A stretch of 60,944 bases of DNA, filler included. It is 3 parts of 3 records of this genome, joined end to end, with 100 filler letters (N's around TTAATTAATTAA, not from the genome) between each part and the next. Parts side by side here need not be neighbours in the genome. Positions count along the whole stretch, not along the records: positions 1 to 28,486 come from SRR31156797_2667; 2 more parts are not named here. The stretch is one strand, 5' to 3'. The position numbers and the translations under genes were made by a program. Of the stretch, positions 1 to 60,944 are shown one piece after another; the first letter of the stretch is position 1, and every line of letters begins with the position of its first letter. A model generated the notes under the pieces. The model did no database searches, was not told the origin of the DNA, and worked only from the letters and a program-made list of their open reading frames with translations.

Positions 1-1338
1 GAAACTTCTCCTGAAGATTTAGAAGGAATGCTAGTAGCCAAAGGTATTCTGACTGCTCGCGGTGGGATGACTTCTCATGCTGCTGTGGTTGCGAGGGGTA
101 TGGGCAAATGTTGTGTTTCTGGTGCTGGAGCTTTAAAAATTGATTATAAAGAAAGAACATTAAGAATTAACGGCACAACCTATAACGAAGGTGATTGGAT
201 TTCATTAAATGGTTCTTCTGGTGAGGTGTATTCCGGTCAGGTTAAAACACGTCAACCTGATTTAGATGGAGATTTTGGTTCCATCATGGATTTTGCGTCT
301 AAATATACTCGCATGAACGTGAGAACCAATGCAGATACCCCTAAAGATGCAAAAGTAGCCCGAGAATTTGGTGCTGAAGGAATTGGTTTATGTCGCACAG
401 AGCATATGTTCTTTGAAGGAGAAAGAATTAAAACGGTACGTGAAATGATTCTTTCATCTGACGAAAAAGGAAGAAGAGCTGCTCTTGATAAATTATTACC
501 TTTCCAAAGAGGTGATTTTGAAGGAATTTTAGAAGCCATGGAAGGTTATGGTGTTACTATCCGCCTACTGGATCCTCCTTTACACGAATTTGTTCCGCAT
601 ACAGAAGCGGCTCAGCAGGAAATGGCTAAAGAAATGGGTATTAGCTTAGCAGAGGTTAAAACTAAAGTATCTGATTTATCCGAGTTTAACCCAATGTTGG
701 GACACAGAGGCTGTCGTTTAGGAAATACATATCCGGAGATAACTGAAATGCAGGCTCGCGCTATTATAGAAGCCGCACTAAATCTAAAAGCAAAAGGTAT
801 TGATACAAAACCGGAAATTATGGTACCTCTCATCGGAACTGTTGAAGAATTAAAAATGCAAGCAAAAATAATTCACGAAACAGCTTCCAAAATATTTGAT
901 GAAAGAGGTGATAAAGTAGAGTACATGGTTGGTACGATGATAGAAATTCCTCGTGCTGCACTAACTGCAGATAAAGTTGCTGAAGTAGCAGAATTCTTTT
1001 CTTTTGGAACCAACGACTTAACACAAATGACCTTTGGTTACTCGCGTGATGATGCCAATAAATTTTTACCTATTTACCTTGAAAAAGGGATCCTTAAAAC
1101 AGATCCGTTCCAGGTACTGGATCAAACAGGAGTTGGACAACTTGTTCAAATGGGAACTGAAAGAGGGCGTTCAACAAAAGCTGATTTAAAAGTCGGTATT
1201 TGTGGTGAACACGGAGGTGAACCTAGTTCTGTTGAATTCTGTGATTCTGTTGGAATGAATTACGTTTCTTGTTCTCCTTTCAGGGTGCCGATTGCCAGAG
1301 TTGCTGCAGCTCAAGCCAACATTAAGAAAAATGGTTAA
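1..1338 (+). CDS. ppdK: Pyruvate phosphate dikinase, C-terminal part (5' truncated; frame open from base 1)
   Basis: [13 protein letters not shown] phospho-His motif, [43 protein letters not shown]. Confidence 0.97.
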
Positions 1339-1346
1339 TTGAATAT

Positions 1347-1377
1347 AAAAGCGGGTTCATTAAGAATCCGCTTTTTT
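1347..1377. terminator. Bidirectional intrinsic terminator
   Basis: AAAA-GCGGGTTC-attaa-GAATCCGC-TTTTTT between convergent genes. Confidence 0.85.
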
Positions 1378-2566
1378 AATTACTCTTTTTATACCTATAT
1401 CCTATCAGTAAAACATCATCAACCTGCTCATTATAACCCATCCAGTCAATAAAATAATTATTCAGAGCCTCCTTTTGGTGATGCATATGATACGAGCCAT
1501 ATTTCTCCAGGAGTTTTTTGAAATTTACGGTCTTAAGCTTTGTGTTAGCCTCTCCTCCAAACTGATCGGCATAACCATCCGAGAACAGGTAAATACAATC
1601 TTCTGGTTCTAAATGAATAACCGCACTTTTAAATGGAGTTTGTGATGGATAAATACCTACCGGCATTCGGTCCCCTTTAAATTCTATCAACTTTCCCCTC
1701 CTAATTATATAAAGTGGAGAATTGGCTCCTGCAAAATACATTTTATCTTCTTGCGAATCGATGAGTACAATTGCTGCATCTAATCCGTCCGAAATCTCAT
1801 CTTCCTCATAATTTCTAAATGTATTGACAATTAACTTACGTAATTGATTCAGTATTTTTTCGGGATGATAAACGTGCTCAATATTAATCATCTCATTAAT
1901 TAAAGCCATACTCATCATGCTCATCAATGCTCCAGGAACACCGTGTCCAGTACAATCTGCAGCAACCAACAATAATTTATCCTCAATTTCGTGTACCAGG
2001 TAAAAGTCACCACTCACTATATCACGTGGTTTATAAATCACAAAGTATTCATCCATCACTTTTTCGAGGTACGAATTATGCGGCAAGGTAGCTTGTTGTA
2101 TTTTTTGCGCATAATACATGCTATCGGTGATCGTATCATAAATGTCTTCAATTGACTTTAAATACATGGCATTATTATCTAAAGTCTTTTTATACCGAAG
2201 TTGATTGGAAACACGCACCCTAAGCTCTGTATCCAGATAAGGTTTTCTGATAAAATCAGAAGCACCAACATCAAAAACCTTTTCCATGACATCCGGATCG
2301 TCAATGGCTGACATAAAAATCACTGGAATATCCTTAGTCTCCGTATTTTTTTTTAGCGCTTTACAAACCTCATATCCATCCATCCCATCCATAACCACAT
2401 CCAGCAAAACCAAATCTGGCTTTTTAGGACCATTGGCAATTCGCAATGCGTTTTCGCCCGTAGTTGCTGCCATGCAAGTATATTCCTTAAGCACATCACC
2501 AACGGCCTGAATACTTACTTTAGAATCATCAACTATTAAAATTTTCTGGGGATCGGGTGTAAACAT
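1376..2566 (-). CDS. Response regulator receiver fused to SpoIIE/PP2C phosphatase (RsbU-like)
   Basis: ILIVDD...DLVLLDVVM receiver; VSGDFY, ADCTGHGVPGA, FSDGYADQFGG and DD PP2C motifs; likely start ATG 2566. Confidence 0.9.
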   Translation of the reverse strand: MFTPDPQKILIVDDSKVSIQAVGDVLKEYTCMAATTGENALRIANGPKKPDLVLLDVVMDGMDGYEVCKALKKNTETKDIPVIFMSAIDDPDVMEKVFDVGASDFIRKPYLDTELRVRVSNQLRYKKTLDNNAMYLKSIEDIYDTITDSMYYAQKIQQATLPHNSYLEKVMDEYFVIYKPRDIVSGDFYLVHEIEDKLLLVAADCTGHGVPGALMSMMSMALINEMINIEHVYHPEKILNQLRKLIVNTFRNYEEDEISDGLDAAIVLIDSQEDKMYFAGANSPLYIIRRGKLIEFKGDRMPVGIYPSQTPFKSAVIHLEPEDCIYLFSDGYADQFGGEANTKLKTVNFKKLLEKYGSYHMHHQKEALNNYFIDWMGYNEQVDDVLLIGYRYKKSN

Positions 2567-2642
2567 AAAGTAACCAGTTTTTCCTATCAATATAAGGATT
2601 TTAGGCAATACTCCAACCAATATCCTTGCTCTTGTTTAACTT

Positions 2643-2673
2643 TTTGATTCTAAATTTTATTAGCTTATCTTTG
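2643..2673 (+). promoter_or_regulatory. Bacteroidota sigmaA-type promoter (-33 TTTG / -7 TAnnTTTG)
   Basis: TTTG at 2643, TATCTTTG at 2666-2673. Confidence 0.65.
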
Positions 2674-2679
2674 TGGCTC

Positions 2680-2733
2680 ATGAAAATTACTACTGTACAT
2701 ATTACCTTCTTGAATCACGTGTATTCGGTGTAA
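2680..2733 (+). CDS. Putative 17-aa leader peptide MKITTVHITFLNHVYSV upstream of rsgA
   Basis: ATG near the predicted transcription start; stop abuts an inverted repeat (CGACAGGTG 2735-2743 / CACCTGTCG 2786-2794). Confidence 0.45.
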   Translation: MKITTVHITFLNHVYSV

Positions 2734-2836
2734 CCGACAGGTGGTTATTATTTTTATGTCTCACCAGTTAAACACTGCGTGAAAGCACCTGTCGTATTTA
2801 TTTCCTGATTTTTTAATTTTTTATTTCAAAACAAAA

Positions 2837-3898
2837 ATGAATACCTTTTTATATCATTTAGGTTTTTGCGACGAAGTACTTCATCAGAAAACACTATCAC
2901 CTGATTTTAAAGTCGCCAGAGTTATTTCAGAACATAAAGAAAGATATACGGTAAAAAACGAACTTGGAAATTTTGATGCCGAAATAATGGGAAATTTAAG
3001 ATTCTCGGCACAAAGCAGAGCTGACTTTCCGGCTGTTGGAGATTGGGTTTCCATTAGCATCTATGATGCTAACAAAGCTCTAATTCACGAAATTCTGTAC
3101 CGAAAAAATAAACTTCAACGTAAGTCGATTGGTAAAGAAAGTGACCAACAAATTATTGCTACAAACGTGGATTATGCATTTATTGTAGAAGGAGTCAATC
3201 GCGATTTTAATATTAACCGCCTGGAACGATATATAACCATTTGTCTGGATGCTAAAATTACACCTATTGTAGTGATCAATAAAATTGATTTATGTAGCGC
3301 TGCTGAATTAGAGCAAATAAAAAAGGATATCCACGAACGGATTCCACTTTATCAGCTTTTATTTACCAGTTGCAATAGCTTTGAAGGCATCGATACACTT
3401 AGGTCAAATATATTACCTGAGAAAACCTATTGCTTTTTAGGCTCTTCGGGAGTTGGAAAATCTACTATGATCAATCAACTTATCGGAGAAATACAATTGA
3501 AAACAAGTGCTATCAGTCAGAGCGTAGACAGAGGAAAACATACCACATCTCATAGAGAGTTATTTGTGCTTAAAGATGGTGGTATTGTGATCGATAATCC
3601 CGGAATGAGAGAAGTGGGGATCGCCAATGCTGATCAAGGCTTAAAAAATAGTTTTAACCAGATTCAACAATTAGCTGAGCAATGTAAGTACAGTGATTGT
3701 ACACATACGCACGAAAAGGGCTGTGCTGTTCTGGAAGCGATCGATAGCGGAGAATTAAATGCAGAAAGCTACCACAATTATATAAAATTGTATAAGGAGC
3801 AACAGCATTACGAATCGTCGGTAACAGACAGAAAACGAAAAGAAAAGAATTTATCGAAATTGATAAAACAGGTAAAAACCAAAAGACCTGATAAATAA
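2837..3898 (+). CDS. rsgA: Ribosome small subunit-dependent GTPase A (long paralog type)
   Basis: PAVGDWV, NKID, GSSGVGKST, GKHTT, IDNPGMRE and CxxxDCxHxxExGC Zn motif. Confidence 0.95.
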   Translation: MNTFLYHLGFCDEVLHQKTLSPDFKVARVISEHKERYTVKNELGNFDAEIMGNLRFSAQSRADFPAVGDWVSISIYDANKALIHEILYRKNKLQRKSIGKESDQQIIATNVDYAFIVEGVNRDFNINRLERYITICLDAKITPIVVINKIDLCSAAELEQIKKDIHERIPLYQLLFTSCNSFEGIDTLRSNILPEKTYCFLGSSGVGKSTMINQLIGEIQLKTSAISQSVDRGKHTTSHRELFVLKDGGIVIDNPGMREVGIANADQGLKNSFNQIQQLAEQCKYSDCTHTHEKGCAVLEAIDSGELNAESYHNYIKLYKEQQHYESSVTDRKRKEKNLSKLIKQVKTKRPDK

Positions 3899-4009
3899 AT
3901 TGAAATCGATAAAGCAGATGGATATGGTTTCCTGTTCAGCTATCTTTTTTACTATTTTTGCCACTTCAATGGGAAGTGGCTTTACATTAACAATTAAAAA
4001 CAAGAACAA

Positions 4010-6544
4010 TTGATATATCCTGATTTTTTTGAGGAAAAGATTCGGTTTGATAAGATTAGAGATTTAATAAAAAACCAATGTTTAAGTTCGCTGGGGAAAG
4101 AACGCGTTGACGAAATGCGCTTTGTTACTTTGCACGACGTGGTTCACCGATGGGTAAATCAAACCAACGAATTTAAAAGAATCTGTGTGGAAGAATCATC
4201 ATTCCCAACCAGTTATTATATAGATGTTCGCGGTCCATTGAGCCGGATAAAAGTGGAAGGACTTTTTCTGGAAGAAAGAGAATTATTTGATTTAAGGCGA
4301 TCCTTAATGTCAGTAAAAGACATTGTCCGTTTCTTTAAAAAGAAAGAAGAAGACAAGGCCTATCCTTTTTTGCGCGAAATTGCTTCAAAAGTAATGGTGT
4401 ATCCCTACATTTTTGAACGCATCGATCAAATACTAAATAAGTTTGGTAAGATAAAAGACAATGCTTCGCCTGAACTGGCTCGTATCAGAAGTGAAATCAT
4501 AAAGAAACAATCCAGTGTTTCCAGAAAAATGGCTTCGATATTAAATCATGCCAGAATGGAAGGGCTGGTTGATTCTGATACTAATGTGGCTATTCGGGAT
4601 GGTAGAGCGGTTATTCCTATTCCTGCCGGAAACAAAAGAAAACTAAATGGTATTATTCATGATGAATCGGCTACCGGGAAAACGGCATTTATTGAACCTA
4701 CCGAAATTGTTGAAATCAACAATGCAATTAGAGAATTAGAATATGCCGAAAAAAGGGAAATAAATAGAATACTACTGGCCTTTTCAGATAGTATTCGTCC
4801 GTATTTGAATGACTTAATATATTCGTATGAGTTTTTAGGTATCATGGATTTTATCAGAGCCAAAGCTAAATTTGCGCTTCAGATAAATGCTTGCTTACCA
4901 AATATGGTCAATAACCCGGAAGTAAACTGGGAAGAAGCCACACACCCTTTGTTGTATCTACAGCATTCTGCTGAAGGAAAAGAAGTGGTGCCTTTGGATA
5001 TTCAACTGAATAAATCGCAGCGGATTGTTTTAATATCGGGACCTAATGCCGGGGGTAAATCTGTTTGTTTACAAACGGTTGGTTTATTGCAATACATGTT
5101 TCAGTGTGGTTTATTGGTGCCGATGGATGAAAGAAGTACCGTTGGAATTTACAACCATATTTTTATCGACATAGGTGATCAGCAATCTATAGAGAACGAC
5201 TTAAGTACCTATAGTTCTCACCTGTTGAATATGAAATATTTCCTAAAACACGGAACGCCGGAAACGTTGGTGCTGATTGATGAATTTGGTACCGGAACAG
5301 AACCAGCTTTAGGAGGAGCCATAGCAGAATCGGTATTGAAAAAATTTAATGACATGGCTCTGAATGGTGTAATTACCACGCACTACACCAACTTAAAACA
5401 CTACGCTTCGGGAGTAGAAGGGATTGAAAACGGAGCCATGCAGTTTGATACGCATCAGATAAAGCCTTTGTTTAAGCTGGTGATTGGACAACCTGGTAGT
5501 TCTTTTGCTTTTGAGATTGCCCGAAAAATCGGATTGCCTGAAGATTTGCTGGATGAAGCTAAAGCTCAAATTGGAGAAGATCACATCAACTTTGATAAAC
5601 ACCTGAGAGAAATAGCTCGAGATAAAAGGTATTGGGAAAAGAAACGTGATAATATCCGTCGTAAAGACAAGCAACTGGAAGATGTGTACGAAAAATATGT
5701 TGGGCATCTGGAACAAACGCAAAAAGAGCGAAAGCAAATTATTGAGAAAGCGCGAAAGGAAGCCGAAGAAATAATGGCTACTGCCAACAAAAAGATAGAA
5801 CGTACCATTCGTGAAATAAAGGAAAGCCAGGCCGAAAAAGAACGAACCCAAAAAGCGCGTGAGTCTTTAAATAACTTTAAAGAGCGACTGGATAAAACTG
5901 ACGATAAACAACAAAAAAAGATTGAACGCGAAATAGAACGCATCAAGAATCGTCAGAAAAAGAAAGGTGAGAAAGTTGAGGATGACCAACAAGAGGTAGC
6001 GAAACAAAGTCATCAAAAACAGGAGAAAAAAGCATCTGTAAAAAAACCAGCGAGCGAACAGGATAAAACGATACGAACAGGAGACAAAGTGCGGCTAGAA
6101 GGACAGTCGTTACCTGGCGAGGTTATGGAAATAAATGGCAAGAATGCACTCGTTGCTTTTGGACAGTTAATCACCAATGTGAAGCTTAACCGATTAGAAA
6201 AAATCAGCAACAAGCAAGTAAAGCAGGCCATGCGTTCTATGAATCAAAATAGCCTTGGAGCCAATTTATCTGAAAAAGTCAGACAAAGAAAGCTTACCTT
6301 TAAACCAGACATCGATGTTCGCGGGCAACGCACAGACGAAGCAATTCAAAATGTAACCAACCATATTGATGACGCGATTATGTGCGAAGTGAGTTCTGTG
6401 AAGATTTTGCATGGAAAAGGAAACGGAATCTTAAGACAGATGCTTCGCGAGATGCTAAATACCATGCCACACGTTCGTAGTTTTAGGGATGAACACATTC
6501 AACAAGGCGGAAGTGGCATTACTATTGTTGAAATCGACATCTAA
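4010..6544 (+). CDS. mutS2: MutS2 family protein (Smr domain)
   Basis: GPNAGGKS Walker A, IENDLSTYSSH, DEFGTGTEP, coiled coil, KOW-like segment, C-terminal Smr ILHGKGNG; TTG start. Confidence 0.95.
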   Translation: MIYPDFFEEKIRFDKIRDLIKNQCLSSLGKERVDEMRFVTLHDVVHRWVNQTNEFKRICVEESSFPTSYYIDVRGPLSRIKVEGLFLEERELFDLRRSLMSVKDIVRFFKKKEEDKAYPFLREIASKVMVYPYIFERIDQILNKFGKIKDNASPELARIRSEIIKKQSSVSRKMASILNHARMEGLVDSDTNVAIRDGRAVIPIPAGNKRKLNGIIHDESATGKTAFIEPTEIVEINNAIRELEYAEKREINRILLAFSDSIRPYLNDLIYSYEFLGIMDFIRAKAKFALQINACLPNMVNNPEVNWEEATHPLLYLQHSAEGKEVVPLDIQLNKSQRIVLISGPNAGGKSVCLQTVGLLQYMFQCGLLVPMDERSTVGIYNHIFIDIGDQQSIENDLSTYSSHLLNMKYFLKHGTPETLVLIDEFGTGTEPALGGAIAESVLKKFNDMALNGVITTHYTNLKHYASGVEGIENGAMQFDTHQIKPLFKLVIGQPGSSFAFEIARKIGLPEDLLDEAKAQIGEDHINFDKHLREIARDKRYWEKKRDNIRRKDKQLEDVYEKYVGHLEQTQKERKQIIEKARKEAEEIMATANKKIERTIREIKESQAEKERTQKARESLNNFKERLDKTDDKQQKKIEREIERIKNRQKKKGEKVEDDQQEVAKQSHQKQEKKASVKKPASEQDKTIRTGDKVRLEGQSLPGEVMEINGKNALVAFGQLITNVKLNRLEKISNKQVKQAMRSMNQNSLGANLSEKVRQRKLTFKPDIDVRGQRTDEAIQNVTNHIDDAIMCEVSSVKILHGKGNGILRQMLREMLNTMPHVRSFRDEHIQQGGSGITIVEIDI

Positions 6545-6557
6545 ATAATAATTAGAT

Positions 6558-7271
6558 ATGACAACAGCCATACATGTACTAGCTTCAACTGCGGCATCTG
6601 CCGGGTTTATTCATACGGTTTTAGGCCCGGATCATTACCTGCCTTTTATTATGATTGGGAAAGCGCAGAATTGGAAACTAACTAAAATTCTGGGCTTAAC
6701 TTTTCTTTGTGGTATAGGACATGTATTAAGCTCTGTTTTATTGGGCTTTGTTGGCATTTTTTTAGGCGTTGGACTCGAAAAATTAAATATTATTGAAGCC
6801 TCAAGAGGTAATCTTGCCTCCTGGGCTTTAATTATTTTTGGCTTGCTATACGCCGTTTTGGGGTTAAGAAAAGCTTACAAAAGCAAAAAACATACGCACA
6901 CCCATTTACATAGTTGCGGCGTAGTTCACACCCACGAACATTCCCACACCAGCGATCACAGTCATATTCACGCAAAAAAAGAAGGTAAAGCAATTACACC
7001 ATGGGTTCTGTTTATCATTTTTGTGCTTGGACCGTGCGAAGTACTTATACCTTTTATCATGTATCCGGCCGCTCAACAAAGTATTTCCGGGATGTTTTTA
7101 GTTACTTTGTCGTTTAGTATTACCACCTTATTAACCATGCTGGGTACCGTTACCTTAGGCATTTATGGTTTTTCGTTTATTTCATTGAAAAAAAGCGCAC
7201 AATATGTTCACGCTATCGCAGGGGTAATCATCTTTTTTTCGGGTCTTGCTATACAGTTTTTTCCCATTTAA
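6558..7271 (+). CDS. His-rich nickel/cobalt transporter-like membrane protein (UreH/NicO/RcnA-like)
   Basis: HTVLGPDH motif, GIGH, central HTHTHLH...HTHEHSH loop, PCE motif, several TM helices. Confidence 0.75.
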   Translation: MTTAIHVLASTAASAGFIHTVLGPDHYLPFIMIGKAQNWKLTKILGLTFLCGIGHVLSSVLLGFVGIFLGVGLEKLNIIEASRGNLASWALIIFGLLYAVLGLRKAYKSKKHTHTHLHSCGVVHTHEHSHTSDHSHIHAKKEGKAITPWVLFIIFVLGPCEVLIPFIMYPAAQQSISGMFLVTLSFSITTLLTMLGTVTLGIYGFSFISLKKSAQYVHAIAGVIIFFSGLAIQFFPI

Positions 7272-7353
7272 AAACGGCCACTTTAAACATAGGTGAAAAC
7301 TTGCATGGATTTTATATATAATGTAAATTGTAAATACCACGCACGTCTGAAAT

Positions 7354-8478
7354 ATGCTATTAAATAAGTCATACAACATATTGTTCCTCATTTTGATTAC
7401 TTTTTTGAGCGCTTGCAACGAAGCTCCGGAAAAAGTAGAAAGTCGCAATGAATATGGCTTACCCAACCATCCTTCTTACATATCGCCCAAGCTATACAAC
7501 ATTTACCCTCTAGATAAAGCACCGGTTATTGATGGTATTATTTTAGATGAAGAATGGAAAGACATTCCCTGGAGTAAAACACTGGTTTCTGAAGCCGATA
7601 ATAACATAGCGACAGCTGATTACAGCACTAAATACAAATTGGCCAGAAGTAGTGATTCCTTGTATTTTGCCGCCGTTATTTTCGATCAGCATATTTGGTC
7701 AAGGCATGATATCTGTGAATCCTATTTTTTTGATGACAATTTTATTGAATTATATATTGATGCTGATGCTGATGAGTATGATTATGTGGTTTTAAAGATA
7801 AATGCCCTGGGCGATTTTTGCGGTGAATACAGAAACCGAGACAGCATTGCTCCCTTACTCCGTTTTTCATTATTAGATGATAACACTGCCCGATGCAAAG
7901 TATTTGTTGAAGGCTCCATTAACAATCCATCCGATTTGGATACCTACTGGTCGGTTGAATGCTCCATACCCTTTAATTTTATTTTGGATGATAAAAACAT
8001 ACTCAAACCCATAGAAATGTGGAAAGCCAATGTGCAACGTATTCACTGGTCTTCAGTCATAGTTTCCGGGATTTACAAAAAACTAATTGATCCAGAAACA
8101 GGAATAAAATATCCAGGAGATAAGTGGGTTTGGAATTATATGGACGAAAACAGCATTTACACACCTGAGTTCTGGGGCGAATGGCATTTGCTAAACCTGA
8201 ACAAAACAAATCAGGCCATTAATCAGCAGGAATTTGAAAGGAAAGTAAAATGGGAACTCCGAAATATTTACTACGCACAACAACTTCATTATAAAAAGCA
8301 CAAACGTTACGCACATAAAATTGCCGGCCTTAAAGATACCGGTCTCGATCTTTCTAACTTGATGTTTAAGCCCAAAATTCAGGCAAGAAACAAGAGTTAT
8401 TCGGCCACCATTTTAAATTCCAACACCGGCCTTTCCTACTCCATTAACGAAAAAGGTAAATTATCAGTTCAACAGTAA
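7354..8478 (+). CDS. Lipoprotein with CBM9-like/DOMON sugar-binding domain
   Basis: Lipobox LSAC; APVIDG...EEW..PW, DSLYF, WSVECSIP, W.W...PEFWG pattern. Confidence 0.7.
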   Translation: MLLNKSYNILFLILITFLSACNEAPEKVESRNEYGLPNHPSYISPKLYNIYPLDKAPVIDGIILDEEWKDIPWSKTLVSEADNNIATADYSTKYKLARSSDSLYFAAVIFDQHIWSRHDICESYFFDDNFIELYIDADADEYDYVVLKINALGDFCGEYRNRDSIAPLLRFSLLDDNTARCKVFVEGSINNPSDLDTYWSVECSIPFNFILDDKNILKPIEMWKANVQRIHWSSVIVSGIYKKLIDPETGIKYPGDKWVWNYMDENSIYTPEFWGEWHLLNLNKTNQAINQQEFERKVKWELRNIYYAQQLHYKKHKRYAHKIAGLKDTGLDLSNLMFKPKIQARNKSYSATILNSNTGLSYSINEKGKLSVQQ

Positions 8479-8556
8479 ACAGTTGACAGTGAACAGTAAA
8501 CAATGAACAGTAAACAATGAACAGTGAACAGTGAACAGTTAGCAGTAGGCAGTATC
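8473..8556 (+). repeat. Tandem heptamer array, about 12 x CARTNNN
   Basis: cagtaaa cagttga cagtgaa cagtaaa caatgaa...; the first unit contains the upstream stop codon. Confidence 0.9.
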
Positions 8557-8646
8557 TGTTTTCTAAAATTCGATAAGAGTATCCTGCATTTATCAATTTC
8601 CAAATAGAAACCACCCGTAAATAGGCCTTGGAATGACTTTAAATCG

Positions 8647-8853
8647 AAGTCAATCAACTATTATTCAGCATCAATGCGAATAATATTAGAATCATACCTG
8701 TTTTTAAATGAATCATGATAAGTTAATTCTGAATCATATATTAAAATATGGAGTCAAAGCATATTTTATTAGAATCAAAGCTAATTTTTTCAACTAAAAT
8801 GTTCTTTGATTATTATATTTTTAGTTTGATTATGAACGACATAGCTATGATTA
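8647..8853. repeat. Degenerate 20-21-bp-period array (GAATCA-like x7, then inverted TGATTA x3)
   Basis: Cores at 8647, 8668, 8689, 8710, 8731, 8751, 8772; TGATTA at 8807, 8827, 8848. Confidence 0.6.
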
Positions 8854-8977
8854 TAAATTAACTTTGTACTTTAATTCATTATCACTTCCGATCGCCGATT
8901 AACCTTCTACTTTTAACAATTAACTACTTACCCTTTATAAATATCCTCTTAGTTCAAGCATCCAACTATCCCTAAAA

Positions 8978-9026
8978 ACTAATTACTGCTAACTGAATAC
9001 TGATTACTGTTAACTGCCAACGACTA
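8978..9026 (-). repeat. Tandem heptamer array in inverted orientation (ACTGNNN on + strand)
   Basis: actaatt actgcta actgaat actgatt actgtta actgcca; abuts the stop of the minus-strand gene. Confidence 0.8.
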
Positions 9027-10265
9027 ATCAAACTGCATTTTTCTAAACCAGCTTTCTACCATAGACATGCTCACTCCAATTTCGTAGTAGTTTTCGGTGA
9101 TTAGGCTACCGCTACGCGTACCTCTGTGTCCGTATTTAAAGCTGACATTTAAATATGATTTTTGTGTTCGTAAAGGAATACCCACTCCGGCAGTAATTCC
9201 TCTGTCTACTATAGTATTTCCTTTTACTTTTATATATGAATCCTGATAAAACCCACCCATACGCCACAGATATGGATTAGCTCTTCTGCTTTTCTTTCTA
9301 AAATACTCTACTCCTCCATTAAAGTAATGGCTATTTTTAAGTTGCACCAGGTTACTGCCATCATACAGTCCGCTCCAATCCTGATTTTTATAGTCCAAGG
9401 CTACTTTAATACCACTTTGATTAAGCCAGCTAATACCTCCACCATAAAGAGCTGGCAAACTATAATCATCTCCATCTAGTTCTTCTGTAATTCCGGCTCC
9501 ACTCGTACTTGTCGTTTGTACATCTCTTTCGCTTTTGAACACTGTTTCTAGATTATAAATACCCCCTATGGTAATTTTACTTTTTTCGAATGGGATGGCA
9601 TACTGGAATCCGGTTTCGAGATTTAATTGCTGCAAAAAGTCGGCATATTGAATACTTAATTCACCACCAATTTCAGAGGAAGTAAACAATTCAGTCTTTT
9701 TCAGTTTTCCAAACAGATAAGACACACGCGCTCCCAATGAAAAGTTATTTCCCAGCTTTAGTGCATTACTGATTGCCAATTGATTTATACCGCCGCTTCC
9801 TTCATAATTTTTAGCAATGGCCGTTGAGGTTCCCTGAATATATGCGGATGAAACCACATTGTAACCCACCGATGAATATTGCCTTAAACCCACTGCTGTT
9901 TTTAAATTTTTAGTTGATTTAAAGGCCAGCCATAAATTGTTTAAACCTCCTGACAATCCTGTTCCGGATTGCGTATTGTGAGAATAACTGGTATAATTTC
10001 CTTTAATGCCTAAATCAATCAACATTTGTTCGGCATGAATATTCGCTAGTGAGGCTGGGTTTAGGCTATTGATACCATAAGCCGATGGTAAAGCAATTCC
10101 AGCGCCTCCCATTGCCTTGTATCTAGCCGAACCAATTTCTTCTATACGCCCTATGCCAAAAGAGGTATAAGCTGACGGAGAACTATTTTGTCCGTTTACT
10201 TGAAAAACCCACAGGCATAAACCCAACAACAATCCACTTCTTAAATTATATAATCTATATAGCAT
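9024..10265 (-). CDS. FadL/TodX-like outer membrane beta-barrel protein
   Basis: Signal peptide, SAYTSFGIG, AMGGAG, NPASL, alternating beta-strands, C-terminal ESWF. Confidence 0.8.
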   Translation of the reverse strand: MLYRLYNLRSGLLLGLCLWVFQVNGQNSSPSAYTSFGIGRIEEIGSARYKAMGGAGIALPSAYGINSLNPASLANIHAEQMLIDLGIKGNYTSYSHNTQSGTGLSGGLNNLWLAFKSTKNLKTAVGLRQYSSVGYNVVSSAYIQGTSTAIAKNYEGSGGINQLAISNALKLGNNFSLGARVSYLFGKLKKTELFTSSEIGGELSIQYADFLQQLNLETGFQYAIPFEKSKITIGGIYNLETVFKSERDVQTTSTSGAGITEELDGDDYSLPALYGGGISWLNQSGIKVALDYKNQDWSGLYDGSNLVQLKNSHYFNGGVEYFRKKSRRANPYLWRMGGFYQDSYIKVKGNTIVDRGITAGVGIPLRTQKSYLNVSFKYGHRGTRSGSLITENYYEIGVSMSMVESWFRKMQFD

Positions 10266-10275
10266 TTTATTTCTG

Positions 10276-11583
10276 TTAATAGTAATAGGTATAAAGAACT
10301 AGTTTAGGCTTATAGTCTTCGTTATCCTCTGCCCCCAGCATTACAGTCGACACAGTATTGATAAGTTCATCGCTTTCTTGCGTTATTAATAAAGCGTTAT
10401 CCTGATCGAAATATCCTGTTACCAGGCATTCAATAATGTAATCGGTAATATCGATGGAGTAATACTCCTGACTTTCGTAATTATCATCCGCAGGGTTGAG
10501 AGACAAAGCCGCTGTGTTTCCACTGCTATCTTCCAACACATCGCTTAACTTATTCACCCGGTTGGTTTCGTATGCAATCAGATAATCCGGTAAATCATTA
10601 ATATCTTCGGCCTCTTTGGTTGGAACAAGTATTAATTCTGCTTTTATAATCTGATCGAGTTGCACCAGCTGAAAAACCTCTGCTAGCCCGGGAAAGTTAA
10701 CCTTTGTAGCTAAACCTGTTGATCCTTGAATAAACGACACATTACCGGTTTCGCTTGCCTTTAGCTCTTCATCCTGCGTTTGTAATGGTGCTAAAAGAGT
10801 ATTTTCTTTAATATGATTACAGGTATTAAAATCATAGATATCACCCTCTGATCCAAACTTTATTTTAAGTTCTTCTCTTGTTTCGCCAACTCTGTGATAA
10901 TAAAGATTGATACAAACCGAATCTTCTTCTGCCATAAAACCCAGCAATGCTTTATTATTCTCGTCGCCTTTAAAAACAAGACCATTAAAGTATTCATAAA
11001 ACTTACTATAGGTTTGCATTTCATCTGCCTCTTCCATAATCATATTAAACCAATTGCTACCAAAGGCATCAGGCAATCTAAACTCCAGTTTATCTGTTTT
11101 TGCAGGACGAGGAAAAATAGAAAATGATCCGAGTGGTTCTGTACTCGTTTCAACAAGTGTTGAATTATAGTAAGAAGATTGATCTAAATCTTCCATGTTC
11201 GTTTCCAGTTCATACACCGAAAAATTAAATACTTCGGCCGTGTCGCCCAAATAATAACCATCGTAGTACATACTAATGGTAATTGAATCAAAAATATCAT
11301 CCTCTTCAAAATCATAACTTCCTTGAGGATCTAATCTGCAAACAGATTCGGAATTTATTTCTCCAATTAAAGGGTGCTGAAATTTTCCTACCAGATTTCC
11401 TGTTGCATCCGAAGTGGCAACTGAATCTAACAGTACTGTACTCAACTCTAATTCCAAATCATCAATTAAAATAATCTCAGAATTATTATCCATATACTCC
11501 TGCCCCATTTTTAATTCGTTTTGATCATCACACGAATTAAATACTACAACCATTATTATGAAGGCAAATAAAAATCTATACAT
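10276..11583 (-). CDS. DUF4270-like lipoprotein
   Basis: Lipobox FNSC after MYRFLF start; DSVATS, YYLGDT, C-terminal KPKLVLYTYYY; conserved context with FadL-like and Kelch genes. Confidence 0.7.
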   Translation of the reverse strand: MYRFLFAFIIMVVVFNSCDDQNELKMGQEYMDNNSEIILIDDLELELSTVLLDSVATSDATGNLVGKFQHPLIGEINSESVCRLDPQGSYDFEEDDIFDSITISMYYDGYYLGDTAEVFNFSVYELETNMEDLDQSSYYNSTLVETSTEPLGSFSIFPRPAKTDKLEFRLPDAFGSNWFNMIMEEADEMQTYSKFYEYFNGLVFKGDENNKALLGFMAEEDSVCINLYYHRVGETREELKIKFGSEGDIYDFNTCNHIKENTLLAPLQTQDEELKASETGNVSFIQGSTGLATKVNFPGLAEVFQLVQLDQIIKAELILVPTKEAEDINDLPDYLIAYETNRVNKLSDVLEDSSGNTAALSLNPADDNYESQEYYSIDITDYIIECLVTGYFDQDNALLITQESDELINTVSTVMLGAEDNEDYKPKLVLYTYYY

Positions 11584-11661
11584 ATCTTTATGCTTATTTT
11601 TTCGCACAAATAAAAGGCAAGTTGTATAGAGTTTAGGTATGCTATGGTTTAATGGGGCATA

Positions 11662-11822
11662 TTTATCGACGAAAGGCCATTTTTCTTCGAAAGAAAAAAC
11701 CTTTTTATCCACGAAAATTGCCAAAAATCTTGCAAGATTGTGCCCTCTACCATACCCGTCCCAAATTTCCGTTTTTCTACCTGATCAAATTCATCGGTGT
11801 TTTATTGCAATAAGTCGATAAA
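11662..11822. promoter_or_regulatory. 21-bp-spaced direct repeats (LytTR-type boxes) in the divergent promoter region
   Basis: TTTATCGACGAAA 11662, TTCTTCGAAAGAA 11683, TTTATCCACGAAA 11704; inverse copy GTCGATAAA near 11814; TATGTTTG -7 box at 11870. Confidence 0.55.
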
Positions 11823-11912
11823 AACGACGGGTATATCTAAGTCATACCTTTTATATAAATCACTCCAACTATGTTTGCGAAGTATTTAAATCATTAACAT
11901 TTCAATTTTATC

Positions 11913-12923
11913 ATGACAAATCGAGCATATAAAATATTTTTAGCACTATTCATATTCAGTATTTCATTTGTGGGATGCAAGAACGATGATGACGATGACT
12001 TTTTAGGGAACTGGATTAGAAAAGCTGACTTTGATGGAATTCCAAGAACGGAGGCCATATGCTTTACTATTGATGGAAAGGCTTATGTAGGAACCGGATA
12101 CAATATTGATAATAAAGAGCGATTAACTGATTTTTGGGTTTACGATGCAACAAAAGACTACTGGAAACAGGTTGCTGATCTTCCGGGAGCCGGACGAAAT
12201 GGAGCCATTGGATTTAGCTCAAGCACAAAAGGGTATTGCGGAACCGGTTTTGACGGTGATGACAAACTGAACGATTTTTACGAGTATAATCCATCTACAA
12301 ACGAGTGGACGCAATTAAATGATTTTCCTGGTTCTGCCAGATATGGTGCCACAGCTTTTTATGTTGATGGGAAAGGTTATTTAGGAACCGGTTACGATGA
12401 TAACTATTTGAAAGATTTCTGGTCGTACGATATTGATGCAGACAGTTGGACACAAGTTACTAGTGTCGGTGGATCTAAACGTACCAATGCAATGAACTTT
12501 GTATTAAACGGAGAAGCATACGTATTAAGTGGATTGAATAACGGTTCGTATTTAGATGATATGTATAAGTACGATGTAGAAAACGATCAGTGGATTGAAC
12601 TAGGTAAGTTAACAGATTACGAGGATGACGACTACGACGACGATTACAATGTTTCAAGATATTTAGGGGCTACATTTGTTATGAACGGAAAGGCATATGT
12701 AACGACAGGAATTCAGGGATATGTAAGTTCTGAAACCTGGGAGTATAATGCCACAAAGGATCGTTGGACACAAAAAACAGACTTTGAAGGTTCGGCCAGG
12801 TCCGGTGCTGTTGGTTTTTCTATTGACAATGTAGGTTACGTAGCAACAGGAGGAAACGGAAGCTATTCTTTTGATGATGTTTGGACACTGGAGCCAGGTG
12901 AAGAATATGAGAAGAAAGATTAA
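11913..12923 (+). CDS. Kelch-repeat (galactose oxidase-like beta-propeller) lipoprotein
   Basis: Lipobox FVGC; six repeats of R...F...GKGY.GTG...DFW.YD...W. Confidence 0.9.
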   Translation: MTNRAYKIFLALFIFSISFVGCKNDDDDDFLGNWIRKADFDGIPRTEAICFTIDGKAYVGTGYNIDNKERLTDFWVYDATKDYWKQVADLPGAGRNGAIGFSSSTKGYCGTGFDGDDKLNDFYEYNPSTNEWTQLNDFPGSARYGATAFYVDGKGYLGTGYDDNYLKDFWSYDIDADSWTQVTSVGGSKRTNAMNFVLNGEAYVLSGLNNGSYLDDMYKYDVENDQWIELGKLTDYEDDDYDDDYNVSRYLGATFVMNGKAYVTTGIQGYVSSETWEYNATKDRWTQKTDFEGSARSGAVGFSIDNVGYVATGGNGSYSFDDVWTLEPGEEYEKKD

Positions 12924-13218
12924 TCTTATAGGTATTGTAGCTACCATTATACTGGCTAGCTGCCAAATTTCGAACAACCCGGTTCTGGAAGTCAAAACAT
13001 TTAACGAACAAAACAACTGGGGTTACGAAGTCATTAAAAATGGCAAGTGCATTATTCATCAGGATTGCATTCCTGTACTAAGCGGAAATTTGCCATTTAC
13101 AAATCAGCAAGACGCTAAAAAAGTAGGCTTACTGGTTTTAAAAAAAATCAAGAATAAAGAAACACCAACTGTATCTGCTGGGGAGCTAAGGCAGTTGGGG
13201 ATTAAAGGTACTTCTTAA
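12907..13218 (+). CDS. DUF4907-like small lipoprotein
   Basis: WGYEV...IIHQDCIP...F..QQDAKKVG.LV..KI; overlaps the Kelch gene stop. Confidence 0.75.
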   Translation: MRRKINLIGIVATIILASCQISNNPVLEVKTFNEQNNWGYEVIKNGKCIIHQDCIPVLSGNLPFTNQQDAKKVGLLVLKKIKNKETPTVSAGELRQLGIKGTS

Positions 13219-13237
13219 TTGAGGTGTGTGATATTGC

Positions 13238-13274
13238 AAGGGACGGCACGTATTAGATACGTAGCGCGTCCCTT
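13238..13274. terminator. Stem-loop after the DUF4907-like gene (terminator or REP-like)
   Basis: AAGGGACG..ACGTAT-tag-ATACGT...CGTCCCTT. Confidence 0.5.
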
Positions 13275-13484
13275 CTGCGTTTATAGAAGTTTGTCTTTCT
13301 CTCTAAAAAAACCTTCCTACATCTTTATCTACCTTTTCATCCTCCCCCTTTCTCATTTATCAGCTCCATTTTCGGTTCGATACTTTAAAATACCGGTTCA
13401 CTCCTTTAATTTTCTTCCTTTTCCTTTGATTATTCATTTTTGTAAGCGAAAATCAATAGTAGAAAACAAATAAAATATATACAC

Positions 13485-14597
13485 ATGAAAAAGAGAATTA
13501 TTGCCATTTCAACCGCTATTGCTATAATAGTGTTGGCATTATTTATAGTAAAATCTTTGCCTGCTAAAACGGCTCCGGAAGCAACAAACAAAGCACCTAA
13601 AGCCACTTTAATAGATGTAATCTATCCCAAAGCAGGAGAAGTGGCTTACGAATTAACTTCTACAGGTAAACTTACAGCGGTAGAACGTTTCGAGATTTTT
13701 TCGCAGGTTGATGGACAACTGTTAGAATCTGCTCAATTATTCAAAGAGGGTAAAAAATACCAAAAGGGAGAAGTTATGCTGGCCGTAGATGCACAGGAAT
13801 ACAAAATGACCCTGCTAGCTGCCAAAAGTGACTTTATTACTTTGCTGACTTCTATTCTTCCGGATTTAAAATCGGATTATCCTGAAGCTTATTCTCAATG
13901 GCGTCAGTATGTGTTGGATATTGATGTAAATAAGCAATTACCAACTATGCCTGAACCAAATGATTCTCAGGAGAAATTTTTCCTAAGTGGCAAAGGCGTT
14001 TATTCTAGTTATTATAATATTCAATCCGGCGAAGAAAAGTTTGCCAAGTACACCATCAAAGCACCATTCAACGGAATTGTAACTTCATCTCAAGTAGTTG
14101 CTGGTAAAGCTATTCGTCCAGGAACAGAACTTGGTGCATTTATTAATCCTGAAGTATACGACCTTGAAGTAACCCTGCCATTAACTGCTATGCGCGATAT
14201 TGAACCGGGTACCGAAGCTGTTTTAAATTCGACAGAAATTAAAGGCGAATGGACTGGAAAAGTTATACGTATTGGTGGTGATATTGATGAGTTATCGCAA
14301 AGTGTAAAAGTATTTATTCGTACTCGTGGTAACAACCTTAAAGAGGGCATGTTCCTTACTGCAAATATTTCACTAAATCCATATGCAAACGCTATTAGTC
14401 TCCCTCGCAAGATGTTAAATGATCAAAACCAATTATTCGTGGTAAAAGACGGAAAACTACAACGTAAACAGGTAACTGTTTTAATGCGTCAGGGTGATTT
14501 GGCCATTGTAGAAGGTTTAAACAGCGACGAACCTGTATTGTCAACTGTTATTAAAAATGCTTACGAAGGAATGCCGGTAGTTATCAGTGAACAGTAA
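13485..14597 (+). CDS. RND efflux membrane fusion protein
   Basis: N-terminal TM anchor, SQVDG, TIKAPFNG, LKEGMF. Confidence 0.92.
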   Translation: MKKRIIAISTAIAIIVLALFIVKSLPAKTAPEATNKAPKATLIDVIYPKAGEVAYELTSTGKLTAVERFEIFSQVDGQLLESAQLFKEGKKYQKGEVMLAVDAQEYKMTLLAAKSDFITLLTSILPDLKSDYPEAYSQWRQYVLDIDVNKQLPTMPEPNDSQEKFFLSGKGVYSSYYNIQSGEEKFAKYTIKAPFNGIVTSSQVVAGKAIRPGTELGAFINPEVYDLEVTLPLTAMRDIEPGTEAVLNSTEIKGEWTGKVIRIGGDIDELSQSVKVFIRTRGNNLKEGMFLTANISLNPYANAISLPRKMLNDQNQLFVVKDGKLQRKQVTVLMRQGDLAIVEGLNSDEPVLSTVIKNAYEGMPVVISEQ

Positions 14598-14765
14598 ACA
14601 GTTTACAGTGAACAATGAGCAGTGAATAGTAAACAGTAGGCAGTGGGCAGTCAATAGTAGGCAGTCAATAGTATTCTGCTAATTAAAAACTGGCTACTGT
14701 AGACTGAAGACTGAGTACTGATAACTGAAGACTTGAGACTGAAGACTGTGGACTGAAGACTGACT
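14585..14765. repeat. Inverted pair of heptamer arrays (13 x YARTNNN then 11 x ACTKNNN)
   Basis: cagtgaa cagtaaa cagttta... from 14585 to 14675; actggct actgtag actgaag... from 14689 to 14765. Confidence 0.9.
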
Positions 14766-14787
14766 TGTGTTTAAAAAAGAATAATTC

Positions 14788-17700
14788 ATGAAGAAAATAA
14801 TATCCTATTTCATCAAATTCCCATTAGCGGTTAATTTGATTATGATTTTTGTGGGCATTTTTGGAGCTGTTGCGTTGCTGACGATGCAGCGAAACTTCTT
14901 TCCTAATGTGCCTTTACGAAATATTTATATTGATATTTTATATCCTGGTGCTTCTCCCGAAGAGGTGGAAGAAGGTGCCATCCTTAAGATTGAGGAAAAC
15001 ATTAAAGGCCTTGAGAACATGGAGCGTGTTACTTCTGTTTCGCGCGAAAACAGCGGTACGGTAACCATTGAGATGGAAAAAGGTACCGATATGGACGAGG
15101 CCTTAATTAAAGTAAAAAACGAAGTGGAGCGAATTGCTTCCTTCCCGGTGAATATTGAATCGGTAGTGACTTACAAGCACGACGATGTTAATTTTGCATT
15201 GTCCTTTGTTATTACTGCCCGCGAAAACAAGCAGGTGAGCTTAAAGCAACTAAAATCTGTTGCCCGTGATATTGAGCACGACCTGTTAAAAATGCCGGGT
15301 ATTTCAAAAATTGAAATTGGAGGTTACCCTGACGAAGAAATTGCCATCTTACTCAATGAGCAAAAATTGGAGGCCTATCAAATCACTTTTGAAGAAATTG
15401 CTAAAGCAGTATCTTCTACCAACCTTATTATGACAGGAGGTAGTGTAAAAGATGGTGAAGAGGAGTTTTATATTCGTGTTAGAAACCGTAATTACCAAAG
15501 TGAAGGTATTGAAGACATTGTTGTAAGAAGCACAGCCAATGGGGGTGTTATACGTCTGAAAGATGTGGCTGAATTAAGAGATATGTGGGCTGATACACCT
15601 TCGCAAGTACTATTTAACGGTAAACAAGCAGTTGTATTTACCATTAACAATACTTTTAGCGAGGATGTACTTTCCTCTACAGAAACCATTAAAGAATACC
15701 TGGAGAAATTTAATCAGGAACAGGATTTACTGGAAGCAACAGTAAACAGGGATGCCAGTATTTTGCTTAACCAACGTATCGATCTTCTTTTCAGAAACGG
15801 ACGATTAGGTATATTACTGGTACTATTGTTTTTATCCTTGTTTTTAAATCCTCGAATCGCATTTTGGGTTGCCGTTGGAATTCCTTTCTCTTTATTTGGA
15901 ATGTTTATCATGCTGCAGGTTACTACTGTAACCATCAACATGCTTTCGCTGTTCGGATTAATTCTGGTGCTGGGTATTCTGGTGGACGACGCTATTGTGG
16001 TTGCCGAAAATGTCTATCGACACTGGGCTATGGGTAAAACACCGATTAAGGCTGCTATTGATGGAACCCTTGAGGTAACACCAGCTGTAATATCAGGCGT
16101 AATCACTACCATGATTGCCTTCTCATCTTTTATCTTTCTTGATGGAAGAATGGGTGATATGTTCAAGGAAATATCTATCATCGTTATCTTCATCTTATTT
16201 GTATCCTTAATTGAAGGATTATTGTTACTTCCATCGCACCTTGCACATTCCAAAGCTTTAAGCAAAGGAGATGCTGGCTGGTGGAAAAGAAACATGGGAT
16301 GGGCCGAAAAAGGGGTTATTCATTTTGCCGAAAACTACTATAAGCCTTTTATCAGTTGGGCAATTAATCATCGTACCATAACCCTTGCTGTTTTTACAGC
16401 TCTATTTATTTTATCTATCGGTTTGGTGCGTGCCAGAGTGGTTGGCTCAACCTTTTTCCCGCAGGTTGAGGGTGATAACTTTTCTGTTTCACTGGTTATG
16501 CCAGCCGGTACTGAAGACGAGGTAACTCAATTGTCGTTGAATAAAATTTACAATGCCATTTGGGAGGTAAATGATGATTTAAAAGAAAATAATACTGAAG
16601 ATAAAAGCATCATCGATAAAGTGTACCAGCAATTTAAAGGTTCCGGGCACTCTGCCATTATTATGGTACAATTGGTGGATGCAGAAAGCAGAAATTCTAC
16701 CACCAACCAGGTTATTGGAAGAATTCGAGAAAAAGTAGGTGATATTCCGGGAGCTGAATCATTACTATACGAAGGCTTTAATCCTTTTGGAAAACCCTTT
16801 GTGTTAAGTTTGGTGGGAGATGATAACAAGGAATTACAAGCGGCAAAGGAGGAGCTGAAAATCATCCTTAAAAACAGACCTGAATTAACTGATGTTTCGG
16901 ATAATGCACCTATTGGTTTCCGGGAAATTGAGCTTACGCTGAAAGAAAAAGGATTACGACTGGGTATTACTTATCAGGATGTGATTTCGCAAGTAAGAAA
17001 TGCCTTTTTTGGTCGCGAAGCACAACGTATTCAGCGTGGAAAAGACGAAGTGAAAATTTGGGTAAGATATGATATTGAAAACCGTCGTTCAATTGGGCAG
17101 TTAGAGAATATGAAAATCCGTTTAGGTAACGGAGTAGCGTATCCATTAACTGAGATTGCTACACTAAAAACGGTAAATGGAGTTTCCAATGTTCGTCACT
17201 TAAGCTTTGAACGCGAAGTACAATTGGAAGCCAACCTTACTGATCCTGGTTCCTCGGTTCCGGATATTATGAAAGATCTGAGAGAGGAAGTATTAGACCC
17301 GCTGTTTGAAAAATATCCGGGTGTACGTCCTGTTTATGATGGTCAAAAACGTGAAACAGACAAAGTAAAAAATTCCGCCATGATAACTATTCCGGTGGTG
17401 TTATTGCTGATGTTTGCCATCGTTATTTTAACCTTACGTTCTGTGGCGCAAAGTATGTTGGTGTATGCTATGATCCCTTTAAGTTTTGTAGGTGTAGTAG
17501 TTGGACATTGGATTCATGGTATGAGCATTAGTTTAATGTCATTTATGGGAATGGTAGCCCTGGTTGGGGTAATGATCAACGACAGTTTGGTATTAATAAA
17601 TGCACTTAATCTAAACTTAAAAGCAGGTATGAAATACCAGGAAGCCTTGATAAATGCAGGTGTATCGCGCTTTCGTCCGATATTGCTGACCACCTTAACC

Positions 17701-17952
17701 ACGGTAGTAGGTATGGCACCAATGGTATTAGAAACCAGTATGCAAGCTCGTTTCTTAATTCCTGTAGCTCTTTCGTTGGCCTACGGAATGATTATGGCTA
17801 CTACTACTACCTTGGTATTATTACCTGTAGTATTAACTATAACTAATAATTCACGGGTAAGTATTCTTTCTGTTATTAAAGGAAGAAAACTAACAAACGA
17901 AGAAGTGGAAAATGCCATTAAAGAGATGAAATACGAAAACAATGAAGAGTAA
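14788..17952 (+). CDS. RND efflux permease (AcrB/AcrD/AcrF family)
   Basis: YPGASPEEVE, GILVDDAIVVAENV, RFRPILLTTLTT; 1054 aa. Confidence 0.95.
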   Translation: MKKIISYFIKFPLAVNLIMIFVGIFGAVALLTMQRNFFPNVPLRNIYIDILYPGASPEEVEEGAILKIEENIKGLENMERVTSVSRENSGTVTIEMEKGTDMDEALIKVKNEVERIASFPVNIESVVTYKHDDVNFALSFVITARENKQVSLKQLKSVARDIEHDLLKMPGISKIEIGGYPDEEIAILLNEQKLEAYQITFEEIAKAVSSTNLIMTGGSVKDGEEEFYIRVRNRNYQSEGIEDIVVRSTANGGVIRLKDVAELRDMWADTPSQVLFNGKQAVVFTINNTFSEDVLSSTETIKEYLEKFNQEQDLLEATVNRDASILLNQRIDLLFRNGRLGILLVLLFLSLFLNPRIAFWVAVGIPFSLFGMFIMLQVTTVTINMLSLFGLILVLGILVDDAIVVAENVYRHWAMGKTPIKAAIDGTLEVTPAVISGVITTMIAFSSFIFLDGRMGDMFKEISIIVIFILFVSLIEGLLLLPSHLAHSKALSKGDAGWWKRNMGWAEKGVIHFAENYYKPFISWAINHRTITLAVFTALFILSIGLVRARVVGSTFFPQVEGDNFSVSLVMPAGTEDEVTQLSLNKIYNAIWEVNDDLKENNTEDKSIIDKVYQQFKGSGHSAIIMVQLVDAESRNSTTNQVIGRIREKVGDIPGAESLLYEGFNPFGKPFVLSLVGDDNKELQAAKEELKIILKNRPELTDVSDNAPIGFREIELTLKEKGLRLGITYQDVISQVRNAFFGREAQRIQRGKDEVKIWVRYDIENRRSIGQLENMKIRLGNGVAYPLTEIATLKTVNGVSNVRHLSFEREVQLEANLTDPGSSVPDIMKDLREEVLDPLFEKYPGVRPVYDGQKRETDKVKNSAMITIPVVLLLMFAIVILTLRSVAQSMLVYAMIPLSFVGVVVGHWIHGMSISLMSFMGMVALVGVMINDSLVLINALNLNLKAGMKYQEALINAGVSRFRPILLTTLTTVVGMAPMVLETSMQARFLIPVALSLAYGMIMATTTTLVLLPVVLTITNNSRVSILSVIKGRKLTNEEVENAIKEMKYENNEE

Positions 17953-19297
17953 TCCATCCACAAACAACAAAAAGATGTTTAATAAAATTCAAATATTGGT
18001 AGTCCTTGTTTTATGTGGACTACCTTCCTTAAAAGCGCAGGAATCTTTTGATAAACTGAACTTGGATAAAGCCATACAAACGGCTTTGGAGCATAATTAC
18101 GATTTAAAAATTGCGAAAAACCAGTTGCAAGCTGTTCAAAATAACAATAGTATAGGCAATGCTGGAATGTTACCATCTGTTTCATTAAGTGGTGGAGCCA
18201 GCTACGGTGTAAACGATACCGAAAGCGAAACGGCTACAGTAGTGATTAATCAGGATGATGTTGAAACAACACAATACAATGGAAGTGCACGCGTTGATTA
18301 TACTTTGTTTGATGGTTTTGGAAATCGTTATACCTATAAAAAACTGAAACAATTAGATGCACAGCAACAGGTGATATTCAAACAACAAATGGAAATGACG
18401 ATTTTGCAGGTTGTTCAATTATATTACCAGGCATGTAGCGCACAACAAAACTTAAAACTGGCTAAAGAATCAATGCAGATATCAACCGAGCGTTATATAA
18501 AAGCCGTTGATCGTAAAAAATACGGTCAGGCCAATACACTGGATGTACTCAATGCCGAAGTAGATATGAACAGCGACAGCACACGCATCTTAAATACAGA
18601 GCAAACTTACCTGATGGCTATTAAAGATTTGAATGTAGCTTTAGGTATTCCTGTAGAAAGTGAGTACAGTGTTATTGACGATTTGAGTTTTGATAAAATT
18701 TTCAATCAGGAACAAGTGGTGGAAAAAGCTCTTGCAAACAATACAAGCTTACAAACTCAGCTTCAACAGGAAGAAATTACTCAATTGGATTTAAAGCTGG
18801 CCAAAGCTGGTCGATACCCAACTTTATCGGCTTATGGTGAATACAGCTACAGTCAGGTAGAAAACAGTGCCGGTTTTACTTTGTACAATAAAAGCAATGG
18901 TATAAACAGTGGACTTTCATTACGATTTAATGTATTTAACGGGCAACAACAACGCACCAAGGTAAAAAATGCCAAGCTTAATGTTTTAAATGAACAAGAA
19001 AGAACGCAATTGGCAAAATCAGAACTGGAGAGAGATGCCATTAATGCCTATACTGATTATACGTATAAAAAGCGCATTGTAGATTTACAACAAAGCAGTC
19101 TGGTGCAAGCCGAACTTAATTTTGAGCAAACTAAAGAAATGTTTAAACTTGGACGTGTAACATCTATCGAGTTCAGAACAGCTCAGCAAAACATGCTTAA
19201 TGTGGCTAACAATTACAATGATGCCCGTTTTAATGCCAAAGTGTCTGAATACAATTTAATGCAGATTACCGGAGAATTACTTGGTTTTAACGAGTAA
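17942..19297 (+). CDS. TolC family outer membrane efflux protein
   Basis: L..AI..AL..N, LPSVSL, YTLFDG, VFNG repeats; start may be 17975. Confidence 0.9.
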   Translation: MKSNPSTNNKKMFNKIQILVVLVLCGLPSLKAQESFDKLNLDKAIQTALEHNYDLKIAKNQLQAVQNNNSIGNAGMLPSVSLSGGASYGVNDTESETATVVINQDDVETTQYNGSARVDYTLFDGFGNRYTYKKLKQLDAQQQVIFKQQMEMTILQVVQLYYQACSAQQNLKLAKESMQISTERYIKAVDRKKYGQANTLDVLNAEVDMNSDSTRILNTEQTYLMAIKDLNVALGIPVESEYSVIDDLSFDKIFNQEQVVEKALANNTSLQTQLQQEEITQLDLKLAKAGRYPTLSAYGEYSYSQVENSAGFTLYNKSNGINSGLSLRFNVFNGQQQRTKVKNAKLNVLNEQERTQLAKSELERDAINAYTDYTYKKRIVDLQQSSLVQAELNFEQTKEMFKLGRVTSIEFRTAQQNMLNVANNYNDARFNAKVSEYNLMQITGELLGFNE

Positions 19298-19328
19298 TGA
19301 AAAACTGAAAAAGAAACAAATCTACAAA

Positions 19329-20372
19329 ATGAGAAACAGCGATTTAAAAGTTTTAATGGTGCCTTTGGTGGTATTACTGGTAATATCTTCCTCATTAATC
19401 ATCATGTTGTTAACAGGGTATGCCAATATCGATCAGGTGATACACTTTATGCCCTTGGGAAAAATCATTACCATCGTAGCGCATGCTTCCATCGTTGTTT
19501 CGGTTTTTTATTTTGCAATATCCTTTTTCAATAAAAAAATTCCGTGGAGTAAAATATGGACACTTCGGCTTTTAGCTGATATTGCTCTTGTTATCACTTT
19601 ATCATTTATAGGCATATCCTCATTACTGTATCTTGAAAAGTTAAAGCTATTTCCCATGAGAATGCCACATGGAGGTCGGGAACTGTTGTACATTGTTCCT
19701 ATAATGATGAATTCATTATATCTGGTTTTGATAGAAACAATACTGGCTATGAATGAGCGAAATCAACTGGCCAACAAGCTTCAGAAAATTGAAGAGCATC
19801 ATCTTAAAATGAAATATGGCGCATTGAAAACGCAACTAGATCACCATTTTCTGTTTAATAACCTGAGTGTGCTTTCTTCCATTATTTATGAAGATGTGGA
19901 CAAAGCCGACCGCTTTATTACAAAGTTTGCACAGGTTTATCGTTATGTGCTATCTATTAATAAAAGAGATTTGGTTTCGCTGGAGGAAGAAATAGAGTTT
20001 ATTAAAAGCTACTTATTATTATATAAATTCCGATTTGAGGAAGGCTTTGATTATCACATTAACATTGAAAGTGAAAAGCTAAAGATGCAGATTCCTCCGT
20101 TGACGCTCCAGGTGCTGGTTGAAAATGCTATTAAGCACAATATGGTGTCCCGAACAAATCCTTTGCAGATTGATATTTTAAATGAAGGAGGAATTCTGAA
20201 AGTAAAAAACAACCTGCAAAAAAGAGAAGAACCTTTGTCGGATTCCACGCATACAGGACAATCTAATATTTGCGAAAAATGCGAATTATTAAACGTAGCA
20301 TTACCTGTTATTGAAGTCAATGAAGATAGTTATTCAGTTGCCATTACCTTAATTCCTGCGGATCATGTTTAA
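19329..20372 (+). CDS. LytS/YehU family sensor histidine kinase
   Basis: LKTQLDHHFLFNNL, YRYVL, IPPLTLQVLVENAIKHN; N-terminal TM helices. Confidence 0.9.
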   Translation: MRNSDLKVLMVPLVVLLVISSSLIIMLLTGYANIDQVIHFMPLGKIITIVAHASIVVSVFYFAISFFNKKIPWSKIWTLRLLADIALVITLSFIGISSLLYLEKLKLFPMRMPHGGRELLYIVPIMMNSLYLVLIETILAMNERNQLANKLQKIEEHHLKMKYGALKTQLDHHFLFNNLSVLSSIIYEDVDKADRFITKFAQVYRYVLSINKRDLVSLEEEIEFIKSYLLLYKFRFEEGFDYHINIESEKLKMQIPPLTLQVLVENAIKHNMVSRTNPLQIDILNEGGILKVKNNLQKREEPLSDSTHTGQSNICEKCELLNVALPVIEVNEDSYSVAITLIPADHV

Positions 20373-21135
20373 AGTATTAATAGTTGAAGATGAAATGCCA
20401 TCGGCACGTAAGTTAAATGCTCTGGTCAATAGTATTGCGCCGGATTTTGAAGTGATAGACATTCTGGAATCCGTTCAACAAACCGTGGATTTCCTAAAAT
20501 CTACTCAGGTTGATTTAATCTTTCTGGATATTCACCTGTCGGATGGAAACAGCTTTAGCATTTTTGAACAAGTTACGATAGATACGCCTATCATCTTCAC
20601 AACGGCTTTTAATCAATATGCTATAGAAGCGTTTCAACAAATGAGTATTGATTATTTATTAAAACCGTTTGAGAAAGAGCGTCTGTCGCAGGCCATTGAA
20701 AAGTTCAGAAGAATTTATAGTATTCAACAGGAGCAAAACCAGTTTGATTACCAGCAATTAACGCAGCTTATTCAATCCAACTTACAGCAGAATGAGTACC
20801 AGGAACGTTTTATGGTGCAGTACCGGGATAAAATTAAAACTGTAAAAGTAGATGACATTGCCTCGGTATATGCCGAAAACAAATCGGTATTTATTACCAC
20901 TTTTGATGGGCATAGTTACGATTTACCGAATACGCTGGAACAGTTGGAAGCAAAGCTAAATCCAAAATACTTTTTCCGAGCCAACAGAAAATGTATTGTG
21001 CATATTAAAGCTGTGAAGGATGCGGTGGTCTATTCCAAGAGTAAACTAAAAATAAACCTCGAACCGGCATTACCTTTTGATGTTATTATTTCTACGGAAA
21101 AAACACCTCGTTTTAAACAGTGGTTGAGTAAATAG
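20365..21135 (+). CDS. LytTR family response regulator
   Basis: IVEDE, FLDIHL, DYLLKP, FFRANR. Confidence 0.95.
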   Translation: MFKVLIVEDEMPSARKLNALVNSIAPDFEVIDILESVQQTVDFLKSTQVDLIFLDIHLSDGNSFSIFEQVTIDTPIIFTTAFNQYAIEAFQQMSIDYLLKPFEKERLSQAIEKFRRIYSIQQEQNQFDYQQLTQLIQSNLQQNEYQERFMVQYRDKIKTVKVDDIASVYAENKSVFITTFDGHSYDLPNTLEQLEAKLNPKYFFRANRKCIVHIKAVKDAVVYSKSKLKINLEPALPFDVIISTEKTPRFKQWLSK

Positions 21136-21342
21136 GGAGAAAGGAACAAGGAGAAGGGATGAAAGGTTAAAGGTTAAAGGACTAACAGGAAATTTGTCAT
21201 TGGCGAATAGTCATTAGTTGCTTTTAATCATCTCACTATTCTACATTGCTCTAATAGGTGGTGTATTGGAAAAATAAATATGTTCCAATCTAGATAAAAT
21301 ATACAAAATAGTCAATGACTACTAACTATTGACCAATAGCTA
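21133..21342. repeat. Degenerate heptamer tracts (AAAGGNN; TAGTCAT-like and inverted ATGACTA-like)
   Basis: aaaggaa caaggag ... taaaggt taaagga after the stop codon; tagtcat tagttgc near 21208 and atgacta ctaacta ttgacca near 21316. Confidence 0.5.
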
Positions 21343-21456
21343 GTATTTAAGCAAAATCTTTTAACAATCCTTAAGCATTCCCTGTGAGATATCTCATCCG
21401 CAAAAACAGAGGGATGAGTAACTTTGCACATTCAAAAAAAATAGTAAACAATTCAC

Positions 21457-22668
21457 ATGACCATAGAAATTACAAGCAAAAAATTTATTGCCACCATAAC
21501 CGTACTATTAGCATTATTAACTGCCATGTCGCCATTGGCTATAGATACCTATTTATCGGCCATGCCGGTGATGTCTAAATTCTTTGGCGTAGGTATTCAT
21601 AAAATAGAATTCTCTTTAACACTGTATTTTTTAGGTTTTGCGATCGGAAACTTTATTGGAGGTCCGCTTTCGGATTCCTTTGGTAGAAAAACCATTGCAC
21701 TTACCGGAATTGTCATCTATAGCACCTGTGCCTTTCTTATTCCGCAAGCCACATCCATCGAACACGTTTGGATATTACGCTTTTTGCAAGCCTTTGGAGG
21801 TGGTTTTGGTTCGGTAGTAGCCATGGTGTTTGTGAAAGACTGGTATCATGGTAAACAAGTAGCGCGCATTGGTACAATTATATCCATGATTATGATGTTG
21901 GCTCCTCTATTTGCCCCGGTAATTGGAGGTGTTTTACTGGAGTTTGGGCAATGGAAACTGATATTCTACTTTTTAGGAATTTACAGTACTATTATATTTT
22001 TACTGTTTGCTTTTGTTATGCCCGAATCACGTTCAAAGGAACATATTACACGAAAAGTGAAAGTAAATGGCTTTGTGGCTAACTACAAAACGTTCTTTAA
22101 ATCGAAAAGAGCCGTTTACATGCTAATCAGCACCAGCCTTTCGGCAGCAGCCATGTTTACTTTTATTACTTCGGCTTCTTTTATTTACATCGAATACTTT
22201 GGATACTCATCAGCATCGTTTCCTGTGTTGTTTGGAGCCAATGTAATACTAAATGTATTGCTGTCTTTTGTAAGTACACGCATGCTAAAACGCCGTGAAC
22301 CTCATCAATTACTACGTACCGGACTATTACTTCAGTTGGTTGGAGGAAGTATTATCCTGATTAGCGTATTAACAGGAAATCCAACCTTTATATGGATATT
22401 TAGCTCCATCGTTATTATTGTAGGTAGCCTTGGTATGATATTCGGAAATGGGGTAGCCATCATATTAAATGAAGTGCCTGAGATTAGCGGAGCTGCCAAT
22501 GCCTCTATTGGCGTGGTGCGTTTTATTATCAGCTTTATTATGGGCTCTATTCCTGCATTGTTTCACAGCGGAGATTTAAAACCTATTGGTATTGTTATAT
22601 TTCTTTGTATTCTGGCAGGTAATTTCTTCTATTGGCTGTTTGTGAAAACACGACCACAAACTTTTTAG
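21457..22668 (+). CDS. Bcr/CflA family multidrug MFS transporter
   Basis: PLAIDTYL, GPLSDSFGRK, LRFLQAFGG, APVIGG; TAACTTTG promoter at 21419. Confidence 0.92.
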   Translation: MTIEITSKKFIATITVLLALLTAMSPLAIDTYLSAMPVMSKFFGVGIHKIEFSLTLYFLGFAIGNFIGGPLSDSFGRKTIALTGIVIYSTCAFLIPQATSIEHVWILRFLQAFGGGFGSVVAMVFVKDWYHGKQVARIGTIISMIMMLAPLFAPVIGGVLLEFGQWKLIFYFLGIYSTIIFLLFAFVMPESRSKEHITRKVKVNGFVANYKTFFKSKRAVYMLISTSLSAAAMFTFITSASFIYIEYFGYSSASFPVLFGANVILNVLLSFVSTRMLKRREPHQLLRTGLLLQLVGGSIILISVLTGNPTFIWIFSSIVIIVGSLGMIFGNGVAIILNEVPEISGAANASIGVVRFIISFIMGSIPALFHSGDLKPIGIVIFLCILAGNFFYWLFVKTRPQTF

Positions 22669-22735
22669 GCATTCTTTATAAACGAATAACGAGGAATTCG
22701 CTTAAGTACGAATTCCTCTCATTTATTTTTTTGTA

Positions 22736-25732
22736 TTATATCTTTTTAATTACCTCTAATACCAGCGGTGGTACAGAAGGCATACCCGTGTTAGACGCTA
22801 CTTGGTTATACAATTCCGCTAATTGTACTCCATAATCCCTGCCTTTACGCATTAGTTTTAAACCTTTATGAATGGTGGAATTCTCATCACCCAAATCATA
22901 AATAAAACCTTTTAACCTGTTTTTTGATTTAGCTGGTAAGTTTTTATTTGATTTATTAGTAACTTCTAATTCTACCGCAGCTTTTTCTGCCTTATCAATA
23001 TCCTTAAGTGCTACTTCATATTCTTCTTCCTCCATTCCTCCTTTTAGTAATAGCTTTTTCTCATCCTCAAAATCTTCTTTTAGATTTTGAACCTCGCCTA
23101 ACATATTGGAGATTGACAAATTGATTGTGTTCGTGTTTGAATTACTATTATTATTATCAACATTAGTACTGATAGTAGAGTTTCCAATATTTTGTAAATT
23201 TATATTTATAGCTTCTTTACCTTTATTCATTGCTTCAAACTGTTTATTAAGTTCTTCTGTGTCAATTATAGAATCTAATAACTTACTTGTATGGATCATC
23301 TCTCCACTATTTTTACACTGTGAAAAAAATTGTTTTTTATAAGCCATTTTTTCTAGATCAGTTCGATTGTGAAAATAAGGTGTTTTAATATCAGAACACT
23401 CTATGCAAATACAAGGTATTTGTTCATCTATTACAAGATTAGGGAAAAGAATCTTTTTAATGTGGAATATTTCAGTTCGTATTTCTGCAAGCAAGTTCTT
23501 TCTTTGTAAAAGATCTCCATAAATTGATATTTCAAAAACTTCATCTCCACTTAACGTATCCTTATAATGCTCTAGCTTACCAAAACATTTCGAATCTTCC
23601 CTTAACCAGACTCCTGTTAGCCAAACGTAATCTTTCCAAATTTTATCGAATAATCGAACTATTAGACGACTAAAAAAACCAAATGGCATAAAAGGAAATT
23701 TAAAACGCAGAATATATGGAGAGTCAGCAATTATCTCAGGTTCTTTTGCAATATTATTAATTAAAACTGGGACTAAATAATTATCACTTCCTTCAACTTT
23801 GTAACAGACCTCAAAATGATCTTTTAGCAATAGGTTTAATAGGTTTGTTCTTTCTGTTACTTTATATCTTTTCTTTTTCCAAATAGAGTTTATCATTTCT
23901 TGAGAAAAACGACCTCTATTTTCACTTGTATAATGCTCTTCTTTGAAAATTTCGTAAAGCCCTTTTGTAATCCACTCCGGGTCTATAAATATAGTACTTC
24001 GTAACGATCGGTCTTCGTAATGCAAAGCATAACCTAACCAATGTAAATACTCCAAACATTGTTCTTGATGCTTGTTTTCCTCTAAACCATAGGCTTCACA
24101 TATTTTAATGAATTCATCGTATGATATGTATGACTTTTTGTCATTTTTAATATCTGTAATCGTTTTCCGTATAGGTTTCCATTTTTTGGGGATTTCTTGG
24201 TTAACTCTTGGTAAGTTTGACAAATTTTCTTGTATAGTTTGAATTAAATTTGTCCAACGGTTATCATTCTTTTTAAAATCAACGTCAATAGATGAAATGT
24301 ATAGATTAGGAAACCGATCTTTATATTCATTAATATTTAATGATTGACCAGCAGAAACTCTTTCTTTTTGATTACGAACAATAATTACAAAACTTTCTTC
24401 ACATAAACGAGTGATCATTTCGAACCAATAATCGAAACGATATTTTTCAGCACGATGGTCGCAGACAAGTATAAAAAGATTATCCTTGGCATAAAAGTAC
24501 TGATGTAAATAATTCTGTGTATCCTGTCCCCCAAAATCCCAAATTGAAGCCTTTATATCTCCTCCCTTTGTATGCTTAAATATTCTTTCTTGATTAATGT
24601 TAATCCCATGAGTAGATCCTTGTTTAGCATCAGGCACTTTAACTTTACCCTCTTTTAATTTTTTAAATAAGGTAGTTTTTCCAGCACCTGATTCACCTAC
24701 TATTATTACTCTAGCCTCATGTAAAGTTTCCGTACCCTCTTCTAACTGTTCAAAATAGTTTAGAATTGCTGTCGTTCCATTTTCCACAATGTGCATTGGA
24801 GGCTTAGTTATTGGATTATTATATAAATCTATATTTCCTCCTCCAAATATTTTAATATTGATTTGTAATCCATTTTCTATTAAAGGAACTAGAAAACTTA
24901 TATCATTCACTTTATTTTCTCTAAGATCAACATTAGTAAGCTTTGTTAACTTTTCTAAAAAACTAATACTATTAATTTGGTTTGCTCTTAAATCCAGTGA
25001 TTTCAGTTTTTTTAGATTCTGTAAAAAACTCGCATTGCTTATTCTATTAGAACTTAGAAATAAAGTTTCAAGATTAATTAGTTTTTTGAGAAAACTGATA
25101 TTGCTTATTTTATTAGAACTAAGATATAATTGAATTAAGCTATCTAGATCCTTTATGGGGCTCAAATCCTGAATATTATTTTCCCGTAAATCTAATGACG
25201 TTACACAATTTAAACTCTTAAGAAAGCTTAAATCTGAAATTCCATTTTCTCGAAGATTTAATACACTTATTTTTTTTAAATGTGAAAGGTAAGTTGTGTC
25301 ACTTATATCATTAGAGCTTAAATCTAAAGATTCCAGATTTGTTAATTTCCCAAGAAAACTTAAATCAAGTATTTGATTTGAACTTAAATCTAAGGTTGTT
25401 AACGCATTAATATAACCTAAAACACTACAATCCTTAATATGCCATTTTTGGTTATAGTTTCCTCTAATTCTTAAAGTATGTAAGTCTTTCAAATTCCTAA
25501 ACTCACTTGGCAAAACACTAATTAATATATAGTTAGTCGTACCTTTACTTTCCCAATGAACCCATTTCTTTTGTTTACTATCCCAATATTGGTTACATAT
25601 ATTTAATTCCTCCAGCCATTCTAACTCAAATAACTCTTTAGGAAAATCGGTTAATCCGCAATTTCCAAGATCCAGCTTTCCTGTTTTTTCCTGTTTTTCT
25701 TTTTCAATCAGTTCTAATGCAGCCTGGCTCAT
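22736..25732 (-). CDS. Prokaryotic Roco protein: LRR-ROC GTPase-COR, then CxC/CxxC segment, Asn-rich linker and helical C-terminal domain
   Basis: LxxLDLSSNxI repeats; GESGAGKT, STHGI, WDFGGQ, LHQYF; COR features (LH.LG..LHY, DPEW, MPFGFFSRLIVR). Confidence 0.9.
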   Translation of the reverse strand: MSQAALELIEKEKQEKTGKLDLGNCGLTDFPKELFELEWLEELNICNQYWDSKQKKWVHWESKGTTNYILISVLPSEFRNLKDLHTLRIRGNYNQKWHIKDCSVLGYINALTTLDLSSNQILDLSFLGKLTNLESLDLSSNDISDTTYLSHLKKISVLNLRENGISDLSFLKSLNCVTSLDLRENNIQDLSPIKDLDSLIQLYLSSNKISNISFLKKLINLETLFLSSNRISNASFLQNLKKLKSLDLRANQINSISFLEKLTKLTNVDLRENKVNDISFLVPLIENGLQINIKIFGGGNIDLYNNPITKPPMHIVENGTTAILNYFEQLEEGTETLHEARVIIVGESGAGKTTLFKKLKEGKVKVPDAKQGSTHGININQERIFKHTKGGDIKASIWDFGGQDTQNYLHQYFYAKDNLFILVCDHRAEKYRFDYWFEMITRLCEESFVIIVRNQKERVSAGQSLNINEYKDRFPNLYISSIDVDFKKNDNRWTNLIQTIQENLSNLPRVNQEIPKKWKPIRKTITDIKNDKKSYISYDEFIKICEAYGLEENKHQEQCLEYLHWLGYALHYEDRSLRSTIFIDPEWITKGLYEIFKEEHYTSENRGRFSQEMINSIWKKKRYKVTERTNLLNLLLKDHFEVCYKVEGSDNYLVPVLINNIAKEPEIIADSPYILRFKFPFMPFGFFSRLIVRLFDKIWKDYVWLTGVWLREDSKCFGKLEHYKDTLSGDEVFEISIYGDLLQRKNLLAEIRTEIFHIKKILFPNLVIDEQIPCICIECSDIKTPYFHNRTDLEKMAYKKQFFSQCKNSGEMIHTSKLLDSIIDTEELNKQFEAMNKGKEAININLQNIGNSTISTNVDNNNSNSNTNTINLSISNMLGEVQNLKEDFEDEKKLLLKGGMEEEEYEVALKDIDKAEKAAVELEVTNKSNKNLPAKSKNRLKGFIYDLGDENSTIHKGLKLMRKGRDYGVQLAELYNQVASNTGMPSVPPLVLEVIKKI

Positions 25733-25922
25733 GCTTGGGTTTATTTAGTTATTATTATTTACTTTAATTTGTAGCTACCATCCTTTTGTTAATTAAACGC
25801 TTGATGATAAACAAACACTACACTTCCATAAAGAAGACTTATGTTACCTGCATAAAAGTATAAAAAAGTAGGCGTAAAATGTTATGTTTTACAACAGGCA
25901 CACTGATTTAAGCTAGTTCCGT

Positions 25923-26245
25923 CTTCTAATACCACTATGCACTTTACAATATCCTTTCCTGTAAATTTTAAAGGGCAATGCAATTTGCAACAAGGCGTTT
26001 TTTATTTCGGAAAGAGCAATGCAGCCTGCAAGAGACAAATAATTAAAAATATTTGCTTCTCGTAGTCTACATCTCGTTTTCCGATTTTCAGAAAGCTTCT
26101 TGCACTGTGCAAAGCCACCTTATTTTTTTCGGAATGCTTCTCGTTGTACACATTGCCTGTTCTCTTTCTTCGGAATGCATACTACAAAGTGCATTGGGGC
26201 ATCAATATATTATACCAGATCGTTGCAGAGTGTATAGGGAAATCG
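25923..26245. repeat. Eight-unit 41-bp-period degenerate array with palindromic TGCA-N3-TGCA core
   Basis: Cores at 25938, 25979, 26020, 26061, 26101, 26142, 26183, 26224; TTCRGAA precedes four cores. Confidence 0.75.
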
Positions 26246-26497
26246 CTTTAACTTTATAATGCAATTTTATTGCTTTCTCGCATCCTTTTATTCCCTAAAG
26301 AGAGCTGTGCGGCGGGACTCTTTTAGGAGATTTAGAGGTAAGCGAAGGCAATTATGGCTTAAAAACAAATTCCCTCTCCTAAACAACAATAACAATGTGC
26401 TTAGCAAAATTAAATAGGCAGCCGTGCCATAATTTAACTTAATATGCTTATATTGTAAATGACGCTTTATTAAAATCTGCCTAATAACTAAAGTAAA

Positions 26498-27241
26498 ATG
26501 TTTGAAAAAATAGACCAAAGAGCTCTACGTAATAATGAGTTTGTTCAGTTAACCGATAACCTGACCACCATTATTGAGAAACACGATCCGGTTCAACTTC
26601 AATTTGAACCTGCCTTTACTCCTTTCAAAGAAAAATCGCTGGAACTAAGCACCTTTTTTAAACAAAGACAAGGTAGCAAAGTAACCGAAAAGCTTGCCTT
26701 ACTGGATGACAGAAGAGATACTGCCATCACTGGAATTTCATCTGCGGTAAAAACCTTTACGTATCACTTTGATCCAGACAAAAAGGCTGCTGCCCTTTTA
26801 TTATCGAGGTCACTCGATTTTTATGGTGGAAGCATTGCCCGCTTAAACTATAGTGCCGAAACCAGTACTTTAAAAGATTTAATTGAGAAATGGAAAAATG
26901 AACCTGAATTAAGCCAGTCTGTAACCACATTGGAGTTAAGCAGCTGGCTGGATGAGTTGGAACAAGCTAATAATTTATTTAACGAAGTGTTTATAGACAG
27001 AGTTGAAGATAAAGCTTCGAACCCTGGAATCAAGATCAAAGATTTAAGATCAGATATGGGAGAACTATATGTTACTTTGTTTGATCACATTAAGGCTTGT
27101 ACTATTATTTATGGCGAGGATAATTATAAAGTTCTGATTAAAGAAATAAACACCTTGCTAGAAGAATACAATACTATTTTAAATAATAGAAAAAGTAATA
27201 CGGAAGAAACTGTTGAGGAAACTTCTGAAAATATAGAATAA
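26498..27241 (+). CDS. DUF6261-like (HagB-like) all-helical protein
   Basis: LRNNEFVQ, LDDRRD.AI, LNYSAET, WLDELEQANNLF, IKEINTL pattern; acidic tail. Confidence 0.75.
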   Translation: MFEKIDQRALRNNEFVQLTDNLTTIIEKHDPVQLQFEPAFTPFKEKSLELSTFFKQRQGSKVTEKLALLDDRRDTAITGISSAVKTFTYHFDPDKKAAALLLSRSLDFYGGSIARLNYSAETSTLKDLIEKWKNEPELSQSVTTLELSSWLDELEQANNLFNEVFIDRVEDKASNPGIKIKDLRSDMGELYVTLFDHIKACTIIYGEDNYKVLIKEINTLLEEYNTILNNRKSNTEETVEETSENIE

Positions 27242-27271
27242 CATCAATTTTTAACAAGATTTTAATAAAGT

Positions 27272-27296
27272 AAAAAGAGGCCTTGGCGCCTCTTTT
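27272..27296. terminator. Bidirectional intrinsic terminator
   Basis: AAAAAGAGGC-cttggc-GCCTCTTTT. Confidence 0.8.
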
Positions 27297-27329
27297 ATAT
27301 TTTATAGATATCTATCAAGCTTAACCTAC

Positions 27330-27587
27330 TCACCCCTTCACTTTCTTTAAATCTCGGATTTTATATTTAGCAGGGTGATCAAAATCTATTTTAAGGGAAT
27401 CAAATTCTTCGTCGTTGATAAAAGGAAAGCCTTTTACTTCATCGGGAGGAAGCGGATTTTTGCCTTTATTCTTCTTATAAAAGGCTTTCATGCTTTTGCA
27501 TTCGTCGCGTTCAATAGCTACTAATATTTGTAAGGCTATATGTTCATACATTTCGTAATCACTCTTAACCAATCTAATTACTCCCAT
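27330..27587 (-). CDS. Small hypothetical protein (85 aa)
   Basis: Minus-strand TAGTTTTG promoter at 27611-27618 and a terminator downstream. Confidence 0.55.
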   Translation of the reverse strand: MGVIRLVKSDYEMYEHIALQILVAIERDECKSMKAFYKKNKGKNPLPPDEVKGFPFINDEEFDSLKIDFDHPAKYKIRDLKKVKG

Positions 27588-27727
27588 GGCATTATGCTTT
27601 AATGTGTATCCAAAACTAATATCAATTCTATAACAAACATAATAAAAAGCAAAAAGTTAACATATACATGTGTACCAAACGTTACTTTTTATATTATCTT
27701 GCGTCGCATATCACACCAATATTAAGC

Positions 27728-28384
27728 ATGAAATCTAAACTATTCCTGATTGTTCTTACAGCCTTTTTGTATTGGCTTATACAAAACTATGTACCTTATG
27801 GGGCTTATGCATTAATGCCCATAAATCTTTTCGTTACTTTTCTACATGAGCTGGGTCATGCCCTTTTTGCCTTAATAACAGGCGGGAGTGTGCACGAGGT
27901 GTATATACAATCGGATGGTGCCGGACATGCGGTAACTGCCGGAGGATTTATGCCCTTAATATTGATGGGAGGTTATATTGGCAGTGCCTTATTAGGAAAC
28001 TTGCTCTTGTTTATTGGTTTATGTAAACCCAAATCGAGTATTATCACCATGCATTTACTTATTGCTCTATTGGTATTTACGGCCATTTGGTGGTATAGCC
28101 ATTGGTTTACTTCGGCTTTATTAATTGTGATAGCCGCATTGGCATTCTGGATTAGCAAAAAGTCCAAAAACCTGGTAGCTAACTTGCTTATCATCATCGG
28201 AACGGCCAGTATTATTTATATCATTATGGATTATAATGCAGGACCATCCAGCGATTTGGCCAGATTCACTGAAATCATTCCCATATTCCCCAAAGCAGTC
28301 TGGGCCATCATCTGGCTTATTGCGGTAATGCTGATAACATGGAAAAACCTGCACTATTCTTACAAAAAGAATAAACTACTATAA
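27728..28384 (+). CDS. M50 family (M50B-like) membrane metallopeptidase
   Basis: TFLHELGHA zinc motif, GGYIG, SSD, multiple TM helices. Confidence 0.85.
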   Translation: MKSKLFLIVLTAFLYWLIQNYVPYGAYALMPINLFVTFLHELGHALFALITGGSVHEVYIQSDGAGHAVTAGGFMPLILMGGYIGSALLGNLLLFIGLCKPKSSIITMHLLIALLVFTAIWWYSHWFTSALLIVIAALAFWISKKSKNLVANLLIIIGTASIIYIIMDYNAGPSSDLARFTEIIPIFPKAVWAIIWLIAVMLITWKNLHYSYKKNKLL

Positions 28385-28486
28385 GGCATGTAGTTAAAAT
28401 TATATCTGTTTTAAATAAAGAAAGGTATATATCTGGTTCTAATCGGCCTCAGCCATTGAACCAAAAAACAAGGTTAGTTTGACGGT

Positions 28487-28586
28487 NNNNNNNNNNNNNN
28501 NNNNNNNNNNNNNNNNNNNNNNNNNNNNNNTTAATTAATTAANNNNNNNNNNNNNNNNNNNNNNNNNNNNNNNNNNNNNNNNNNNN
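28487..28586. other. Artificial contig linker
   Basis: N-run with TTAATTAATTAA (stops in all six frames). Confidence 0.99.
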
Positions 28587-28666
28587 TTCTAAGGGTTTTT
28601 AGCGAAGAGATGTACCTATAAGAAACTAAAACTTATATATCAAGATGTTTCGCTTTTATTATGAAA

Positions 28667-30478
28667 TTACTCTTCGCTAAATTGTTTGTAAACTCTTTCA
28701 ACTTCATCACGGATTTCATTAAATGCCTCTACGACTCTTGGATCGAAATGAGTGCCAATCCCCTCTTTAACGATGGAATAACTTTTTTCGAGGGAAAAAG
28801 CTTTTTTGTATGGTCGTTTTGACATTAATGCATCGAATACATCAGCTACTGCGGCAATCCTTGCTGCCAGAGGGATATCTTCCTCTTTAAGACTTCTCGG
28901 ATATCCGCTACCATCCCATTTTTCATGATGGGCATATGCAATATCAGCAGCCATTTTGAAATAATTAATATTATAGTTTGTAAATTTCTTATGCAATTTT
29001 TGCAAAATCAAACCACCGGCACCAGCGTGTGATTTCATAATTTTCCACTCGTCATCATCAAGTTTACCCGGTTTAAGTAGAACATTGTCAGGGATTGAAA
29101 CTTTTCCGATATCGTGCATTGGTGCGCTTATTAGTATGTTTTCGATAAACTCATCATCGATCTCTTCTTGAAATAATCCATTTTCTTTTAATCTCTTAGC
29201 GATTAACTGAGTATAAGTTGACATACGCAATATATGATAACCTGTTTCAGGATCTTTTGCTTCAGCCATTTTACTTAGAGCGCCGGTAATAATAGTTAAT
29301 AAATCTTTAAATAGAAAGTTTTTATAAAAAGTAAGAGACAATTTATTTTCTATAAGTTCAAGGAAATTCACGTAAGATTTTTCTATTGACTGACTATCTT
29401 TGAATGAAAAATTAACAGTTCCAAATGATACATTGTTTACTTTGATCGGAGCAATGATTGTGTTATCTACTATTGTTGTTTTTTCAAGCAGATTTAAATC
29501 AATATTCTCTTCGTTAAAATTTACTATATTACTCTCTGTAGTATTTTTTCTAATAAGCTGATTATCACTATTTTGATAAATTATCTCAAGTGATGTAAGT
29601 GGTAAGAATCTCTGAAAGTTATTTTGAATATAGTGTAATACATTATCTAAATTATTCTCCAATAAAATTTCATCTTCCAATTTGAATATTTCACTGATAC
29701 TATCCAGAAAATAATTAAAATGATCATAAAGCTCCTTAAATTCATCATCTTCTGTTCTATTGAATCGGCTTTGAATTTCTCCTTTAGACATTTTAATAAA
29801 GACTTTTTTGATGTCTAAGAAAGGTTGATAGAAATTTTTAGATATTAAATAAACTAAAACAATAAATAAAAAGCCTGAAAAAACTAAACTAAAAATTTGA
29901 ATAATATTGCTTAATTTTTGTTTAGCTCTGGATTCTTCCATACAGATAGTGACAATCATGTCAGACTCAATAATTAGTTTTTGCTGAGTAGATTTAAATT
30001 GGTCTATTATTTCATTATACTTACTTCTATTGCTTATATTTTCAGGAGCAACTAAGTAATCAATTAGAAGTTTTGAGTTTTCCCATTCAGAAATAGCTCT
30101 GTCTAAAACTTCATCGAACAGTAGTGCAAATTCAGGTCTGAATTTTAGTGTAACAATTTCTCCTCTAAAAGTATATCTTCTATCTTTTGAGTCCTGAAAT
30201 AATTGATCTACTTCATTTATATTTTCTGCAAGCTCACCTTTTATGGACTCGCATTTTTCAAGAAATTTTTCTTTGCTTAATTCGCCGATTTCCGCAACAT
30301 TGATAGTTTTAAATACAACTCGCTCAATAACTAATTTTTGTCTGCTAAGTAACTCCGTCAGCATCAAGTGTTGCTCCTGCGTATCGACTGCTAAATAACT
30401 GGTAACAGAAGTGGATACAACTGAAAAAAGCATAATAGTAAATATTAGTATTAATTTTGATGATATTTTTTTAAACAT
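28667..30478 (-). CDS. Membrane-bound HD-GYP c-di-GMP phosphodiesterase with sensor domain and HAMP
   Basis: Two TMs, HAMP-like segment, EAKDPETGYH, MHDIGK, HHEKWDGSGYP, ADVFDALMSKRPYK. Confidence 0.9.
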   Translation of the reverse strand: MFKKISSKLILIFTIMLFSVVSTSVTSYLAVDTQEQHLMLTELLSRQKLVIERVVFKTINVAEIGELSKEKFLEKCESIKGELAENINEVDQLFQDSKDRRYTFRGEIVTLKFRPEFALLFDEVLDRAISEWENSKLLIDYLVAPENISNRSKYNEIIDQFKSTQQKLIIESDMIVTICMEESRAKQKLSNIIQIFSLVFSGFLFIVLVYLISKNFYQPFLDIKKVFIKMSKGEIQSRFNRTEDDEFKELYDHFNYFLDSISEIFKLEDEILLENNLDNVLHYIQNNFQRFLPLTSLEIIYQNSDNQLIRKNTTESNIVNFNEENIDLNLLEKTTIVDNTIIAPIKVNNVSFGTVNFSFKDSQSIEKSYVNFLELIENKLSLTFYKNFLFKDLLTIITGALSKMAEAKDPETGYHILRMSTYTQLIAKRLKENGLFQEEIDDEFIENILISAPMHDIGKVSIPDNVLLKPGKLDDDEWKIMKSHAGAGGLILQKLHKKFTNYNINYFKMAADIAYAHHEKWDGSGYPRSLKEEDIPLAARIAAVADVFDALMSKRPYKKAFSLEKSYSIVKEGIGTHFDPRVVEAFNEIRDEVERVYKQFSEE

Positions 30479-30605
30479 AAGCATTTCACCTCAATAATTT
30501 TTCTATAAATATAGTTAATCCCATGATTTAATTATACTGAAATAATTACTTATTCCTTTAATAAAAAAATAAAAATCAACAGCTCATTATAAATAATTAA
30601 ACCCC

Positions 30606-30664
30606 TTGACCATATAAAAAATATGCGTTATACTAAATGATAAGACACAAAAGCAAACGTTTGC
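30606..30664 (+). promoter_or_regulatory. Sigma70 promoter with downstream LacI-family (MalR-like) operator
   Basis: TTGACC-17bp-TATACT; perfect palindrome GCAAACGTTTGC at 30653-30664. Confidence 0.8.
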
Positions 30665-30718
30665 GTTGTTGAGATTTGTTCTTATTAATTTCTTAAAAAA
30701 GTTTTTTAAAGAACTCTA

Positions 30719-30749
30719 TTGACTTCAAGTGTACTTGAAGATATATAAT
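30719..30749 (+). promoter_or_regulatory. MerR-family-type promoter (19-bp spacer with dyad)
   Basis: TTGACT-19bp-TATAAT; dyad CTTCAAGT-gt-ACTTGAAG at 30723-30740. Confidence 0.8.
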
Positions 30750-30791
30750 TCATGAATCGATTCCAAAGAAAATAAAAATATAATTAAGGAG

Positions 30792-32657
30792 ATGGTGATT
30801 TTGGATTGGAGAAGCAGCCTTCATTCAGAAGTAAATGAGCAATATGTATCGAACCCTTATCCAAAACAGGGAGAGACTGTTGAGATAAGATTATCAATGT
30901 TAAAAAATGACGAAGTAAAAAATGTATTTCTTAGAATTCAAGTAGATGGTGAAGTAGAACATCTAAAAATGAGAAAAATAGAAGTAAAAAATGAATTAGA
31001 ATTTTTTGCTGTAGATTTGAAACTGGCTAAAAAATATGTCCATTATCATTTTATTATTGAAACTGATGATGAGTTTTTATATTTTACGAGAAATGAATTA
31101 ACTTCATATATTCCAACGGAAGATCATGATTATGTAATTATTTGTGATTTTGAAAATCCGGCTTGGATAACTAAAAGTGTATTTTATCAAATTTTTGCAG
31201 ATAGATTTAATAATGGAAATAAAGGTTTAGGTGTTAAAGAAAATGAATATTTATTTGATGGCCATTATCCAAAAGAGATGAACTGGGATGATACACCACT
31301 TGAGTACCCTGAGGGACACTGCTTGGATTTCTTTAATGGAGATCTAAAAGGAATTCAGGATAAAATAGATTATTTTAAAGAGTTAGGAGTTAACGCACTG
31401 TATCTTAATCCAATTTTGGCGGGTCAAACAACTCATAGATATGATTGTACAGATTATTTTAATGTTGATAAACATTTAGGAGGAAATGAAGCATTAGCTG
31501 ATTTAAGCTCTGCACTTCACGATAATGACATGAAAGTAATGCTGGATGTATCGATTAATCATACCGGAATGGAGCATGTTTGGTTTAAGAAGGCTCAACA
31601 AGATAAAAACTGTGTTGAGAGAGAGTATTATTACTTCAATGAAGATAATACTTACTGGTCTTGGTTAGGATTTCATACTTTACCACAGCTTAATTTTTCG
31701 TCTGATAAATTAAGAGATATATTATATAGAGAAGAGAACTCTTTTGTGCAAAAGTTTCTAAAACCACCGTACAGTATAGATGGATGGCGTTTTGATGTAG
31801 GAAATCACACTGGGAAAAAAGAGAATGAAGATCACTGTCATGAAATCTGGAAAGAAGTGAGAAAAGAGATAAAAGGTATCAATAAAGAAGCATATGTCCT
31901 AGGTGAACATTGGGAAGATGCAATTTCTTATCTTTTAGGCGATGAGTGGGACTCACCTATGAATTATTACTCGTGTGCTAAGCCAATTAGAAGATTTATG
32001 GGACTAGTAGATAGAAGATTCTGGGGGTTCAAAGATAAAAGAAAGAGAATGAAACCATCAACAGGTTACGAGCTTGCTGATCAAATTAATCAAAACCTAA
32101 ATAGATTACCTAATCAAATAGCATTTTTACAGTTTAATTTAATAGATTCACACGATATATTCAGACTTCATAACTTCCCGGATGGATTTGATTTTGATCT
32201 ATACAAAGGTCTAATTTCTCTTATGTATCTATTGCCCGGTTGTCCTAATATTTATTATGGAGATGAAATTGGTTTAGATGGGCATCTTGAGAGTGATGAA
32301 GGAATAAGATATCCTATGCTTTGGGATAGAGATAAATGGGATATGAATTACTTTGAACTTTATAAAAAATTATCTCACCTTAAAAGAGAGGAAGAGGTAC
32401 TTCATACAGGAAGTTACAAAGTTCTTTTTGCAGATGAAGATACTTTCTCATTTGTCAGATTTAATCAGGATAAATTAATTTTTAATTTAGTAAGTAGAAA
32501 TAAAGAGAAAACTATTAATATATCATTTAATCAATTTGGAATAGGTAATTTAGAAGTAAAAGAACTTTTAAATTCACAAATCTATAAAATTAATAATGGA
32601 ATTTTAACTTTAAATTTAAAAGAAGTTAACAATGGTGTTTTCGAAATAAAACTATAA
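30792..32657 (+). CDS. GH13 maltodextrin glucosidase/neopullulanase-like enzyme (MalZ-like)
   Basis: FYQIFADRF, GDLKGI, HRYD, DVSINH, DGWRFDV, GEHW, DSHD, YYGDEIG. Confidence 0.9.
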   Translation: MVILDWRSSLHSEVNEQYVSNPYPKQGETVEIRLSMLKNDEVKNVFLRIQVDGEVEHLKMRKIEVKNELEFFAVDLKLAKKYVHYHFIIETDDEFLYFTRNELTSYIPTEDHDYVIICDFENPAWITKSVFYQIFADRFNNGNKGLGVKENEYLFDGHYPKEMNWDDTPLEYPEGHCLDFFNGDLKGIQDKIDYFKELGVNALYLNPILAGQTTHRYDCTDYFNVDKHLGGNEALADLSSALHDNDMKVMLDVSINHTGMEHVWFKKAQQDKNCVEREYYYFNEDNTYWSWLGFHTLPQLNFSSDKLRDILYREENSFVQKFLKPPYSIDGWRFDVGNHTGKKENEDHCHEIWKEVRKEIKGINKEAYVLGEHWEDAISYLLGDEWDSPMNYYSCAKPIRRFMGLVDRRFWGFKDKRKRMKPSTGYELADQINQNLNRLPNQIAFLQFNLIDSHDIFRLHNFPDGFDFDLYKGLISLMYLLPGCPNIYYGDEIGLDGHLESDEGIRYPMLWDRDKWDMNYFELYKKLSHLKREEEVLHTGSYKVLFADEDTFSFVRFNQDKLIFNLVSRNKEKTINISFNQFGIGNLEVKELLNSQIYKINNGILTLNLKEVNNGVFEIKL

Positions 32658-32739
32658 GTTAAAAATAATGATTGCAATAATTGTAGAGCTAATTTATAAT
32701 ATTGTGTACTTTTAAATTTAGAATAGAGAGAGGAACAAT

Positions 32740-33879
32740 ATGAAGATATATGCATTAGCAACTTTTTTCCTATATTTTTCACTAGGAGCTTTTTTCCCTT
32801 TACTTTCAGAGTATTTGGTTAAAACCGGACTTACAGGAACTCAAATCGGGTCGATTTTTTCAATTGGAACATTTATGACAATATTTTTTCAACCGCTTTG
32901 GGGTTTTATTGCAGACAAAACTGGAAAAAAAAGAGAAATACTGTTTGTTTTAGCTTTCGTAACAGCAATAATTGTATTTAGCTTTCCATTTGCAAAAGTA
33001 TTTTTATTAGTATTAGTAGTATTTGCACTTACGCAGGCCTTTATTTGCGGCTTATTTCCAATAAATGATGCAATGATACTTCATTCGAAGTATAAATACG
33101 GTTCTATAAGACTTTGGGGAGCAATTGGATTTGCAGTAGCGGCACAAATTTCAGCATTTTTATCTGATCATGTTTCAAAATATATGATATTTGTATGTAC
33201 CGGTTTAGCATTACTTACAAGTATAATATTTATAATGAAGATGGAGGTTAGTTCGGAGCAATCTGAACCAATGGATTTAAAGTTATTAAAAGACTTATTT
33301 AAAAATAAAGATTATCTGTTTTTTCTGTTAGTCGGTTTTTTTATAGGTGGAACCATCAATGCACACAATAGCTTTTTTGGGTTACTCTATATCGAACTTG
33401 GTGGTGCTGTAACTGGTATTGGGACTGCATTTCTACTGTTTGCATTAAGTGAAGCTCCATTTTTAAGACTTAGTACATTTTTTATCAGAAAAATTGGTCT
33501 TAATACTTATCTGTTAATTTCTGCAATATTGTTTTGTTTGAGATGGATGTTTTACGGTTTTGCACCAAGCTATCAGATTATTCTAATAACTTTTGTTATT
33601 CAGGGATTATCTCTAGGTTCATTTTTGGCAGGGACAGCTGAATATTTAAATTATCATACTAAAAAAGCCCAAACGGCAACAGCAATAACATTTTATAATT
33701 CAGCAAGTATAGGAATAGGTTCAATGTCTTGTATATTTATATCAGGAAAAATTATGGATGCATATAGTGTAGCTGCAGTATATAAATTCTATTCAGTTTG
33801 GACAATGTTTGGTATAATATTATTAGTTGTTTTAGTTTTGAAAGAACGTAAACTAAGATTCAGTAATAAAACAGTATAA
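32740..33879 (+). CDS. MFS sugar transporter (maltose permease/MFS_1-like)
   Basis: QPLWGFIADK, YGSIRLWGAIGFA, about 12 TMs; follows the GH13 gene. Confidence 0.85.
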   Translation: MKIYALATFFLYFSLGAFFPLLSEYLVKTGLTGTQIGSIFSIGTFMTIFFQPLWGFIADKTGKKREILFVLAFVTAIIVFSFPFAKVFLLVLVVFALTQAFICGLFPINDAMILHSKYKYGSIRLWGAIGFAVAAQISAFLSDHVSKYMIFVCTGLALLTSIIFIMKMEVSSEQSEPMDLKLLKDLFKNKDYLFFLLVGFFIGGTINAHNSFFGLLYIELGGAVTGIGTAFLLFALSEAPFLRLSTFFIRKIGLNTYLLISAILFCLRWMFYGFAPSYQIILITFVIQGLSLGSFLAGTAEYLNYHTKKAQTATAITFYNSASIGIGSMSCIFISGKIMDAYSVAAVYKFYSVWTMFGIILLVVLVLKERKLRFSNKTV

Positions 33880-33895
33880 TGAGAGTGTGAATTAA

Positions 33896-34231
33896 ATGAA
33901 AATAAGAGAAAATTACACATGTCCGCTTGAAGTTGCGCATGATATAATCCGAGGAAAATGGAAACCTGTTATCTTATATCAACTACATTGGGAAAAAAGG
34001 GCATCACTTTCTCAATTGGAAAAATCAATTAACGGAATTAGTCAAAAAATGCTTTTGGAACAGTTAAAAGAACTTCAAGAGTTTGGATTAGTATCCAAAG
34101 AAACTTTTGAAGGATATCCACTTAGAGTTGAGTATTTTTTAACAGAAGATAAAGGAAATAAAATAATTGAAGCTCTGGAAATATTGCAAGAGATTGGGAG
34201 AGAGTATTTAGCAGAAAGAAAATGTAAGTAA
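33896..34231 (+). CDS. HxlR/DUF24 family transcriptional regulator
   Basis: CPLE...IRGKWK, GISQKML..QLKEL, P.RVEY.LT. Confidence 0.92.
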   Translation: MKIRENYTCPLEVAHDIIRGKWKPVILYQLHWEKRASLSQLEKSINGISQKMLLEQLKELQEFGLVSKETFEGYPLRVEYFLTEDKGNKIIEALEILQEIGREYLAERKCK

Positions 34232-34241
34232 AATTTATATT

Positions 34242-34274
34242 GAGAAGCTCATTTAAGCGAGCTTCTCTTTTTTT
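34242..34274 (+). terminator. Intrinsic terminator
   Basis: GAGAAGCTC-loop-GAGCTTCTC-T7. Confidence 0.9.
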
Positions 34275-34301
34275 ATAAAAAAATAATTAAAATTTATATA
34301 G

Positions 34302-34344
34302 TGTGACGAAGCTCACATTAGTTTCTTGATATTTCTGCTAAGAT
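34302..34344 (+). promoter_or_regulatory. CRP/FNR-family box at about -41.5 of an extended -10 promoter
   Basis: TGTGA-cgaagc-TCACA at 34302-34317; TGcTAAGAT at 34336-34344. Confidence 0.75.
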
Positions 34345-34392
34345 ATTTATGTTCATGTAAGTGAAAAAAATATTTATTTAGGAGGATTATGA

Positions 34393-35166
34393 ATGGTAGC
34401 AGCAGTATTAGATAGTTTATCTAACGCGACAATTGAAAAGGCTAAATTACTTAAAAAAAGTAAACTAGCTTATAATGTTTCGGGAATTATGGCAGGATTT
34501 TATGTAGGAATTGGTTTGATTTTAGCAATGACAGTTGGAAGTTTAACAAAAGCATCAGGGCCACACTTCAAAGTATTAATGGGAGTATCATTTGGTATAG
34601 CATTATCTTTAGTAATTATGACAGGTTCTGAGCTGTTTACAGGAAATAACTTTATAGTTGGAGCAGCGGCTTTAAATAAAAAAGTAACATGGAAACAAGC
34701 ACTTAATATTTGGATATTTAGTTATTTTGGGAACTTTTTAGGATCTACTCTAATTGGAAGTTTATTTGTAATGACAGGAACACCTACAGCGGAGAGCACA
34801 ATGGGTAAATTTGTTATTGCGCTTGCAAAGGCAAAAATGAATGCACCTGCAGGACCACTTTTCTTCAAAGGAATTTTATGTAATGTATTAGTTTGTGTTG
34901 CAATTTTCTGTGCTTTCAAAATGAAAGAGGAGACAGGAAAATTAATTATGATCTGGTGGTGTTTGTTTGCATTTATCACATCCGGTTATGAGCACAGTAT
35001 AGCTAATATGACTATATTTACAATTGCATTACCGATAGCAAATGATGCAGCAGTTTCAGTTGCCGGTTATGGACATAATATGTTATGGGTAACATTAGGA
35101 AATTTCGTTGGAGGATTTGGATTAGCTGTAGTTTACTATATTTTAGGGAAAAACTCAGATAACTAG
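34393..35166 (+). CDS. Formate/nitrite transporter family channel (NirC/HSC-like)
   Basis: GSELFTGN, GNFLG, GILCNVLVC, GYEHSIANM, LGNFVGG; upstream of asrABC. Confidence 0.92.
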   Translation: MVAAVLDSLSNATIEKAKLLKKSKLAYNVSGIMAGFYVGIGLILAMTVGSLTKASGPHFKVLMGVSFGIALSLVIMTGSELFTGNNFIVGAAALNKKVTWKQALNIWIFSYFGNFLGSTLIGSLFVMTGTPTAESTMGKFVIALAKAKMNAPAGPLFFKGILCNVLVCVAIFCAFKMKEETGKLIMIWWCLFAFITSGYEHSIANMTIFTIALPIANDAAVSVAGYGHNMLWVTLGNFVGGFGLAVVYYILGKNSDN

Positions 35167-35226
35167 TAAATTAATCACCTATTATTTTCACATTCACTAT
35201 GCGACACCCACCACGCATAGGATATA

Positions 35227-35252
35227 CAGGCTCAAATCTTAATTTGAGCCTG
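35227..35252. other. Intergenic palindrome
   Basis: CAGGCTCAAAT-ctta-ATTTGAGCCTG. Confidence 0.6.
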
Positions 35253-35325
35253 CTAAGCTGTTATATTATTATTGAGATACTATAAAGAGAATTATCTTTT
35301 AAACAAACAATTAAAGGAGAAAAAA

Positions 35326-36336
35326 ATGAAAATATCATTATCTAAAAATGAATTTAATGAAAGTTTAGCGAAACTTTCTGAAAAATATAGAATATTTGCC
35401 CCGAAGACATTTAAAGCTGAGGGAAGATTTTCTGATACGGATTTAGTTCGATATGCTGAAATATCTTCTGTAGAGGAGATGGTCTGGGGAACAAAATCAG
35501 AGTATTCGCCAAAGGAAGTAACTTTACCAATGTCTGAGGTTTTATTCTATTTTACTGAAAAAGATTATAAAGTTCCTGATATTGATGAAAAAGGAACAAT
35601 TATTTTCTTGAGAAGTTGTGACATGCATGCAGTTAAAAGAGTAGATGAAATATATTTAAGAAATAAATTTACAGATTATTATTATAAAAAAAATAGAGAT
35701 AAAGTTAAATTTGTAGTAGTTGGTTGTGAAAAATCATTTGAGAACTGTTTCTGTGTAAGTATGGGGGCTAATAAAACGGATGACTATAACATAGGTTTTC
35801 AACTAGCTGGTGAAGCAGTAAATTTAGATATTAAAGATGAAACTATGAATGAATTTTTTAATGGAACAGAAACTGAGTTTGCTATGAATTTCGTTGAGGA
35901 AAATGAAACAAAAGTTGAAGTACCTGAGAATTTAGAACTAAAAGAAGTAAAAGATATGGAATTATGGAGAGAATATGACAAAAGATGTGTAGCATGTGGA
36001 AGATGTAATTTTGTATGTCCGACATGTACTTGTTATACAGCTCAAGATATCTATTACTCTGAAAATGAAAATGTAGGTGAAAGAAGAAGAGTATGGGCTT
36101 CTTGCCATGTAGACGGGTATACTGATATGGCTGGAGGACATTCATTTAGAACTAAAAAAGGTGATAGAATGAGATTCAAAGTTATGCATAAAATATCTGA
36201 CTTTGAAAAAAGATTCGGTTATCATATGTGCGTAGGTTGTGGAAGATGTGACGACGCATGTCCGGAGTATATTTCATTCTCAAACTGTATAAATAAATTA
36301 AATACTGAAACTCAGAAAAAAAAGGAGGCAGAATAA
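35326..36336 (+). CDS. asrA: Anaerobic sulfite reductase subunit A
   Basis: SPKE, LRSCD, CFCVSMG, CVACGRCNFVCPTCTC, CVGCGRCDDACP; AAGGAG RBS. Confidence 0.95.
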   Translation: MKISLSKNEFNESLAKLSEKYRIFAPKTFKAEGRFSDTDLVRYAEISSVEEMVWGTKSEYSPKEVTLPMSEVLFYFTEKDYKVPDIDEKGTIIFLRSCDMHAVKRVDEIYLRNKFTDYYYKKNRDKVKFVVVGCEKSFENCFCVSMGANKTDDYNIGFQLAGEAVNLDIKDETMNEFFNGTETEFAMNFVEENETKVEVPENLELKEVKDMELWREYDKRCVACGRCNFVCPTCTCYTAQDIYYSENENVGERRRVWASCHVDGYTDMAGGHSFRTKKGDRMRFKVMHKISDFEKRFGYHMCVGCGRCDDACPEYISFSNCINKLNTETQKKKEAE

Positions 36337-36337
36337 T

Positions 36338-37135
36338 ATGATAGAAAATTGTTTATTACCAAAAGAATACAAAATATTATCTGTTGAACAAAAAACATCA
36401 ATAGAGTGGTTATTCAGAGTTGAATTTGATCAAGCTGTTGCAGGAGGTCAATTCATTCAAATCTCAATACCAAGAGTTGGGGAAGCTCCTATTTCAGTTA
36501 CTGAGTTTGATAATGAAGCTGGTTGGGTAGAGTTTTTAATTAGAAAAGTCGGAAAAGTAACAGATGTTCTGTTTGATCTAAAAGCTGGAGATACGATGTT
36601 CCTGAGAGGGCCATATGGTAATACTTTCCCAATTGATGAGTATGAAGGAAAACATCTGGTTATCGTAGCCGGAGGATCTGGACTGGCACCTGTTAGATCT
36701 GTGATTAATCATTTCTTCAAAAAAGATAATGCGAAAGTTGATCTGCTACTTGGATTTAAAGATGAGCATTCGATTATATTTAAAGAAGAGATAAATGAAT
36801 GGAAGTATAAATTTGACACTATTATAACTCTTGATCAGGCATGTGCTCTAGACGGTGTTTGTGAAGGTTTAGTTACAAAATATATTCCTCACCTTGAATT
36901 AGCTAATGATTACGACAATATGGAAGTTGTAATTGTAGGTCCACCTGCAATGATGAAATTTTCAACAATAGAGTTTTTAAGAAGAGGAGTACCTAAGGAT
37001 AAAATCTGGGTTTCTTTTGAGAGAAAAATGTCTTGCGCTGTTGGTAAATGTGGTCATTGTAAAATTGATGAAACTTATGTATGTCTTGAAGGGCCTGTAT
37101 TTAAATTTGATAAAGCAGAAACTTTATTTGACTAA
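36338..37135 (+). CDS. asrB: Anaerobic sulfite reductase subunit B
   Basis: GEAPIS, RGPYGN, AGGSGLAP, ERKMSCAVGKCGHC...YVCLEGP. Confidence 0.95.
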   Translation: MIENCLLPKEYKILSVEQKTSIEWLFRVEFDQAVAGGQFIQISIPRVGEAPISVTEFDNEAGWVEFLIRKVGKVTDVLFDLKAGDTMFLRGPYGNTFPIDEYEGKHLVIVAGGSGLAPVRSVINHFFKKDNAKVDLLLGFKDEHSIIFKEEINEWKYKFDTIITLDQACALDGVCEGLVTKYIPHLELANDYDNMEVVIVGPPAMMKFSTIEFLRRGVPKDKIWVSFERKMSCAVGKCGHCKIDETYVCLEGPVFKFDKAETLFD

Positions 37136-37149
37136 GAAATTTTGTTTTT

Positions 37150-37172
37150 GTAGGGGCACATGCAATGCCCCT
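37150..37172. repeat. GTAG-type REP-like palindrome
   Basis: GTAGGGGCA-catgcaa-TGCCCCT between asrB and asrC. Confidence 0.5.
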
Positions 37173-37207
37173 TATGGTAAATCAATTAATATTGAGGAGG
37201 ATAATTA

Positions 37208-38182
37208 ATGAGTTTAGATATAAATAGAAAAGCAGTTACGAAAAATGCTTATAGAGTCACTAAAGTAAGAAATGAAACTGCATTAAGAGTAAGAGTTCCA
37301 GGCGGAGAAATTACAGGAGAACTTCTGGTAAAAGTAGCAGAGATCGCTAATGAATATGGAAATGGAAAAGTACATCTTACTACAAGACAAGGATTTGAAA
37401 TAATGGGAATTGATTATGCGGATATTCCTGAAATAAACGCTAAAATAGAAGTACTTTTAACAAAACTGGGAATTAATCATATAGATGAAAAAAAAGGTTA
37501 TCCGGCAGCTGGTACAAGAAATATAGCAGCTTGTATAGGAAACAAAGTATGTCCTAAAGCTCAGTATCATACTACAGATTTAGCTAAAAAAATTGAAGAT
37601 GCAGTATTTCCGAATGATTTTCATTTTAAAATTGCACTTACAGGATGTCCAAATGATTGTCAAAAAGTAAGAATGCATGATTTTGGAATTATTGGAATGA
37701 CACTTCCAAAACTTAGAGCACATAGGTGTATCTCATGTGGAAGATGTGAGAAAAAATGTAAATCACTTTCTACAGGTGCAATTAAAATGAATAATTATAA
37801 ACCTGTAAGAGAACATGACAGATGTATAGGATGTGGAGAGTGTACACTAAATTGTCCGACAGCTGCATGGATTAGAGATGAAAAAAAATACTTTAGATTA
37901 GCTATCATGGGTAGAACCGGTAAGAGAAACCCTAGATTAGCAGAAGACTGGTTAATCTGGGCAGATGAAGAGAGTATTATTAAGATAATAACTAATACTT
38001 ATGCCTATGTTGATAAGTATATTAATAGAGCTCTTCCTAAAGAACATATAGGATATATAGTTGATAGAACAGGTTTTGAAGAGTATAAAAAATGGGCATT
38101 AAAAGATGTCAAACTACCGGAAGAAACAATAGCAAAACATCATATTTATTGGGCTGGTGTTAAATATCCCGGAATATTATAA
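37208..38182 (+). CDS. asrC: Anaerobic sulfite reductase subunit C
   Basis: KNAYRV, RVPGG, TTRQG, ACIGNKVC, TGCPNDC siroheme-FeS motifs, two ferredoxin motifs. Confidence 0.95.
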   Translation: MSLDINRKAVTKNAYRVTKVRNETALRVRVPGGEITGELLVKVAEIANEYGNGKVHLTTRQGFEIMGIDYADIPEINAKIEVLLTKLGINHIDEKKGYPAAGTRNIAACIGNKVCPKAQYHTTDLAKKIEDAVFPNDFHFKIALTGCPNDCQKVRMHDFGIIGMTLPKLRAHRCISCGRCEKKCKSLSTGAIKMNNYKPVREHDRCIGCGECTLNCPTAAWIRDEKKYFRLAIMGRTGKRNPRLAEDWLIWADEESIIKIITNTYAYVDKYINRALPKEHIGYIVDRTGFEEYKKWALKDVKLPEETIAKHHIYWAGVKYPGIL

Positions 38183-38298
38183 AAATACAATTTTAGAGCA
38201 GCTTAGCCTGCTCTTTAGCTGTTTATATAAATAAATATTGGTTTTAGTGAAATTTAAGTATATAATGAAATATAGAGAAAATATCTAATTATTGGAGG

Positions 38299-38667
38299 GT
38301 GAGTATGATGAAAGGAATTTTGATTATTGGTCATGGGAGTAGAATTGAAGAGGGGAATATTGCTTTTGAAAGGCTTGTGAATGACTTCGCAGAAAAAAGC
38401 ACACTACCTGTTTATGGAGCGCATATGGCATTAGCTGAGCCAAGTATAGAAGACTCTGTACACAAAATGGTGAAAGATGGAATAAGGGATATTGTTGTAT
38501 TGCCGTATCTTTTGTACGGAGGTAAGCATATTAAAAAACACATTCCAGAAAAACTGGATGCACTAAAAAAAGAGATAGTTGATGTAGAATTTACAGTGAC
38601 TTCAACTCTTGCTAATGATCCACTTGTTATTCAAGCAATGCGTAATAGAGTTGAAAAATATATGTAA
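38299..38667 (+). CDS. CbiX/SirB-type sirohydrochlorin chelatase (short form)
   Basis: IGHGSR, AEPSIE, LPYLL.GGKH..KHIP. Confidence 0.85.
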   Translation: MSMMKGILIIGHGSRIEEGNIAFERLVNDFAEKSTLPVYGAHMALAEPSIEDSVHKMVKDGIRDIVVLPYLLYGGKHIKKHIPEKLDALKKEIVDVEFTVTSTLANDPLVIQAMRNRVEKYM

Positions 38668-38683
38668 TATCACATAAAATTCC

Positions 38684-38709
38684 GGTAGATGATTTCATCT
38701 GCCTTTTTT
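38684..38709 (+). terminator. Intrinsic terminator
   Basis: GGTAGATGA/TCATCTGCC followed by T6. Confidence 0.8.
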
Positions 38710-38794
38710 ATTACTTAGAAAAATATAAACTTGCAACTTTTAAAGGAAATCTCGAGAATATAGGAATATAGCTATATAGAATAATTCTGGAGAG

Positions 38795-39835
38795 GTGGCT
38801 ATTATGACTAGTGAGAATATGTTTAAAATATTAAATTTACTGAAGCAAATAGATATCGTAGCTGCTAAACTCTATACAAAAATGGCTCGAAACAGTCAAA
38901 ATAACGAAATAGAAGAGTTTTGGAAAAAAATGGCTGAAGAGGAGAGAAGTCATGTTGAATTTTGGCAATGCGCAATAAATTATAGTGAAGTAAACACAAT
39001 GCCCGATATTTTTAATGAACCACAAGATGTTATAAGTGATTTGCTAATTTCATATAAAAAATCAAATCAACTGCTTGCAACAATTTATGATAATAATCAA
39101 AGTATTGCTCATTTTTTTATTACTGCATATTGGATGGAGTTTTATTTAATTCATCCGGCCTTTGAGAGTATTTTTCATTATATGAAAGTATTTTGCATAG
39201 CTGTAAATCCGGAAAAGGATTATGAACATCATATATTAGAATTTGTAAAAGCCTTTGAGAAATACGGAAATGTTTCTTTGGAGATGGAGTTATTAGGATC
39301 AATACTACATAATCTATGGATTCGTAATAGAGAATTAGCAAAACAAAATATTCATGATAATTTAACTAATATTTTAAATAGAAAAGGAATACTTGATTTG
39401 GCATTATCATTTTCAGCATTAGCTAAAAGAAATGAATACACTAACGGTTTAATTATAATCGATGTAGATGATTTCAAAAGTATAAATGATACATATGGTC
39501 ATCCATTTGGTGATGTTGTATTGAGAAAAATCGCTGATAGGATTAAGTCAAATATACGAAAATCTGATTTGGCAGGTAGGTATGGCGGTGAAGAATTTTT
39601 AGTTTATGTAAATAATATTGATATGCCTTCACTTGAAAAGTTAGCGGAAAAAATTAGAGTTGCAATAGCGGAGAAAGCAATTGATGACTTGCATGTAACT
39701 GTCAGTTTAGGTTGCGCTACTGAAGAATATTTAATTGAAAATGAAAAAATCAGGTTAGAAAAAGCGATTAAATTAGCAGATGATATGATGTATATAGCTA
39801 AAAAGCAAGGAAAAAACAGGGTAATTATTCCTTGA
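38795..39835 (+). CDS. Diguanylate cyclase with N-terminal ferritin/rubrerythrin-like domain
   Basis: AAKLY...MAEEERSH; D.LT.ILNR, DVDDFKSINDTYGH, RKSD I-site, RYGGEEF. Confidence 0.88.
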   Translation: MAIMTSENMFKILNLLKQIDIVAAKLYTKMARNSQNNEIEEFWKKMAEEERSHVEFWQCAINYSEVNTMPDIFNEPQDVISDLLISYKKSNQLLATIYDNNQSIAHFFITAYWMEFYLIHPAFESIFHYMKVFCIAVNPEKDYEHHILEFVKAFEKYGNVSLEMELLGSILHNLWIRNRELAKQNIHDNLTNILNRKGILDLALSFSALAKRNEYTNGLIIIDVDDFKSINDTYGHPFGDVVLRKIADRIKSNIRKSDLAGRYGGEEFLVYVNNIDMPSLEKLAEKIRVAIAEKAIDDLHVTVSLGCATEEYLIENEKIRLEKAIKLADDMMYIAKKQGKNRVIIP

Positions 39836-39846
39836 TAATATTTAAT

Positions 39847-39879
39847 AAAAAAGAGATAACGGCTAGTTATCTCTTTTTT
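39847..39879. terminator. Intrinsic terminator
   Basis: AAAAAAGAGATAAC-ggcta-GTTATCTCTTTTTT. Confidence 0.85.
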
Positions 39880-40059
39880 GTTGCTAATATATAGAAAGTA
39901 TAAAAACTTAATGACTTACAATATTGTTACATTATAATAGGTTACTATTGTAATAAAGCAAAAAATAAGTGAAAAAATAAAGGAATAGGATATTATTACA
40001 GTAAATTATTGGTAAAGAGGGGAAAATATATTAATAAGATGTCAAGGAGAGGAATTATT

Positions 40060-41199
40060 ATGGATAAATCAAAAATCTTAATTGTTGATGATGAGAGAAT
40101 TAATATTGATATTCTAAGAAATGTGTTAATAAAAGATTATGAAGTGTTTGCTGCGCCTGATGGTGAAAAAGCTCTAAAGATTATGCCTAAAATTATGCCT
40201 GATTTGATATTACTTGATATTATGATGCCTAAAATGGATGGCTATGAAACCCTTAAAATAATAAAAAATATGTCCAAATTTGAAGATGTTCCGGTAATTT
40301 TTTTAACTGCAAGAAATGAAATAGAAAGTAAAGAAAAAGGGTTTGCACTCGGAGCCTCTGATTATATTACTAAACCATTTGAAATAGCTGAAGTTTTAAT
40401 GAGAGTTCGGACTCATATTGAGCTACTTCACTCTAAAAAAGAAGTTAAACTTTTACTATCCAAAACTCTCAGTGGAAGTGTCCAGATATTATTAGAAGTA
40501 CTTTCAATAATTAACCCCACAGTATTCAATATCTCAACTGAGATTAGAGATATAGTTAAAGTAATTGTAAAAAAAATGGGCCTTGCAAATAAATGGAAAT
40601 ATGAATTATCAGCCATGCTCTATTATATTGGCTGTTTTCCAATAAAAGATGAAATTCTGCAGAAAATAATAAAAAATGAAGAAGTTCCAGTGGAAAGTAA
40701 AAAAATGTTCGATAAACACCCTGTTCTTGGTGCAAAAATTGTATCTAAAATTCCCAGACTTGATTTTGTAGCTGAAATTATTAAAAATCAGGGAAAAGAG
40801 ATAGGTAATATTGAAACAAAGGATGAGAAAATTATTTGTGCTCAAGTTTTGGAAGTTGCAAGATATTTTACAATAAACAGATTAAGAGGAAAATCAAGTG
40901 ATGTAATCATTAAAAATCTAAGAGAGAATAAAAGAAAATTTAATGCTAATGTTGTGGAAATATTAGTAACGGAAGTACTTCATGAAGACAGTACAATTGT
41001 TCAAAATACAGGAGTTTTAGAAATAAAAGAGTTAGCCCCTGAGGAGTTGAAAGAGGGAATGGTACTGGATCAGGATATACGCTCTGTCTCAGGAGATATA
41101 ATTGCTAAAAAAGGTTCGAAAGTTAGTGTTTTATTAATAGAACATTTGAAATTAATGAGTGATATGAATAAAATTACCGGGAAAATCAAAGTATCGTAA
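40060..41199 (+). CDS. Response regulator with degenerate HD-GYP-like output domain
   Basis: Intact receiver (IVDD, LLDIMMP, DYITKP); AMLYYIG replaces LHDIG and no HHE/GYP; C-terminal LKEGMVL..DI motif. Confidence 0.8.
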   Translation: MDKSKILIVDDERINIDILRNVLIKDYEVFAAPDGEKALKIMPKIMPDLILLDIMMPKMDGYETLKIIKNMSKFEDVPVIFLTARNEIESKEKGFALGASDYITKPFEIAEVLMRVRTHIELLHSKKEVKLLLSKTLSGSVQILLEVLSIINPTVFNISTEIRDIVKVIVKKMGLANKWKYELSAMLYYIGCFPIKDEILQKIIKNEEVPVESKKMFDKHPVLGAKIVSKIPRLDFVAEIIKNQGKEIGNIETKDEKIICAQVLEVARYFTINRLRGKSSDVIIKNLRENKRKFNANVVEILVTEVLHEDSTIVQNTGVLEIKELAPEELKEGMVLDQDIRSVSGDIIAKKGSKVSVLLIEHLKLMSDMNKITGKIKVS

Positions 41200-41233
41200 T
41201 TTATATATAGCTTTCATTTAGGAGGCGTTTAGA

Positions 41234-44200
41234 ATGAAATTAAAACGAAAGACACTCCTGTTTTTTATAGGAGTAACCGGAACAATATTAGTATTTTATT
41301 TTTCATATATGATTCCGTTTGCAAAAGGAGTTTATTATGAGCATTTAAAAGATGATTTTCATCATCATTTTATGCATTTCAATGTATATTTACGTGAATT
41401 CTATTCTGATATAAGGTTTAATTTGGATAATCTCGTTGAAGATGAAAGGTTTTTGATAAGTGAAGGTGAAAATGGAAAGATTATAAACTACTTATCGCCT
41501 AGAACAGAAGAGACAATGCTTGAAATGTCTGAAGTTGAAGTAAGATTAAGAAAAAATCTAATTGGGTATAAAAATACAAAATCGACTATTCAAAATGTGT
41601 ATATTGGCTTTGAAAATGGAAGTATAGTTAGTAATCGAGGAAGACTAAATAATCATGAGCTTATATATGATCCCAGAAAACGACCATGGTATAAATTAGC
41701 CAAGGAAAATCAAAATGAAGCAGTTATTACAGAGTTTTATCCTTCTCCTGTTGAAAAAAATATTTATTTTGTAGCTGGAGCTAAAACTATAAACGATATA
41801 GCAGGAAATCAGATAGGAGTTTTTGGTTTTGATGTTAATTTAGATAATCTATTGTCATATTTTTTAACTATTTCAAAATTATCAAATGGAGAACTATTGA
41901 TACTTCAAAGTGATAGTTTATTACTTCTTTCAAAAAATGGTGATATAGAAACATTGCCAAAAGAAGAACTAATAGAAGTACGAGAGAAAACAGAAGGTTT
42001 AAATTCAAAAGGCGAACTAGTTAAATTTGGTGATGAAAAGTATTTTATTATGGTTGAAAAATTTGACATTATAAACTGGACTTTAATTTTTAGAATACCA
42101 GTTTCAAATATTGATAAAATTATTGTAGAAACATTATTGCCTTTTGTTTTAAAAGGATTACTAATGATACTGTTTACTATAGTATTAATTGCATTTGGAA
42201 TAAATAAAATATTATTTTCTCCGATTAAAGGAATCTTAGCTACAACAAAAGATATAGTTTTAAAAGGTGAAATCTCGGGAGAAGATAAATATGTAATTGA
42301 TGATGAACTTGGATTTTTATCAAATTCCTTTAGAGAAATGGCTCTGGAGCTTAAAGAACACAAAGATAATTTAGAAAAACTTATAGCCGAAAGAACCCTT
42401 GAATTATCAAAATATTCAATGGTAGTTGAGCAGAGTTCAACAATAATTGTAATGACAGATCCGGAAGGAAATCTGGAATATGTAAATCCCAAATTTTTGA
42501 GTGTAACAGGATATACAATGGAAGAGGTAATTGGAAAGAATCCAAAACTTCTCAAATCCGGAGTGACATCTCAAGAGGTATATATAGAAATGTGGAATGC
42601 AATAACAAATGGTAAAGCCTGGAGAGGTGAATTGTGTAATAGGAAAAAGAATGGTGAACTTTATTGGGAAGATACTTCAATTTTCCCAGTGAAAAATGAT
42701 AGTGGAGAAATCATAAACTATGTAGCAGTAAAAGAAGATATTACTGAAAAAAAAGAGATATTAAAATCATTAAAAGAATCGGAAGAAAAATTTAGAATTA
42801 TTGCAGATTTTACTTTTGATTGGGAATGTTGGATATCAAATGATAAAGAACTACTTTGGACTAATCCTGCTGTTGAGAGAATATCAGGTTATTCAATTGA
42901 GGAAGTAATGGAAATGCAAGATTTCTCTTCGGTTATTTTTTCAGAAAACTATATTGATAAATTTAATAGTATTTTTGATAGAGCAATTAAAGGAAAACAG
43001 ATAGGAAATGATGTAATACTTCAAATTGAAAAGAAAGATGGTGAAATTATTTGGGGTGCGATGTCGTGGAATATAGTCTATGATTCATCAGGAAATGTAG
43101 TTGGAGTAAGAACGAGTGTTCGGGATATCACAAAACGCCGAAAGGATGAAATGAAAATCCTTGAAAATGATAAAAAACTTAAAAATATAATAGATTCCTC
43201 TCCTGCTATGATGGCTATTAGAGATAAAGAAGGAAAATTCAAAACTTTGAATAGAGAGTATCGAAACTATATTGATAAACCTTATGGAGAAGTTATTAAT
43301 AAAACATTGTATGAGTTATATAAAAAAGAACTGGCAGAGAAATCAAAACTCGAAGATAACTTGGTATTTGATACAGGCGAGAAATTAATCAAGGATTTAG
43401 AATTAAGAAAAAACGGGGAAAAAAGAATTTTTTATGAAACAAGATTTCCAATTGAAAATTTGAAAGGCGAAATAATTGAGGTTGGAGAGTGGGTATTAGA
43501 TATAACAGAAAGAGTTCGTTCAGAAAATGAAATGAAACTTCTTCTTAAATCTGTAAGTGAAGGAATTATTGGAGTAGATACAGATGTAAAAATTAAGTTT
43601 ATTAATGATTCAGCTTTAAAGTTACTGAAAATAACAAGGGAAGAAGCTTTGAATTCAAAAGTTTGTGAACTGATTTTTAAATTACAACTAAAAAGTAATG
43701 AATTTGATCCTGCAAAGTGTCCAATTTTTAATTCGATTTTACAGAGACAAAAGATCTTTGTTTCAGACGGAGAATTTTCCAGATCAGATGAAACATCCAT
43801 TGATGTAGAGTACACCAGTGTTCCTATAATAAATGAAAATGAAATAGAAGGAGCGGTTGTTGTTTTTAGGGATATTTCTGAAAAATTAAAAACAGAAAAA
43901 GTAATTCGAGAAAGTGAAGAAAGGTTTAAATTTTCACTGGAGTCAATAGGAGCATTTTATTGGGTAATTAACTCTGTAGACAAAACTATAGAGTATGATT
44001 CACCTGTATTTTTTGAACAATATGGATATGGTAGTGTGGAGAACCCGTTCAATATTTCTGACTGGTTAGAGTACACTACAGAAGAAGATGGGAAAAAATT
44101 AATGTTAAATCTGACTCAGTACTTACAAGGTGAAAGTGAAAAATTTGAAGTTGAATTTAAATTAAGAAAAACTAATGGAGACTACGTCTGGTTAATGAAT

Positions 44201-44707
44201 ATTGGACGAGCAATTGAGTGGAATGAAAATGGTGAAGTTGTAAAAGTTGCAGGAATTACTCTTGATATAGATGAAAGGAAAATAGCTGAACAATTTCTGG
44301 AAAACATGTTTGAAGCTACACCGGTACCGGTATTTATTACCTCACTTCAAACTGGTAACGTTTACAAAGGAAATAGAGCGGTATTAGATTTTCTGGATTG
44401 TACACGAGAAGAGTTATATACAATAAATGTGAAAAGTTTATACGTTAATTTGGATCGAGATAGACCTAAATTAATAAAAGCGTTTCAACAGAATAAAAGA
44501 ATAGAAATTGAAATAATGAAATATAAAACAAATGAAAAACGTTGGTGTTTATTCAGTGGAAAAGAGATAGAGTATAACAATGAAAGGTGCTTGTTGGGAA
44601 GTTTTATAGATGTAACAGAATTAAGGGAAGCAAGAGAAGAAGCTGAAAAAGCAACTATTGCTAAAAGTAATTTCCTTGCAAATATGAGTCATGAGATAAG
44701 AACACCT
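41234..44707 (+). CDS. Sensor histidine kinase: Cache, HAMP, about six PAS domains, HisKA (3' truncated)
   Basis: YDPRKRPWY Cache motif, DELG.L..SF HAMP, repeated DITE/DISE PAS ends, KSNFLANMSHEIRTP. Confidence 0.9.
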
Positions 44708-44807
44708 NNNNNNNNNNNNNNNNNNNNNNNNNNNNNNNNNNNNNNNNNNNNTTAATTAATTAANNNNNNNNNNNNNNNNNNNNNNNNNNNNNNNNNNNNN
44801 NNNNNNN
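44708..44807. other. Artificial contig linker
   Basis: N-run with TTAATTAATTAA. Confidence 0.99.
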
Positions 44808-44852
44808 GAAGCCCGAAAAATGTGCAGATGCGCCGCTATCGCAAGCCGTGTC

Positions 44853-44925
44853 TCCGAACCCAATCCATAAAAAAAGGGTCCCGCGCCACAGCGCAGGACC
44901 CTTTTTTTTATGGATTGGGTTCGGA
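44853..44925. terminator. Long inverted repeat/bidirectional terminator after the GSIII gene
   Basis: TCCGAACCCAATCCATA7GGGTCC ... GGACCCT8ATGGATTGGGTTCGGA. Confidence 0.8.
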
Positions 44926-47109
44926 CTACTTGATGAAGAGCATCTCCTGATAGCTGGGAAGCGGCCAAAGATCGTCTGCGACCATGCCTTCCAAAGCGTC
45001 TGCCACTTCACGGACTTCAAGCATGGCTGGCAGAATTTTGTCGGTCTTGAACTTGGCTTCTTCCTCGACAGATTTAAAAGAATTCTGCGCCATCAACTCT
45101 TCCAATGCCTCTGTTGTCTTCTGCAATTTGCGCAGCTTGTCGGTAAGTTCACTCAAAGTGCCAAGGGTCGGCTCAATACCGGCAGCCTTGAGGCTGGCAG
45201 CGGTAGCGGCCAGTTCACCCTGATACCGGATGGCCGAAGGCAGAATAATGGTTTTGGCAATTTTCACGACCAGAGCGGACTCTGTCTGGATATGCTGATT
45301 ATACTGTTCGAAAAAGATTTCATGACGCGAATACATTTCGTCCTTGGACAAAACACCGTAGTCACTGAAGACTTTAACGACTTCCTCATCAATAAGGCTC
45401 GGCAATGCATCGACCGTAGTCTTCAAATTGGGCAGACCACGCTTTTCTGCTTCTTTCTGCCATGCATCGGCATAACCATCACCATTGAAGATGACATGGC
45501 CATGTTTTTCCATGATGCCCTTGATCACTTTCTGACAAGCGGAACTCAATTTTTTGGGATCACCCTTGGTGATTTTTTCGATCTCATCGCACATGAAGTC
45601 CAGCGATTCTGACATGATGGTGTTCAAAGCGACCTGAGAGCCAGCGATAGACTGATTGGAGCCGACAGCTCGAAACTCAAAACGGTTGCCGGTAAAAGCA
45701 AATGGCGACGTACGGTTACGATCACCGGAATCCATAGGCAACGGAGGCAAGGTGTCAACACCGACACGCAGCTTACCTTTGGCCTTGGTGCCTTTGAGAT
45801 CTCCCATTTCAATCTGGTTGAAAATTTCAGCCAGTTCGCCGCCCAAGAAAATGGAAATGATAGCAGGTGGAGCTTCGTTGGCTCCAAGGCGATGGTCATT
45901 GCCAGCCGTAGCAACAGTCGCTCGCAAAAGTTTACCGAACTTCTCCACGGCACGGATGGTAGCTGCAGTAATAGCCAGGAACTGCATGTTCTCGTGCGGG
46001 GTTGCACCCGGAGAATACAAGGAGCCCTGTGTCGGAGTAGATAGGGAGTAGTTCAAATGCTTGCCCGAACCATTGATGCCAGCGAACGGTTTTTCGTGCA
46101 GCAGGCAAGCCATACCATAACGCTTGGCAACACCTTTCAAGGTAGTCATGATCATCTGGTTATGATCTGTGGCAAGGTTGGCCTGCTCAAAAACAGGAGC
46201 AATTTCAAACTGACCAGGAGCCACCTCGTTATGACGGGTTTTAACCGGCACACCGAGCTTGTACAGTTCACGCTCGACTTCCAACATAAAAGCAAGCACA
46301 CGGCGAGGAATAGCTCCAAAATAGTGATCGTCCAGTTCCTGCCCCTTGGCGGGCTTGGCTCCGAACAAAGTTCGTCCGCACACCATCAGGTCAGGACGGG
46401 CAAAGTAAAAATTACGATCCAGAAGGAAGTATTCCTGCTCGGGACCGGCATTGGATACGACCATTTCACCATCGTCGTTACCAAACAGACCGAGAAAACG
46501 ACGACCAGCCTTGTTGATAGCCTGATTCGCACGAAGCAACGGCGTTTTCTTGTCCAGAGCATGTCCTTTCCAGGAAATGAACGCAGTGGGAATACAGAGG
46601 AAAGTACCGTTGGGATTTTCCAGAATGTATGCCGGATTGGTCACGTCCCAAGCAGTATAACCACGGGCTTCAAAGGTGGCACGCAAGCCACCGGAGGGGA
46701 AAGATGAAGCATCGGGCTCACCCTGAATCAACAGCTTGGCGTCAAATTCGGCAATAGCTCCACCTTCTCCATCGGGAGACAGGAAGCCGTCGTGCTTCTC
46801 GGCAGTCAGACCGGTCAGCGGATAAAAAACATGAGTATAATGAGTTGCGCCTTTTGAAATGGCCCACTCTTTCATTGCGGCAGCAATCGGACCTGCAATG
46901 GCCGGGTCCATCTCCTCACCGCTCTGCTTGGTGGCCATCAGGGACTTGTAGATGTCCTTGGGCAACATGTTCTTCATGACCTTGTCATTGAAGACGTTGG
47001 AACCGAAGACCTCGGTCGGAGAGGTTTCGGAAAAATTCAATGGCTCAACAGTAGGGGTATAATTCGTCACTGCAGCTATGGCGTTCTGACGGGTCTGATA
47101 TCCGCTCAT
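44926..47109 (-). CDS. glnN: Glutamine synthetase type III
   Basis: [81 protein letters not shown]. Confidence 0.96.
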
Positions 47110-47204
47110 CTCAATTCTCCTTCAGGCAAGTAAATATGAATTTTCCGACTCGGGTCGGACATAAGGGCGCCTGCCCCTCAAGTTTTCTCTTTCCGGCTCC
47201 TCTT

Positions 47205-47220
47205 AACAAGGATCATGCCA
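47205..47220 (-). promoter_or_regulatory. Sigma54 (-24/-12) promoter of the GSIII gene
   Basis: Minus strand TGGCAT-GATCC-TTGTT versus consensus TGGCAC-N5-TTGC; candidate enhancer boxes TACAAAATTGTA (47287) and ACAATTTTGAA (47330) upstream. Confidence 0.65.
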
Positions 47221-47437
47221 ACTTATAAAAATACTGAATAAACAGTGCAATAACGCTTTCGCCATATCTGCACCCCAAGAAGATAGTACAAAATTGTAAT
47301 TTTAGCACCGTTTCAAAGCACGCTATATAACAATTTTGAAAACACAAAAAATCATATTCTCATTATCTGTATTTCGCGGACACGAGATACCACCATGAAT
47401 AGATACGGAAAAGGTGTTTTTAATAAAACCTACAAAA

Positions 47438-48082
47438 TCAAAAAGGCGCGGCGGTGATAAATTCCATAGGCTTCATGCTCACCGGATGTCTAAAACGCAA
47501 GGTGGATGCGTGAAGTTTCAGTTGCCCCGGCCCGGTTCCTGTACCGTAAAGGCGATCTCCCACGATCGGAAACCCTAATCCTTTTTCATGAGAGGAATGC
47601 AGGCGCAACTGATGAGTACGCCCGGTGTGAGGCTTGAATTCAACACGAGTTTGCCCGTTTTCAACACCAAGCTTGCGCCACCGCGTAATACCATTTTTGC
47701 CTTTCACGGGATCATAGACCTGATGCGGTCGATTATCGGGATCCAGACGGAACTTCAGTTCAATGGTGCCAGCCTGTTCTTCCACCACGCCATCAAGAAG
47801 TGCGATATATCGCTTACCCACCAGTCGATCCATAAACTGCTTGGAAAGTGTCCGGTGAGCATCCACAGTGAGGGCTAAAACAAGCAAGCCGGAAGTATCC
47901 TGATCGAGTCGATGAACAGACGGCTGTTCAATGCAGTTTGGATACAGTTCTCGCACCCGTGAGACAACACAGTCTTGATGAGCCTCGCCCTTGCCGGGGA
48001 CGGACAACAATCCACTTGGTTTATTCACGACCACTATGTGCTTATCCGCATGCAAGACTTCCAAGCCGGGTTTAATCGTCAT
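47438..48082 (-). CDS. rluA: RluA family pseudouridine synthase
   Basis: VNKPSGLLSVPG, HRLDQDTSG, TGRTHQLR, PIVGD.LYG, LHA. Confidence 0.93.
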   Translation of the reverse strand: MTIKPGLEVLHADKHIVVVNKPSGLLSVPGKGEAHQDCVVSRVRELYPNCIEQPSVHRLDQDTSGLLVLALTVDAHRTLSKQFMDRLVGKRYIALLDGVVEEQAGTIELKFRLDPDNRPHQVYDPVKGKNGITRWRKLGVENGQTRVEFKPHTGRTHQLRLHSSHEKGLGFPIVGDRLYGTGTGPGQLKLHASTLRFRHPVSMKPMEFITAAPF

Positions 48083-48863
48083 TATTTTTCTCCAGACCGC
48101 ACAGCATATATCCGAGAATGCGGCCACATTTATGCAAGCAGGACGGATAAAATTCGCCATGCAATTTAGTCTCGGACCGATTGGTTTTTCCAAAATAAAA
48201 CTCAGTCAGTCCCAACGGAGTAAGCCCATTGGCGGCAGCATAGCCAAGAAGTTTGGGGGCGCAACAGTCTCCGGTCCCGGTAGGGATGCCTTCCTTGCCA
48301 AAAACAGCAAGAGGCAAGGGCACACATCCACCACGGAAATTGGATATCCTGAACATGGCGTGAATTTCCCGCATCAAGACTTGAGAGGCTTTCTTTCGTT
48401 TATAGATAAGCAGTTGTCGGGCCGGAGAATTTCTCGGCAATCCGGCAATTTCACGCCCCATCTGTTTGATACGCATCTCTTCCTCAAACGTGTCTCGTTT
48501 AAACCGCTGCACATCCAGAAGAGGGTCAACCCAACCATCCACCTGCCAAAGTGAGTTATACTGACCAGAAAACGCCTTAAGCACGAACGTGTTCCCGACC
48601 TGATCGCGGACAACCAATACGCCAAACATCTGTCCTCGGGCCGGGCCATAGAGGTAGTCGGTTGATAATTGTGGATCGGCTTCTGTGTCCGGCACATCGA
48701 AATCAAGGCGCCCGGCCTGTTCCAATCGACGAAGAAGAGCCAAAGCCGGGCTACGGGAAGGACCGACAGGCAACATATGCTCTCGCCCACACCGCGCGCA
48801 CATGCCACGACATGATGTCGAAGGGTCGTCTTCACCCGTCAATTCAATTGGTTCCAATATCAT
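48072..48863 (-). CDS. Cys-rich protein resembling the N-terminal extension of long-form RluA enzymes
   Basis: GQMFGVLVV, LKAFSGQ, GTGDCCAPKLL, EFYFG, HGEFYPSCLHKC..IL; overlaps the rluA start. Confidence 0.75.
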   Translation of the reverse strand: MILEPIELTGEDDPSTSCRGMCARCGREHMLPVGPSRSPALALLRRLEQAGRLDFDVPDTEADPQLSTDYLYGPARGQMFGVLVVRDQVGNTFVLKAFSGQYNSLWQVDGWVDPLLDVQRFKRDTFEEEMRIKQMGREIAGLPRNSPARQLLIYKRKKASQVLMREIHAMFRISNFRGGCVPLPLAVFGKEGIPTGTGDCCAPKLLGYAAANGLTPLGLTEFYFGKTNRSETKLHGEFYPSCLHKCGRILGYMLCGLEKNNDD

Positions 48864-48895
48864 CTAAGTAGTGTCGCTGAATTATTATCTCACAG

Positions 48896-48924
48896 AAAAA
48901 GCCCCACCGCATATGCGATGGGGC
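48896..48924 (-). terminator. Intrinsic terminator of greA
   Basis: Minus strand GCCCCATCGCATATGCGGTGGGGC-TTTTT. Confidence 0.85.
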
Positions 48925-48966
48925 GAATGTACACTGTCTTTGCCCAATGACAAAGAGGTATGTCCG

Positions 48967-49458
48967 TTACTTGGTCAACCCTGCGGAGCCAAGAAATTTG
49001 ACGGACAAGATTTCGTACTCGATACGACCGCGCGGAGCGTCAACAATGGCTTCATCGCCCACTTCCTTGCCAAGAATGGCCTGCCCCATAGGGGACAGAA
49101 CGGAAATGGAACCATTCTTATGATCCGCATCGTCCGGTCCAAGCAAAGTAAAAGTGCGTACCTCTTCGGTATCGATGTCTTCAATTTCCACAGTAGAACC
49201 GAAGATAGCACGCTCTCCGCCAAGGGTGTTCAGGTCAAGGACATCAAACAACGGCATGCGCGAGTTGATGTACGTGATACGAGCTTCAAGCATGCCCTGG
49301 CGTTCACGCGCGGCATCATAGCCCGCGTTTTCGCTGAGGTCTCCCTCTTCGCGAGCTTCCTTGATAGCCTGAATAATGGCCGGACGCTGAGCCTTCAAGT
49401 CGGCCAGCTCCTGGGTAATCTTTTCGTGCCCTTCTTTTGAAATGGGAATACGATCCAT
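48967..49458 (-). CDS. greA: Transcription elongation factor GreA
   Basis: AREEGDLSENAGY.AA, FGSTV, ISVLSPMGQAILGK. Confidence 0.95.
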   Translation of the reverse strand: MDRIPISKEGHEKITQELADLKAQRPAIIQAIKEAREEGDLSENAGYDAARERQGMLEARITYINSRMPLFDVLDLNTLGGERAIFGSTVEIEDIDTEEVRTFTLLGPDDADHKNGSISVLSPMGQAILGKEVGDEAIVDAPRGRIEYEILSVKFLGSAGLTK

Positions 49459-49861
49459 TTTTGAAACCTCTCTCAATTCAAACGTCAATATATAAAAAAA
49501 AGATGCAGATCGCGCGGCATCCCTGAAAATGGGATCGCGCCCCTGCAAAAACGTCATGTACTCCTGACAATTCTCTCGTTAGAACATCATAGAGCTGCGG
49601 TCAAGGGGCGAAGTATATACTTTTTTGGAAGCTTTCTCGTAGTGCGCCTCTTTCCTCACAAGAAAGTTATCATCCTCATACAACACGAATCTGTTGACAC
49701 GACCCCGTTTTCCGGTTCAAGAATATTTTTTTACGGGATGAGTCATACGATTCCTCCCGCGATTCCCTATTTGGTTTGGAGAGGAACGCCTCAAACAACA
49801 AAACCGCCTGCCATACACGTCGTCGCATCACGACCGGCAGACATTGAACATGGAGGAGAGG

Positions 49862-51037
49862 ATGAAACGGTTTACCCTGCTGCTGTGTGCGGCCCTTTTG
49901 GCATTGACTATCATGCCTGGGCTGGCCTTTGCAAAAGATTTCACCATCGGAATGATTCTGGTCGGTCCTTATAATGATAAAGGATACAGTCAGGCTCAGT
50001 ACGAAGGCGGCAAATACGTCGAAGCCCACATGGACGGCGCAAAATTGATCTATCTCGATAAGGTCAACCCCGCAGACCGCCCCGGCCTGACCATTCCGCA
50101 AATCGTTGATGACCTCGTGGAAAAAGGCGCAGACCTGATCATCGCCGGTTCCGACGACATGAAAGACGGCATCCTTGAAGCTGCCACCATGCATCCTGAC
50201 AAGACTTTCCTCCATGTTTCCGGTGACTCTGCATGGGACGGCAAGGCTCCCGAGAACCTTGGCAACCTGTTCAGCAAGATGGAATACTCCAAAATGATGG
50301 CCGGGTTTACCGCAGCCATGACCACCCAAACCGGCAAGATCGGTGTAGTCGGCCCGCTGGTCAACGAAGAAACCCGTCGTCTCATGTCTTCCGCTTACCT
50401 TGGCGCTGCCCACGCATGGACCAAGGTCCGTGGCAAGGACCTGAAAGACCTTTCCTTCAACGTCAAATGGATCGGTTTCTGGTTCAACATTCCCGGCGTC
50501 ACCTCTGACCCGACTCAGGTAGCAGGTTCCCTGTTCGACGCTGGCTATGACGTTCTCATTTCCGGCATCGACACTCCCGAAGTCGTCACTGTTGCCAAGC
50601 AGCGCAAAGCCGCAGGCAAAAACGTCTGGGCATTGCCTTACGACTACGAAAAGGGCTGCGAAGGACAGGGCGACATCTGTCTCGGCGTTCCCTATTTCAA
50701 CTGGGGCCCCGGCTTCCTGCGCGTTTCCAAAGAGGTTGCTGAAGGCACATACAAGCCCGGTTTCGTATGGGAATCCCCCTACTGGGCTGACATCAACAAT
50801 CACGACAAATCCCCGGTTGGCTTCATGCCCGGTGAAGGCATGTCCGCCAACACCCAGAAAGCCCTGGACGCATTTGTCGCCGAACTCGGCTCCGGCAAGC
50901 TCGAACTCTTCACTGGCCCGCTCAATTATCAGGACGGCACCCCCTTCCTGAAAGCTGGCGAAAAGGGTTCCGACAAGCAAATCTGGTACATGCACCAGTT
51001 GCTCCAAGGTATGGAAGGAATCTCCTCCGCCAAATAG
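49862..51037 (+). CDS. BMP family ABC substrate-binding protein (nucleoside/purine-type)
   Basis: Signal peptide, GPYNDKGYSQA, KIGVVG, FNWGP; strong RBS GGAGGAG. Confidence 0.88.
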   Translation: MKRFTLLLCAALLALTIMPGLAFAKDFTIGMILVGPYNDKGYSQAQYEGGKYVEAHMDGAKLIYLDKVNPADRPGLTIPQIVDDLVEKGADLIIAGSDDMKDGILEAATMHPDKTFLHVSGDSAWDGKAPENLGNLFSKMEYSKMMAGFTAAMTTQTGKIGVVGPLVNEETRRLMSSAYLGAAHAWTKVRGKDLKDLSFNVKWIGFWFNIPGVTSDPTQVAGSLFDAGYDVLISGIDTPEVVTVAKQRKAAGKNVWALPYDYEKGCEGQGDICLGVPYFNWGPGFLRVSKEVAEGTYKPGFVWESPYWADINNHDKSPVGFMPGEGMSANTQKALDAFVAELGSGKLELFTGPLNYQDGTPFLKAGEKGSDKQIWYMHQLLQGMEGISSAK

Positions 51038-51061
51038 CCGTTCCAAACGGCTCTGGACACA

Positions 51062-52540
51062 ATGATAGTCCTCAACGACATACACAAACACTACGGCCGG
51101 GTTCGGGCCAACGACGGCATAAGCCTGACCCTTGAACCCGGCCGCATTTACGCCCTCGTGGGTGAGAATGGTGCTGGAAAGTCCACGCTCATGCGCGTGC
51201 TGGCAGGACATACCCGCCCCACATCCGGCACGCTGGAAATCGGCGGGGAGACCATCTCCCACCTCACTCCTACATTGGCTCGAGAAAAAGGCGTCGGCAT
51301 GCTCTATCAGGACCCGCTCGACTTCCCTGCCATGCCTGTATGGGAGAATTTTCAGCTCGGTGCGCCCAAACGATCCAAGCAGGAAGTGGTCGATGTCATC
51401 GGCGAGCTGTCGTACCGGCTGGACGCCTGTTTCCTGCCGGACGAGCCTGTCTCGTCTCTGACTGTAGGCGAGCGCCAGTTGCTGGAGCTTCTGCGTTTGC
51501 TCGACCTCGGAGCGACCACCCTGATTCTGGACGAACCGACCACTGGCATCACCCCGGAACAAAAACAGGACCTTTTCGATCTTCTGATGAAGCTTGCTCG
51601 GGAAGAGGGACACACCATTATTCTGGTGACGCACAAGCTCTCCGAGGCTTTCGAGATGGCGGACTCCATCTTCATCATGCGCCAAGGGGCATTGGTGTCG
51701 ACCCTTGAACCGCCCTACGATGAAAAAGAACTTGTTCATCTCATGTTTGGCGAGGCCGCTGAAGGAGAAGTCGCCGCACTGCCGGAACTTCCCCCTGAGG
51801 ATACGCCCCCGCGACTTGCCATGCGTGACACGTTGTTCGCTGGTCCCAAATATTCCATGGGCAACTTGAATTTTACGGCCCGCCCCGGTGAATGTATCGG
51901 GCTGGCAGGACTGGACGGATCAGGACAGGAACTGTTCCTGCGCGGCTTATGCGGCCTTGACCGTATGCCTGACGGCGCTTTTGATCTGGACAACGCCACA
52001 TACCGATCCAACGACTTTGCAACTTTGCGCAAGGCGGGGGTCCAATTCGTCCCTGCGGACCGACTGCAAATGGCCCTGTTCCCAGCCCTCAATCTCATGG
52101 AACACATCACTCTCGCCTTCCCGGACAAAAAAGGCGACCTGACAGACTTCTACCAGTCCCAGTGTGTTGACGGGTTCAACCTCCGCGCCCATCCAGAAAC
52201 TCAGGCCAACGAACTGTCCGGCGGTAACCAACAGCGGCTCCTGCTGTCACTCATTCCGAATGACACCAAACTGTTGCTCATGGAACATCCCACTCGCGGC
52301 CTCGATGCCGGTTCTGCCCGTCAGGTCTGGAACCACCTCAAGACCCGTTGTGCCGACGGTTCCACACTGATTTTCTTTTCCCCGGATCTCGACGAAGTGC
52401 TGGAACACAGTCACCGGGTCATTGTTTTCTATGACAGAGCTATTGCCGCTGTGGTGGAAGGTGACGACATTTCCATGGAAATAATCGGTGCGCTCATGGC
52501 CGGTAAAAGCATGGAAGATATCAAGGAGAGCAACTCATGA
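51062..52540 (+). CDS. Sugar/nucleoside ABC transporter ATP-binding protein (tandem ABC)
   Basis: GENGAGKST, ILDEPT, THKL, LSGGNQQ, PTRGLD. Confidence 0.92.
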   Translation: MIVLNDIHKHYGRVRANDGISLTLEPGRIYALVGENGAGKSTLMRVLAGHTRPTSGTLEIGGETISHLTPTLAREKGVGMLYQDPLDFPAMPVWENFQLGAPKRSKQEVVDVIGELSYRLDACFLPDEPVSSLTVGERQLLELLRLLDLGATTLILDEPTTGITPEQKQDLFDLLMKLAREEGHTIILVTHKLSEAFEMADSIFIMRQGALVSTLEPPYDEKELVHLMFGEAAEGEVAALPELPPEDTPPRLAMRDTLFAGPKYSMGNLNFTARPGECIGLAGLDGSGQELFLRGLCGLDRMPDGAFDLDNATYRSNDFATLRKAGVQFVPADRLQMALFPALNLMEHITLAFPDKKGDLTDFYQSQCVDGFNLRAHPETQANELSGGNQQRLLLSLIPNDTKLLLMEHPTRGLDAGSARQVWNHLKTRCADGSTLIFFSPDLDEVLEHSHRVIVFYDRAIAAVVEGDDISMEIIGALMAGKSMEDIKESNS

Positions 52541-53577
52541 ACCGTGATTCTCTCCTGACTCAAATCGGATGGATTTGCGCGGCCTTCGGTCTGGCGATAT
52601 TTCTGACCATTCTCGTGGCGTGGCCTGCTGGTGCACCCCCTTTTGAAACCATTTATGTCCTTTTCAAAGGCGGCGTCAGCTCCATGTCCAAAATCGGCCG
52701 GGTTCTGGCAGGTTGGGTACCACTCACGTTGTGCGCCGTAGGATTGCTCGTCCCGTTCACGGCACGACTGTGGAACATCGGCGTCGAAGGACAGGTCATC
52801 ATGGGAGCCATCTTCTGTACTGCCGCGCTCCGTCCTTTCGACGACGGCGGTGCTCTTCAGATAGCCCTCGCCATTGGTGCGGCCATGCTTGGCGGCGCAC
52901 TCTGGGCACTCCTTGCAGGATGTCTGCGAGTCTTTGGCAGAGTCCATGAAATTTTCTCCGGTCTCGGACTGAACTTCGTGGCTCTAGGCGTCACGCTCTG
53001 GCTCATCTTTGGCCCATGGAAACGTCCGGGCGTAGCGTCAATGTCCGGCACCCAACCGTTGGACATGTCCCTGTGGCTGCCACGGCTTGGTAAACTTTCA
53101 GTGAGCTGGGTCGGACTGGCACTGGCCATCGCCGCCACCATTTTTGTCTATATTCTGCTTTACCGCACCAAATGGGGACTCAAAATGCGCGCCGTGGGCG
53201 AAAACCCCAAGGCCGCCACCTTGTTTTCACTGGGACCACGCCGCCGGTTGCTTCAGGCATTCATGATTTGCGGAGCTTTGGCCGGACTGGCCGGAGCCAC
53301 ACAGGTCCTCGGCGTCTACCATCGATTGCTCCCTGCCATTTCCTCCAACTATGGGTATACCGCTTTGTTGGTAGGAATGATGGCTTCATTCCGATTGCCA
53401 CTGGTCCCGTTCATCTGCCTGTTCTTTGCCATCCTCAATGTCGGTTCCATCCAATTACCACTTCAGTTGGGGCTTGATTCTTCCCTGTCCGGCGTCATTC
53501 AGGGTGTCATGGTCCTCTCCCTATTCATTGTCCAAGGGCTGAGACTCTGGCTCAGACAAAGAAAGGAGGCAGATTAA
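52537..53577 (+). CDS. Nucleoside ABC transporter permease
   Basis: WNIGVEGQ, G.KMRAVGENP. Confidence 0.9.
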   Translation: MNRDSLLTQIGWICAAFGLAIFLTILVAWPAGAPPFETIYVLFKGGVSSMSKIGRVLAGWVPLTLCAVGLLVPFTARLWNIGVEGQVIMGAIFCTAALRPFDDGGALQIALAIGAAMLGGALWALLAGCLRVFGRVHEIFSGLGLNFVALGVTLWLIFGPWKRPGVASMSGTQPLDMSLWLPRLGKLSVSWVGLALAIAATIFVYILLYRTKWGLKMRAVGENPKAATLFSLGPRRRLLQAFMICGALAGLAGATQVLGVYHRLLPAISSNYGYTALLVGMMASFRLPLVPFICLFFAILNVGSIQLPLQLGLDSSLSGVIQGVMVLSLFIVQGLRLWLRQRKEAD

Positions 53578-54561
53578 ATGGAAACTTTCGGACTGACTCT
53601 TGCCGCAATTCTGGTGGCTGGCGCACCGCTTGTTCTCGCAACACTCGGAGAAACGCTCACAGAAAAAGCCGGTATCATCAACCTGTCACTGGACGGTTCC
53701 ATTCTCCTGTCCGCCATGGCCGCCTTCGTCGTATCCGTAACGTTCGACAACCCTTGGCTTGGCTTGTTGGCAGGCATGGCAGTAGGTGCTGCCATTGCAG
53801 GCATCCTCGGTGTCGTCGGCATCTATCTCGGTCAATCACAGCTTGCCGTCGGATTCATCCTGACCCTACTCTGTCGCGATCTGGCATACTTCCTCGGGCA
53901 CAACTACTCCCGCCAGCCCGGACCGGATCTCGGTCTGTGGTCTATTCCAGGAATAGGCAATATCCCGGTGATCGGCCCGATATTCAGCACCCAATCTCCA
54001 GTGGTGTACCTTGGCTTAATAGCAATTTTCGTCTGCTGGTGGTGGATGTATCGAACCGAAGGCGGCATGCGTCTTCGGGCTGTCGGAGAATCTCCGCGAG
54101 CAGCTTTCGGACGCGGCATTCGTGTACGTCTTGTCAGACTCTATTATTGTCTGGCAGGCGGTGCACTTGTCGGCATGGCCGGCGCGGCTTACTCCTTGGC
54201 TGTCAAACCAGGATGGGGGCGTCCCCAAGGCTGTGAAGGTGCAGGCTGGATTGCTCTTGCCATCGTCATCTTTGGCGGTTGGCACCCCGTAAGGGCCGCG
54301 CTGGGCGCGTTCTTCTTCGCAGGATTGCAGGTGTCCGGTATCTATTTACAGGAAGTATTCCCGTCCATTCCGGCCCCGGTATTTCAGGTTGCCCCGTTCC
54401 CCATGATGATCCTCACGCTGCTGGCCGTAAACCTCGGTCGCATGGGATGGATGCAGGACATCGTCCGCCGTCATCCGTTCCTCAAAACCTTTTCCAAAGG
54501 CTGGTCCATAGAAGCTCCTGCCGCTTTGGGACAAGATTTTGACCCCAAAAAGGGTTTGTAG
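53578..54561 (+). CDS. Nucleoside ABC transporter permease
   Basis: GETLTEKAGIINL, RLRAVGE, GWIALAIVIFGGW.P, PAALG. Confidence 0.9.
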   Translation: METFGLTLAAILVAGAPLVLATLGETLTEKAGIINLSLDGSILLSAMAAFVVSVTFDNPWLGLLAGMAVGAAIAGILGVVGIYLGQSQLAVGFILTLLCRDLAYFLGHNYSRQPGPDLGLWSIPGIGNIPVIGPIFSTQSPVVYLGLIAIFVCWWWMYRTEGGMRLRAVGESPRAAFGRGIRVRLVRLYYCLAGGALVGMAGAAYSLAVKPGWGRPQGCEGAGWIALAIVIFGGWHPVRAALGAFFFAGLQVSGIYLQEVFPSIPAPVFQVAPFPMMILTLLAVNLGRMGWMQDIVRRHPFLKTFSKGWSIEAPAALGQDFDPKKGL

Positions 54562-54647
54562 AGCAATCAATTCACTGAACCTGTTGCCCATAAGCACAAA
54601 ATTAGCTAACTATCTAGTAAGTGAATATAAACTTTGCCGAGGGGACA

Positions 54648-55823
54648 ATGAGTACAGCAACCCAACCGACGGTCCTGATTGTCGATGATAATAGACTGAA
54701 CATCGATCTACTGGTTGATATTCTCGAAGACGACTACAAACTCCTTGTCGCCCTCAACGGGATTACTGCGCTTGAACTCATTCAGGATTCCCTGCCGGAC
54801 ATCGTTCTTCTGGATATCATGATGCCGGAAATGGACGGCTATGAAGTTTGCAAACGGCTCAAAAGTGATGACCGCACTTCCAAAATTCCTATCATCTTCA
54901 TCACAGCCAAAACACAGACGGAAGACGAAGCCAACGGGTTGGCTCTTGGAGCCGTCGACTATATCACTAAACCGGTAAATCCAGCCATTGTTCAAGCCAG
55001 AATTAAAACACACCTCGCTTTATATAATCAGAACCGGGAACTTGAAGACAAGGTTCTCCAACGCACCAAAGAACTGAACCTCAGCAAAGAAAAAGCGGAC
55101 GAAGCGAGCAAGGCTAAATCCGCATTTCTGGCAAACATCAGCCATGAGTTGCGTACACCACTTAACCATATCATGGGATTATCCAGTCTCCTGCTGGAAA
55201 TGGATGAAGACCCGGAACATCTGGAACTGCTCGGCCCTATCAACGAAGGAGCAGTCCATTTAACTGACCTCTTCGACCAACTTCTGAATCTGACCACCCT
55301 GGAATCAGATACTGTTGAGATCACCTTCAAGACATTCGAAATTCGAAAAGCTCTTTCACAGCAAACCACCATCTTTTCCTCATACGCCAAAAAAAAGAAC
55401 CTTAAATTTGAATCCACAATTCATACGGATGTACCAGAAATCGTTCACGGCGCCCCAGTTGAAACCGTTCAAGCACTCAGCAACGTCCTGCTTAATGCTT
55501 TCCGATACACGGAAAAAGGCAAAATTTCTTTAGATGTTCGTATTGACCCGAACAACTATGCCGGAACAGCATCGGATAGAATCATGCTTAGGTTCACAAT
55601 TTCAGATACAGGAATCGGCATTCCTGAGGATCGGCTGCAAAGTATTTTCAAATCCTTTGAAATTGGCGAACGAGTCATGACAAAACGGCTGAGTGGCTCC
55701 GGGGTCGGCCTGACCATCTCCAAGTATCTCATCGAAAAATTGGGCGGATCAATTGAGGTCGAAAGCACCGAAGGAGAAGGAAGTACCTTCACTATTTCCC
55801 TCCCGTTCACGCTCATAAATTGA
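54648..55823 (+). CDS. Receiver-histidine kinase hybrid
   Basis: LIVDD...[38 protein letters not shown]. Confidence 0.92.
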
Positions 55824-55841
55824 TGCGGAAATCAAAGCAAT

Positions 55842-57788
55842 TTACACAATTTCTTTGTCTGAAAGAGGTATTGTAAAAACGAAACAACTCCCGCCATTCT
55901 CAGCAGGCTTCATCATCAACTTTCCGCCATAGTGCTCCACTATTTGCCGACAAATTGCTAACCCAAGGCCAGTTCCGAAAACTTGGCTTGAGCGCTTATT
56001 TACATCGTGCACCTGATAAAAAATATCAAATATTTTTTCCTGATCATCTTCAGAGACTCCCCGCCCAGTGTCGCACACGGAAAAATGACTAAAGCCTTCG
56101 ATCTCGACAGCAGACAAACTTACACTGCCTGATTCGGTATACTTAAATGCATTATCAAGAAGATTGATCAAAACCTGATGAAGCCGGTCGGCGTCCACGT
56201 TCACAACCGCATCACTTTCAGGAGTTCTGACAATAAAGTCCACATTCGGAGTTGCCTCTGCCCTTCCAGCTACCGACTCTGCCGCACGGACAAGGATATC
56301 CCGAACTGTCCCGTTCTGATCGCGCCACTCCATCTTTCCGGTTTCTATCTTACTCATATCAAGCAAATCATTGACGAGTCGCCCGAGTCGCTCTGCTTCA
56401 ATGCGAACGATTGACAAATTTCTGGCAAACTTATCTGCCTGTAATTCCCCATTTTTCAATGTTTCTATATGAGGACGAAACTGTTTCTGAAAACTCTTTT
56501 CCATAAGCTTAAGAAAACCAAGTATCGATGTCAGAGGTGTCCTCAATTCATGAGAGGCTGAAGCCAAGAATAATGTCTTGGCCCTATCCATGGCGATGAG
56601 TTTCTGTTCTGCATCTTTTCGAACAGCAATTTCTTTCTCACGGGAATGGCTATACTCTTCGAGTTTTTCCATAAAAGTATTAAAATACTCAACCATAATC
56701 CCAAGCTCGTCATTGGAGAATTGGCGCATACGCACGGAAAAATCTCCGTTAGCCGCTCGAGCCAAATCAGTCTGTAATTCACTCAGGGGGCGGGTAATTA
56801 ACGAACCGATACCCATGGAAATAGGCACCATGAGCAACAGGGCCACCAACAGTGCACCGATGAATATTAATTTGATGGTATCAAGGGGAGCCTGAAAATC
56901 CTCATAGTAACTCGACGAAGCCACAACCCAGCCCATCTCTGGAATATCCATAAAATACACAACCTTTTCCTTGAGTTCTGTATCCCCCGGATTTCTCCAC
57001 AGATAATCGAAATGGCCTCTTTTTTCTTCGACTATGCGACGGGCTATATCGCTCAACTTTGAGTCCCCGTATTCCTCATAATGCTTCCCTTCCAAGTGGG
57101 GATGCAGAAGCATATTCCCGTCATAATCAAGGACAAAAGGGTATCCTGACTTACCAAAACCTAACGAAAACAACCTTTTATTCAAATCTTCAACATTAAT
57201 CAGCTGAATGAACTCATCCCGATAACTCGACACAGAGATAATCCAGTCCCACGGCTCAAAATAGGCCATAAAAACAGCTTTAGGCCTCCCCTGTTTTTCA
57301 AAAGGTTCCTTCCAGTCGTATTCAATATATCCATTTTTGCGACGTATCTGTTCTTTGACAAAAGCAAGACTCGACAAATCCACGTCAAGAAGACTGTGCT
57401 TGTGATGAACGACCATGATGCCATCACTATCGAGGCAGTAGATTCGACCGGTCATGCCAATTGTCTGACTCAAAAAACTTTCCCGAGCACGTTGCTTTGC
57501 TTCTTCCTCGGTTATCCTCCCACGACGTACCTGACGATAAAGCTGCTCAGCCTCTTCGAGATTCTTTTCGGCCACCGCCCGCATATAATTTTTGATGGAG
57601 ATATCAGCTGTTGTATGCACCATGTTCTGGATCATCTCGGTAGTCCGACTCAATTCGCTCTCAATGGACTCCTGAATAATCTTGGTTACCAAAGCATAAA
57701 TAACAACCCCAACAACACTGAAAATAAGTAGAAAGGCGCAGGCATACGCTACAAACATCTTATTGCGAATCTTCATATTTCGAATCAT
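55842..57788 (-). CDS. Cache-domain HAMP sensor histidine kinase
   Basis: Two TMs around tandem Cache-like domains; [28 protein letters not shown]. Confidence 0.92.
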   Translation of the reverse strand: MIRNMKIRNKMFVAYACAFLLIFSVVGVVIYALVTKIIQESIESELSRTTEMIQNMVHTTADISIKNYMRAVAEKNLEEAEQLYRQVRRGRITEEEAKQRARESFLSQTIGMTGRIYCLDSDGIMVVHHKHSLLDVDLSSLAFVKEQIRRKNGYIEYDWKEPFEKQGRPKAVFMAYFEPWDWIISVSSYRDEFIQLINVEDLNKRLFSLGFGKSGYPFVLDYDGNMLLHPHLEGKHYEEYGDSKLSDIARRIVEEKRGHFDYLWRNPGDTELKEKVVYFMDIPEMGWVVASSSYYEDFQAPLDTIKLIFIGALLVALLLMVPISMGIGSLITRPLSELQTDLARAANGDFSVRMRQFSNDELGIMVEYFNTFMEKLEEYSHSREKEIAVRKDAEQKLIAMDRAKTLFLASASHELRTPLTSILGFLKLMEKSFQKQFRPHIETLKNGELQADKFARNLSIVRIEAERLGRLVNDLLDMSKIETGKMEWRDQNGTVRDILVRAAESVAGRAEATPNVDFIVRTPESDAVVNVDADRLHQVLINLLDNAFKYTESGSVSLSAVEIEGFSHFSVCDTGRGVSEDDQEKIFDIFYQVHDVNKRSSQVFGTGLGLAICRQIVEHYGGKLMMKPAENGGSCFVFTIPLSDKEIV

Positions 57789-57791
57789 GCG

Positions 57792-58967
57792 TCACCGCCC
57801 TTTTTCCAAAGAAAAAACGGGGGTAAAACCACGGGGGCCAAACAATCCTTGAAAAGGGAAATTCCCGATATTGTCCGACGTCACCATGGGGATAAACGGA
57901 CCGGACCGAAATGGAAAATCTTGACCAGCTTTCTCACCGTTGAGCAAACGAATCATCATATCCACGGCCATACGCCCCTGAAACACCATCAGATCTGAAG
58001 GAGCACCCGCCACTTTCCCTTGAAGAATCAGGTCATACAAATCCTGAGTCAAATATGTCCCGACGACAGTCGTCTCTTGTCCCGTTTTTGTTCGTGCAAG
58101 GACCTCAGAGGCTACTTCGGCTGCCACGGCGTTACCAACAAGATAGTGAGCAGGACCGACGTTTTTGAGACTTGCTTCGATCAAAGCACGTTGCACATCT
58201 CTGTCCGTATCCCCATAACACACGTCCAACACATCCACCTTGCCCGGATAGTATTCCAAAGCATCCTCAAAGCCTGCCAAAGTCTCAGGCGCCCATCCTG
58301 AATTTAGGGGACCGGGGAAAAAAACGACTGAGACAGCATCCAACCCAGCGTTCTCTGCATGTTCAGCAACATACTCACCAGCAAAATAACCCATTTCATA
58401 AAAGGAGACCAAAGCTTTGGCTGAGACATCAGCCGAATGCACATCGTTGACCACCTCCACAACAGGCACGCCAGCATTTCTAGCATGCCTAACATCACTA
58501 TCATTCCCGGTGTAACTGATCGCTCCCAAGATGATACCATCGACACGCTCTTGGACAAATTGCCGCACTTGGGATTGCTGCCTCTCTAACTCTCCATACC
58601 CTCCGGCTTCCATCAGTTTAATGGAAACACCGAGCCTCTTAGCTTCATCAAGAATGCCATAACTTACGGCAGTCCAATAATGATCTTTAAAATGAGGAAG
58701 GCAAACACCTATGACGTAAGGGAATTTAGCTGCGGCAGGAGGTAGCCATTCTTCAAGTTTGGGACGATCAAGACTCTTCGCGGCTCGTCCAGCCTCTTTG
58801 AATTTCACGTCATATGAGCCGTAAAAGCTTTTAACCTGAATAGGCCACCATGGAACTTCTTCATCATTTGCTACAGAAGGAGTGCTCGCAAACATCCCAA
58901 AAAGGACACTCGCAATGACAATAAAAACAAGCACCACAGTATTTAATCGTTTCAAAACACACTGCAT
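57792..58967 (-). CDS. TorT-like periplasmic binding protein
   Basis: VCLPHFKDHYW..V.YG, EAGGY, FPGP..SGW, YGDT, GNAVAAE, QGRMAVD resemble TorT; start uncertain. Confidence 0.75.
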   Translation of the reverse strand: MQCVLKRLNTVVLVFIVIASVLFGMFASTPSVANDEEVPWWPIQVKSFYGSYDVKFKEAGRAAKSLDRPKLEEWLPPAAAKFPYVIGVCLPHFKDHYWTAVSYGILDEAKRLGVSIKLMEAGGYGELERQQSQVRQFVQERVDGIILGAISYTGNDSDVRHARNAGVPVVEVVNDVHSADVSAKALVSFYEMGYFAGEYVAEHAENAGLDAVSVVFFPGPLNSGWAPETLAGFEDALEYYPGKVDVLDVCYGDTDRDVQRALIEASLKNVGPAHYLVGNAVAAEVASEVLARTKTGQETTVVGTYLTQDLYDLILQGKVAGAPSDLMVFQGRMAVDMMIRLLNGEKAGQDFPFRSGPFIPMVTSDNIGNFPFQGLFGPRGFTPVFSLEKGR

Positions 58968-59630
58968 GAACACGCACTTTCGTTTTATAAACATTAAAAA
59001 AAGGACACCACGAATAAAGGATATTAACAAACGAAGTGATAAAAAAACAATCCCCTTAGAAATGAGCTCTCCGTCGAATTTTCTCTCACCAATTTATTCT
59101 ATAACCTAGAATGTATCATGTAGATATAATGAATTAATTTCACTACTGATGGTGAAGTTATGTCTCTAAAGCTCATGATACCACCATATTCTCCTCCTCA
59201 CTCTAAAAACAACATTCGTATGGGGAACATGTTTCGATAAAAAAATACAAATATATCAAGCTCCAAAAAGAAACGTATACCATGAAAACAAGGGAGAATA
59301 ATCGTCTGTTAGTAGCTTATATCTCACTGTGTAGTATCCAAAATTCTTTCCAATTGGATTAAATATTTCAGTTCCTTTCACGAAGGAAGCTATTTTTTTC
59401 TATTTTTCACTCACACTTTTGATCAAAAGTGTTCCGATGATTATTCATATTTTGCTTTTTTTCTCGAAATAAACTGCATCAAAAAAACACTTCAAAACAA
59501 CGTTTGCTTGATTTTTTCCAATATTCAGGGCACAAGGACTCTGCTCAATCCAAGATTGGGTCTATGCCCATCCCGGACTCTCTCGCCCGACAGATCATGT
59601 CGGACGGATATACCCATTTAGGAGGAAATT

Positions 59631-60377
59631 ATGAAACGGACTATGACACTCTTTATTGCTTTGGCGATCGCGCTGTCCATGATCACCACGGCTTTTGCAG
59701 GCAACCTCACAGTTGCCACTGACACCAACTTCCCCCCGTTTGAATTCAAAGATCCCAAGACCGGCGAACATACCGGTTTCGACGTTGAAATCTGGGCCGC
59801 CATTGCCAAGGAAATCGGCGTACAATATGACCTGCAGCCAATGGCTTTCAAAGGCATCGTTCCCGGCCTGCAGTCTGCACAGCTCGACGCAGGTATTGCT
59901 GGCATGTCCATCACCGACAAGCGCAAAGAAGTTATCGATTTTTCTGATGGTTACTACGATTCAGGCCTCTTGCTTCTCGTAAAGGCTGACGAAACCGCTA
60001 TCAAGGATATCAAAACCTTGGACGGTAAAGTCGTCGCAACCAAGCAGGGAACCACCAGCGTTGAATTCCTCAAGGAAAACGCCAATCCCAAAGAAGTTAA
60101 ATTATTCCCCAATGACAACGCCATGTTCATGGAATTGCTGACCGGCGGCGTGGATGCAGTCATGTTCGACAAGCCGGTTGTTGAGTCTTTCGTATCCAAA
60201 CGCGGCAAAGGCGAAGTCAAGATCGTCGGTGATCTGTACGCAGGCCAACCTTACGGCATCGGCTTCCCCAAGGGTTCCGAACTGGTTGCCAAGGTCAACG
60301 CTGCTTTGAAGACACTCAAGGCCAACGGCACATACAGCACTCTTTACAAGAAATGGTTTGGTGTTGCCCCTCGTTAG
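59631..60377 (+). CDS. glnH: Glutamine ABC transporter substrate-binding protein
   Basis: VATDTNFPPFEF, GFDV, AGMSITDKRK, DFSDGYYDSG, YGIGFPKGS, YKKWFG. Confidence 0.9.
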   Translation: MKRTMTLFIALAIALSMITTAFAGNLTVATDTNFPPFEFKDPKTGEHTGFDVEIWAAIAKEIGVQYDLQPMAFKGIVPGLQSAQLDAGIAGMSITDKRKEVIDFSDGYYDSGLLLLVKADETAIKDIKTLDGKVVATKQGTTSVEFLKENANPKEVKLFPNDNAMFMELLTGGVDAVMFDKPVVESFVSKRGKGEVKIVGDLYAGQPYGIGFPKGSELVAKVNAALKTLKANGTYSTLYKKWFGVAPR

Positions 60378-60401
60378 TCTCTAATAATACTTGTTTTATC
60401 C

Positions 60402-60437
60402 TTGGGGGCGGCATAGGCCGCCCCCACTGTTTTTTTT
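60402..60437 (+). terminator. Intra-operon hairpin with T-tract between glnH and glnP
   Basis: TGGGGGCGGC-atag-GCCGCCCCCA followed by a T-tract. Confidence 0.75.
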
Positions 60438-60452
60438 ACACAGGGTGATATT

Positions 60453-60944
60453 ATGGCTTTTGAATTCGAACCGTCCGTAATGATAGAATCTCTGCCCCTG
60501 CTCATGGGGGGCGCGAAGATGACCGTTATCCTGACCGTGGGCGGTCTGTTTTTCGGTTTCATCCTCGGTGTCGCCGCAGGCATGATGAAACTATCCCGAA
60601 ATATTTTTGTGCGTAAACTGGCCGGCATTTATGTCGAAACAATTCGCGGCACCCCCATGCTCGTTCAGGCAATGTTTCTCTACTTCGGCGTTCCCATGGC
60701 TCTGGGCATACGCATACCAGCCGTTGTAGCGGGCATTATCATCATCGCCGTCAACTCCGGCGCATACATTGCTGAAATCGTGCGAGGTGCGGTCCAATCC
60801 ATCAACCAAGGACAAGGAGAAGCAGGGCGCTCCATCGGCCTGAACCGTTTTCAGACCATGCGCTACGTAATCTGGCCTCAGGCTCTGCGCCGCATGATCC
60901 CGCCCCTTGGTAATCAGTTCATCATCAGCCTCAAGGACACCTCC
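60453..60944 (+). CDS. glnP: Glutamine ABC transporter permease (3' truncated; not in ORF track)
   Basis: Manual translation MAFEFEPSVMIESLPLLMGGAKMT...IRGTPMLVQ...NSGAYIAEIVRG...PPLGNQFIISLKDTS. Confidence 0.9.
   Translation, partial: MAFEFEPSVMIESLPLLMGGAKMTVILTVGGLFFGFILGVAAGMMKLSRNIFVRKLAGIYVETIRGTPMLVQAMFLYFGVPMALGIRIPAVVAGIIIIAVNSGAYIAEIVRGAVQSINQGQGEAGRSIGLNRFQTMRYVIWPQALRRMIPPLGNQFIISLKDTS

Follow-up and report, generated by a model that had tools for sequence, protein, structure and literature searches.

Helically phased arrays of operators or iterons placed before the genes that they regulate form a recognized class of repeat, and BIME arrays, which are palindromic and alternate in symmetry, serve as a supercoiling sink or gyrase target. 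REP sequences have been proposed to act in supercoiling, termination and mRNA stability (PMC3733652, excerpt). In the sopC centromere of plasmid F, a direct repeat of 43 bp occurs 12 times, and SopB binds a 16-bp inverted repeat within every copy (PMC3177203, excerpt). In type III toxin-antitoxin systems (toxI/toxN, cptIN, tenpIN), short tandem repeats specific to the protein lie directly upstream of its gene, with repeat lengths of 31-62 nt (Table 2 of PMC3401426, excerpt) and 1.9-5.6 copies. Guide arrays have periods of 60-79 bp in CRISPR and 18 bp in TIGR systems (10.64898/2026.10.21.760802, excerpt).

Here we analyze an array of eight degenerate units that lies upstream of a DUF6261 gene in a stretch of DNA of 60,944 bp (“the window”). 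They represent, in worn form, a family of 41/42-bp tandem arrays found together with DUF6261 genes across Bacteroidota: 54/54 related DUF6261 loci, a count covering the relatives reachable by two peptide patterns in a search from a 4-sequence alignment, carry such an array just upstream of the gene, in 2 to 24 copies. Array and gene are thus a conserved pair, as the initial annotation had supposed in calling them an uncharacterised module; the search for comparable arrays beside other DUF6261 genes, set in advance as the test that could refute this, had the opposite outcome. The array is undescribed in the literature that we searched (on tandem repeats, non-CRISPR arrays, Chryseobacterium palindromes and type III toxin-antitoxin systems of Bacteroidetes), where DUF6261 is mentioned only in Streptococcus work and PF19775 was not found. 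The consulted parts of two 2026 preprints on the mining of noncoding elements (10.64898/2026.10.21.760802 among them) contain no 41/42-nt array, and their supplements could hold one.

In geometry the array resembles sopC: in both, direct repeats follow one another in tandem at about four helical turns (43 versus 41/42 bp), with an inverted-repeat motif in each unit, in many copies and beside the system's gene (PMC3177203, excerpt). Beyond this repeat geometry, however, the ParB/ParA partners and the partition-needing replicon of a sopC-type centromere were not found. Neither the window nor the neighbours in the related loci include a ParB/SopB-like protein or a ParA-type ATPase, the DUF6261 locus is chromosomal and without plasmid or phage homologues, and its units hold two to four dyads with cores that vary between loci. 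Type III toxin-antitoxin systems, too, place short, protein-specific tandem repeats of comparable length directly upstream of a gene. Among the criteria of PMC3401426 (excerpt), one was found here, the tandem repeat itself (by autocorrelation and TRF); a terminator and a ToxN, CptN or TenpN toxin were not. Of 49 gaps separating array from gene, three have a terminator-like hairpin, compared with a mean of 1.4 in shuffles, and the window has none; DUF6261 is all-helical, acidic and unrelated to these toxins; and its arrays reach 24 copies and give no strand-specific RNA signal.

Operator and iteron arrays share with the DUF6261 arrays repeated dyad or direct sites on one DNA face, upstream of or overlapping a promoter, and the Chryseobacterium arrays adjoin an XRE repressor gene. 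The DUF6261 array differs in its long unit (41/42 bp), its very high copy number in some species, its variable distance from the gene, and the 35/54 loci that lack a linked regulator. REP and BIME elements are likewise extragenic imperfect palindromes able to form tandem arrays with alternating symmetry, but REPs are dispersed, numerous in each genome and associated with no single gene family, whereas the present array is tied to DUF6261 and has no second copy in the 61-kb window (covariance model R1). CRISPR and TIGR guide arrays also pair regularly spaced, partly palindromic repeats with an associated gene. The initial annotation had set CRISPR aside, and we concur in rejecting it: the period is 41/42 bp, unique spacers are absent, and no cas or Nop-domain gene occurs among the 43 window ORFs scanned against Pfam. 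In an Rfam search of 25500-26700 (E <= 10), the best match, CRISPR-DR50, scored 23.3 bits against a gathering score of 47.

Table 1. Coordinates of the array, its units and the adjoining features in the window.
Feature	Position	Strand	Evidence or remark
LRR-Roc-COR (Roco) protein gene	22736-25732	-	
Tandem array, eight degenerate 41-bp units (one spacing 40 bp)	25922..26248	.	Sequence, autocorrelation, profile; homologous arrays in 54/54 related loci
Unit 1 dyad TGCACTTTACA	25938..25948	.	TGCA-N3-TGCA type
Unit 2 dyad TGCAATTTGCA	25979..25989	.	Exact TGCA-N3-TGCA; bases 5 and 7 also complementary
Unit 3 dyad TGCAGCCTGCA	26020..26030	.	Exact TGCA-N3-TGCA
Unit 4 dyad CGTAGTCTACA	26061..26071	.	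Unit 4 resembles an inverted unit 3
Junction block TTCAGAAAGCTTCT (GAAAGCTTCT)	26087..26100	+	Directly 5' of unit 5 dyad; matches the family's most conserved block, GAAAGCTTCC-TGCA
Unit 5 dyad TGCACTGTGCA	26101..26111	.	Exact; best-preserved unit
Unit 6 dyad CGTTGTACACA	26142..26152	.	Degenerate
Unit 7 dyad TACAAAGTGCA	26183..26193	.	
Unit 8 dyad TGCAGAGTGTA	26224..26234	.	
Non-repetitive gap, array to DUF6261 start codon	26249..26497	+	
DUF6261 gene, 247 aa	26498..27241	+	Pfam PF19775, E 6.5e-38

The eight 11-nt dyads reported initially, with starts from 25938 to 26224 and spacings of 41, 41, 41, 40, 41, 41 and 41 bp, were confirmed from the sequence (Table 1), and their periodicity is significant against shuffles. 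Over 25923-26260, the autocorrelation at lag 41 is 0.434 versus 0.268 +/- 0.026 in shuffles (z 6.5), and lags 82 and 122 give 0.379 and 0.361, respectively; 0/2000 dinucleotide shuffles reach 0.434 at any lag from 5 to 129. A profile built from the eight units recovers exactly those eight. In-phase positions on both sides of the array do not score above the shuffled null on this profile, and a longer array was rejected on that basis. A 17-nt segment at 26286-26302 resembles 26000-26016 and is in phase. TRF misses the window array with default penalties; with relaxed penalties it reports a period of 41, 3.1 copies and 59% matches at about 26054-26178.

The motifs are likewise concentrated in the array. 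Exact TGCA-N3-TGCA occurs at four sites in the window, three of them inside the array, compared with 1.19 expected window-wide. The TTCRGAA element proposed to precede four of the dyads was borne out, as all four TTCRGAA-N7-YRYW sites of the window (26006, 26087, 26128 and 26169) fall in the array, those at 26006, 26128 and 26169 being the starts of junction blocks equivalent to that of unit 5. The family core, GAAAGCTTCC-TGCA-N3/4-TGCA, appears in unit 5 as GAAAGCTTCT-TGCACTGTGCA, with close variants in units 3, 6 and 7; model R1 recovers unit 5 only (26075-26114 on the plus strand, 22.4 bits, E 0.0075). The inverse relation of units 3 and 4 extends over arms of 38 nt (26007-26044 and 26047-26084) that are 71% complementary, and unit 4 is 66% identical to the reverse complement of unit 3. 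In the window, the TGCA-N3-TGCA dyads and the junction block have been kept and the remainder has decayed. The second palindrome is reduced to TTTCGGAAA or TTCRGAA, with its centre 16 bp (not ~20.5 bp) from the dyad, and the remaining stems are only 4 bp, hence too short for stable hairpins.

The 54 related loci come from Marinilabiliales, Chryseobacterium/Epilithonimonas, Flavobacteriaceae and a Chitinophagaceae MAG, and their DUF6261 proteins are 30-46% identical to that of the window; cultured carriers include Thermophagus xiamenensis DSM 19012 (24 units), Saccharicrinis aurantiacus and Chryseobacterium species such as C. gambrini and C. soldanellicola. We counted as a member any array of at least two tandem units that repeats every 41 or 42 bp and directly precedes a DUF6261 gene, a description that fits the window. 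A blind sliding autocorrelation places the top peak upstream of the gene at lag 41, 42 or 84 in 40/54 loci, and relaxed TRF detects the array in 51/54; the arrays of the other three (L009, L018 and L038) were read by eye. The period is fixed: among 188 unit spacings, 184 are 41 bp (82) or 42 bp (102), and by TRF 17 loci have a period of 41, 33 a period of 42 and one a period of 40. In two loci (L033, L039) it stays at 41 despite internal parts of different lengths. The occurrence of both 41 and 42 bp agrees with the earlier view that the period is non-coding. The 42-bp arrays lack stop codons in some frames and are then annotated as spurious ORFs; a model such as R1 would flag arrays during annotation.

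Most units share the family core, with column conservation of 0.96-0.99 for GAAA, 0.70-0.88 for G-C-T-T and 0.74-0.96 for TGCA. Most relatives also have a second palindrome of the form TTTC-core-GAAA, locus-specific and half a period from the TGCA dyad; two Thermophagus arrays (L004, L007) are without it. The junctions between the two palindromes are themselves near-palindromic, so that dyad axes recur about every 10.5 bp, on one face of B-DNA. Within one genome, paralogues have different palindrome cores: L024 and L026 encode proteins with 84% identity, and most of the difference between their units lies in the TTTC...GAAA core. Copy number differs between orthologues (23.6 in Thermophagus L004, 10.8 in L007). 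Some arrays are homogenised, with 93-96% matches in L004 and L008 and near-identical whole units also in L007, L037 and L042; many others, including that of the window, have decayed to 58-70% matches.

Complementarity within the unit has been kept through two-sided changes and is taken to be under selection. In an alignment of 146 distinct units, the paired fraction of cells is 78.0%, compared with 70.5 +/- 0.6% in shuffles (0/500 shuffles reach the observed value), and the covariation score is 0.287 versus 0.182 in shuffles and at most 0.106 with slid partners. Both sides have changed in 13/14 pairs, and the palindrome arms covary between loci. Within arrays, changes mostly break pairs, and compensation is weak, with a Watson-Crick pair kept in 13/39 double changes versus 6/37 in the slid control. 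Helical phasing was assessed on 51 locus consensus units, 34 of which have two good dyads, with a centre distance of 7.5-11.5 bp in 18 and of 19-21.5 bp in 12.

These signals carry no strand bias of the kind that RNA would give. Mismatches of the G:T and A:C types number 128 and 97 among plus-strand hits and 70 and 47 among minus-strand hits, which is the same lean on both strands, and single changes within arrays comprise 42 G:T and 50 A:C, again with no RNA-type strand signal. The minus strand folds better in 33/51 arrays and the plus strand in 18. Consensus units have a median identity of 0.56 to their own reverse complement, versus 0.46 when shuffled; for 24/52 of them the symmetry is reached by at most 5/200 shuffles, and about half are not significantly symmetric. 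The conserved junction fits better on the plus strand in 33/52 units and on the minus strand in 14 (ties in 5), and in L013 and L054 its orientation is inverted relative to the gene. Several palindromes have no loop or a 1-nt centre (TTTCCGGAAA, CCCCAGCTGGGG, CGCAAGCTTGCG) and so could not, as written, form RNA hairpins. In an Rfam search of five loci with good arrays (E <= 1), the only match on the arrays was mir-503, at 26.4 bits versus 54.

Between array and gene, the window has two -7-like boxes: TAACTTTA at 26249-26256, which had been noted before and is present, and TATATTGT at 26449-26456. The latter lies at -49 and the TATATTTG of relatives at -44 to -46, an analogy by which it may be the promoter of the window gene. 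Of the structured leader of about 240 nt that had also been suggested, the named pairings exist, but the folding of 26255-26497 is not beyond chance (-48.1 versus -45.4 +/- 3.7 kcal/mol in shuffles, z -0.74; 47/200 shuffles equal or better), and we rejected such a leader. In six loci (L002, L037, L039, L043, L048 and L050), an exact TAnnTTTG, the Bacteroidota -7 box, occurs 44-46 nt before the ATG and downstream of the array, so array and gap are probably not a leader there. The distance from array to ATG ranges from about 22 to >800 bp. The Chryseobacterium arrays stop 22-90 nt short of the ATG, and no -7 box was found in between. The array there stands between co-directional genes for an XRE-family repressor and DUF6261, with a canonical promoter before the XRE gene and none visible before DUF6261, and is therefore probably transcribed with the XRE gene. 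Readings of the unit as a sigma-54 or ECF-type promoter were dropped by eye because the spacing did not fit.

An XRE helix-turn-helix gene is immediately upstream of the array in 19/54 loci. The genes flanking the array in the window are Roco and DUF6261-like, as first described (Pfam). A module beside a putative immune GTPase, as the initial annotation had it, is not supported: a Roco homologue is found in 0/54 loci, and the Roco neighbour is coincidental. Linkage to an M50B peptidase, an HD-GYP protein or the 85-aa ORF was rejected on the same count (0/54 each).

DUF6261 is the sole gene family present in all 54 loci. The window protein matches PF19775 at 130.5 bits (cut-off 27) over profile positions 1-154 of 154, and its model is all-helical, with nine helices and a pLDDT of 93.1. 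It has a pI of 4.81 and a net charge of -14; the family has a median pI of 4.95 and a net charge of about -10. The family comprises 2,423 representatives at E <= 0.001. No match at E <= 0.001 was found by Foldseek in PDB and BFVD, a PDB profile search gave 0 matches at E <= 10, and PHROGs gave none. In PADLOC, the window protein and that of L025 were unmatched and that of L004 had weak sub-threshold matches only (E 0.005, 0.09); NCBIfam likewise gave only weak sub-threshold matches (E 0.005-0.09 together with PADLOC). The ESM Atlas offered only unnamed clusters as nearest neighbours (best score 0.88), fusions in the range 551-2000 aa were absent, near-length relatives carry PF19775 only, and source names read only “DUF6261 family protein” or “hypothetical protein”. 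Homologues are absent from 72,556 plasmid and 50,697 phage records.

We tentatively favour, at slightly less than even odds, a reading in which the array acts as double-stranded DNA, with phased binding sites that would control DUF6261. A phased array of protein-binding sites about four helical turns apart was one of the two original proposals, and the fixed period, the dyads near multiples of 10.5 bp, the loopless palindromes and the lack of strand bias speak for it. The constant linkage to DUF6261, the complementarity kept through two-sided changes, the -7 box downstream of the array in six loci, the XRE gene beside the array in 19/54 loci and the survival of dyads and junction block in the window count in its favour as well. 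Judging from the sequence, the dyad pattern would lie on one face of B-DNA and repeat every four helical turns, a dimeric, cooperatively binding factor would assemble on the phased row of sites, and the bound array would govern how the neighbouring DUF6261 gene is transcribed. The promoter would lie downstream of the array in the Marinilabiliales relatives, and in Chryseobacterium the adjacent XRE protein would be the obvious candidate binder. Several observations sit against the DNA reading: the array-to-ATG distance is loose for an operator; the 11 to 24 near-identical units of L004, L007 and L042 far exceed normal regulatory need; paralogue-specific cores call for locus-specific binders, yet most loci are without a linked regulator; the sole always-linked protein is acidic; the Chryseobacterium array is probably transcribed; and within-array compensation and, in about half of the consensus units, strand symmetry are weak. 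That DUF6261 itself binds the array, as initially suggested, is doubtful given its acidity. We consider it quite unlikely that the two form a nucleoprotein platform on the chromosome, much like a centromere-binding protein on sopC or Rep on iterons, with autoregulation as a by-product, even though DUF6261 is the one gene always linked to the array, the geometry is sopC-like, paralogues in one genome (L024, L026) have their own unit variants, and protein and unit divergence correlate (Spearman 0.40 over 1176 pairs). Simple co-inheritance would give the same correlation, and the family has no recognisable DNA-binding domain or fold relative, no plasmid or phage homologue, and no partner NTPase in the loci.

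An RNA partner, in line with the repeat-derived ncRNA that was the other original proposal, is unlikely in our estimate. Transcription of the array, by itself or together with the gene, would yield an RNA, possibly processed into two-hairpin units of 41/42 nt that bind or regulate DUF6261, in the manner of toxI-ToxN or as another ribonucleoprotein. This would suit tandem repeats of type III antitoxin length directly upstream of a gene, with locus- and paralogue-specific units, arms that covary between loci, and probable transcription in Chryseobacterium. Against it are the scarcity of terminator-like hairpins, the lack of a strand-specific wobble signal or folding bias, the reversed core orientation in some lineages, the -7 box downstream of the array in six loci, copy numbers far outside the type III range (PMC3401426, excerpt), the all-helical, acidic protein, which matches ToxN-like toxins neither in Pfam or PADLOC nor by fold, the lack of an Rfam match, and the many arrays, the window's included, that are too degenerate for equivalent RNA units. 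Its bolder form, in which array and DUF6261 would constitute a new protein-plus-repeat-array class, so far restricted to Bacteroidota, whose paralogue-specific two-hairpin RNAs of 41/42 nt load onto or neutralise a helical protein of unseen fold, strikes us as rather improbable; if true, it would be a chromosomal RNA-protein module parallel to, and unrelated to, type III toxin-antitoxin and CRISPR-like systems. There is little likelihood, in our view, that the array acts through DNA structure, as a slippage-prone palindromic minisatellite whose cruciforms or hairpins and copy number (in four-turn steps) tune or switch DUF6261, or as a BIME-like supercoiling sink or gyrase target. The palindrome-dense units, the range of about 2 to 24 copies between species, the differences between orthologues and the near-perfect homogenisation of some arrays would fit, but the GAAAGCTTCC-TGCA block, kept across orders while the stems change, would be left unexplained, and the many degenerate and short arrays are poor slippage substrates. 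A functionless hitchhiker, a neutral minisatellite co-inherited with the gene, would account for the decayed arrays and for within-array changes that mostly break pairs; we regard it as highly improbable, with the array retained in every related locus over Marinilabiliales, Flavobacteriales and a Chitinophagaceae MAG despite low protein identity, the period held in nearly all spacings, the core block conserved and the arms covarying.

DUF6261 is a large family without known function, fold relatives or literature, and the array provides a first functional handle on it, for the branch sampled. At least in that branch, a strictly periodic, fast-evolving palindromic array accompanies its members, which raises the question of what reads the 41/42-bp dyad lattice. 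Should the array act as RNA, the pair would be a protein-RNA array system of a new kind; should it serve as a DNA platform, as we tentatively favour, it would represent unusually regular, helically phased cooperative binding on a chromosome.

The 41-bp array that the initial annotation read between the Roco gene and the DUF6261 gene is exactly as described: its eight dyads are spaced 41, 41, 41, 40, 41, 41 and 41 bp apart, and the periodicity lies far beyond chance. Over positions 25923-26260 the lag-41 autocorrelation reaches 0.434 (dinucleotide shuffles: 0.268 +/- 0.026; z 6.5), with harmonics at 82 and 122; across lags 5-129, none of 2000 shuffles attains this value. Exact TGCA-N3-TGCA occurs four times in the 61-kb window, with three of the sites inside the array, as are all four window sites of TTCRGAA-N7-YRYW. 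A unit profile picks out exactly eight units, the array flanks not rising above the null, and units 3 and 4 are mirror images (38-nt arms, 71% complementary). TRF missed the array at default penalties and detected it when these were relaxed.

Several other features of the window were noted (see table). Its genes, among them DUF4270 and type III glutamine synthetase, look Bacteroidota-like. The strongest periodic signal near the array, at lag 66, corresponds to the leucine-rich repeats of the Roco gene, 22 aa each, and one related locus carries a similar signal. A LytTR response regulator is encoded upstream, and the direct repeats bound by LytTR proteins lie about 21 bp from each other, a distance equal to the half-period of the array. 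Two segments, TTTAACTTTATA and TTTAACTTAATA, are 11/12 identical and 186 bp apart, and may represent a duplicated promoter-proximal segment. The two small ORFs between array and gene are probably not genes, as nothing similar was noticed in the corresponding gaps elsewhere.

Features of the window and of related DUF6261 loci (L-numbers denote loci of about 8 kb from other genomes, with coordinates within the locus)
Feature	Sequence	Coordinates	Strand	Details
His_kinase + LytTR response-regulator pair	window	19281-21135		5 kb upstream
LRR-Roc-COR (Roco) gene	window	22736-25732	minus	divergent from DUF6261 gene
Lag-66 signal	window	24861-25140		autocorrelation up to 0.58
Intergenic region holding array	window	25733-26497		765 bp, between Roco and DUF6261 genes
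11-nt dyads, TGCA-N3-TGCA type (n=8)	window	starts 25938, 25979, 26020, 26061, 26101, 26142, 26183, 26224
TTTAACTTTATA	window	26247-26258		array end
Small ORF	window	26259-26417	plus	52 aa
Small ORF	window	26288-26518	minus	76 aa
TTTAACTTAATA	window	26433-26444		just before candidate -7 box
Candidate -7 box, TATATTGT	window	26449-26456
DUF6261 gene	window	26498-27241	plus	PF19775, E 6.5e-38
XRE-family HTH gene	L010-L053 (19 loci)	e.g. L025 3378-3749	co-directional with DUF6261	115-158 aa, immediately upstream of array
Near-perfect arrays	L004; L008; L007; L042; L037			23.6 copies, 93% matches; 5.7 copies, 96% matches; 10.8 copies; 12.3 copies; 8.9 copies
Spurious array ORFs	L006; L012; L017; others	1292-1600; 3669-4001; 3669-4001		23 in 12 loci
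Perfect-stem hairpin	L004	2800-2860		ahead of first unit
Array-gene gap with repeats	L051	3293-4000		700 bp
IS200-like Y1 transposase gene	L005	469-921		PF01797, E 1.5e-23; upstream of array
66-bp periodic signal	L026	2941-3300

Two conserved peptide patterns, searched for in one genome per GTDB species, matched 54 related DUF6261 loci, none of them from the window's own genome. Comparable arrays lie upstream of the gene in 54/54 loci, a figure that holds for relatives matched by the two patterns in species-representative genomes only: relaxed TRF found a 40-43-bp array in 51, and in the three others (L009, L018 and L038) two to three units can be made out by eye. When each 8-kb locus was scanned blindly by sliding autocorrelation, the top signal lay directly upstream of the gene, at lag 41, 42 or 84, in 40/54. 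The loci come from Marinilabiliales (Saccharicrinis, Plebeiibacterium, Thermophagus, Anaerophaga, Marinifilum, Ancylomarina, Marinilabilia), and outside that order from Chryseobacterium/Epilithonimonas, two other Flavobacteriales and one Chitinophagaceae MAG. Copy number ranges from about 2 to 23.6. The 188 spacings between successive units comprise 82 of 41 bp, 102 of 42 bp and 4 others; because both periods coexist, the repeat cannot be coding, as had been argued from the window. No gene family other than DUF6261 is common to all 54 loci, and none holds a Roco, M50B, HD-GYP or orf85 homologue, so the neighbouring Roco gene, the putative immune GTPase of the initial annotation, is incidental.

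Individual loci show further peculiarities. Arrays with a 42-bp period are open in some frames; the resulting spurious ORFs, 70-140 aa long, cluster together and may be called as genes by automatic annotation. In L051 the array-gene gap contains three copies of a repeat of about 220 bp, each with small hairpins (e.g. ccctacgggactc), which looks like an inserted repeat or MITE-like element, and a Marinifilum MAG contig (L005) carries a transposase gene. The 24-unit Thermophagus array (L004) is preceded by a long hairpin (cgaaagct...agctttcg around tcccgaaacgtcggga) composed of GAAAGCT and CCCGAAA words, as in units elsewhere.

Column conservation, from aligned units (92 plus-strand hits, 40 sources), defines a block of GAAA (0.96-0.99), G-C-T-T (0.70-0.88), two variable bases and T-G-C-A (0.74-0.96), followed by a 3-4-nt loop and a second, less conserved TGCA. 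Half a period upstream lies a TTTC-core-GAAA palindrome whose core is locus-specific while its self-complementarity is kept (CGGG/CCCG, CCGG/CCGG, CGCG/CGCG, CCAG/CTGG, GCGTCA/TGACGC). The block survives in the window (unit 5 is GAAAGCTTCT-TGCACTGTGCA), where the second palindrome is reduced to TTTCGGAAA or TTCRGAA; Thermophagus arrays have lost this palindrome too, yet are the longest. In a model-guided unit alignment, which was fitted to the model's structure and leans towards it, 78.0% of cells pair (shuffles: 70.5%), the score for covariation is 0.287 versus 0.182 in shuffles (reached by 0/500) and at most 0.106 for slid partners, and 13/14 pairs show changes on both sides. Unit junctions are also near-palindromic (GGAAAGCTTCC). 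Two good dyads are present in 34 consensus units, with their centres separated by 7.5-11.5 bp in 18 of these and by 19-21.5 bp in 12. Similarity of a consensus unit to its reverse complement exceeds chance in 24/52 (median identity 0.56 versus 0.46). The ideal array is therefore a strand-symmetric lattice, with dyads roughly one helical turn apart and the pattern repeating every four turns.

The Bacteroidota -7 box has the consensus TAnnTTTG. Six Marinilabiliales loci have an exact match between the array and the gene, 44-46 nt ahead of the ATG; TATATTGT is its candidate counterpart in the window, and we infer that the sequence after it resembles the relatives' 5' UTR. In the Chryseobacterium group (19 loci) the interval between the XRE and DUF6261 genes is taken up by the array, which ends 22-90 nt before the ATG. 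Since the XRE gene has a canonical -7 box ahead of it and DUF6261 has no visible one, the array is probably transcribed there. In L025 and L014 the XRE promoter region combines a TACTTTTG -7 box with an adjacent TTTTCTAAAAGAAAA palindrome that is similar to the array's TTTC...GAAA arms.

The DUF6261 family has 2,423 representatives at E <= 0.001, the closest being 46% identical to the window protein; no locus above 46% was found among 185,579 species-representative genomes, which, judged by this gene at least, appear to include no close relative of the window organism. The protein is predicted with high confidence (pLDDT 93.1, pTM 0.66) to form nine helices, and shows no signal peptide by eye. 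Foldseek against PDB and BFVD (E <= 0.001), a PDB sequence search, PHROGs, and plasmid and phage collections yielded no match; PADLOC and NCBIfam gave weak sub-threshold matches (E 0.005-0.09). We found no fusions, and no Atlas neighbour is named. In the literature searched there is no account of a 41/42-bp array or of DUF6261 function: "DUF6261" is named only in unrelated Streptococcus work, in the part available, and "PF19775" nowhere. Recent preprints on noncoding-element mining place 96.1% of periodic clusters at 60-79, 18 or 5 nt, and the portions of their main text at hand do not mention such an array.

Several tests for the strand asymmetry expected of a functional transcript found none. 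G:T and A:C mismatches stand at 128:97 on plus-strand and 70:47 on minus-strand hits, a lean shared by both strands, as alignment bias would give. Single changes within arrays comprise 42 G:T and 50 A:C, and double changes keep Watson-Crick pairing in 13/39 cases versus 6/37 in a slid control. Folding is better on the minus strand in 33/51 arrays (Wilcoxon p 0.04); the conserved junction fits better on plus in 33 of 52 units and on minus in 14 (5 ties), and in L013 and L054 its orientation is clearly opposite to that of the gene. Some palindromes lack any loop, terminator-like sites occur in 3/49 array-gene gaps versus 1.4 in shuffles, and Rfam returned nothing for the array. What counts against a purely DNA reading is the probable transcription in the Chryseobacterium group, together with an array-to-gene distance that varies from about 22 to >800 bp. 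That the array serves as an RNA partner, as in type III toxin-antitoxin systems, seems unlikely to us; the array lacks the terminator and toxin family that define those systems in the consulted part of PMC3401426.

Slightly less probable still is that DUF6261 itself would bind the array, as SopB does on sopC. The geometry of sopC, as described in the excerpted PMC3177203, is similar, but sopC-type partner proteins and replicon are absent, and the acidity of DUF6261 (median pI 4.95; window protein pI 4.81, net charge -14) speaks against its coating nucleic acid. Divergence of the protein is correlated with that of the units (Spearman 0.40, 1176 pairs), paralogues within one genome have different unit variants, and L024 and L026, with proteins 84% identical, differ mainly in the TTTC...GAAA core of their units; co-inheritance alone would produce this pattern. 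We regard a structural, slippage-prone DNA element as somewhat more doubtful again, and a neutral hitchhiker as very improbable. Judging from the sequences, it is quite possible, and we tentatively prefer, that the array is a double-stranded DNA row of helically phased dyad sites whose bound factor controls DUF6261. The factor assembling on the dyads, and thereby controlling the gene, would be dimeric and bind cooperatively, and in loci that have the XRE gene the XRE protein would be the candidate binder.
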